IMG/VR virus record: IMGVR_UViG_2802429243_000002
DNA: 31,374 nucleotides
Source of the DNA: a virus
Taxonomy: Duplodnaviria > Heunggongvirae > Uroviricota > Caudoviricetes
Reading direction: 5' to 3' (one strand)
Shown: positions 1 to 31,374 of the stretch, in pieces
Position numbering within the stretch: the first letter of the stretch is position 1
Layout of the letters: each line of letters opens with the position of its first letter
Program-made: the position numbers and the translations under genes
Notes under the pieces: model-generated
The model's input: only the letters and a program-made list of their open reading frames with translations
Databases searched by the model: none
What the model was told of the DNA's origin: nothing

Positions 1-1
1 T

Positions 2-418
2 AATAATTCCATTTGTGTATTAATGCTCGACATTGATCACTTCAAGAAGATAAATGACCAGCATGGACATCACACTGGAGATATAGTAATAAGCACAGTA
101 ACAAAAATCATTGCAAAAACTATTCGCAGAAGGGACTTATTTGGTCGCCTTGGTGGTGAAGAGTTCGCAGTTGTATTTAATGGACTTTCACTCGCACAGA
201 TCCCATCAATCAGCGAGAGAATAAGAAGAAATATTGAAATAAAAACACAGAATCTAACTGTAAAGTATGGTGTAAAAAAAGTCACTATCAGCATTGGTGG
301 TTTTGTTGCAAACTCAAACAAGTTTACCCCATCAGAGATGTTGATTAATGCTGACAAGGCGTTATACGAAGCCAAAAGAACGGGAAGAAACAAAGTTGTG
401 ATCTATACATCGGACTAA
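2..418 (+). CDS. GGDEF-domain diguanylate cyclase, C-terminal part (5' end lies outside the window)
   Basis: Frame is open from position 2 with no upstream stop. Translation carries GGDEF-domain hallmarks (LDIDHFKKINDQHGH, GGEEF active-site motif, YEAKRTGRNKV). AT-rich codon usage. Confidence 0.8.
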   Translation, partial: NNSICVLMLDIDHFKKINDQHGHHTGDIVISTVTKIIAKTIRRRDLFGRLGGEEFAVVFNGLSLAQIPSISERIRRNIEIKTQNLTVKYGVKKVTISIGGFVANSNKFTPSEMLINADKALYEAKRTGRNKVVIYTSD

Positions 419-471
419 CTTCATATAATATAAATTACTAGTAATACCGCTATTCTCCATTGCCTTGAAAG

Positions 472-509
472 AAACCGCCGCACATATAATAATGTGCAGC
501 GGTTTATAC
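472..509 (+). terminator. Rho-independent terminator downstream of the GGDEF gene
   Basis: Imperfect inverted repeat AAACCGCCGCACAT / ATGTGCAGCGGTTT around a 6-nt loop, followed by TTTATACT. Confidence 0.6.
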
Positions 510-709
510 TCTACAATCTCAACAAGTAAGGGCAAAAATCACAACTATCTAATACATAAAGATTTTATTTATTTTTCAAAATGTTAAACAATATCAATTA
601 CTACAACAAATTACGATAACCCACCCTTTTCTTTGCCCCTTTTCCTACTTTTTGCCCCATTTTTGCCACCGAAAAAAATTCCAAAACGTCTCAATCAAAG
701 TCAAACCAA

Positions 710-743
710 CCGCAGCACGTTCTTGCATACGACGTGACTGCGG
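710..743. repeat. att-like imperfect palindromic repeat, copy A
   Basis: CCGCAGCACGTTCTTGCATACGACGTGACTGCGG; itself an imperfect palindrome. A near-identical copy lies at 1956-1989 and similarity extends about 15 bp upstream (AAAGTC...). The two copies bracket the MBL hydrolase gene. Confidence 0.6.
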
Positions 744-851
744 TTTCAACTCTCGCCAGCCAAATCATGACTACATGAAAAAAAACAGTAAAAGAATAAA
801 GTTATGCTTCTAGACATGCTACCAACCAAACGGTGATAAGACAGAAAAATG

Positions 852-1652
852 CTATTCATCAAAAAAGACTGTGTCCCCACAGGAAAGTCGGTATTTGTCT
901 CTAAGCCACAGCCTTCCCCATCGTCCCGTGCAATGGCATCCCATAATTCTTTCTGGATTTACTTCCTTGAGAAATTTCATGAGATTTATGAGCTTTGATG
1001 GAGTGGCTGTACGTAGATGAAATCCGCCGATAATGGCATAAACACTCTTTTCACCTGTAATTTTGAGGCAATGGCGAACCGTGTCTTCCAACCCACGGTG
1101 ACCGCATCCGGTAATAACGACTAAACCACGAGATGAGCACCAGATAAGAGCGCCTTCGTCAGGCACATAATCGAGCGCTCCGGTACTGACATCGGTAATA
1201 CCATATGCTGCAGGCTTTTCGACGGGAATTTCACCAGTCCAGATGAAGCGTTTTCCCACTGTGTGGGGACCTTTACTGAACAGAACATTATCGTCAGTAA
1301 AATTAAAATGCCGCGAAAGTTTTTTAACTGGTATTACCTTACCGGGGACTCGGACACAGGCATATCTTTCCCGCACAACTTCCGGATGGCAAATAATCAG
1401 GGTATCAGAGTTGAGCCAGTTGACGCCGCCGATGTGATCATAGTGGCCATGAGATAACACCACCGCGCTTAAATTCGACAGCGGCTCATTCATCAGTCGA
1501 GCGTTTCTGACAAATGTTTCATCTGGACCGGTATCAAATAGAATCCGACTATCCCCGTCATCCAGCAGAATACAGAGGCCCGCCCGAGGTTGCATCCCTG
1601 GCTTGGCCAATGGGGACAGATGGTTTTCAACCAGCATTGTCATTTTCAGCAT
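852..1652 (-). CDS. MBL-fold metallo-hydrolase
   Basis: 266-aa ORF with the metallo-beta-lactamase-fold zinc motif SHGHYDHIGG (HxHxDH) and later His/Cys/Asp residues (GCGH, GGFH). N-terminal MTMLVENH resembles the MBL subfamily annotated as dihydropterin-type synthase-like. Flanked by the att-like repeats. Confidence 0.8.
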   Translation of the reverse strand: MLKMTMLVENHLSPLAKPGMQPRAGLCILLDDGDSRILFDTGPDETFVRNARLMNEPLSNLSAVVLSHGHYDHIGGVNWLNSDTLIICHPEVVRERYACVRVPGKVIPVKKLSRHFNFTDDNVLFSKGPHTVGKRFIWTGEIPVEKPAAYGITDVSTGALDYVPDEGALIWCSSRGLVVITGCGHRGLEDTVRHCLKITGEKSVYAIIGGFHLRTATPSKLINLMKFLKEVNPERIMGCHCTGRWGRLWLRDKYRLSCGDTVFFDE

Positions 1653-1955
1653 CAGGTCATTGGTTCCTTAAGCTCTGGTATCACTTCGATCCTATTTACC
1701 AAGGATGGCTATTTTATAAGTCATAAAAATATTATTCTAGCCTAACACAATAATCCGGTTACTTATTATAGTGAAGCGCAATAGATTATCTGAACACTTC
1801 AAAGCCGCTGCTGGCACATAACAGTCCTTAAGGAAATGGAGTGATATCATGGAATAACGTGAGGTGACGCTCAATGTCTCTCACACAAAAAATATGTAAA
1901 TTAATAACAATCTGAAATCATCCCACACTCGCACTATCGAAAGTCCACCAGCCAG

Positions 1956-1989
1956 CTGCAGCACGTTCTTTCATACGACATGTCTGCGG
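1956..1989. repeat. att-like imperfect palindromic repeat, copy B (candidate prophage-proximal att core)
   Basis: CTGCAGCACGTTCTTTCATACGACATGTCTGCGG; 3 mismatches to copy A over the ~33-bp core. Sits 17 bp downstream of the tfa stop, i.e. at the expected prophage end. Confidence 0.6.
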
Positions 1990-2005
1990 CATGTCATAAA
2001 AATGA

Positions 2006-2590
2006 TTACTCCATAACAGGGACAGCAGGCCACTCAATATCCGGTGCTACTGATGTATCAACACGGTTCAGCAACACCCGATACTTTTTCCAGACTTCCA
2101 GCAACGAGATTTCTTCCTCCGTTGCAATTTCCAGATCTGCAGCATCCTGAAGCGGCGCAATATGCTCACTGGCTACCTGCATCAGGTTGTTTTTTGTTTC
2201 TTCCGCCTCCCGGATCCGGAACAGTTTTTCTGCTTCCGTATCCTTCACCCAGGCTGTGCCGTTCCACTTCTGAAACTCCCCTTCCGGCGATAACCAGGTA
2301 ACATTTTCCGGTAACGGACCGAGTTCAGAAATAAATAACGCGTCGCCGGAAGCCACGTCATAAACCGTTTTACCCCGATGATCTTCAACGAGATGCCACG
2401 ATGACTCATCACTGTTGAAAACAGCCACGAAGCCAGCCGGAATATCTGGCGGTGCAATATCGGTACTGTTTGCTGGCAGACCTGTATGAGGCGGAATATA
2501 TGCATCACCTTCACCAATAAATTCATTAGTTCCGGCCAGCAGATTATAAATTTTTATGGTCCGTGGTTGTTCACTCATTCTGAATGCCAT
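2006..2590 (-). CDS. tfa: Tail fiber assembly protein (Tfa family)
   Basis: 194-aa ORF immediately downstream of stf with a 1-nt overlap. Size, position and sequence ([24 protein letters not shown]...) are typical of lambdoid Tfa chaperones. Confidence 0.85.
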
Positions 2591-5550
2591 TATGCAAGCC
2601 TCACAATATAGTTAAATGCGATGTTTTTGACGGTGTTTTCCGCGTTACCAGCAGCGTTAACGGTGATGGTGTGTCCATGTGAACCAATCGCAACGGAGTG
2701 CGTATGAGCACCAATACCGACAGTATGCGCGTGTGCACCTGCAGATGCTGCTGTGCCGGACAGTGAGTGGCTATGATTACCATCTGTACTGGTATTAGCT
2801 AACCACCCCGTAGACATACCTACTGAGCCTTGTACACCCCAGGTATTTTGACCTGAGCTTGTATAACCATATTGATAAGTATCTTTAAAAACACTGGGGT
2901 TAAATCGACGGCCATCTCTATGGCTGTGATTACCAGCTGCATTCGTGCTGCCACTTAAACTATGGGTATGCGCACCAGTGTTATTCGTGGATTTAGTGCC
3001 GTAATCAAACGACGATGTGGTTTTCGTCCCCAAATCCGTACTGGATGCGCTGGCGCTGTGGGTATGCGATTTAATGCCGTCCTGTTCCTGAGACAATACG
3101 GCCCGACCACTGGCAGGTTTGCCCTTAATCGTCCAGCCACGCATATCAGGGATCACGCCTGACGGATAAGCGGCTGCAAGTTTCGGGTATGCAGATTTGT
3201 CAAAAGTCTGCCCCTGCATCAGGGCATAGCCAGACGGAACGGTATCTGATGGCCACGGGATTGGTGCGCCAGGCGGATAAAACTGCTCTGATGGCGTATA
3301 GAGTGAATAAACTGTACCGTCCGTTAACCCTTCCGGCTTATTAGCAGAATATGCTGGTGACGTATGAATCGTCACGCTGGCATTACTGGTATAATCCCAT
3401 TGAATATTTACACCAGTCGCATAATTTCCGATTGCAACGTAAATATCGTAAGTATCACCAGATGTATTGACCCAGGCAAAATTTGTAAACCCTGTCGATG
3501 TGCGCTGCCATAAAGCACCAGTAATCCCCTTCGGATTACCATTACCTGCACGTAAAACAAGTTCAGATATACCTGCCTGTTGAGGTGACCCCACGTTAAA
3601 TCCAGCGCCACCAATCAACGTAATTGAAACAACAGAACTCGCCTGTGGCATGGTTACCGTTGCTAATTTGAACCAACCAGCACCACCGCTGAATGACATT
3701 GTTGTTGAGTTAAGCGTACCAATATCTTTCGGCGTCAGTGTTATATCCGCTGAAAGCGCCTTACCATTCACCTTACGGGCAGAAGGTACCCGACCATTCG
3801 CATTGTCATTAGCTGCTTTCACTGCTTTCGGTGTCGCAGCAAGCGTTTCAGATGTGCTGTTGGTTGCACTACTGAGCTGGACAATTCCTTTTTGTGCTGT
3901 CGTAGCGTCCTGTGCGGTGTATTTCCCGTTAGCCAGGTCATACGCGGCCTTAACGGCTTTTGGCGTTGCCGCCTGTGACTCGGAAGTGCTGTTAGTCGCA
4001 CTGCTGAGCTGAACTATCCCTTTCTGTGCTGTCGTTGCATCCTGTGCGGTGTATTTCCCGTTAGCCAGGTCATACGCGGCCTTAACGGCTTTTGGCGTTG
4101 CCGCCTGTGACTCGGAAGTGCTGTTGGTCGCACTGCTGAGCTGTACTATCCCCTTTTTCGTCGTGCTCGCATCCTCAAGCGCCACGGCGGATGCAATATC
4201 CTCTGCCCGTTTTGCTGCTGTCTCGGCGCGCGTTGCCGCGGATTCCGCCGTACTTTTGCTCTGTGCTGCCGCTGCCGCACTGCCAGCAGCCTCTGTCGCC
4301 TTCGTGGATGCCGTCGTGGCGCTGCCCCTCGCTGCTGACGCCTGTCTGGTCGCCTCATCTTTTGAAGCAGACGCAGATGATGCCGATGACGCCGCCGAAC
4401 TGGCGGACGATGCGGCAGCCGTTTTTGAGGATTCTGCGCTGGTTTCCGACGCTTTCGCGTTCGTTTCGGATGTCTTCGCTGCGGAAGCAGACCTCGCTGC
4501 TGCGCTGGCCTGTTCAGTGGCTTCGCCAGCCTTCGTTGTGGCTGTTGAAGCGGATGATGCGGCGCTTTCTGCCGATTTTCCGGCGGCGGTGGCACTGACT
4601 GCTGCCTCCTCTGCCTTAATGGACGCCTCACGGGCCGATGATGCAGCTGCTGTCTCAGAGTCTGCCGCAGCTGAGGCGCTCTGTTCCGCTGCCGTTTCAG
4701 AAGACCTGGCATTCGTCTCGGACGTTTTTGCCGCCTTCACGGAATTTCCTGCCGCCGTTGCCGAGGAGGCTGCACTGCTGGCGCTTGTGGAGGCGTTCGT
4801 TTCTGATGATTTTGCCGCCTCTTTGGAGGCCGCCGCATCTCTGGCTGAAGTGGCGGCTTCTGACGCTTTCGTCGTCGCAGTGGATGCAGAAGTGGCTGCT
4901 GATTTTTGTGACGCTGCAGCATTCGTTTCTGACGTTTTCGCCGCACCGGCACTGGTGGCCGCCGCGCTTTTTGAGGACTCTGCAGCGGCAGCACTTTTTG
5001 ATGCTTCAGTGGCCTTTGTTGATGCCGTTCCTGCGCTGGAAGACGCCTCCTGAGCCGAAGTCGCGGCCTGTCCGGCTGACGTGCTGGCTGCACGCGCTGA
5101 GCCTGCAGCATCAGTCGCATGGGTTGCCGCCTCACGGGCAGATGTGCCGGCATCACTGGCTGACTTCTTCGCGGCTGCCGTGTTCTGTGCCACCGCGGAC
5201 GCGTTACGCGTCACCTCTTCCACCATCAGTTCAAAACGGCGCAGAGCCTCCGGACGGGCATCATCCTCCGTCATGGCACCGAGAAAATCATTCAGCGTAC
5301 CGGGTCGGGAATCTTCATACACGGTGATGGTCCCGGCATGTGACGGCGGGAATCCTTCCACCAACAGAATAACGCTGTACTGACCGTACTCAACGTCCAT
5401 GCTGTAACGCCCGGCTTCATCCGGATTTTCTGAGGCCAGCGTGTTCACCACCACCGTGGTGCTGTTACGTTTTGCTTTCAGCTGGATTGTGCAGTTCTGT
5501 ACCGGTTTTCCTGTGCCGTCTTTCAGTACACCTGAAATCTTTACTGCCAT
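2590..5550 (-). CDS. stf: Side tail fiber protein (Stf)
   Basis: Probable ATG at 5550 ([12 protein letters not shown]...) preceded by a GGGGTGA SD-like sequence; the ORF track starts 2 codons upstream at a GTG. Long Ala/Ser/Thr-rich central region, three tandem 44-aa fiber repeats ([44 protein letters not shown]), C-terminal His-x-His-rich domain ending [11 protein letters not shown]. Confidence 0.9.
3777..4172. repeat. Tandem 132-bp coding repeat (about 3 copies) inside stf
   Basis: The motif CCTGTGCGGTGTATTTCCCGTTAGCCAGGTCATACGCGGCC recurs at 3909 and 4041 (period 132 bp), with a more diverged copy upstream. It encodes the 44-aa fiber repeat. Confidence 0.85.
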
Positions 5551-5558
5551 ATTCACCC

Positions 5559-5588
5559 CACAAAAAAGCCCGCCTGAACCGGCGGGCT
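5559..5588 (-). terminator. Rho-independent terminator downstream of lom, immediately before the stf start
   Basis: Minus-strand hairpin AGCCCGCC-GGUUCA-GGCGGGCU followed by UUUUUUG. Confidence 0.75.
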
Positions 5589-5614
5589 GTCATAACACTG
5601 TGTTACCTGGCTAA

Positions 5615-6214
5615 TCAGAACTTATAACCGACACCCACGATGAAACCGTCAGTGCGCCAGTCGCCACTGCCGGAGCCTTCATAAGCAATATCAATGGCCA
5701 CGGATTCGGTCGGGTTAAACTGCACGCCAGCTCCCCATGCCAGAGACGTGTTGCTGTGGCGACCGTCATCACTTCCGGTCAGCACGTCGTGCGTTTTCCC
5801 CTTGTTGTCAGTTACGCGGAGATAATCCCCGGAGAAAGTCGACACACGGCTGTAAGCCACACCCGCCATCGCATACGCGCTGAACCATTCATTCACGCGC
5901 ACAGACGGCCCCGCCATTACGCTGAACCAGCGGTTACGAACGGAATCTTCATGCCAGCGAGTATCGCTGTAATGGGTCAGCTGGCGATTCTTGTCTCCTG
6001 CATAGCTGAATGACGTCACCAGCCCCAGCGTATCCGTAAACTCATAACGGTATTTCACGTTAATCCCGTTCAGATCATCACTGCCGGGAACGTTGGTCCG
6101 GGCATGAAGATACCCCGCGCTCAGCGTGGACTGATGTTCAGACGCCCATGCAGGCGCACCGGATACGGCCAGACAAATGGCTGCGGACAAAATTGCTGCA
6201 CAAACTTTACGCAT
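5615..6214 (-). CDS. lom: Lom/Ail/PagC-family outer-membrane beta-barrel protein
   Basis: 199-aa ORF with an N-terminal signal peptide (AAILSAAICLAVSGAPAWA), alternating beta-strand pattern and the C-terminal GVGYKF ending typical of Ail/Lom. Sits between J and stf as in lambda. Confidence 0.9.
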   Translation of the reverse strand: MRKVCAAILSAAICLAVSGAPAWASEHQSTLSAGYLHARTNVPGSDDLNGINVKYRYEFTDTLGLVTSFSYAGDKNRQLTHYSDTRWHEDSVRNRWFSVMAGPSVRVNEWFSAYAMAGVAYSRVSTFSGDYLRVTDNKGKTHDVLTGSDDGRHSNTSLAWGAGVQFNPTESVAIDIAYEGSGSGDWRTDGFIVGVGYKF

Positions 6215-6237
6215 AATTACCTCTCGCTTTTCTGCAA

Positions 6238-6270
6238 TAAAAAAGGCGTCATTCCTGACGCCCTTTATTG
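6238..6270 (-). terminator. Rho-independent terminator downstream of J
   Basis: Minus-strand hairpin GGCGUCA-GGAA-UGACGCC followed by UUUUUUAUU, 15 nt after the J stop. Confidence 0.8.
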
Positions 6271-6284
6271 GGGTTATAAATATT

Positions 6285-9200
6285 TCAACGAATACTGATG
6301 CCGGAAGCAGCTTTTTTGGTCACAATCACCGTACAGTCGGTGATATTGCCTGCCCCCTGATTGCCTTTCTGGAAAATCTTAAACTCCAGAGTGACGCTAC
6401 CACCACCACTAGGCATATCAATAACTGCACTGTAACTACCGGGAATGGCCCCTTTAGTTTCTCTGGATGCGATTAATACGCCGTTTTTGCGAACTTCAAA
6501 ACCATAACCCGTGTATCGCGTGCCTCCTGGGTTATTTCCGCTCCCCGGATCGTCATACGCTATACCGTTAAAAATAATGGGCGGAATAATAATCTGGCGG
6601 TCAAAGTTATGATCATCGCTGATGGTGACTGTAACCGTACCGTCTGGTGTTTCCGTGTTACCCCACGTACCGACTTTTTTCGGGAAGGCTTTTGATACAG
6701 CTTTAACGAAATCCCCTCTGACCTGGGTCGCCTCCAGCATGCCCTTAATCGTACAGTTCTGGTTAATCGTGACATTGTTGAGCGTTCCTGAGTTCGCATT
6801 CACACTGCCACTGATATCCGCATTTTTAGCGGTCAGCTTTCCGTCTGATGTCAGGGAAAATACCGGAGGACTGCCACCACTGGTAATGGTGGGGGCCGTC
6901 AGGCGCTTCAGGAACACGTCGTTCATGAATATCTGATTGCCCTGCGCCACAAACATCGGCGTTTCATTCCCGTTTGCCGGGTCAATAAATGCGATACGGT
7001 TAGCGGCAACCAGAAACTGACTCAGTTTGCCTTCCTCCGTGTCCTCCATGCTGAGGCCAATACCCGCGACATAATGTTTGCCGTCTTTGGTCTGCTCAAT
7101 TTTGACACCCCACATGGCATTCCATTTATCGTTGGCGTCCTTCCACTCTTTCGAAAACTCCTCCAGTCTGCTGGCGTTATCCTCCGTCAGCTCGACTTTT
7201 TCCAGCAGCTCCTTGCCGAGATGGGATTCGGTTATCTTGCCTTTGAAAAAATCCAGGTAACCTTCCGCATCATCGCTCGCCCGACCGACGGCCTCCACGA
7301 ATGCCGATTTGCCAACGGTGTTCACACTGCGGATATAAAAGTAATAATCATGGCCCGGTTTGATATTGATACTGGCGGCTATCCAGTACAGCGCCGTACC
7401 AAGATAGCGGGCTGTGGTTTCAACCTGCCTGATATCGGTAATCCGCTTTTCCGAGAACCAGAACTCAAACTGTACCGTCGGGTCATAAACGGCAAGATGC
7501 GGCGTGGCGGTTATCTGAAAATAGCCCGGCGTCAGCTCAATCCTCGACGGTGCTGCCGGTGCGGCAATCCGGAACGATACCGACGCCGGATCGCCCTGCT
7601 GCCCCCACGCATTTACCGCCCGGACTGTCAGCCTGTAGTTCCCCAGCGCCAGTTGCCTGAAGCGGTATGTGGTTTCCGTCGTCCGGGCCGTGCTGACCAG
7701 CCGCTCACTGCCGTCATCCGCTGTTACGGTCAGACGGAGCAGGAAGCTCACGCCCTTCACCACCTTCGGCGTGTCCCAGCGGGCCAGCACCTGGTATTCC
7801 CCACTGTCTGCGGTGACTTCGGCAGTCAGGTGCTGCACCGCTGGCGGCGTGACACCATTCACCGTGCCGCTCTGGTCGCCGTCAAAGTGCGCCCCGTTAT
7901 CCACGATGGCTTCTTTTTCCGGTACATGCTGCACGGCGGTGATGGCATACGTGCCGTCGTCGTTCTCACGGATACTCACGCAGCGGAACAGGCGCTGGCG
8001 CAGCGTCGGCAACTTCAGCCCCCATACGCTGTATCCGGCAACGCCGTCAGGAACACGGCTCACTTTTACCTTCACGCCGTCGGTGACGGACTGGACCTCC
8101 ACGCTGACCGGATTGCCACTTCCGTCAACCAGGCTTATCAGCGTGGTACCGGAGGATGGCAGCGTGATTTCACGGTCGAGCGTCAGCGTCCGGGTCTGGC
8201 TGTTTACCGCCAGCACGCGCCCGCCGGTGCTGATACCGGCATAGTCATCATCACAGATTTCAATGACATCGCCCGGCACATGGCGAAGCCCTTCTGCGCC
8301 CACGCTGAAGTCCACGGTCTGCGTTTCCAGCAGTTCTGTTTTAATCAGCCACAGCCCGGCGCGATGTGCCTGCCCCCGGCTGGTACAGCCAAAGGCATCC
8401 ATCTTCGTGACGTTACGACCGTAACGGGCAATGGCCTGCGTGTCCTCCACAAGCTCTGTCGCCGTCTCCCAGCCGTTATTCGGGTCAATCCAGTTCACCT
8501 CAACGGCATTATGGCGGTCCTTCAGGGCGCTGAAGCTGTAGCGGAACGGCGCGCCATCATCCGGCATCACCACATTACTGCGGTTATAGGTCCACACCTT
8601 ATCTGATGGTCGGTCCTGCACGAACGTCAGCGTCTGCCCGTTCCATACCGGCATACAGCGCATCGCCGAGCAGAAATCACTGAGCACATCCCACGCCTTG
8701 CGCTGTGTGGTCAGGTACGCATTACAGGTGATGCGCGGCTCCGTGCCGCCAAAGCCGTCCGGCACCGACTGGTCGCAGTACTGGCCGATGACATACAGCG
8801 CCCATTTATCCACGTCCGCCGCACCAAGACGTTTTCCCATGCCGTAGCGCGGATGGGTCAGCATATCCCACAGACACCAGGCCGGGTTGTTGCTGTATGC
8901 CGGTTTAAACGTTCCGTCCCAGATACCGCTGTATTGCCGCGTCTGCGGGTTATAATTCGACGGCACCTGCAGAATACGCCCGCGCAGATGATAATTACGG
9001 CTCACCTGCTGGCTGCCGAACTGCTCCGAATCCACCTGCACGCCGACCAGTGCCGTGTTCGGGTAGCTCTGTTTCACATCGATGATTTCGGTGTATGACG
9101 ACCAGAGCGTTTTGTTCTGCAGCTGCTCTGTGGTGCTGTCCGGCGTCATTCTGCGCATCCGGATATTAAACGGGCGCGGCGGCAGGTTATCCACCACCAC

Positions 9201-9698
9201 CGAGGCCAGATACTGCGAGGTGGTTTTGCCCTTAATGGTGATGTCTTTTTCCGTCACCCAGCCACCGTTACGCTGTATCTGAACCAGCAGGCGGACTTCC
9301 GACGGATTCCGGTCCCCCTTTGAGGTGGTTTCCACCAGTGCCTGCACACCGAAGGTAAAGCGCAGACGGTCGATGTTTGCAGACGTGATGGTCCGGGTAA
9401 TCGGCGTGTCGTACTTCACTTCCGTACCCAGCACCGTCTCGGAGCCGGAGGATTCAAATCCCTCCGGCGGTGTCTGCTCCTGCTCACCTGCCCGGAAAAC
9501 CACCGTGACACCGGAGATATTGGTATTCCCCTCACTGTCCAGCACTGGCGTACTGTTCAGCAGCACACTTTTTAATCCGTCCACCGGACCTTCAATCGGC
9601 CCTTCACTGATGGCATCGATCACACTCAGCAACTGCGTGGACTTCAGGTTGTCCCTCGCTTCACGCGGGGTATGTCCCTTACTGCTGCCTTTACCCAT
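6285..9698 (-). CDS. J: Tail tip host-specificity protein J (central tail fiber)
   Basis: 1137-aa ORF downstream of I; lambda gpJ-like length and architecture; SD GAGGA upstream of the ATG. Confidence 0.92.
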
Positions 9699-9758
9699 TC
9701 CTCACGCTCCATAAACGACAAAACCGCCCGCAGGCGGTTTCACACAAAACATTCTGCA

Positions 9759-10406
9759 TCAGCGACCAATCACCACAACCTGACCACCATCTCCTTCATC
9801 TGCCGTGCTGATCTCCTGAGAAATCACCCGTGACCCCACGCGCATTTCACCGTACAGAACCGGCAGAACATTGCCCTGGGCAACCATGTTATCCAGTGAG
9901 GAGAAATAGGTGTTCTGCTTACCGTTATCCGTTGTCTGTGTGCGGGGAGTTCTGGCTTTCGGTGCCAGCATCTGCGCCACACCGCCCAGGATCATACTGG
10001 CCCCTGCCGCATACATGCCCGATACAGCCGCGGCACCCAGCCAGCCCACAGGGTTCCACCATGCCACCGCAATCAGCGCCGCACCCAGCACTGCCTGAAA
10101 AACACCGCCACTTTTAGCTCCCGCCAGACGCGGCACAATGTGGATCACGGCACCATTTGCCAGCGGCTCATTAAGACGGGCAGATAATTCATTTTCTCCT
10201 GCATCACGCCCGACAATGCGCACCTGATACCAGCCCTCATTCAGTTTCTGACGAAACGCCGGGAGCTGTGTGGCCAGCGCCCGGATGGCTTCGGCCCCCG
10301 TTTTCACACGAAGGTCGATGCGGCGGCCAAATCGTTGCAAATCCCCGTAAAGGCAGATGCGCGCCATGCCCGGTGACGCCAGAGGGAGTGTGTGCGTCGC
10401 TGCCAT
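9759..10406 (-). CDS. I: Tail assembly protein I
   Basis: 215-aa ORF between K and J with a hydrophobic, Gly/Ala-rich C-terminal half typical of gpI. The start is uncertain: the ORF overlaps the K 3' end by about 100 nt, and an internal Met (MARICLYGD) is an alternative. Confidence 0.8.
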   Translation of the reverse strand: MAATHTLPLASPGMARICLYGDLQRFGRRIDLRVKTGAEAIRALATQLPAFRQKLNEGWYQVRIVGRDAGENELSARLNEPLANGAVIHIVPRLAGAKSGGVFQAVLGAALIAVAWWNPVGWLGAAAVSGMYAAGASMILGGVAQMLAPKARTPRTQTTDNGKQNTYFSSLDNMVAQGNVLPVLYGEMRVGSRVISQEISTADEGDGGQVVVIGR

Positions 10407-11047
10407 TTGTCGGTATACCTCTCTCGTTTGCTCAGTTGTTCAGGAATATGGTGCAGCAGCTCGCCATCACCACAGTAAATGGCGGCATGATTCGGCACCG
10501 ATGAACCAAAACAGCACAGCAGCACATCGCCCGGTTGTGCTGATGACAACGGCACCTGATACAGCCCTGTGGCCTCCAGATTATCCAGATAGAGATTCTG
10601 ACCGTGACGCCACCAGTCATCCTCGCGATGAAAATCCGGCATCTCAATCCCCGCCAGATGATAAGCATCCCGGAACAGCGTGTAACAGTCCGTCACCCCG
10701 TGCTCAAAGCGCCGCCCGGTGAGATGCGGCACACAGCGGAACTTATGAATCGTCCCCCGGCAGACCAGCCACCACGGCAAATCACTCTGCACCTGCAGCC
10801 GCCGGTCGGCCTCACTCAGCCAGGGCAGACCACCGGGGTGGCTGTGGACCAGCGCCACAATCTCACCCTGCATTTCTGCCTGCAGCCAGTCCTCCGGAGC
10901 CATCCGGAAATAATCCTCCGGCTCACCGGAAATATTCACGCAGGGAAAATATCTTTCCCCCTCCGGCGCTCTCACCACGAAGCCGCACGACTCCGCTGGC
11001 GCACATCGCCGGGCGTGCGCCAGAATCGCTGATTCTGTCTGTGTCAT
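10304..11047 (-). CDS. K: Tail assembly protein K (JAMM/MPN plus NlpC/P60-type domains)
   Basis: 247 aa. Contains the JAMM metalloprotease motif HSHPGGLPWLSEAD (HxH-x7-S-x2-D) and a Cys/His-containing C-terminal half. Positioned between L and I. Confidence 0.88.
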   Translation of the reverse strand: MTQTESAILAHARRCAPAESCGFVVRAPEGERYFPCVNISGEPEDYFRMAPEDWLQAEMQGEIVALVHSHPGGLPWLSEADRRLQVQSDLPWWLVCRGTIHKFRCVPHLTGRRFEHGVTDCYTLFRDAYHLAGIEMPDFHREDDWWRHGQNLYLDNLEATGLYQVPLSSAQPGDVLLCCFGSSVPNHAAIYCGDGELLHHIPEQLSKRERYTDKWQRRTHSLWRHRAWRASAFTGICNDLAAASTFV

Positions 11048-11052
11048 GGGAT

Positions 11053-11751
11053 TTACTGCGAAAGTTTGTTAATGGAAAGGAAGCCGCCAAAGTTGCCGAC
11101 ATTATTGCGAAACTTACAACCGCTCAGGCATTTGCTGCATTTATCCTTCATGATATCGGACGTCGGCTGGTCATATTCATCCGCAACAACCGGACCGTTA
11201 TAACCGCACTCATCACCGCGATAGGTCCAGGTGCAGGTATTAGCCAGCATGATGCGCCCCGGAAAAACGGCACCATCCGTTTCAGTCGGTGTGGACAGTA
11301 CAAAAGAGGCACTGACCGCGCTCAGTTCGCTGCACTGCTCGATGCGCCAGCGGCTGATCACCTCCTGCTCCGGATCGGCTTCGCTGTTTCCGTTGATGAA
11401 GTTCACCGCATCCAGAAAACGGGCATAAACCTTACGCCTGACCACCGTTCCGCCGACCAGACTCTGCAGGTCTTCGGCCATCCCGGTGACCATGCCATAC
11501 AGGTTAGATACCTTAAGTGTGGGACGTGCGCTGCTGCCCTTACCGTTCATCTCAAAGCCGCTTCCCTGAATGGGGTACGCCTGATACTTTCGCCCCTGCC
11601 AGGTAACCGGTTCACCTTTTTCATTCTGCTCATTGCAGAAAAAGTAACGCTCCCCACCGACCTCTGTCAGATCAATTTCCCAGAGCACCACGCTGGCCGT
11701 CTGCTCCACACAGATGCATTCATTCAGTGTTTCCTGTCGTATGTCCTGCAT
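11053..11751 (-). CDS. L: Minor tail protein L
   Basis: 232 aa between M and K. Cys-rich C-terminal region (CTWTYRGDECGYNG, CSKCLSGCKF) consistent with the iron-sulfur-binding gpL family. Confidence 0.88.
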   Translation of the reverse strand: MQDIRQETLNECICVEQTASVVLWEIDLTEVGGERYFFCNEQNEKGEPVTWQGRKYQAYPIQGSGFEMNGKGSSARPTLKVSNLYGMVTGMAEDLQSLVGGTVVRRKVYARFLDAVNFINGNSEADPEQEVISRWRIEQCSELSAVSASFVLSTPTETDGAVFPGRIMLANTCTWTYRGDECGYNGPVVADEYDQPTSDIMKDKCSKCLSGCKFRNNVGNFGGFLSINKLSQ

Positions 11752-12089
11752 CAGATCACCACTTCGTCAAACTGACACGAAAAATCGGTATAGGTGATAT
11801 GTTCTGTCGCTGACCACGTTCGACACACCACTCTGATTTTTCTGTTAATACCCGGCGGGCGCCAAAAAAAAGATTTATAGCCTTCATGCCGGGCTAAAAA
11901 TTTTTCAAATGAATCACGTTCATTCGCCTCAACTTTGAAATCACAGGTGAAAACGCGCAGAGAATGATTAAGTCCATTTGGACTTCGTTGCTCATAACCA
12001 TCACCAAATCTTACAGTTTTTATCGATGGTTTATTTTCTGTTTTCATTCCATCCTCTGGTAACCAGTGAAATTCTTCCGTATTAGCCAC
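11751..12089 (-). CDS. M: Minor tail protein M
   Basis: 112 aa. Overlaps the H 3' end by 8 nt and the L start by 1 nt, matching the lambda H-M-L arrangement. Confidence 0.82.
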
Positions 12090-15000
12090 TTAACATTCCC
12101 CCATCACGTCGCATATTTAACAGATTGCCCTGCACCCGCTGATCAACCATCCCCATAAGTGCTTTTATTGCCTGAGGGCCAATCTCTCCATTCTGGCCGT
12201 CATTTTGAATAGTGATTTGGTATACAGGGGCATAGGTAATATCTCCGCCTCCATTACCACTTTTACTATTAATAGCTCTGACACCAAGAGAACCATCGGA
12301 AGTTCGTGTTAATGGCATAATAGCTTCCGGTCCAGCCTCACCAAAAACACCAGCCCCTTTTGCAAAAGCAAAAAATTGCGGGGAATCATAAATACCGTTC
12401 GAATACGTGCTCAATGACGGAGACTCATAAACACCGCCCTTTGCATTCGGAATAAATTTACTAATAGCACTCCCGATAGTTCCTAAAATCCCCCCAGAAG
12501 AACTGTTACTAATGCTGTCGAAAATCCCAGTAATTGAAGCCTTTAATGCTATTCGACTAAGATCCGAAATCACGGAAGTAGCGAAAGAACGAAAATTTGC
12601 CTTGCCTGTCGTGACAAAATCACCCAGCGCATCGGTCATCCCATCAAACATCTGAGTCGTGGTTGATTTTATCTGCTCACTGATATCCTTAGTGTCATCC
12701 AGCCAGTTATTGAATCCCTGGGAGGCACCACTAACCCAGTCTCCTGCCTGAATATCGAGCTGCTCGTTTTTCTGTCTGACAATTTCTTTTTCCCGTTCCA
12801 GAGCATCATTCAGAGCCTGCATTTTCTCTTGAAAAACATGATCTGACATTCCACGGGATTTATCTGCATAGTCACGTTCAAGTTGCAGACGCTGATTGTT
12901 ATATCCATGTTCAATCCGCAGTAATTCCTGCTGGCGTTGCTGATTTTTATCGCCAACCCCATAACCAGCAATCTGAATATCATACCCCTGCTGACGATTA
13001 TCAATCGAAGCCTGCAATGAATCACGCCATGCTGTTATTTCGGCGGATTCCTTGATTAGCCTGTTATTTTTTTCAATCGCAACATTTTTCTCCATCAACG
13101 CGGTTATTTCTTCCCGGTGTAAGAGAAGCGATTTCTGATCCTGGGTTAATTTCGTTGATGGTCGTGACTCTAGGTCGGCAATCCGCTGACGCCACTTAAC
13201 CAGTTCCTGTTCAGAGGAACTTAATTTAACGGTCAACTCAGCTTGTGAACTTAGTAACGCATTCTGTTGATTCAGATGATCAATCATTCGTTGGGCTGCA
13301 TCATCAGAATAACCTTTCGCCTTTGGTTGCTTTGGATCTTTATAACGCTCATTTATTTGAGCGATAAGATTATTATATTCTTCCTTTGAATACTGATTCT
13401 TTAGCTTTTCCAGTTTTGCAAGTTCACTAGCTCTCTGCTGCTCCCGGGTCTGATATTGTTTTGAAAAGGCATCTGCTCTCTGTCTGAGTTCAATTCCTTC
13501 CTGTTGTCGCTTGTTGTAATCGTTTATTGATGAATTTAGTACGTCCTGAGCAATTTTTTCTGCTTGAAGTACGCCCAATTGCTGCTTTAATCGTGCCAGC
13601 CTTTTATTTTGAGCTCCGCCATCTCCAATGCCACCTAACCCGAAAACTCCGGGTCGGGTATTTTTTTCTATTTCATCAATTTGACGGAGAACATCTGAGA
13701 TTTTTTGATCAAGGGAGGTCTCACGGCCAATATCCAGCATGGAATCCCATGCCCATTTTGCGGAGTCTGCGACAGCTTTCCATGCAGTCTCAAGATAACC
13801 AAGATTTTCTTTAATCTGGTTGGTGCGCTGGATCATTGAGGATGAGTATTCTTCTGTCGCAATGCGGGCGGCCTCCTGCTGGTTCCCTTCATCCTGTAGC
13901 GCCTTAATCTGGTTATAAGTCGCAAGTGTCAGAAAATGGTACTGATCATTAAGTTTTGATATGGCACTGACAGGATCCTTTGCAATTTCGTTGAAGTCAT
14001 TAACCAGTTGTTCGGTTGATATTCCTGTTACTTCGCTCGTTTTTACTATCGCTGTCGTCACTTGCTCCAGCGAACTGCTCGCTACCTTTCCCGAACGCAC
14101 AAGCTGATTTAATACTGCCGCCGCAGCACCAGTTGTCGAATCAGCCGCATTCCCGGCACGTTGAGCTATATCGCCCAATTGCCCGCTGGTTGTCCCCAAC
14201 TGATTTCCGGTAAGAATAAGAGATTTATTAAATTCGTCCTGCTCCTGAGAGCCTTTATAGTAAGCCAGTCCTAAGACCCCAACGGCTGCTGCGGCCAGGG
14301 TAAAAGGATTAACTAATCCCAGCACATAAGAACCTACACCTTTGATCGCCGGGCCAATCCCACCGAACATATCTTTTAGCTGGCCGCCCTGCTGCATTAA
14401 CACCATAAATGGCGACTGACCAGTGGACAACCCAACAACAATATCCGTCATTTGTGCAGGCAACATGCGCATAGCAAAAGCCGTTTGTTTTGCCGACATT
14501 CCGGTTTTGCTTAATTGTGATTGAGTAACCTCAAGCTCACTCCGCATAGCACGAAGTTTTCCAGAAAGCTCCTCATACATTTCAGGAGAAAGCATCCCCT
14601 TAGCTTTTGCTTCATTGAGCTGTTTCTGTTGTTCTACCAGACGATTAAAAGCAGTTCCGACAGGATCAAGTTGAGCAATCAGACGTTGCAAAGCAACAAC
14701 CTGTTCATCATGCGCTTTTGCTGCTTCTCGCTCTGCCTGAGCCTCTCCGGTAAGCTCTCGCCGTGTTTCCTGTATTTTTCGGCTATAGTTCTCAAACTGA
14801 GAACCATTTATTTTCCCGGATGCAAACGCAGCATTAAGTTCATCATGCTGTTGTTCAAGATTTCTTAGCGCCGCAGCCAGAGGGTCGATCTTGTCCAGCA
14901 TTCTTTGAAAGGCCTGAGCCTGCGCTTCCTGCTGGGCGGCAGCAAGTTTTCCGGCCTTCTCGGCTTCTCTCTGCGCTTGCGCAACCCCGCTCAATTCCTC

Positions 15001-15315
15001 TGTGGTTTCATTAAGTTTACGGACAAGAAATTCATATTCTTCTTTATCAATAAGCCCTTTATCGAAAAATTTCTTTAATTCAGAATAGCGTCGACCGACA
15101 GTATCAATTGCGGCACCAACTGGATCAATAGCTGCTTTTAATTTTGCGAGCGCGTTCTTCTCATCTTCTGTTGCCTTAGTCACTTTCCCTGCGCTATTTG
15201 CAGCAGTTTCCCCAGCCTGCGTCATTTTGACTAATGAGGAGGTCAGATTGTCAGCATTATTTTTCGCTCCAGTGCTATCAATAATTATTGCGAGACGCGA
15301 GGTTTGCTCTGCCAT
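12082..15315 (-). CDS. H: Tail tape measure protein
   Basis: 1077 aa with long coiled-coil-like Q/E/K/A-rich segments and a Gly-rich hydrophobic segment; located between G-T and M. SD AGGAG upstream of the ATG. Confidence 0.9.
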
Positions 15316-15332
15316 TTATTAAAACTCCTGAC

Positions 15333-15360
15333 AACAAAAAACCCACCGCGAAGTGGGTTT
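15333..15360 (-). terminator. Terminator-like hairpin in the T-H intergenic gap
   Basis: Minus-strand AAACCCAC-UUCGCG-GUGGGUUU followed by UUUGUUG, about 20 nt upstream of the H SD. Confidence 0.55.
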
Positions 15361-15480
15361 CAGGCGACATAATAGTAGATATAGCGATTACGAGGCCACG
15401 CAATGCTTTTCTCCAGGAGCATCATCGATTTAATTAAAGACACCATCACATCTCTGTAACAGAGTGTACGTAATTAACAA

Positions 15481-15801
15481 CTACACACACTGCTCCTGAA
15501 AATACTGGTCATCCAGTGCAAAGATCACTGCTTCAAATTCATCGCGCTCAATCAATACCGGATGAGTGGCTAAATATTCATTTATCTCTGTCAGAGATAA
15601 AGGCAAAGGCACCCCAGCCATTCCAGCATAACGTCGGGCACGGGATATTACCGAATAGGCGTACAACAACTCCTTAAGCACCGGGTCTATTTCTGGTTCC
15701 GGTATCGGTGGCAACCTGAGTTTTTCTCGCTTCCATCTTGCCTTTTCCCCCCTTTCTCCCCCGAACTCCGATAACCACCGCTGGGCAGCTATGGCTTTTT
15801 T
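15481..15801 (-). CDS. T: T segment of the tail assembly chaperone G-T fusion (reached by -1 frameshift from G)
   Basis: The -1 frame is open from the slippery site at the G 3' end through the stop at 15481. The ORF-track entry 15481..15714 is the same frame from an internal TTG. Confidence 0.75.
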   Translation of the reverse strand, partial: KKAIAAQRWLSEFGGERGEKARWKREKLRLPPIPEPEIDPVLKELLYAYSVISRARRYAGMAGVPLPLSLTEINEYLATHPVLIERDEFEAVIFALDDQYFQEQCV

Positions 15802-16250
15802 ATCGTATCCTGCTTCTGCTGCTCTTTACCCTGGGCGATGCTGGCTGCTTCTGCAAGGATCTGCCAGTACAACTCTGGATTCTGCTTAAGCAGCGCGATC
15901 CCTCGTTCTGCCGTATATTCCAGTGCAACCTCAACACCATTAACCAGTTCACCAACCCCTTTCCAGTCTTTCAGCAGATAACGAGCGGCATTATCAATGA
16001 GTAAATCATCAACAGAATCCACCTCGGAAACCTTTGAAATATCAAACTCCTTCGTTCCGACGTGCAAACTGGCATCCATTTTCTCAATGTGGCGACGGAT
16101 TAATGCATTACGGGAGCGATACTGATCGTTATCGCTGCTTGCCACCAACAGTTTTAACCCGTCTACAGGTTTTAAGTCCTTCATTGGCGTAAACCAGCGT
16201 TCTCCACCAATGATAATTTTCTGATTAAGAATAAACATCCATAACCTCAT
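15789..16250 (-). CDS. G: Tail assembly chaperone G
   Basis: 153-aa ORF between the major tail protein and tape measure genes. It ends 2 codons after an A_AAA_AAG heptamer. Confidence 0.75.
   Translation of the reverse strand: MRLWMFILNQKIIIGGERWFTPMKDLKPVDGLKLLVASSDNDQYRSRNALIRRHIEKMDASLHVGTKEFDISKVSEVDSVDDLLIDNAARYLLKDWKGVGELVNGVEVALEYTAERGIALLKQNPELYWQILAEAASIAQGKEQQKQDTIKKP
15795..15801 (-). other. Programmed -1 ribosomal frameshift site (A_AAA_AAG)
   Basis: On the minus strand the G frame reads ATA AAA AAG CCA TAG. The heptamer A AAA AAG is the dnaX-type slippery sequence, and the -1 frame continues open into T. Confidence 0.75.
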
Positions 16251-16298
16251 TCAATGCGTCCCCCTGTAGGGCAGTACCACAGGAGGAATAACGGAAAA

Positions 16299-17261
16299 TC
16301 AACTAATCGCCTCAGCACTGGCTTTTGCGATCACGGCAGCCGGGGAATTTTTTTTTCTGGTTATCGTAGGTGCTTCATCTGCTGCGGTAATGCTCAATTG
16401 AACCTGGATAATGTCGCTATTACCCCCATCAGGCCATTCACCTGACACCTGAACCTTCGGGAAACTGAAAGTGTATGCCCCCTCTCCATTCGAAAGCGTG
16501 AAGCTGAACGGAACTGTTTCTCCAGTCAGTGTTTTACTCCAGATTTCCCACGCGGCTTTAGACCATGAAAGCGTCACCGTACCGGACGGTGTAAAAGTAG
16601 TCGGAATATTTGCTCCTGCATAAGGCGAGCCAGTCCCGATACAACGCTGTGTCTGGAGTTTGTTATCGAACTGAATATCAAAACTGTCGATACAAAAACC
16701 GTTACCTCCGGCAACACCATTCAGGCTTACTGCTGAAACCTCCTTAAACGAATAACGTAGCTTTCCTGCACTATCCACAGGTTCGCCTTTGATAAAATTC
16801 GTATCATCGGCCTTTGATTCCCAGTCCAGTCCGGCAAAGGTTACGGTCGCTGTAATATCGCCGTCGTTAGGGATCTGCATTTTCCATGAGCCAACCTGCG
16901 CTCCTCTGACGACAGAGGCAATTCCGACATCGGACGCATAGGTCGCCAGAGAAAATGTTATTCGCTCATTCCCCATTGTCAGAGAATCGCCTGACCATTC
17001 CGCGCCGAAACAGGATGCAAGAAAATCATCATGTTGACCCCAGCGAAATTTGGTACCAACATCACCGCCGACATCCACAGTGCCAGGCGTCGCCCCCTGA
17101 GCCATCCGGGAGCCACCAATCTCATTATTTTCGCCTTTATTCTGGGTGGGTTTTACTCCCCAGCTTGTGCGTTTTAATAAACTCCAGTCACCACTTGCTG
17201 GCGTAGTGCCTGCAACCGTCTCCCGGATAAATGCCGAGATAACCTTTGCACCTGAACTCAC
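16299..17261 (-). CDS. Major tail (tube) protein
   Basis: 320-aa ORF directly upstream of the G/G-T chaperones. The C-terminal approximately 90 residues look like an Ig-like decoration domain. Assigned by synteny. Confidence 0.75.
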   Translation of the reverse strand: MSSGAKVISAFIRETVAGTTPASGDWSLLKRTSWGVKPTQNKGENNEIGGSRMAQGATPGTVDVGGDVGTKFRWGQHDDFLASCFGAEWSGDSLTMGNERITFSLATYASDVGIASVVRGAQVGSWKMQIPNDGDITATVTFAGLDWESKADDTNFIKGEPVDSAGKLRYSFKEVSAVSLNGVAGGNGFCIDSFDIQFDNKLQTQRCIGTGSPYAGANIPTTFTPSGTVTLSWSKAAWEIWSKTLTGETVPFSFTLSNGEGAYTFSFPKVQVSGEWPDGGNSDIIQVQLSITAADEAPTITRKKNSPAAVIAKASAEAIS

Positions 17262-17287
17262 AGGAGCCTCCTATGTCATTAATTGCG

Positions 17288-17680
17288 CTAGAGCGCGCGA
17301 TATGGAATTTGAAGATTAAGCTGGAACCAGCCATTCTTTTCGCCAACGGCTATTGAGGAAACAGCCTGGTAACTGAGACGATCGTCATCCTGAAACTCAA
17401 ACAGTTCCCGCAATTTATCGGCTGTCTCAGTAATGAGTTTTGAACCAGAACCTGCGGGGACAAATAACTGAATAATGATTATCCCCGTGCGATAAACAAT
17501 CGGCCCCGCGCCAATTTCATTAACTCCAGCCTGCCCGGGAATATTACTTAACCGCGCCCAGATTAACTTACCGGAAGGATCGAACGTTGGCGCGTTCGGA
17601 TACAATACGTCTTTTCCATCAATAATCGTCTGTGCCGTCATTCTAGAAATAACCGTATTTCTGATTTCAGTAAACGTCAT
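17288..17680 (-). CDS. Tail terminator-like protein
   Basis: 130-aa ORF immediately upstream of the major tail protein gene. Assigned by synteny and size. Confidence 0.55.
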   Translation of the reverse strand: MTFTEIRNTVISRMTAQTIIDGKDVLYPNAPTFDPSGKLIWARLSNIPGQAGVNEIGAGPIVYRTGIIIIQLFVPAGSGSKLITETADKLRELFEFQDDDRLSYQAVSSIAVGEKNGWFQLNLQIPYRAL

Positions 17681-18057
17681 TTGTAAGCCTGTAAAACACC
17701 ATGAAAAGCGTTGGCATACACGCCAGTTGGCGCTTGTTGTGAATGACCGTTTTCAAGATCCTCTGCATAAGGAAGGTTATTCTGGATATAAATAACTCCG
17801 TAATTTGCAGCTTTCGAAATAACCCCGATCCCACGCTGAACCGCAATCGTACCGTTCGGATCCACGTTATCAGATATACCAAAATCGGGATGCTGTAACG
17901 ACACCAGGTTGTTATTTCTGAAACGTCCGGTATCAACCGGAGCAGCAATATCAATAGCAGTAAGAATCTGCATAGCGATGTAGCGAATTTTCAGCCCCAC
18001 ATCTTCCTCAATCATCCCGGCAAATATTGACGGTTCTATATCCCATGCCTTTGCCAT
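17677..18057 (-). CDS. Neck / tail completion protein (HK97 gp10-like position)
   Basis: 126 aa; 4-nt overlap with the downstream gene. Assigned by synteny. Confidence 0.55.
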   Translation of the reverse strand: MAKAWDIEPSIFAGMIEEDVGLKIRYIAMQILTAIDIAAPVDTGRFRNNNLVSLQHPDFGISDNVDPNGTIAVQRGIGVISKAANYGVIYIQNNLPYAEDLENGHSQQAPTGVYANAFHGVLQAYK

Positions 18058-18441
18058 TTACGCTCTCCTTAACTGGATAGAGTAAACTGATGCGGAAGGA
18101 TCTACACTCGCTGTAATTACCTCGTATCGTTGTAACTGCCTTAATACAGGATCATAAATCTCAATAATATGGTCGACAGCGGGTTTATCCGTAACCTCGC
18201 ATACCAGAGCGGTTAATTTAAGGTCACCATGCAAAATATTAATCCCATCAATTCTGCCCAGCTTATAACGTGTCAACACGCCTCGCCCGGTATAGATTGC
18301 GGTGGATTCGCCGCCAGTTTCCGTCACAGGATCCCAGTGCCGGTGCGTAACGTAAGAACCAGAAAAATCACTCACGGCGTCCGCTAAATCCTCATCAAAA
18401 GCAGCGGCAACCTCTGACTGAATCTCTTCACGAAGCCCCAT
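18058..18441 (-). CDS. Head closure / head-tail joining protein
   Basis: 127 aa, abutting the adaptor gene. Assigned by synteny. Confidence 0.55.
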   Translation of the reverse strand: MGLREEIQSEVAAAFDEDLADAVSDFSGSYVTHRHWDPVTETGGESTAIYTGRGVLTRYKLGRIDGINILHGDLKLTALVCEVTDKPAVDHIIEIYDPVLRQLQRYEVITASVDPSASVYSIQLRRA

Positions 18442-18836
18442 TATCCCCCCCTCACAACCCTGACTTGTGAGCGACTAAGTCCGTACGGTTTCAGCAGTGC
18501 TATCGCAAGCTGTAAATCGGGTTCAAGCAATACAGTGCTGTTTGCTGACAACTCAGCAAATGATTTCGATACACTGACCCCGTCAGCCGACACGGCTTTA
18601 CTGATAACAACGCCAGAATCATTTTTCTGCTGAAACAACTTACCGAATGAGGCAATTCTGGCTGCATATGCTCCCGCAAGTTTTACCTCTTCCGGAATAC
18701 GGGATGGGTTAATTTTCAGGTTGAAGCCATTAAGCCAGGCATTAGCCATTAAAACAGCTTTATTTTTAGCGTTCTCACTCGTCCAGGCGTTCCCAAACGC
18801 ATTATCAACGTCATCACAGGTCACGTAAGTGATCAT
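18441..18836 (-). CDS. Head-tail adaptor (gp6-like) protein
   Basis: 131 aa, first connector gene downstream of the capsid gene. Assigned by synteny. Confidence 0.55.
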   Translation of the reverse strand: MITYVTCDDVDNAFGNAWTSENAKNKAVLMANAWLNGFNLKINPSRIPEEVKLAGAYAARIASFGKLFQQKNDSGVVISKAVSADGVSVSKSFAELSANSTVLLEPDLQLAIALLKPYGLSRSQVRVVRGG

Positions 18837-18839
18837 GTG

Positions 18840-19016
18840 TTACTCCTGAGTTTTCCAGCCCATAGCCTTCCAGTTGTCAACTTCATCAGGATGAACATTA
18901 GCGATAGTTGGTGCGCCGGGAAACATCTGATAATCGGTCACCATAACCACTAACTCAATTTGCGTTTTTTGTGCGGCTTCACGCTGTGCTCTTTGCTCTT
19001 TAGTTAATCCGGCCAT
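18840..19016 (-). CDS. Small hypothetical protein (58 aa), not in the ORF track
   Basis: ATG at 19016 with a GGAGG SD 5-6 nt upstream; translation MAGLTKEQRAQREAAQKTQIELVVMVTDYQMFPGAPTIANVHPDEVDNWKAMGWKTQE. Fills the gap between the capsid and adaptor genes and its stop abuts the next start. Confidence 0.55.
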   Translation of the reverse strand: MAGLTKEQRAQREAAQKTQIELVVMVTDYQMFPGAPTIANVHPDEVDNWKAMGWKTQE

Positions 19017-19025
19017 ATGCCCTCC

Positions 19026-19048
19026 ATTAAAAATGGGGCCGAAGCCCC
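19026..19048 (-). terminator. Terminator-like hairpin downstream of the major capsid gene
   Basis: Minus-strand GGGGC-UUCG-GCCCC followed by AUUUUUAAU. Confidence 0.6.
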
Positions 19049-19058
19049 GTTTGAATGT

Positions 19059-20198
19059 TTAACCAAGAATCAGACAACCATGTGCCGGCTTCACTGATGA
19101 AACACCCCATGCCAGTCCAACTTCATAGCGCACCTGGCGATACTGACGATACAGTGCAATCTGGAACGTAATCCCTGAAATCGGGTCCGTAACATTCATT
19201 ACATCATCAGCATTATCGCCACCTTCCGGCATTGCCGGAGTACGGGATGCCAGCAGAAACGCGTTGCGATCAAACGCCATATTTGCAGTAAAGGAGCCAA
19301 CAACTGTGATTGCAGTATCATCGGCCAGATCCTGACGCAGTCCGGGCGCTGCAAGAGTAATCAGATTGCTGGTCGCTGCTGCCACAACATACTGATTCGG
19401 ATCGCCAGCGAACGTAACAATCTGACCTGCAGAAATACTCCCCGAACCAGTATCAATGGAAATAAGAACATCGCCTTCTTTTTTCTCGCCATTCACGAGA
19501 TAACCAGTTGCAGCAACCTTTGGCGCTCGTTTTACACCTGCCGAACTGTGAATATTGAATCCCTCCAGACGCCCCAACACGCCCTCACGCAGTAGCTGTT
19601 CAGTGCCGGATTCATTCACTTTAAACAGTACAGACTGTTTTCCGCGCAAATTAGCAATGGCAGTGGAGCCAAGCACCATCTGCAGATCGGTTGTCGGTGC
19701 GCCGTTATCCTCCAGAACCTGACGAGCCAGAGCAGCATCAGAAAGATCATCTTTAACACCAAACGGCGTTGTCCCTGCGGTTCCCACGGCGCGGGAAGCA
19801 CCGAAATACAACGCACCAAGATCAGCCTCAACCTCGTTTGCAAGGGCGCGAAAAGCCTGCTTGAACTGATCAGCCAGAATGGTGTTGTAAGTCCCTGAAG
19901 GGCCAAGAGCCAGTTGTTCTTCACCATTCCATTTAACCGGTGCCATTTTGGATTTAGTAATTTTCACATCAACAGTGCCAATATTTTGATCACCGGTATT
20001 CGGAGCTGACGGCCCCGGTACGATATCTTCGGTTTTCGCCTCAGGCGCAACTGGCGCGGTTACCGTCTGATCTTTTGCTGCGGCGTCAGCTTTTGCGTTT
20101 TTTGCTACCGCAGGGATAAAACCTACCTGCTCACGGGATACAATATCCAGGGCGGTATAAATAGTCGGGATCAACCCGGTCAGGGTATTTCCAGCCAT
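19059..20198 (-). CDS. Major capsid protein
   Basis: Probable ATG at 20198 (MAGNTLTGLIP...) preceded by an AAGGAA SD; the ORF track extends 31 codons further upstream. 379 aa, downstream of the scaffold gene and upstream of the connector genes. Confidence 0.8.
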   Translation of the reverse strand: MAGNTLTGLIPTIYTALDIVSREQVGFIPAVAKNAKADAAAKDQTVTAPVAPEAKTEDIVPGPSAPNTGDQNIGTVDVKITKSKMAPVKWNGEEQLALGPSGTYNTILADQFKQAFRALANEVEADLGALYFGASRAVGTAGTTPFGVKDDLSDAALARQVLEDNGAPTTDLQMVLGSTAIANLRGKQSVLFKVNESGTEQLLREGVLGRLEGFNIHSSAGVKRAPKVAATGYLVNGEKKEGDVLISIDTGSGSISAGQIVTFAGDPNQYVVAAATSNLITLAAPGLRQDLADDTAITVVGSFTANMAFDRNAFLLASRTPAMPEGGDNADDVMNVTDPISGITFQIALYRQYRQVRYEVGLAWGVSSVKPAHGCLILG

Positions 20199-20296
20199 AA
20201 TTAAATATTCCTTAAAAATTTGCGTAATTGTGAATAGATGGAGTAATGAGCTATCCAGCCCTGACACCAGCTCCCATCCGGAAGCTGACAAATGTG

Positions 20297-21061
20297 TTAA
20301 TCAACAATTGTGATACCGTCTTTCAATGCGTTTTGCTTACCTGCAACATCCAGTGCATCAAAAGCAGAGCGTTTCATCGTTTTCTGACCAATATCATGCT
20401 GTGTCGGACGGGAGCCGCCGCCATTGTTGCCACTGGCTTTCAGGATGTAGTCTTTCTGAGGGTAATTTTCGACGAGGAACTCCAGCGCCTCATCAAACTG
20501 CGCCAGTTCGCCAGGCTTCGCGCGGGAATAAATTTTGTTGCCGGAAGCGTCATAAGCAACGATCTTCCCTTCTTCCACTTTGAATGCCTGCCCGAAGCGG
20601 GCTTGTAATAAATCTGCCGGGATCGCAATTTTATCGGCAATATATTTTGAACCCGCAAAACTACCGCCAATCATAGAATCGTAAAGCTGCGTCTCCAGCA
20701 TCTGAGAGCGTTGCTTTTCTTCATCTAATTGCTGCTGAAAATTTTTCGTAATTTCTGCCTTAACCTGGTCAACCTGTCCCGCATCGATCAGCTTTTTCTG
20801 GTCGATTTTTGACAGCATTTCCAGTGCCTCGATCGCCTTCTTCGGGTCTTCGATAGCGGCAAACTTAGCCAGTTTTTCCTCTGCAGCTTCTTTAGCCAGG
20901 CGATGATTTTTTGCCTCGCCATTAAGCTCTGTAATTTTTTTTATCGCCAGCGGTGCATCGAAGCCGATTTCTTTACCATCGTCGTGCACATAAACTGGCA
21001 GGCCAGCAGTATCAATTTCTGCGTATTGTTTTCCGTTAATCTCGACCGTTTTCAGTTTCAT
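20297..21061 (-). CDS. Scaffolding protein
   Basis: Probable ATG at 21061 (MKLKTVEINGK...). Acidic, helix-rich, coiled-coil-like sequence between the MuF-like and capsid genes. The track start at 21133 would put a terminator inside the gene. Confidence 0.7.
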   Translation of the reverse strand: MKLKTVEINGKQYAEIDTAGLPVYVHDDGKEIGFDAPLAIKKITELNGEAKNHRLAKEAAEEKLAKFAAIEDPKKAIEALEMLSKIDQKKLIDAGQVDQVKAEITKNFQQQLDEEKQRSQMLETQLYDSMIGGSFAGSKYIADKIAIPADLLQARFGQAFKVEEGKIVAYDASGNKIYSRAKPGELAQFDEALEFLVENYPQKDYILKASGNNGGGSRPTQHDIGQKTMKRSAFDALDVAGKQNALKDGITIVD

Positions 21062-21119
21062 ATTAGTACCTGGTTTAAGTCTTCCGACAGTTACGCTGCT
21101 CACCATCCGGATCGCAGCA

Positions 21120-21147
21120 ATAAAAAAGGCCACCCGAAGGTAGCCTG
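21120..21147 (-). terminator. Rho-independent terminator between the MuF-like and scaffold genes
   Basis: Minus-strand AGGCUACC-UUCG-GGUGGCCU (8-bp stem with one G-U pair, UUCG tetraloop) followed by UUUUUUAUU. Confidence 0.7.
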
Positions 21148-21165
21148 TTGTAATAAATGATTTAT

Positions 21166-22281
21166 TTAAATCCCTGCTTTTCTGAATACCTGTGCATCAC
21201 GCTCACGGAGTTGCTTCAGCGTCAGCCATTCGCCTTTATCGGTGTAAAATTCATCTGGCGACATACCGCCATCCCGAATCAGCTTTGCCCGGGTTTCCCC
21301 CACAATCTGTTTTTGTCTAGTGTAAGGCTGACGCAAAAACCATTCCCTGTAGGTTGTATCTCCGGCCACCACGCCATCCATGCTGGCCCGCTCAGCCGGG
21401 GAAATATCACGAACATCAATACCCAGTTCCTTCGCTGATTTCAGAATGAACGTTTCCGTTGAGCGGCAGCAGAAATGAATTTTTCCCGGCCCATGCAAAT
21501 AAGGCACACTGTGACCTACAGGTTTATTATCCAGCGTATATTTGAGGCGATCCCTGATTCGACATTGTGGCGTAGTACGATTATCAAGCGTTGATAACCA
21601 TTGCTTACCCTTAATCAAATCATTATTCGCGCTGGCAAAACTCTCACGGGCAGTAGCAGCAAGATGTCCAACCGCTGTTTTTGCAATGCTGGCCGCATTA
21701 GCCCGGCTCATCTGCAATGCACCATCCTGAAATCCCTTGCTGACATGTCCCCGAATTTTTCTTGCGATCTGCTCATTGGTATCCCCCAGCAAAAAACCCT
21801 GACGCACCGTATTTGTTATGCGTCTGAGCCGATCCGCCTCAAGATCCAAGGCCCACTCACTGAGCAGTCGTCCCTGGAATGGTCGCGCCATTGCAGCGGC
21901 GTAAAGTGCATCAGAAGATATACCAACCAGAGGGTGAACATCAGCAACAAAATCAGGTAGCAGAGAATCAAACAGACTTAACTGATAACCAGCCTCATAA
22001 ATTGCCAGCTCGTTCAGCTCTCCGGAGAGACTGGTAAACATGCTGTTAATAGCAGCGCGGTTAACCTCTCTGACACTCGCCAGAAGTGACTCCAGGCGCG
22101 TAACGGTAAAACTACCAGGATCGAGGCTGTCCAGTGCTACCAGCAGGCGAGCTGTAAGCTCCGCATCGCTGTCATTCAGTATTTTCACCATTCTGGCAGC
22201 CACACCAGTGCTATAGCGGGATATCCAGACTGCATGAGCAATTGATTCATCACGCAGCCGTTCATTCACGGTTTGCATCAT
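21166..22281 (-). CDS. Head morphogenesis protein (phage Mu F / SPP1 gp7 family)
   Basis: 371 aa immediately downstream of the portal gene; contains a TTPQCR-type motif typical of MuF-like minor head proteins. Confidence 0.8.
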   Translation of the reverse strand: MMQTVNERLRDESIAHAVWISRYSTGVAARMVKILNDSDAELTARLLVALDSLDPGSFTVTRLESLLASVREVNRAAINSMFTSLSGELNELAIYEAGYQLSLFDSLLPDFVADVHPLVGISSDALYAAAMARPFQGRLLSEWALDLEADRLRRITNTVRQGFLLGDTNEQIARKIRGHVSKGFQDGALQMSRANAASIAKTAVGHLAATARESFASANNDLIKGKQWLSTLDNRTTPQCRIRDRLKYTLDNKPVGHSVPYLHGPGKIHFCCRSTETFILKSAKELGIDVRDISPAERASMDGVVAGDTTYREWFLRQPYTRQKQIVGETRAKLIRDGGMSPDEFYTDKGEWLTLKQLRERDAQVFRKAGI

Positions 22282-23668
22282 TGATTTCCATCAACATTAC
22301 ACTCTGATTTTTTAATTCATCGATCACATCCTCTGGACGGGAATCCTGATCGATAAATTTCAACGCCTGCAACACCCGAACCGCATCAATCTGACGTATA
22401 TCACCGCCCTGACGCAATGACTGAACAGCCAGCGCGGAGGATGAGTCAAACACCTGGGCAGATACATCCAGTTCAGTGCGCACATCCACATTGCCACCGC
22501 AACTCTCTCCGCTCCATTCCGCCATTATCTGGAGAATATTATCGAGGGCATCTTCGAGGGAGTTCGCCATTGTATAAAGCGGCGAGTGTTCCTGCATCCG
22601 CTCTTCATTAGTCTGATCAACAGATTTGGTGGATGTATTTTCAGCCCGCAGAAGTTTAGCGCCGGCATGACGCATCTGATTTTCCAGCTTCTCAAGTGAT
22701 GTTTCGCCAGATTCTATCGCTGCGCCACTATGTTCAACATATTCGAGGCCATTTTTTGTTCTGTCCTCAAAAATCGTAGCCGTGGATGCACCAACCGTCA
22801 GTTCTTCATTCCTGTCCAGCCCGTAGGCCACCAGCAATGGAACGCGGGCAACATGAAGAATATTGTCCTGCTCGCTCTGGCTTTGCCAGTGCTTGATATT
22901 CAGCAAGCCAAGATTAAGCAATGGCGGTGTACCACGCATAAACCCTGTTTTCTTCGTATACAGTGTTACCAGAGGAATATCATCACGGCTGGTATTCCAT
23001 GACTCATGAAGCATCCAGACAGATTCGCCATTAGTACCTTCGCTGCGTCGATAAATTTCTACTCGACGGGGCATAATATGGCGGATCTGCTCCACCTTCT
23101 TCTGCCCGAAATCATCACCATCAATAATGATGACCTCTTTTATACGCAAATCAGTGAGAACAACTTTCCCTTTTTCAACTTTCGATTTCCATCCAATAAC
23201 CTGGCGTGGATTCAGCATCGTAACGTACGGGCGACCACCGGCCGCGTTTTCATCGGCTTTTGTCCGAATCTCGTTCATATCCGTTCGTGGATAGTCCACC
23301 AGCGCATGTGCCACACCATACTGAAATGCGAGACTGAAAAATTGCTGCGCCCACACATCCAGTCGGCTCCCCTCCATGTCGATATTTTCTGCATATTCCC
23401 TGATTTTTTCCGGCGTTTCCTCACTCAATACTGTCGGCTCTGCAAATATGCGCCCAATATTTTGTTTGATGCTTTCTTCATACACAGGAAGTAACGTAGC
23501 CACAGACAGGCGTTTTTTATAAGCGTCTTCATCTTCATTAGGCCATTTGGGGAGATAATTTTCCCCCTGCCTGCGCATTTCAAGCGTACCGCCCATCAAT
23601 GCGTCGTTAATATCCCACGCCTCCAGCATATCGTTATAGTCGAGGTTGGGTGTTGATATATCAGCCAT
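22262..23668 (-). CDS. Portal protein
   Basis: 468 aa between terminase large subunit and MuF-like gene, with portal-typical size. Assigned mainly by synteny. Confidence 0.75.
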   Translation of the reverse strand: MADISTPNLDYNDMLEAWDINDALMGGTLEMRRQGENYLPKWPNEDEDAYKKRLSVATLLPVYEESIKQNIGRIFAEPTVLSEETPEKIREYAENIDMEGSRLDVWAQQFFSLAFQYGVAHALVDYPRTDMNEIRTKADENAAGGRPYVTMLNPRQVIGWKSKVEKGKVVLTDLRIKEVIIIDGDDFGQKKVEQIRHIMPRRVEIYRRSEGTNGESVWMLHESWNTSRDDIPLVTLYTKKTGFMRGTPPLLNLGLLNIKHWQSQSEQDNILHVARVPLLVAYGLDRNEELTVGASTATIFEDRTKNGLEYVEHSGAAIESGETSLEKLENQMRHAGAKLLRAENTSTKSVDQTNEERMQEHSPLYTMANSLEDALDNILQIMAEWSGESCGGNVDVRTELDVSAQVFDSSSALAVQSLRQGGDIRQIDAVRVLQALKFIDQDSRPEDVIDELKNQSVMLMEINDANRE

Positions 23669-23670
23669 AA

Positions 23671-24981
23671 TTAAATCCGAAGTGATGTGACTCTTCCGGT
23701 CGGTTTGACAATAGGGAATTGCTTAACGATGAAATAACCTCCGGCATCATTCGGGTGATCATTGCCAGATTTTTTATCAGGCTCCCCCTTATCATCCCAG
23801 ACCTGTTGCTCCAGAGATTCGGCATATACCGGACAACGCTTCACATTAACTTTATAGCGACGCTCACCATTGGCATTGCAGAACATTGCATTCATTGAGT
23901 TAACGCGATCTTTTACTGGCGGGTTCGAGCTGTTCACCACAACGTTAAAACCTGCCTGCTTAAGCTGGGCTATATCCGTCGTACTTGCGTTACTTGATTT
24001 TCTGGAATCTCCGGAAGCATCTGGATAAATATAAATCTCCCTCACTTTCCGGTAATCATGCCCGTCATACAGCCAGAAGCGTTCTTTAATGAGGCGGATC
24101 ATATCCGGCGTATCGTAGGCATTGATGATTTCAGTTACCGCACATGGAAGCCCCAAACGCAGCACATGGACGATTCCCGCCATCTTTCCAACGTTAAAAT
24201 CCATCCCAATATAAATCGGCTCCCCTGGCTGCTCCACTTCTTCGCAATTATTCAGTTTCCGGTCAAACTGATGGTAAACAGTACCACTTGTCAGGTTAGT
24301 AAACCGTCCTAGAAGATAGGCTTTAATCAGCTCTGGAGGGTATGATTCAAGAAGTGAAGGAATGTAATCTGCTGGCAGGTTCTTTTCATTATCGAAAGTA
24401 GATGCCTGCACCAGACCATACAGTGAGGCCAGCTCTGTTTTTTCACGCACGGCTTTAACAAACTGCTCGTAGACAAATTTGAATCCTTCCGGCGTGGTTG
24501 TAACGTCAATACCGTTGCGAAGTCCATCAATCTTATAACGCATACGCGCAATTATCTTGCGCCACGCCGTTCTGGCTTTTTCCTTCGGCAAAATGTCCAG
24601 TTCATCCACCAGCGCATTACCAATTTTGAAACCGACGATCGTTTGTGGCTTCTCCATCGATCTGCAGATAGTGGTTCCCCGATACTGGCGTCCGTAATAA
24701 AAGTGAACCTCTTTATTTCCCTCATTAATTTTTACGTTCAATCCCCAGTCAGCAGCAACTTCTTCCACTGTAGGGTAAAAAATATCGCGAATTTGGGGAT
24801 ACGTTGGCGCAAAATATCCCTGATTTATACCTGGATGCTCCCAAATCCCCTTGCATATGCCGCCACACCCAACCCATGTTTTGCCCGAGCCAAAACCAGC
24901 AATATAGGCTTTAAATTTATGGGGCATTGAAAGAAATCGCGCCTGAGGCACATTAAGCGTCGGAGAGATCATCTTCATCAC
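23671..24981 (-). CDS. Terminase large subunit
   Basis: 436 aa with a Walker A-like motif (AGFGSGKT) near the N-terminus and an acidic nuclease-like C-terminal half. Overlaps the terS 3' end. Confidence 0.85.
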   Translation of the reverse strand: MMKMISPTLNVPQARFLSMPHKFKAYIAGFGSGKTWVGCGGICKGIWEHPGINQGYFAPTYPQIRDIFYPTVEEVAADWGLNVKINEGNKEVHFYYGRQYRGTTICRSMEKPQTIVGFKIGNALVDELDILPKEKARTAWRKIIARMRYKIDGLRNGIDVTTTPEGFKFVYEQFVKAVREKTELASLYGLVQASTFDNEKNLPADYIPSLLESYPPELIKAYLLGRFTNLTSGTVYHQFDRKLNNCEEVEQPGEPIYIGMDFNVGKMAGIVHVLRLGLPCAVTEIINAYDTPDMIRLIKERFWLYDGHDYRKVREIYIYPDASGDSRKSSNASTTDIAQLKQAGFNVVVNSSNPPVKDRVNSMNAMFCNANGERRYKVNVKRCPVYAESLEQQVWDDKGEPDKKSGNDHPNDAGGYFIVKQFPIVKPTGRVTSLRI

Positions 24982-26047
24982 TCCTTAATCTGGCATCAAC
25001 CACATTAATATTGATCGCCACAGGCTGGGGATGTTCATTATCCTCCACCGTTTCGATCTCTTTGCGCAGCTTCTGGTTTTCTATTCTGCGCCGTTCAATT
25101 TCCAGTTCCTGTAGCCGCTTATCTGCACATAATGCCCCGCCAGCAGAAAGCAAACGCAACAATTCACGCCGGGCGGCAGCCTTATCCTCCAGCAGGATCT
25201 CAACACCGTATTTTCCGAGCTTTGACCCTGCATATAATTGCCGCGCATCCCCATCAAGCAGTGTGGTATCAGCCATATAAAGCTGTCCTGTTCCCTCACC
25301 GCAGCACTTCGGGCAATCAGGATTGGGTATGGCGTTATCAACAAAGCCGAGGCCTCCATATTCCGGCTCGGGTTTACCATCTCTGGAGGCCTGTGCCGCA
25401 GCCTTATCGAATTCTGCAATATCACGCCACTGGTAGAGATGATTCTCGCCCCAGCAATAACGGCAGTTAACACGGCGAAATTGTGCCAACTGATTGGGGT
25501 CGGCCTGGACAATGGCCATCAACTGGCTCACCAGTAAATCCAGGTCTGCGGTATAGCGTTTCTGGTACTGATTGCGGAAGTAGCTGATAGCACTATAAAC
25601 CCTGGCATTTCTAAGCATACGGCTGGCGTTGCTGTTAGCTGTCGCACCTTGCCCCTCATAACCAGCCAGTCGGTATGCCTCTGTCGGCTTTTTCCCCTGA
25701 GCAACCAACATGGCGAATTTTGCCTGCTGGTCAGAAATACCGAATTCATCGGGGCAGAACGAAATTTCTTCCGTGTCCCCCTCAATCAGGAGTGCATCGG
25801 ATACAGCCTTTTTTTTCTGAGATTTTCCGTTCTGCCTTTGCGCAGTCTGCGCAGTTTTTTTTCGCGCACTTTTTTGCGCAGTTTTGCGCATTTCTTTCTG
25901 CGCATTTTTAGGAGTTTTTTTGATGTAACGACGAGCTGTTGCGTAGTTCAGTCCCCTTGCTTCACACCATGCCACCGGAGATATACCGGAGCGGGTGTAT
26001 TCAGCAATATACTCCTGCTGCAACGCCCCCCAGTCCGGTCTGCTCAT
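24953..26047 (-). CDS. Terminase small subunit (N-terminal HTH, Lys-rich linker, Terminase_2-like core)
   Basis: 364 aa. Central segment FGISDQQAKFAMLVAQGKKPTEAYRLAGYEG...NASRMLRNARV resembles the terminase small subunit family; located directly upstream of terL. Confidence 0.8.
   Translation of the reverse strand: MSRPDWGALQQEYIAEYTRSGISPVAWCEARGLNYATARRYIKKTPKNAQKEMRKTAQKSARKKTAQTAQRQNGKSQKKKAVSDALLIEGDTEEISFCPDEFGISDQQAKFAMLVAQGKKPTEAYRLAGYEGQGATANSNASRMLRNARVYSAISYFRNQYQKRYTADLDLLVSQLMAIVQADPNQLAQFRRVNCRYCWGENHLYQWRDIAEFDKAAAQASRDGKPEPEYGGLGFVDNAIPNPDCPKCCGEGTGQLYMADTTLLDGDARQLYAGSKLGKYGVEILLEDKAAARRELLRLLSAGGALCADKRLQELEIERRRIENQKLRKEIETVEDNEHPQPVAININVVDARLRSDEDDLSDA
25839..25905. repeat. 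Array of six TGCGCA-type palindromic hexamers in T-rich context inside terS (candidate pac site)
   Basis: TGCGCA at 25839, 25848, 25875, 25885, 25899 and a TCGCGCA variant near 25862, spaced 9-15 bp apart, each preceded by a T-run. Confidence 0.5.
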
Positions 26048-26050
26048 CAG

Positions 26051-26302
26051 TTAGTCCTGATTTTTATCCACCCTGAGTAGTTCGCGCAGAGCAAAGGCAT
26101 CCCCTTTTCTGGCAAGCTTAAACAATGCCGCTCGTAACTCGGCTTCACCTTTCGCTCTGCCCTTACGGATGGCCGCATAAAAATCTGTCATTGCTTCCCG
26201 ATTTTCTTTCAGTCGGTTCAGATCAACATCCAGAACGTCAGCGATTTGTTGTGCAGTCATCCGGCACGCTGCCAGAGACTCGACTTTCGAATACGGAATC
26301 AT
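26051..26302 (-). CDS. Small putative HTH DNA-binding protein (Nu1-like N-terminal pattern)
   Basis: 83 aa with a GGGGGTGA SD-like sequence upstream. MTAQQIADVLDVDLNRL resembles winged-HTH packaging proteins. The start is uncertain because of a 65-nt overlap with the upstream gene. Confidence 0.6.
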   Translation of the reverse strand: MIPYSKVESLAACRMTAQQIADVLDVDLNRLKENREAMTDFYAAIRKGRAKGEAELRAALFKLARKGDAFALRELLRVDKNQD

Positions 26303-27170
26303 TTGTCACCCCCATTGATATGCAGGGTGTCTTCTTCCTGTATTTTTCGTGAAGGATTTTTACTGCAGCGTTGTTCCAGGTGACCTGATGGTGAATGCGT
26401 TTATGGCTGGCACCCATCAGTGAGATTTTTACGCACGACGGCGAATACATGACGGAGTAAAAACTTTTAACGTAGGTTCCGGAATCCAGATACAGCTCGG
26501 TCATTCCGCCGCTGTTTTTCTGCGTCTGTTTCTGCCCTAACTGGACAGCACCGATCGTCATAAACAATTCACCACAGCGACCGAGATTCGTGTACGTATT
26601 CACATCCTCGTTAATGCGCCCCATGAATGAGAACGGTCGATCAACCGAACAGATAAAGCTGTTCATTGCCTTGCGTTTCACCCACGAAGCATGGCCGCCA
26701 TTGTCACCAAGAAAATCCCCGCCCTGCGACATAGCGATGGAAAGCGCGGGTATTGATTCGTAATACGCCAGCATTTCAGAAAGGATCGCATCCAGTTTCC
26801 TTATCGGGAAATAGGCCTGGTCATAGTTGCGATCCACCCGAAACTGGAACTCGTGATAATCATCATCGAGCTGAATGAAGTATTTACACCCGACCAGTTT
26901 TGCCAGGTCGAAACAGGCATTACGGGCGTAAAAAATTGAGCGGCGGTCACCAAAATTATCGGCTTCGTCAAAACGACTGGCAATATCGGCTTTGGAAAAT
27001 ACCAGCACCTGTTCACCAAATTCAGCCATGTACTGATGCCGTGTCTTATCTTCATCATCAACAACGATAAAAATTTTCCCGGTATAGCCAGCACGACGCA
27101 ACGTCCGGTAAGTCAGAACTTTGTCCGGTCGCCCGTGAGTCAGAATAAAGGCGCAAAAATCATCACGCAT
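26238..27170 (-). CDS. GT-A-fold (family 2-like) glycosyltransferase-like protein
   Basis: Probable ATG at 27170 preceded by a strong AGGAGGAGGAGG SD. Three motifs in GT2-like order and spacing: ILTHGRPD (cf. IPTYNRP), VVDDEDKT (cf. DDGSTD) and QLDDDY (DxD). No obvious transmembrane segment. Confidence 0.6.
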   Translation of the reverse strand: MRDDFCAFILTHGRPDKVLTYRTLRRAGYTGKIFIVVDDEDKTRHQYMAEFGEQVLVFSKADIASRFDEADNFGDRRSIFYARNACFDLAKLVGCKYFIQLDDDYHEFQFRVDRNYDQAYFPIRKLDAILSEMLAYYESIPALSIAMSQGGDFLGDNGGHASWVKRKAMNSFICSVDRPFSFMGRINEDVNTYTNLGRCGELFMTIGAVQLGQKQTQKNSGGMTELYLDSGTYVKSFYSVMYSPSCVKISLMGASHKRIHHQVTWNNAAVKILHEKYRKKTPCISMGVTNDSVFESRVSGSVPDDCTTNR

Positions 27171-27957
27171 ATTCCTCCTCCTCCTCCCCGCCATGCATGA
27201 TCTCCACCATGCGCTGCGTCATTCGGACAAATCCATTTTCAATAGCCTGCTGATAATCAATGATCACCAGCGCCGACTCCTCGAAAAGGCACTGAATTTC
27301 AGCGGGGGCATGAGCGTAATAGTCCGCAATTCTGCTGAAATTAAACACTGTGTGACGTTCTGCCGCACACAGGAGGAATTTCTCAATATCAGGATCAAGG
27401 GACGCCGAACGTATCCGGCTGATCAGCTCCTGAGTTTTCGTATCGTCGTAAAGTTCACTGATATCCGGTTTACCGCCCGACGGCTCATAAACAGGCGTAT
27501 CAATTTTCGTCGTATACGGCTCCTCCTCATTTCCTGTACCGGGCAAAACATCCGTCAACAGTTCATCAATTTCTGTCGGGATGAAGCCTGTCAGGGAGAC
27601 ATCAAAATCAGCATTGATTAGGTCCGACAGCTCCATCCGCAACAGATCTTCATCCCAGCCAGCATTCATCGGCAGGCGATTATCTGCCAGGCGGTACGCC
27701 TTTTTCTGCTCATCCGTCAGGCCAGACAGAACAATGACCGGAACAGAATCCATTTTGAGCATTTCAGCCGCCATAACACGACCGTGACCCGCAATAATTT
27801 CGCCCTTTTCGTCAATCAGCACCGGATTAGTCCAGCCGAATTGCTTAATACTTTCTACCAGTTGTGCCACCTGCTCAGTACTGTGCGTCCTGGCGTTGTG
27901 CGCATACGGTGACAATTCTTGTAATGGGCGATAGACTATCTTTAATTTCTCGCTCAT
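27163..27957 (-). CDS. ParB-like nuclease (ParB N-terminal / sulfiredoxin-fold) domain protein
   Basis: 264 aa. N-terminal region (LQELSPYAHNARTHSTEQVAQLVESIKQFGWTNPVLID...IIAGHGRVMAA) matches the ParB N-terminal domain pattern; acidic GGEEEEEYA C-terminus. Confidence 0.8.
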   Translation of the reverse strand: MSEKLKIVYRPLQELSPYAHNARTHSTEQVAQLVESIKQFGWTNPVLIDEKGEIIAGHGRVMAAEMLKMDSVPVIVLSGLTDEQKKAYRLADNRLPMNAGWDEDLLRMELSDLINADFDVSLTGFIPTEIDELLTDVLPGTGNEEEPYTTKIDTPVYEPSGGKPDISELYDDTKTQELISRIRSASLDPDIEKFLLCAAERHTVFNFSRIADYYAHAPAEIQCLFEESALVIIDYQQAIENGFVRMTQRMVEIMHGGEEEEEYA

Positions 27958-28094
27958 ACAGCCTTGCTTTATGAATAAAACGCACCCCAGCAGCCAGTGC
28001 TACTGGGGGCGGAGGTGTTGCTGGTAAAGTTAGGTATTGGATCAATGAGTGAGTCAACATAATATTAAACTCACAATTATAAATCAGCCATATA

Positions 28095-29552
28095 TTAGGA
28101 GCGCCAAAAAAAACCTGAAAACAATATAATAACAGGATAAATTTCAAGGCGACCAAGAATCATAGCTATGCACATTAAATATTTTGCAATGTCATTAAGC
28201 ACTCCGAATGACGATGCAGTAGCCCCAAAACCTAATCCCATATTATTAATACATGCAGCCACTGTTGCAAATGATGTAAGAAAATCATATCCCATACCAT
28301 TTAACACCAGTATAAAAAACACCGTGAAGAGAGTATAAAGAAAAAAGAAACTCCATACAGACCTCATTACACGATCTGTAACTATCTTCCCTCCTACATT
28401 TACACTCAACAATGCTCTGGGATGAGAAAGTTGATTTATCTCGTGTTTGCTTTGTTTGAAAAGTATAAGAAATCGAAGTGACTTAATTCCACCACAGGTT
28501 GAACCGATACATCCCCCAAAGAAACTTGACAACAGCAAAAACACTATCGTGTGCGTGGGCCAGTTTGCATAATCCTGCGTAGCTAAACCATTATCAGTGA
28601 GCATGGAGCTGGCAAGAAAAAACGAATGAATAAAACTTCCATGCAAGTCATACATACCTATATGCCAGACCTGGAAAGAGGTAACAATGATCACCCCTAA
28701 GGCTATTAACAGAAAGAAACGAAGTTCAATATCTCTGATTAAAGGTTTTATCGTTTTTCTGCTAATAACAATATACCAAAGAGTGAAGTTGAAAGCCGAT
28801 AGCAGGGAAAAAGAACCAGCCACCAGCTCAACCAAATAGTTATTAAAATATCCGATACTCTCGCTATGAGTTGAGAAACCACCAAGCGAAACTGTGGAAA
28901 TCCCGTGACAAATAGCATCAAACAAAGGCATTCCTGCAAGTCTATAACAGACAATACAAGCAATACCTAATAAAGAATAAGTTATCCACAGTGTCCGTGA
29001 CGTATCGGCCAGGCGGGGAGTGAGTTTGTCATCCTTAAATGGCCCCGGCATTTCTGACTGATAAAGCTTTGCACCACCAATACCCAATAATGGCAATACT
29101 GCAACCGCCAGAACAATAACTCCTAAACCACCTATAAAATTTAACTGTGACCGATAGTACAAATATGCCCGAGGTAATGAACTAACATCATCAATTACAG
29201 TTGCTCCTGTTGTTGTTATTCCAGAAACCCCTTCAAACAGAGCATCAATGAACGTTAAATTAAGTTCTGAGTCAATCCATAAAGGGAATGCACTAATAAC
29301 AGAAAACAAAATCCAAAACATTACAATTATAATAAACCCATCACGGGTACGTAATTGAATGCCAGATTTCTTAGTTGTATACCACGCTCCGCCACCAATG
29401 CAAAAAAATATAACGAAAGTTATAAAGAAAACGAACAGGCTTTTTTCTTTATAAAACAATGCTACAACCATTGGTGGCAACATTGAAAGACTATAGAGCC
29501 AAACCAGGAACCCACACATATGAGTAACAACTCTTACATGAGATGTATTCAT
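28095..29552 (-). CDS. trkG: TrkH/TrkG-family potassium uptake protein (prophage moron)
   Basis: Probable ATG at 29552 (MNTSHVRVV...), giving 485 aa; the ORF track starts 6 codons upstream at TTG. Multiple transmembrane segments, Trk-family selectivity-filter-like glycine motifs. Markedly AT-rich compared with neighbouring phage genes. Confidence 0.85.
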   Translation of the reverse strand: MNTSHVRVVTHMCGFLVWLYSLSMLPPMVVALFYKEKSLFVFFITFVIFFCIGGGAWYTTKKSGIQLRTRDGFIIIVMFWILFSVISAFPLWIDSELNLTFIDALFEGVSGITTTGATVIDDVSSLPRAYLYYRSQLNFIGGLGVIVLAVAVLPLLGIGGAKLYQSEMPGPFKDDKLTPRLADTSRTLWITYSLLGIACIVCYRLAGMPLFDAICHGISTVSLGGFSTHSESIGYFNNYLVELVAGSFSLLSAFNFTLWYIVISRKTIKPLIRDIELRFFLLIALGVIIVTSFQVWHIGMYDLHGSFIHSFFLASSMLTDNGLATQDYANWPTHTIVFLLLSSFFGGCIGSTCGGIKSLRFLILFKQSKHEINQLSHPRALLSVNVGGKIVTDRVMRSVWSFFFLYTLFTVFFILVLNGMGYDFLTSFATVAACINNMGLGFGATASSFGVLNDIAKYLMCIAMILGRLEIYPVIILFSGFFWRS

Positions 29553-29689
29553 ATCTAAATATTCTTTCAATTATAACCACCTTGCTGCAATATTATGATT
29601 ATACTGTATAAAATTTAACTCCTCTTAGATCTTACTTCACTGTTCCTTATGAAACAATCATCAAAATGAATCATATTGTAGTTAAGATT

Positions 29690-30154
29690 TTACTTTAAAC
29701 ACTGTTCGGTTATGTATTGCTGAGCACCTTCAAGTTGGGCCTGCATCATTACCAGTCGTTCCCGGAGGGTGAAATAATCCCGTTCAGCGGTGTCTGCCAG
29801 TCTGGGGGAGACTGCATTATCCACGCTGGAGGTGGCGGTGGCTTCACGCACTGACTGACAGACTGCTTTGATGCGCAACCGACGACGACCAGCGGCAACA
29901 TCATCACGCAGAGCATCATTTTCAGCTTTCGCATCAGCTAACTCCTTCAGGTATTTTGCATCGAGTGCAGCAACATCACGCTGGCGTATCTGCATGTCAG
30001 TAATGATTGCGGTCGCCTGGTTGAGTTTTTCCGTCACATTATCGCGTTGCGCTTTGTAGGTAATGGCATTATCACGGTAATGATTAACAGCCCATGACAG
30101 GCAGACGATGATGCAGATAACCAGAGCATAAATAATCACGGCAACTCTGCTCAC
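29690..30154 (-). CDS. Rz: Rz-type i-spanin
   Basis: N-terminal TM segment ([18 protein letters not shown]) then a charged coiled-coil-like periplasmic domain. Probable GTG start at 30154 overlapping the endolysin stop (GTGA); the track starts 5 codons upstream at TTG. Confidence 0.85.
29749..29934 (-). CDS. Rz1: Rz1-type o-spanin lipoprotein, nested in Rz in the +1 frame
   Basis: Lies entirely within Rz in a different frame. Signal peptide with lipobox VVGC and a proline-rich mature part (KPPPPPAW). Confidence 0.85.
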
Positions 30155-30684
30155 TGCTCTATCCCCCAACAGGCTAATGCGCTCTCCTGATCACGACGAA
30201 TAACCTGACCGTAACAGTTATTTGAACGAAGGCGGCAATCGCGCCCCCTGTCCTTAATCCACCAGCGAATCGCCTCGCAGGCACCTTTACGATCACCTGC
30301 ATTCAGCCGCTTATAAAATGTCGACGGAAAACACTTAGCGGGGCCAATGTTATAGGGACAAAATGACGCGATACCCGCTTTTTGTGGTTCGGTCAGTGTT
30401 ACTTTAATATTGCGATCCACCCATGCCAGCGCCTTATCACGCTCAATGGCATTAACCTGATCGCATTTTTCCTTCGTCAGTGTCATGCCCGGAATAACAG
30501 GTTTACCATCTACTATCGTGGCACCGCGACAGATGGTCCATATGCCGGAACCATCGCGGTATGCCGTAGTGTGGTTACCCTCTTTTTCATCCAGAAACTG
30601 GTCAAGTATCTCAGGAGCAGATGCGCCTGCTCCAATCAGCGCCAGAACGGCCGCTGACAGGCCGTATTTGGTTTTTGCGTTCAT
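30151..30684 (-). CDS. R: SAR-type endolysin (glycoside hydrolase family 24 lysozyme)
   Basis: 177 aa with a weakly hydrophobic Gly/Ala-rich N-terminal segment ([18 protein letters not shown]) and the E-x8-D-x5-T lysozyme catalytic triad ([16 protein letters not shown]). Confidence 0.88.
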
Positions 30685-30789
30685 GGATATTTATCAGGAT
30701 TTATCGGTTTCTGAACCCTGGATATGTTTATCTGCCCCGGCCTGTTGAATCAGGCGGGGAAAAGGTAAATACAATCAAGAGGATTATTT

Positions 30790-31062
30790 ATGGACAATAA
30801 CACCATTTCTCTACAGGAGTTGCTCGACTGCATTTCCAGGCTTCGGGATGATGTAAATGCCCTCACTGTTGCATTTTCATATCTGGCCTTATCAATTCCC
30901 AGAGAACAAATGCAACCAACACTGGCATCGCTCCTGCTTGAATCACGCAACCCCAAATGGTCCCAGGAACAACAAAATTCTTTTAAGTGGCTGGCGACAT
31001 TACTGGAAGAAAAATATGCTGGTAAAATTACCATTTCGGTGGAGTCTTCAGAAAATCAGTAA
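30790..31062 (+). CDS. Hypothetical 90-aa protein, opposite orientation to the lysis genes
   Basis: Well-formed ORF with an AAGAGGA SD 7 nt upstream of the ATG. No transmembrane segment and no family recognised. Confidence 0.6.
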   Translation: MDNNTISLQELLDCISRLRDDVNALTVAFSYLALSIPREQMQPTLASLLLESRNPKWSQEQQNSFKWLATLLEEKYAGKITISVESSENQ

Positions 31063-31247
31063 TTCTTCCTGGTAGCTTTCCTTTGTAGGTTATCCACACA
31101 TTCTGCGCCTCTAAAATTACGGGGCGCTTTTCCGGCGACTGCTCATCCCCTTCACATAACCCGGCAGCAACATCCAGGAAGACCTGTCTGATGCTCCTTC
31201 TGGCTGCAGCCTCATAAAACTCCAGCGCAGCACCTTCAACACGGTCC
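31028..31247 (-). pseudogene. 5'-truncated ORF interrupted by the IS element
   Basis: A minus-strand frame is open for 73 codons from the IS boundary to a stop at 31028 (...VEGAALEFYEAAARRSIRQVFLDVAAGLCEGDEQSPEKRPVILEAQNVWITYKGKLPGRITDFLKTPPKW) with no in-frame Met, so the start must lie beyond the IS insertion. Confidence 0.55.
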
Positions 31248-31374
31248 TGAATCGCCCCGGGAATCCTGGAGACTAAACTCCTTGAGAGAGAGGTAAACAG
31301 GATGACTAAAAATACGCGCTTTTCCCCTGAGGTCCGTCAGCGGGCCGTTCGTATGGTTATCGAAAGCCAGAATG
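31248..31374 (+). mobile_element. IS3-family insertion sequence (IS629/IS1203-like), left end only
   Basis: Terminal sequence TGAATCGCCCCGGGAATCCTGGAGACTAAACTCC followed about 55 bp later by an orfA start, as in IS629-type elements. The rest of the element lies outside the window. Confidence 0.75.
31302..31374 (+). CDS. IS3-family transposase OrfA, N-terminal 24 codons (3' end outside window)
   Basis: Translation MTKNTRFSPEVRQRAVRMVIESQN matches the characteristic IS629/IS1203-type OrfA N-terminus; AGGTAAACAGG precedes the ATG. Confidence 0.75.
   Translation, partial: MTKNTRFSPEVRQRAVRMVIESQN

What the first reader, a model, noticed from the sequence alone, without database searches (positions are those of the whole stretch)
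26238..27957. ParB-like nuclease-domain protein paired with a soluble GT-A glycosyltransferase-like protein between the lysis and packaging genes
Two adjacent, translationally coupled genes sit at the position where lambdoid phages carry accessory cargo: a ParB N-terminal-domain protein with an acidic tail and a roughly 310-aa protein with three GT-A/GT2-like motifs (ILTHGRPD, VVDDEDKT, QLDDDY). The glycosyltransferase-like protein has no membrane anchor and no gtrA/gtrC partners, so it does not look like a serotype-converting GtrB. A nucleic-acid-binding ParB-fold protein beside a sugar-transferase fold, directly upstream of DNA-packaging genes, suggests a DNA modification or anti-restriction/anti-defence function. 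I do not recognise this pairing as a described system. The fold assignment is from motif reading only.
Basis: partly seen in the sequence, partly recalled or inferred. Interest (0 to 1): 0.7.

Follow-up and report, generated by a model that had tools for sequence, protein, structure and literature searches.

The report
ParB-partnered phage glycosyltransferase cassette
Two overlapping late genes of an E. coli Rac-type prophage encode a sugar-transferring enzyme of the phage DNA-glycosylating family and its dedicated partner protein, a pair found in viruses of many bacterial phyla and of archaea, and what it puts the sugar on is unknown because these phages lack the usual modified-base target.

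Summary
ORFs 27163-27957(-) and 26238-27170(-) overlap by 8 nt and lie between lysis/trkG and the terminase genes of an intact Rac-type prophage.

The 310-aa protein is a soluble GT-A enzyme of Pfam TAGT (PF20691, E 6e-35), the family of the T2/T6 DNA glucosyltransferase. The 264-aa protein has a ParB N-terminal domain, an acidic linker and an undescribed C-terminal domain (no Pfam family, no similar fold in the PDB).

That C-terminal domain is the constant partner, not ParB_N:
- 77 of 77 TAGT loci from different species with room upstream carry it upstream.
- 80 of 80 viral contigs found through it carry the TAGT downstream.

Where ParB_N is missing, the partner usually starts with MKQxNLFG, which resembles a beta-clamp-binding motif (63/77, against 0/50 ParB-fused). 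Three such cassettes sit next to a clamp gene.

No TET/JBP, hydroxymethylase or conserved third gene accompanies the pair.

Best reading, about 0.5: a DNA-tethered glycosyltransferase that modifies phage DNA, with the acceptor unknown. The main rival is protein glycosylation. This is a new variant of a known kind, and none of the function has been tested.

The parts
27553..27957 (-). ParB/Srx N-terminal (NTP-binding type) domain of the partner protein, aa 1-135. The Box II-like G57-H-G-R60 motif lies at 27778-27789.
   Evidence: Pfam ParB_N E 9e-7. phrog_498 'DNA methyltransferase' N-terminal region E 9e-51. PADLOC MTase_II model positions 13-151, E 1.7e-38. 45-55% identical to the ParB_N of phage DNA adenine methyltransferase fusions. 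G57 is kept in 98%, R60 in 89% and N93 in 98% of 63 fused homologues.
27466..27552 (-). Acidic linker and conserved extended 'arm' (aa 136-164). The motif P-Y148-T-T-K-I-D-T-P155-V-Y157-E-P lies at 27466-27519.
   Evidence: Y148 and Y157 are kept in 100% and P155 in 99% of 144 cassettes. The arm has low pLDDT in the monomer model despite this invariance, which suggests an interface or acceptor peptide (inference).
27190..27465 (-). C-terminal 'GT-partner' domain (aa 165-256): a helical core followed by the invariant S-A-L-V-I-I-D segment.
27163..27189 (-). Acidic tail codons (EEEEEYA), the ParB stop codon, the GGAGG-repeat Shine-Dalgarno-like run, and the 8-nt overlap with the GT start codon (ATG at 27168-27170).
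   Evidence: Read directly from the sequence. The start agrees with RefSeq annotation of identical loci.
26238..27170 (-). TAGT-family GT-A glycosyltransferase, 310 aa. R14 lies in ILTHGRPD, the DxD motif D102-D104 at 26859-26867 and N187-E-D189 in RINEDVN. There is a conserved but flexible loop TQ..GGMT..Y...GT (aa 216-232). About 25 aa at the C-terminus are an E. coli-specific extension.
   Evidence: Pfam PF20691 E 6e-35. phrog_842 E 1.5e-103. AF2 pLDDT 76, with all significant Foldseek PDB hits being GT-A enzymes. 59 positions are at least 93% identical across 144 sequences. No transmembrane segment.
26051..26302 (-). Small ORF (83 aa; annotated as 69 aa in RefSeq) between the GT and TerS. 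It is related to small-terminase sequences and probably belongs to the packaging module, not to the cassette.
   Evidence: phrog_309 'terminase small subunit' E 8e-23. Homologues sit at position +1 in 20 of 22 loci, 21 of them ParB-fused.
27985..28008 (-). Terminator-like hairpin with a T-run after the trkG moron, 27 nt upstream of the ParB start codon.
   Evidence: Consensus scan: 10-bp stem with 7 GC pairs. It is a pattern match only.

Best explanation
The two genes form a self-contained two-protein cassette.

The enzyme is a soluble GT-A glycosyltransferase of the TAGT family. It uses a nucleotide-sugar donor through its DxD site.

The upstream protein is its dedicated adaptor or activator. 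A conserved C-terminal domain and a Tyr-rich arm bind or activate the enzyme. An exchangeable N-terminal module places the complex on DNA.
- In this prophage the N-terminal module is a ParB-type NTP-binding domain, of the same subfamily that phages fuse to DNA methyltransferases.
- In many other phages it is a short peptide that looks like a beta-sliding-clamp-binding motif.

The complex is made from the late operon together with terminase. It would glycosylate replicated phage DNA before or during packaging, so that progeny genomes are less visible to restriction and other nucleic-acid-targeting defences in the next host.

What is shown: family membership, fold, intact catalytic motifs, strict two-way co-occurrence, co-evolution, the exchangeable N-terminal module, and DNA-metabolism neighbourhoods.

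What is inferred: physical interaction of the two proteins, tethering to DNA or clamp, DNA as acceptor, and a protective role.

The acceptor is unknown. No 5hmC or 5hmU source accompanies the pair, so it cannot be the classical one unless something outside the phage supplies it.
For: 1. Enzyme identity.
- Pfam TAGT E 6e-35.
- GT-A fold.
- R14, the DDD motif, NED and HH are 97-100% conserved in 144 sequences.
- TAGT-family and other phage GT-A enzymes act on DNA in T2/T6 and in 5mYOX clusters.

2. Obligate pairing.
- Of the 77 TAGT loci from different species with room upstream, 73 carry the C-domain gene directly upstream and 4 within 2.5 kb.
- All 80 viral contigs retrieved through the C-domain carry the TAGT downstream.
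- The pair is present in phages of Lactobacillus, Nocardia, Vibrio and Porphyromonas and in a Haloarcula virus.
- It is absent from the T4-like phage Aeh1.
- Mantel r = 0.60 between the two distance matrices, n = 143, p <= 0.001.

3. DNA tethering.
- The ParB_N here is closest to that of phage DNA methyltransferase fusions.
- Adaptors without ParB_N carry Q..[LMIV]F at the N-terminus in 63 of 77 cases, against 0 of 50 ParB-fused adaptors and 2 of 1108 neighbouring proteins.
- This matches the beta-binding consensus QLxLF (PMC4549789).
- Three such cassettes are followed directly by a DNA pol III beta homologue.

4. Gene neighbourhoods.
- Neighbours are terminases of at least 5 Pfam families, or replication genes such as DnaB, primase-helicase and SNF2.

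5. Precedents.
- A ParB-like protein is required by phage T-dioxygenase 5mYOX176 on dsDNA.
- T4 alpha-GT binds the gp45 clamp.

6. Sugar chemistry.
- UDP-galactopyranose mutase, epimerase/dehydratase, nucleotidyltransferase and RmlD genes are next to the cassette in a few loci.
- A second TAGT paralogue is adjacent in 8 loci.

7. Charge.
- The enzyme is basic (pI 8.0-8.6) and the adaptor acidic (pI 4.5).
Against: - No acceptor is known. Characterised relatives all make O-glycosides on a hydroxymethyl group, on a sugar, or (GREB1) on protein Ser/Thr.
- Canonical DNA offers no such hydroxyl group.
- The complete Rac-type prophage and the complete phage c5 genome encode no TET/JBP, C5-methyltransferase or hydroxymethylase.
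- No third gene is conserved within 5 genes on either side.
- The adaptor has no recognisable DNA-binding domain and is strongly acidic.
- The clamp-binding reading rests on a short motif only.
- Loci were retrieved with patterns derived from this clade and capped at 80 per scan. The 100% co-occurrence therefore describes the clade, not all TAGTs.
- No multimer model or experiment supports a physical complex.
Confidence: 0.5

Rival explanations
1. Protein glycosylation. The GT puts a sugar on a protein hydroxyl group. Candidates are the adaptor's own invariant tyrosines (Y148 and Y157 in the arm), the sliding clamp or replisome, or a packaging protein. The adaptor would be a substrate or a substrate-presenting subunit, not a DNA tether.
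For: - GREB1, a TAGT-domain protein, O-GlcNAcylates a protein (PMC7968844).
- Structural neighbours include protein- and peptide-glycosylating GT-A enzymes: SunS, ColGalT1, GalNAc-T2 and the Tyr-self-glucosylating glycogenin.
- Two tyrosines in a flexible arm are 100% conserved.
- This reading avoids the need for a hydroxylated base, which these phages do not make.
Against: - The N-terminal module is either the ParB_N subtype otherwise fused to DNA methyltransferases or a clamp-binding-like peptide. Both point to DNA as the site of action.
- A host-protein target fits poorly with hosts spanning archaea, Gram-positive and Gram-negative bacteria.
- The Ser/Thr after YEP that first looked like an acceptor is not conserved.
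- Characterised phage members of the family act on DNA.
Confidence: 0.22
2. Classical TAGT role. The enzyme glycosylates 5hmC or 5hmU, or extends a sugar already on such a base. The precursor base would be supplied by genes elsewhere in the phage, by the host, or by a co-resident element.
For: This is the activity known for the family (T2/T6 enzyme and 5mYOX-associated GT-A enzymes). Only 4-6 kb either side was examined for most loci.
Against: - Complete genomes of the Rac-type prophage and of phage c5, 31.8 kb, carry no TET/JBP, C5-methyltransferase or dCMP/dUMP hydroxymethylase.
- None of these families appears in the 25 commonest Pfam families (of about 50-60 matched) among 421 neighbouring proteins.
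- No conserved third gene was found.
- E. coli DNA has no 5hmC or 5hmU (established knowledge).
- This clade is only 23-27% identical to the T4-like TAGTs, which lack the adaptor.
Confidence: 0.06
3. The cassette acts for the lysogen or in host takeover, not to modify progeny DNA. It might mark or block incoming or host DNA, target the host clamp to shut off host replication, or consume nucleotide-sugars.
For: The gene lies beside a moron (trkG) in a region where lambdoid prophages carry cargo. Clamp-binding peptides are also used by factors that inhibit the clamp (general knowledge).
Against: - No PADLOC defence model matches the GT; the only hit for the partner is an MTase_II model on its ParB_N domain.
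- The cassette is also present in virulent phages such as c5 and in 190-kb Vibrio phages.
- In this prophage it lies inside the late operon, downstream of a terminator-like hairpin, with no strong promoter match of its own.
- Its position just ahead of terminase holds across at least 5 terminase families.
Confidence: 0.08
4. The pairing is only positional. The ParB-like protein works in packaging, partition or as a nuclease, and the GT independently modifies a surface polysaccharide (serotype conversion).
For: ParB-like genes are common next to terminase genes. Prophage glycosyltransferases often modify O-antigen.
Against: - Two-way co-occurrence is 100% in 157 loci, with overlapping reading frames.
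- The two proteins co-evolve.
- The partner domain persists where ParB_N and terminase adjacency are lost.
- There is no transmembrane segment, no gtrA or gtrC, and no ParA.
Confidence: 0.03

Closest known systems
T2/T6 beta-glucosyl-HMC-alpha-glucosyltransferase and other TAGT (PF20691) phage enzymes
   Same: Same Pfam family (E 6e-35), GT-A fold and DxD site, and phage-encoded.
   Different: Only 23-27% identical to the T4-like members. No alpha- or beta-GT and no hmC pathway in the genome. It always has the adaptor gene, which the T4-like phage Aeh1 lacks. PMC13216743 notes 288 of 753 phages with 'solitary' TAGTs of undefined function. This cassette is probably part of that set.
5mYOX(TET/JBP)-associated GT-A glycosyltransferases (Pyle et al. 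2024, bioRxiv 10.1101/2023.12.21.572611)
   Same: GT-A fold with the R...DDD...ED active-site pattern. Sequential GT paralogues occur in some loci. Nucleotide-sugar genes are nearby in some loci.
   Different: Those enzymes act on 5hmC made by a neighbouring methyltransferase plus dioxygenase. Here neither is present. That paper set aside the roughly 65% of GT contigs without such neighbours as less likely to be DNA-modifying.
ParB176/5mYOX176: ParB-dependent phage thymine dioxygenase (PMC13229309)
   Same: A phage ParB-like protein with an NTP-binding N-domain, a linker and a C-terminal domain, without a DNA-binding HTH. It is encoded next to a DNA-modifying enzyme and is specific for its cognate partner.
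   Different: The partner enzyme is a dioxygenase, not a glycosyltransferase. Whether the two C-terminal domains are related was not tested. Here ParB_N can be replaced by a clamp-binding-like peptide.
Phage ParB_N-DNA methyltransferase fusions (N6_N4_Mtase, Methyltransf_23; PMC12704722)
   Same: The ParB_N of this protein is 45-55% identical to theirs and matches their profiles at E 9e-51 and 1.7e-38. They occupy the same genomic slot ahead of the packaging genes.
   Different: In the fusions the catalytic domain is covalently attached. Here an adaptor domain recruits a separately encoded enzyme. One locus (L117) may combine a methyltransferase-like region, ParB_N and the adaptor in one protein, but the Pfam scores for the methyltransferase part are below threshold.
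T4 alpha-glucosyltransferase bound to the gp45 sliding clamp
   Same: A DNA glycosyltransferase coupled to a sliding clamp. The stand-alone adaptors carry a clamp-binding-like peptide and sometimes sit beside a clamp gene.
   Different: T4 alpha-GT has a GT-B fold, binds the clamp directly and acts on hmC. Clamp binding here is inferred from a motif and is mediated by a separate adaptor.
GREB1 and the trypanosome base-J glucosyltransferase (JGT)
   Same: Eukaryotic members or relatives of the same GT-A lineage. RefSeq now names the E. coli protein 'GREB1-related protein'.
   Different: GREB1 glycosylates a protein. JGT glycosylates hmU made by JBP. Neither has this adaptor.

Membership tests
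TAGT (PF20691) glycosyltransferases | Significant match to the family profile above the curated threshold | tested here: met
   121.5 bits against a cut-off of 27.5, E 6e-35, covering profile positions 4-205 of 205. phrog_842 E 1.5e-103.
TAGT (PF20691) glycosyltransferases | GT-A fold with a DxD metal/nucleotide-sugar site | tested here: met
   In the AF2 model all 29 Foldseek PDB hits with E <= 1e-3 are nucleotide-sugar enzymes, nearly all GT-A glycosyltransferases, with TM about 0.4-0.47. D103 and D104 are 100% conserved, R14 99% and D189 100% in 144 sequences.
TAGT (PF20691) glycosyltransferases | Genomic association with TET/JBP, or with another source of 5-hydroxymethylpyrimidine | tested here: not met
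   None is annotated in the whole prophage or in complete phage c5. None appears in the listed commonest Pfam families among 421 neighbouring proteins. No conserved third gene was found. This is a contextual feature that gave the family its name, not a sequence criterion.
TAGT (PF20691) glycosyltransferases | Transfers sugar to hmC/hmU, or to a sugar on them, in DNA | not testable with these tools
   Needs nucleoside LC-MS or enzyme assays.
ParB/Srx N-terminal domain (ParB-CTPase fold) proteins | Match to ParB_N with the Box II GxxR and the conserved Asn residues | tested here: met
   29.3 bits against a cut-off of 26.3. G57 98%, R60 89%, N21 95% and N93 98% in 63 fused homologues.
Canonical partition ParB (ParABS) | HTH DNA-binding domain, known C-terminal dimerisation domain, ParA partner and ParA-binding motif | tested here: not met
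   TIGR00180 gives 38 bits against a cut-off of 58.45. There is no HTH or ParB C-terminal Pfam match. No ParA is annotated in the prophage. parS sites were not searched.
ParB/Srx N-terminal domain (ParB-CTPase fold) proteins | NTP binding/hydrolysis, and clamp formation on DNA | not testable with these tools
   Nucleotide specificity cannot be predicted from sequence, according to PMC12704722.
GtrB-type serotype-converting glucosyltransferases | Membrane-anchored GT2 enzyme with gtrA flippase and gtrC partners | tested here: not met
   No hydrophobic segment. No gtrA or gtrC in the prophage. The profile hit is to TAGT only.
Beta-sliding-clamp-binding proteins (QLxLF motif) | Terminal Q-L-x-L-F-like peptide in a disordered region | tested here: not met
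   The window's own protein has no such motif, and 0 of 50 ParB-fused adaptors do. The motif is present in 63 of 77 ParB-less homologues. It is therefore a property of sister cassettes. Actual binding was not tested.
Known anti-phage defence systems (PADLOC-DB 2.0) | Match to a defence-system protein model | tested here: not met
   No hit for the GT. The only hit for the partner is the ParB_N part of an MTase_II model.

The most novel reading that the evidence does not exclude
The cassette glycosylates ordinary, non-hydroxymethylated DNA (a canonical base, the backbone or DNA ends) while riding on a sliding clamp. The clamp would be the ParB-type one it carries or the host beta clamp it binds. 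That would be a new chemical class of DNA modification. It would be widespread in temperate and virulent phages of bacteria and archaea and present in Rac-type prophages of about 30% of complete E. coli genomes.
Probability: 0.3. Interest if true: 0.9.

Novelty: new variant of a known kind. Interest (0 to 1): 0.72.

Why it matters
Phage DNA glycosylation is a classic anti-restriction strategy, but it is known only where the phage first makes a hydroxymethylated (or hydroxylated) pyrimidine. Recent surveys put aside or left unexplained the many phage GT-A/TAGT genes that lack such a pathway.

This analysis shows that a large share of them form a tight two-gene cassette with a previously undescribed partner domain. 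The partner's N-terminus is either a ParB NTPase or a clamp-binding-like peptide.

If the acceptor is DNA, this is a new modification chemistry and a new use of sliding clamps to spread a modification along a genome. It would bear on restriction, CRISPR and nanopore or PacBio base-calling of prophage DNA. If the acceptor is a protein, it is a widespread phage protein-glycosylation system linked to replication and packaging.

Either way the question can be tested directly in E. coli, because intact copies exist in ordinary strains and K-12 is a natural deletion.

Tried and rejected
- **Ser/Thr acceptor idea.** In the first five-sequence alignment the residue after the invariant Y-E-P was Ser or Thr and looked like a possible acceptor. 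In the 93-sequence alignment that position is mostly K/N/S/H, so I rejected it. The two invariant tyrosines remain candidates.
- **Natural adaptor-GT fusion.** None appeared among the 150 best representatives, whose maximum length is 346 aa. One 161-aa fragment (P0127) probably reflects a frameshift.
- **Hidden third component.** I clustered 1108 proteins from within 5 genes either side of 143 cassettes, looking for example for an unannotated hydroxylase. Only terminase, small-terminase-like and replication proteins recur, and none is universal.
- **Defence-system membership.** No match to any defence system; the only PADLOC hit is the ParB_N part of an MTase_II model. NCBIfam has no model for the GT.
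- **An artefact of my own.** Seven viral contigs first scored as lacking the TAGT. My ORF caller had extended the TAGT ORF upstream beyond my overlap limit. After checking coordinates, all have it adjacent.
- **Literature.** The paper that defined TAGT (Iyer et al. 2013, Nucleic Acids Res) is not in the library. I cannot exclude that it already noted a ParB-TAGT neighbourhood. PMC13229309 cites it only for the general idea that ParB 'directs' modification enzymes. Searches for ynaK, GREB1-related, PF20691 and TAGT terms found no functional study of this cassette.
Full report
**1. What is in the window**

The window is the late region of an intact Rac-type lambdoid prophage of E. coli, with all genes on the minus strand. 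The gene order is endolysin and Rz (29690-30684), trkG (28095-29570), a 264-aa ParB-like ORF (27163-27957), a glycosyltransferase-like ORF (26238-27194 as the longest ORF), an 83-aa ORF, TerS, TerL, portal, head and tail genes.

A 2.2-kb query spanning the pair matches 1619 of 5426 complete E. coli genomes. In 867 of them at least 80% of the query is covered. In strain EC93 the full prophage runs from intR and recET through ydaS/T, lysis genes, trkG, ParB, GT and terminase to the tail genes.

K-12 keeps only an 87-aa stump of the ParB gene, named ynaK. A deletion joins it to ydaY, so K-12 lacks the partner domain, the GT and the head genes.

The likely GT start is the ATG at 27170, giving 310 aa. 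This is the start RefSeq uses. It overlaps the ParB stop codon by 8 nt. It is preceded by GGAGGAGGAGGAGGA, which is also the coding sequence for the acidic tail of ParB.

A terminator-like hairpin follows the low-GC trkG moron 27 nt before the ParB start. The pair has no strong promoter match of its own. It is therefore most simply read as part of the late operon (inference).

**2. What the two proteins are**

The 310-aa protein is a clear member of Pfam TAGT, the 'TET-associated glycosyltransferase' family (PF20691, E 6e-35, 121.5 bits against a cut-off of 27.5). It also matches phrog_842 at E 1.5e-103. RefSeq names it either 'hypothetical' or 'GREB1-related protein'.

An AlphaFold2 model has mean pLDDT 76. 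Foldseek matched essentially only GT-A glycosyltransferases in the PDB, at E about 2e-4 and TM 0.4-0.47. The top hit is the nucleoside glycosyltransferase AvpGT.

Across 144 non-redundant homologues, 59 positions are at least 93% identical. These include R14, D38/D41, the DxD motif (D103 and D104 at 100%), N187-E-D189, Q213, Q217 and H260-H261. This is an active enzyme under strong constraint.

The 264-aa protein has three parts:
- **A ParB N-terminal domain (aa 1-135).** Pfam gives E 9e-7. Its closest relatives are the ParB_N domains that phages fuse to DNA adenine or N4/N6 methyltransferases. It matches phrog_498 at E 9e-51 and the PADLOC MTase_II model at E 1.7e-38. It is 45-55% identical to those proteins by tblastn.
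- **An acidic linker** ending in the invariant motif Y148-T-x-K-x-x-x-P155-x-Y157-E-P.

The protein is very acidic (pI 4.46, net charge about -26) and has no recognisable DNA-binding domain. The enzyme is basic, with pI 8.0-8.6.

**3. The pairing is real, and the constant partner is the C-terminal domain**

Homologues 39-47% identical to the GT occur in Lactobacillus phages phi jlb1 and c5, Nocardia phage NTR1, the archaeal virus HHTV-2 and 190-kb Vibrio phages. A 27%-identical homologue occurs in Porphyromonas phages.

- In phi jlb1, c5, NTR1 and the Porphyromonas phage the order is ParB-like gene, GT with overlapping frames, then the terminase genes.
- In HHTV-2 eight small genes separate the pair from terminase.
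- The Vibrio phage has a stand-alone partner gene, and a helicase gene lies two genes downstream of the GT, after a 90-nt ORF.

The partner proteins align over their whole length at 33-42% identity, C-terminal domain included.

I then tested co-occurrence in both directions:
- **From the GT.** In 80 loci from 80 different species, 77 had room upstream of the GT. These span Proteobacteria, Bacteroidota, Firmicutes, Chlorobi, Planctomycetes, Verrucomicrobia, Saccharibacteria, Spirochaetes, Actinobacteria and an archaeon. Of the 77, 73 carry the C-domain gene directly upstream, 4 carry it within 2.5 kb, and none lacks it.
- **From the partner.** All 80 viral contigs retrieved through the C-domain carry the GT downstream. 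It is adjacent in 75, and separated by a 0.7-1 kb insert in 5.

Pairwise distances of the two proteins correlate across 143 cassettes, with Mantel r = 0.60 and p <= 0.001. The T4-like phage Aeh1, whose TAGT belongs to the hmC system, has no partner gene.

The C-domain family has 1438 representative clusters at 50% identity. In the 150 best representatives it is at the C-terminus. The proteins are either about 130-170 aa or about 240-310 aa long.

The short form lacks ParB_N altogether. No ParB_N was detected in 62 of the 80 viral contigs, nor in 8 of the genome loci.

The sampling has limits. The scans used peptide patterns taken from this clade and returned at most 80 loci each. The figures therefore describe this clade, not every TAGT.

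**4. An exchangeable N-terminal module**

The short adaptors nearly all begin with M-K-Q-[ITFVL]-[NST]-[LM]-F-G. This holds for 52 of 55 non-redundant adaptors in the viral contigs and 59 of 104 in the protein set.

Counted uniformly, Q..[LMIV]F lies just upstream of the arm in 63 of 77 ParB-less adaptors. It occurs in 0 of 50 ParB-fused adaptors and at the N-terminus of 2 of 1108 neighbouring proteins. The motif matches the bacterial beta-sliding-clamp-binding consensus Q-L-x-L-F (PMC4549789).

In three ParB-less cassettes from different species (L115, L118, L155), the gene directly after the GT encodes a 360-363-aa DNA polymerase III beta homologue.

The ParB-less cassettes lie among replication genes: DnaB, primase-helicase, SNF2/DEAD helicases and DnaA-C-like proteins. 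The ParB-fused cassettes lie directly ahead of terminase genes of at least five different Pfam families.

ParB N-domains are the NTP-gated module that turns ParB proteins into DNA-sliding clamps. This is established knowledge, summarised in PMC13229309 and PMC12704722. Both versions of the adaptor therefore look like ways of putting the enzyme on a DNA-encircling clamp. That step is my inference. No binding was tested.

**5. What is missing**

No TET/JBP dioxygenase, C5-cytosine methyltransferase or dCMP/dUMP hydroxymethylase is annotated in the whole Rac-type prophage. None is annotated in the complete 31.8-kb genome of phage c5.

None appears among the commonest Pfam families of 421 neighbouring proteins, although only the top 25 families per scan are listed. 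Clustering of 1108 neighbours found no third conserved gene.

A few loci carry nucleotide-sugar genes next to the cassette. These are UDP-galactopyranose mutase, an epimerase/dehydratase, a nucleotidyltransferase and RmlD. Eight loci carry a second TAGT paralogue. Both observations fit a sugar-transferring, sometimes glycan-building, function.

**6. Most likely mechanism, and how sure**

I commit to the following at about 0.5:
- The adaptor's C-terminal domain and Tyr-rich arm bind and probably activate the GT.
- The adaptor's N-terminal module tethers the complex to DNA. Here that module is ParB_N.
- The enzyme transfers a sugar from an NDP-sugar to phage DNA late in infection, before packaging.
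- The modification protects progeny DNA.

The precedents are close:
- A ParB-like protein with the same overall layout, and no DNA-binding domain, is required for a phage thymine dioxygenase to act on dsDNA (PMC13229309).
- ParB_N-methyltransferase fusions are common in prophages (PMC12704722).
- T4 alpha-glucosyltransferase binds the gp45 clamp (PMC13216743).

The weak point is chemistry. Every characterised relative makes an O-glycoside on a hydroxymethyl group, on a sugar or on a protein Ser/Thr. Ordinary DNA has no such hydroxyl group. Either the enzyme does something chemically new on DNA, or the acceptor is not DNA.

The main rival, at about 0.2, is protein glycosylation. The acceptor could be the adaptor's two invariant tyrosines or a clamp, replisome or packaging protein. 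GREB1 and the protein-modifying structural neighbours support this reading. The remaining rivals are a hidden hmC/hmU source, a lysogen-benefit or takeover function, and mere positional linkage. All are less likely for the reasons given in their entries.

**7. Comparison with what is known, and novelty**

The enzyme is a member of a known family, and the ParB theme is known. I found three things described nowhere in the literature I could search:
- The partner domain itself.
- Its strict coupling to one TAGT clade across bacteria and archaea.
- The alternation between a ParB domain and a clamp-binding-like peptide.

Two recent papers explicitly leave such 'solitary' GTs unexplained. I could not read Iyer et al. 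2013, which defined TAGT and may have noted a ParB neighbourhood.

I rate this a new variant of a known kind. If the acceptor proves to be canonical DNA it would be categorically new.

Noticed in passing
window 28095-29570 (-), hairpin 27985-28008: trkG, a Trk-type K+ transporter (Pfam TrkH, E 1e-144), sits as a low-GC moron (37.7% against about 49% for its neighbours) between the lysis genes and the ParB gene. It is followed by its own terminator-like hairpin.
   Followed up: partly
L251 (E. coli K-12 MG1655, 1425377-1425980): K-12 ynaK is an 87-aa N-terminal remnant of this ParB-like gene. It is joined by a deletion directly to ydaY, so K-12 lacks the partner domain, the GT, the terminase and the head genes and is a natural null background. 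In several other strains the ParB gene is split by an IS3 element or truncated.
   Followed up: partly
window 26238-26315 (-): The E. coli GT has a C-terminal extension of about 25 aa (KKTPCISMGVTNDSVFESRVSGSVPDDCTTNR) that most homologues lack; they end at about 285-290 aa. The extension has low pLDDT and overlaps the start of the next ORF.
   Followed up: no
window 26051-26302 (-) and 24953-26047 (-): The small ORF after the GT matches part of a small-terminase PHROG (phrog_309, E 8e-23). It recurs at position +1 in 20 ParB-fused loci. The 364-aa TerS matches Pfam Terminase_2 only over residues 122-316. The small terminase may be split or two-part here.
   Followed up: no
L117:189-1736: A 516-aa protein in an Ignavibacteria MAG appears to combine a SAM-methyltransferase-like region (Pfam scores below threshold, E about 5e-4), ParB_N and the GT-partner domain, followed by the TAGT gene. 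One scaffold may carry two modifying activities.
   Followed up: no
L115, L155 and six other loci: A second TAGT paralogue lies directly beside the cassette in 8 loci. L155 also has a second, weaker partner-domain ORF at 4460-4801. This may be a tandem duplication or a sequential pair of glycosyltransferases.
   Followed up: no
Lactobacillus phage Ld25A (KJ564036.1, 366-500): The gene annotated as a 'ParB nuclease' contains a segment 56% identical to residues 235-279 of the GT (H62/H63). This looks like a deletion that fused the partner gene to the GT 3' end, so the cassette has apparently been lost in that phage.
   Followed up: no
L166:6229-8316: In one ParB-less cassette (a Bacteroidales MAG) the gene after the GT encodes a 696-aa protein whose C-terminal end matches a PLP-dependent Orn/Arg decarboxylase domain (E 4e-10). 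This is an unusual neighbour for a phage replication module.
   Followed up: no
window 3500-5500 and 7000-11000: GC content rises to 0.55-0.62 in the tail-fibre and gpJ-like genes, against about 0.47 elsewhere. Many long spurious ORFs appear on the opposite strand in these stretches. This fits mosaic origin of the tail genes.
   Followed up: no

What the first reader, a model, noticed from the sequence alone, without database searches (positions are those of the whole stretch)
30790..31062. Unrecognised 90-aa gene placed opposite the lysis genes and overlapping the IS-truncated ORF
A cleanly formed gene with a strong SD lies on the plus strand immediately upstream of the endolysin, converging tail-to-tail on the IS-truncated minus-strand ORF with about 35 bp of overlap. 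The product is soluble and unrecognised. Orientation opposite to the late operon is typical of lysogen-expressed cargo such as superinfection exclusion or anti-phage factors.
Basis: inference. Interest (0 to 1): 0.45.

Follow-up and report, generated by a model that had tools for sequence, protein, structure and literature searches.

The report
Conserved small prophage accessory gene
The 90-codon reading frame is a real gene that many E. coli prophages carry backwards inside their lysis genes. Its relatives are ordinary chromosomal genes next to dinI and bssS in Serratia and Sodalis, and its function is still unknown.

Summary
An ATG ORF with a GAGG Shine-Dalgarno runs 30790..31062 (+). It lies between the SAR-type lysozyme (30151..30684, -) and a ydfR/DUF1327 gene (31028..31247, -) that an IS3-family element cuts at 31248. 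The tail-to-tail overlap is exactly 35 bp.

It is a true coding gene. It is intact in 34 of 35 distinct haplotypes (151 of 152 IMG/VR copies), and pN/pS is 0.27-0.39. The wobble-sharing antisense ORF is broken by stop codons in most haplotypes. Homologues at 30-40% identity exist in other Enterobacterales.

RefSeq already annotates it as a hypothetical protein, and it belongs to PHROG 2411 (unknown function). It sits in a low-GC segment of about 470 bp that K-12 Qin lacks.

The new result is that in all 36 Serratia, Sodalis, Acerihabitans, Biostraticola and Hafnia genomes recovered by the scan, the homologue is a core gene between dinI and bssS.

The product is an acidic, soluble three-helix protein. 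It has no Pfam, NCBIfam, PADLOC or PDB-sequence match and no specific structural neighbour.

The moron reading is supported. The anti-phage reading has no support. Expression and function are untested. Interest is modest.

The parts
30790..31062 (+). ORF90 coding sequence. The product is 90 aa, 10.3 kDa, pI 4.6, and belongs to PHROG 2411 (called 'Ybl58' by some sources).
   Evidence: Intact in 34/35 haplotypes. pN/pS is 0.27. Distant homologues exist. AF2 predicts a three-helix bundle with pLDDT 81-82.
30777..30783 (+). Shine-Dalgarno sequence AAGAGGA. The GAGG core is at 30779-30782, 7 nt before the ATG.
   Evidence: GAGG is kept in all upstream haplotypes.
30735..30759 (.). Conserved hairpin CCCCGGCCTG-TTGAAT-CAGGCGGGG upstream of ORF90. 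It is not followed by a T-run on either strand. It may be a 5'-terminal stem-loop of the ORF90 mRNA (inference).
   Evidence: Folding gives -15.6 kcal/mol for the hairpin alone. The surrounding 71 nt have a z-score of -3.4. The core GCCTG/CAGGC is invariant, and changes in the outer stem between clades are partly compensatory.
30700..30728 (+). Weak candidate promoter TTTATC-N17-TATGTT. It would place a transcription start near 30735, at the base of the hairpin.
   Evidence: 3/6 and 4/6 hexamer matches, below the threshold of the scanner used. The segment 30685-30732 is nearly invariant (10% variable sites, against 24% in the ORF). This is inference only.
31105..31131 (+). Candidate intrinsic terminator for ORF90: GCGCCTC-TAAAATTAC-GGGGCGC followed by TTTT. 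It lies antisense inside the ydfR coding sequence.
   Evidence: The hairpin appears in the MFE fold at -11.1 kcal/mol. It is nearly invariant across haplotypes. It lies inside the segment that K-12 lacks. The scanner missed it because the loop is 9 nt and there are only 4 T.
30698..31168 (.). Segment of about 470 bp that replaces about 95 bp of K-12 Qin. It carries the hairpin, ORF90, the candidate terminator and an alternative 3' end for ydfR. The boundaries are approximate.
   Evidence: Alignment with K-12 Qin and with the O177:H21 prophage. GC is 44.8%, against 50-54% in the flanks.
31028..31247 (-). 3' remnant of ydfR (DUF1327 family, codons 43-114 of 114). It overlaps the ORF90 3' end by 35 nt.
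   Evidence: PHROG 406, E 1e-65, for the intact copy.
31248..31374 (+). Left end of an IS3-family insertion sequence (orfA ATG at 31303). It splits ydfR and separates the holin gene from the lysozyme gene.
   Evidence: Matches of 100% identity start at window 31247 and are annotated as IS3 family transposase.
30151..30684 (-). RrrQ-type phage lysozyme. ORF90 lies on the opposite strand, 106 bp upstream of its start codon.
30750..31034 (-). Antisense 94-aa ORF that shares third-codon positions with ORF90. It is rejected as a gene.
   Evidence: Intact in only 12/35 haplotypes. It has a stop at codon 23 throughout the second clade.

Best explanation
ORF90 is a genuine protein-coding accessory gene (a 'moron'). 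It lies in a low-GC segment of about 470 bp in the lysis module of Qin/Rac-like lambdoid prophages of Escherichia. It sits between ydfR and the lysozyme gene and reads against the late operon. The same segment supplies the alternative 3' end of ydfR.

The product is a 10-kDa acidic cytoplasmic three-helix protein of a small Enterobacterales-only family (PHROG 2411; motif ELL..I..LR..VN.L..AFSYLAF ... ES.N ... Q..F..LA). The chromosomal members are single-gene units in a fixed core position, pyrC-dinI-X-bssS-solA, in Serratia, Sodalis, Acerihabitans, Biostraticola and Hafnia. In most of them a conserved -10-like element, GGTCTGTAAT or GGTCTGTACT, lies upstream, and it has a C at the position where -13 would fall. 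This suggests that phages picked up a host gene, though the direction of transfer was not tested.

Shown: it is coding, it is conserved, it lies in a segment K-12 Qin lacks, and it has core chromosomal homologues.

Inferred: it is transcribed on its own from a weak promoter near 30700-30728 and terminates near 31131. It acts in the lysogen as a small protein-binding regulator of host stress, stationary-phase or biofilm physiology, like other small prophage-borne 'connector' proteins. It is not a lysis, structural or defence protein.
For: Coding:
- Intact in 34/35 haplotypes, while the antisense ORF is broken.
- pN/pS is 0.27. In a collinear subset it is 0.37-0.39, similar to ydfR at 0.39-0.42.
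- The SD and ATG are conserved.
- An Escherichia-only profile finds 88-97-aa relatives at E 5e-15 to 6e-5 in an exhaustive search.
- A wider profile finds Serratia, Sodalis, Chania and Citrobacter proteins at E 1e-17 to 1e-27.
- The 50-sequence alignment has invariant Y31, L32 and E51.

Segment and moron features:
- Absent from K-12 Qin, with sharp homology breaks.
- GC is 43%, against about 50% in the flanks.
- The architecture lysozyme(-) ORF90(+) ydfR-variant(-) holin(-) is seen in full in 147 of 160 IMG/VR loci, and the other loci show parts of the same order.
- In phage phiSTEC1575-Stx2k the ydfR+ORF90 pair is joined to a different lysis set. An IraM-like anti-adapter gene sits nearby in the same anti-late orientation.
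- Citrobacter and another phage carry homologues that also oppose their late or lysis genes.

Host origin and physiology:
- 36 of 38 species-level genome loci have dinI, X and bssS in that order.
- dinI has its own LexA box and terminator, so X is a separate transcription unit.
- An upstream -35/-10-like block is conserved across most of these genera. A paralogue has GGTCTATAAT.

Protein:
- Three helices, pLDDT 81-82 in two runs.
- pI 4.6 and no transmembrane segment.
Against: - No expression data of any kind were found.
- No sigma-70 promoter of at least 9/12 lies near the ORF. The best candidates are weak.
- The terminator has only four T.
- Function is argued from context and protein type alone. 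dinI, X and bssS are separate transcription units, so synteny says little about function.
- Fold searches return only generic helical matches.
- Roughly a tenth of E. coli copies in the protein collection appear truncated or frameshifted (a rough reading of the contig counts). The gene is therefore dispensable in many prophages.
- In this window the surrounding lysis cassette is already broken by an IS.
Confidence: 0.55

Rival explanations
1. Lysogen-expressed anti-phage or superinfection-exclusion factor. The small protein would block infection or replication of incoming phages.
For: It is oriented against the late operon, lies in a segment K-12 Qin lacks, and has a distinct GC content. Many prophage morons are defence genes (general knowledge).
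Against: - No PADLOC match at E<=1.
- The protein is soluble and has no membrane segment, unlike the classic exclusion proteins SieB and Imm (the comparison is from general knowledge).
- Most homologues outside Escherichia and Citrobacter are core chromosomal genes at a fixed dinI-bssS position across several genera. They are not in variable islands.
- It is a single gene with no partner.
Confidence: 0.12
2. A modulator of the lysis module. Either the protein tunes lysis, or convergent transcription into ydfR and against the late transcript dampens leaky late or lysis expression in lysogens.
For: It lies next to lysis genes in three different phage backbones. It has a 35-bp convergent overlap with ydfR, and its candidate terminator sits inside ydfR. 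In 160/160 IMG/VR loci it occurs with the ydfR C-terminal variant.
Against: - Chromosomal orthologues exist in non-phage contexts.
- The region after Q and around the lysis genes is a general hot spot for morons. Examples are stx and the IraM-like gene, and bor in lambda (general knowledge).
- It has no features of a holin, antiholin or spanin.
- The link with the ydfR variant is physical, because both lie in the same segment.
Confidence: 0.12
3. A real gene family, but in these E. coli prophages the copy is a silent passenger with no current function.
For: There is no convincing promoter. Truncated and frameshifted forms are fairly common. The host prophage here is defective: an IS sits in ydfR, and trkG lies inside the prophage.
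Against: pN/pS is well below 1, and the ORF is intact in 151/152 IMG/VR copies across about 20% protein divergence. The SD, the ATG and the upstream 48 bp are conserved.
Confidence: 0.15
4. Not a protein-coding gene. The open frame would be a by-product of constraint on the other strand or on an RNA.
For: The antisense 94-aa ORF shares wobble positions and gives a similar pN/pS of 0.23. A conserved hairpin lies nearby.
Against: The antisense ORF carries stops in 23 of 35 haplotypes, while ORF90 is open in 34. Homologues at 30-40% identity keep the same length and motif in unrelated genomic contexts. There is no Rfam match.
Confidence: 0.03

Closest known systems
PHROG 2411 (phage protein family, unknown function), also RefSeq WP_000369847.1 'hypothetical protein' and 'Ybl58'
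   Same: Full-length match (1-90 of 90, E 4.9e-57). The Citrobacter, unnamed-phage and Serratia homologues hit the same profile (E 1.9e-33, 1.3e-19 and 4.5e-10).
   Different: Nothing differs, because this is the family itself. The family has no assigned function. As far as I could find, its chromosomal dinI-bssS members have not been described.
Lambda-type morons placed antiparallel in or next to the lysis region (for example bor downstream of Rz in lambda)
   Same: A single small gene inside the late region, opposite in orientation to the late operon. It is present or absent between otherwise collinear prophages and differs in GC content.
   Different: Bor is a lipoprotein with a signal peptide and a demonstrated lysogen promoter (general knowledge). 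ORF90 is cytoplasmic, and its promoter and expression are unproven.
Small anti-adaptor or 'connector' proteins such as IraM and IraP (the prophage-borne IraM-like gene in phiSTEC1575-Stx2k)
   Same: Small proteins of roughly 86-107 aa. An IraM-like gene sits in the same anti-late orientation near the same lysis cassette. That these proteins act by binding a host regulator is general knowledge.
   Different: hhalign finds no sequence relationship (probability 0.1% or less for IraP and for IraM). No partner is known for ORF90.
DinI and BssS (small stress- or biofilm-linked proteins that flank the chromosomal homologues)
   Same: Similar size class, each a single-gene unit, and strictly syntenic with X in 36 genomes.
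   Different: No homology. They are separate transcription units. No LexA box lies in front of X or ORF90. E. coli K-12 has nothing between dinI and bssS.
YdfR / DUF1327 (the overlapping neighbour)
   Same: It shares 35 bp of DNA, and the same segment carries the YdfR C-terminal variant. pN/pS is similar.
   Different: It is an unrelated protein on the other strand. K-12 YdfR binds the RNase E catalytic half through residues 1-72 (PMC13232886). That is roughly the portion conserved between the two variants, since homology breaks near residue 68.

Membership tests
PHROG 2411 | Significant full-length match to the family profile | tested here: met
   E 4.9e-57, residues 1-90 against profile positions 1-90.
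Moron (independent accessory transcription unit in a prophage) | Present or absent between otherwise collinear phage genomes | tested here: met
   A segment of about 470 bp replaces about 95 bp of K-12 Qin between ydfR codon ~68 and the lysozyme ATG.
Moron (independent accessory transcription unit in a prophage) | Base composition differs from the flanking phage genes | tested here: met
   ORF90 is 42.9% GC and the segment 44.8%, against 50-51% for lysozyme and Rz and 49.6% for the late region.
Moron (independent accessory transcription unit in a prophage) | Own promoter | tested here: inconclusive
   No site of at least 9/12. The weak candidates are TTTATC-17-TATGTT and TTGAAT-19-TACAAT. The upstream 48 bp are nearly invariant.
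Moron (independent accessory transcription unit in a prophage) | Own terminator | tested here: inconclusive
   A 7-bp GC-rich stem with a 9-nt loop and TTTT at 31105-31131. It is conserved and lies inside the segment K-12 lacks, but it falls below the scanner's criteria.
Moron (independent accessory transcription unit in a prophage) | Expressed from the repressed prophage | not testable with these tools
   No transcript or protein data were found.
Known anti-phage defence systems (PADLOC-DB 2.0) | Match to a defence-protein profile | tested here: not met
   No family at E<=1.
Phage lysis proteins (holin, antiholin, spanin, endolysin) | Transmembrane segment or lipobox, a lysis-family profile, and co-orientation with the lysis operon | tested here: not met
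   The maximum 19-residue hydropathy is 0.93. There is no Pfam or PHROG lysis hit. It is on the opposite strand to S, R and Rz.
IraP / IraM anti-adaptor families | Detectable sequence or profile similarity | tested here: not met
   hhalign probability is 0.1% and 0.04%. None of the 25 Pfam families listed for the 50 family members is an Ira family, and the best E-value for any family was 0.0024.
Any Pfam-A or NCBIfam family, or any solved structure | Profile match or a specific structural neighbour | tested here: not met

The most novel reading that the evidence does not exclude
The family (PHROG 2411 plus the dinI-X-bssS genes) could be an undescribed class of small regulators. They would be stress- or stationary-phase-induced, possibly sigma-S dependent, and would act by binding a host protein. 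Lambdoid phages of Escherichia and Citrobacter would have captured one as a lysogenic-conversion gene and inserted it head-on into the lysis operon. There it would also end inside ydfR and rewrite the ydfR C-terminus.
Probability: 0.2. Interest if true: 0.5.

Novelty: new member of a known kind. Interest (0 to 1): 0.3.

Why it matters
If the gene is expressed in lysogens, about a fifth of complete E. coli genomes carry a phage-delivered copy of a small protein that Serratia, Sodalis and their relatives keep as a core gene beside dinI and bssS. In one search, 1052 of 5426 genomes held at least 80% of the 661-bp locus. That would be one more example of prophages importing host-type small regulators, alongside cold-shock proteins, IraM-like and DinI-like proteins. 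It would also give a tractable entry point to an uncharacterised 90-residue family. If the gene is silent, it is simply one more hypothetical prophage ORF. For annotation, the practical value is that ORF90 is the real gene and the 94-aa antisense ORF is not.

Tried and rejected
- **Antisense 94-aa ORF (30750..31034, -) as the real gene.** Its ATG overlaps the ydfR stop codon, which looks like translational coupling, and its pN/pS is the same as ORF90's. I rejected it because it carries stops in 23 of 35 haplotypes.
- **Homology to IraP or IraM.** This was suggested by eye and by the neighbouring IraM-like gene. hhalign found nothing.
- **SOS control.** No LexA box lies near ORF90 or in front of Serratia X. 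The only box found is the one belonging to dinI.
- **A sigma-54 reading of the conserved TGGCA upstream block.** The spacing does not fit (by eye).
- **A remnant of X in the E. coli K-12 dinI-bssS spacer.** None was found.
- **Shared flanks between the E. coli and Citrobacter copies.** Only the coding region is similar.
- **Known RNA families in 30400-31374.** None.
- **Literature.** Searches for ydfR, DUF1327, ybl58, peptide strings and Serratia+dinI+bssS found nothing on this protein.
- **Query P0033 in IMG/VR.** No loci were returned.

Full report
**Setting**

The window is the late half of a lambdoid (Rac/Qin-like) prophage read on the minus strand.
- It runs from tail fibre and tail genes, through head and terminase genes, to a ParB-N-like gene and trkG (28095..29570).
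- Next come Rz/Rz1 (29690..30169 and 29749..29934) and a lysozyme (30151..30684; PF00959, E 9e-24) whose N-terminus looks like a signal-anchor-release (SAR) type by eye.
- The finding lies just beyond the lysozyme start codon.

**Observation**

- ORF 30790..31062 (+) encodes 90 aa. AAGAGGA sits 6-7 nt before the ATG.
- The converging minus-strand frame is ydfR (DUF1327 family). Its stop codon is at 31028-31030, so the overlap is exactly 35 nt.
- Intact prophages have holin - ydfR (114 aa) - [ORF90 on the other strand] - lysozyme. PGAP annotates ORF90 there as a hypothetical protein (WP_000369847.1) with the same 35-nt overlap.
- In the window, homology to ydfR stops at 31247 and an IS3-family element begins. 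Only ydfR codons 43-114 remain.

**Is it a gene?**

I collected 160 related loci from IMG/VR. Of these, 151 align without gaps over window 30685-31110. Together with the window they make 152 copies and 35 distinct haplotypes in two main clades, about 80% identical at the protein level.
- ORF90 is open in 34 of the 35 haplotypes.
- Variable sites by codon position (1st, 2nd, 3rd) are 12, 13 and 28, and pN/pS is 0.27.
- The minus-strand 94-aa ORF (30750..31034) shares the same third positions, so it shows a similar ratio. It is interrupted in 23 of 35 haplotypes, including a stop at codon 23 in the whole second clade. It is not the constrained frame.
- In a subset collinear over 1.1 kb, ORF90 (0.37-0.39) is constrained about as much as ydfR (0.39-0.42) and less than the lysozyme (0.12).
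- An exhaustive profile search with Escherichia sequences alone recovered 81-97-aa proteins at E from 5e-15 to 6e-5.
- A wider profile found about 60 further proteins from Serratia, Sodalis, Chania, Gibbsiella, Chimaeribacter, Acerihabitans and Citrobacter.
- The 50-sequence alignment keeps one length class and a clear motif, with invariant Y31, L32 and E51.
- The case for coding is strong.

**What is known about it**

- It matches PHROG 2411, a family of unknown function, over its full length (E 4.9e-57).
- Nothing matches in Pfam, NCBIfam or PADLOC, or in PDB sequences.
- Some sources call it Ybl58.
- Literature searches found nothing on it.
- AlphaFold2 gives the same three-helix model from shallow and deep alignments: H8-35, H38-52 and H59-76, with a disordered tail and pLDDT 81-82.
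- The protein is acidic (pI 4.6) and has no hydrophobic segment.

**Anatomy of the locus**

- Against K-12 Qin, where ydfR abuts rrrQ with a 4-bp overlap, homology breaks inside ydfR at about codon 68. It resumes about 15 bp before the lysozyme ATG.
- The intervening ~470 bp (about 30698-31168) are low in GC (44.8%, against 50-54%). They contain four features:
  - a conserved hairpin at 30735-30759;
  - ORF90;
  - a hairpin followed by TTTT at 31105-31131;
  - on the other strand, a new 45-residue C-terminus for YdfR.
- The order lysozyme(-) ORF90(+) ydfR-variant(-) holin(-) is complete in 147 of 160 IMG/VR loci. The remaining loci show parts of the same order.
- In phage phiSTEC1575-Stx2k the ydfR+ORF90 pair is followed by a different lysis set. 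An IraM-like anti-adapter gene lies nearby in the same anti-late orientation.
- Phage Chlobot has the standard arrangement.
- A Citrobacter freundii prophage has a 57-59% identical homologue immediately upstream of its holin and divergent from it. Another phage contig has one facing its late genes.
- Only the coding sequence is shared between the E. coli and Citrobacter copies.

**Transcription signals**

- These are the weak point. The scanner finds no sigma-70 site of at least 9/12.
- Relaxed scanning gives TTTATC-17-TATGTT, ending at 30728. That would start the mRNA at the foot of the hairpin. It also gives TTGAAT-19-TACAAT.
- The 48 bp at 30685-30732 are almost invariant. They also form the lysozyme leader, so this conservation is ambiguous.
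- The hairpin core is invariant, and outer-stem changes between clades are partly compensatory.
- The candidate terminator is modest (-11 kcal/mol, four T) but nearly invariant and specific to the plus strand.

**The new context**

- In one genome per species (GTDB collection), 36 of the 38 loci found place the homologue (X) between dinI and bssS. These are Serratia (about 25 species), Sodalis, Acerihabitans, Biostraticola, Hafnia and one Enterobacterales MAG.
- In nearly all of them the full order is pyrC-dinI-X-bssS-solA. This is the E. coli order with one extra gene.
- X is intact in all 36.
- K-12 has only a 286-bp spacer there, with no remnant of X.
- In S. marcescens, dinI has its own LexA box and a strong terminator, so X is a separate unit.
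- Upstream of X, a -35/-10-like block is conserved in most of these genera: TTGGCA-N17-TGTAAT in Sodalis-type genomes and ...GGTCTGTACT in Serratia.
- A second chromosomal paralogue, found alone near DUF892 and DUF1883 genes, has GGTCTATAAT.
- From general knowledge, a C at -13 favours sigma-S. I treat that only as a lead.

**Interpretation**

ORF90 is best read as a host-type small-protein gene that lambdoid phages carry as a moron.
- The specific guess of exclusion or anti-phage activity has no support. It fits poorly with a family whose other members are mostly core genes at one fixed, non-phage position.
- The recurring position beside lysis genes may reflect only that this region is a known hot spot for morons.
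- A role in lysis control, or transcriptional interference with ydfR and the late transcript, cannot be excluded.
- My working mechanism is that a small acidic helical protein binds a host protein and adjusts stress or stationary-phase physiology. This is inference from size, charge, fold class, context and analogy, not from any direct test.

**Verdict**

This is a real, already-annotated gene with no known function. It lies in a segment that K-12 Qin lacks, and its family and chromosomal relatives are now better defined. Interest is modest (0.3). It would rise if expression in lysogens and a binding partner were shown.

Noticed in passing
window 26238..27194 (-) and 27163..27957 (-): A TET-associated glycosyltransferase (PF20691, E 6e-35) overlaps a ParB-N-like gene between the terminase genes and trkG. 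This could be a phage DNA-hypermodification module. No TET/JBP gene was looked for.
   Followed up: no
window 2049..2247 (-): A full-length Rfam IS009 RNA (218 bits, E 1.7e-53) lies inside the tail-fibre-assembly gene 2006..2590.
   Followed up: no
window 30685..30706: An invariant direct repeat, GGATATTTATC and GGATTTATC, lies one helical turn apart immediately upstream (minus strand) of the lysozyme ATG. The lysozyme has no obvious Shine-Dalgarno sequence. The repeat could be a regulatory or ribosome-loading element for R, or part of the ORF90 promoter.
   Followed up: partly
window 31028..31168 (-); L001 4429..4773; L002 4055..4366: YdfR exists in two C-terminal versions. The break is at about residue 68. 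A 2026 paper maps RNase E binding by K-12 YdfR to residues 1-72 (PMC13232886), which is roughly the shared part. The variant tail is encoded by the ORF90-containing segment and is partly antisense to ORF90.
   Followed up: partly
L180-L215 (for example L183 3840..3975; L201): A conserved promoter-like block lies upstream of most chromosomal homologues: TTGGCA-N17-TGTAAT in Sodalis-type genomes and GGTCTGTACT in Serratia. The paralogue in L169 has GGTCTATAAT. The -13 C suggests sigma-S selectivity.
   Followed up: partly
L215 (Candidatus Sodalis sp. SoCistrobi) and L214: X is intact while the flanking pyrC and solA give only fragmentary matches. This suggests X is retained in a degrading symbiont genome.
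   Followed up: no
L176 4069..4392 (+) (phage phiSTEC1575-Stx2k): An IraM-like anti-adapter gene lies between stx2AB and holin S, in the same anti-late orientation as ORF90. The ydfR+ORF90 pair there is followed by two holins and an M15 peptidase instead of the RrrQ lysozyme.
   Followed up: partly
L164 6239..6430 (-) (Citrobacter freundii prophage): The Citrobacter homologue also has a convergent, 14-bp overlapping small ORF (63 aa, no PHROG hit) at its 3' end. This mirrors the ORF90/ydfR tail-to-tail overlap.
   Followed up: partly
window 28095..29570 (-) and 31248..31374: trkG sits between the Rz and ParB-like genes, as in Rac. An IS3-family element separates the holin and the ydfR 5' part from the lysozyme, so the lysis cassette of this prophage is probably defective.
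   Followed up: partly
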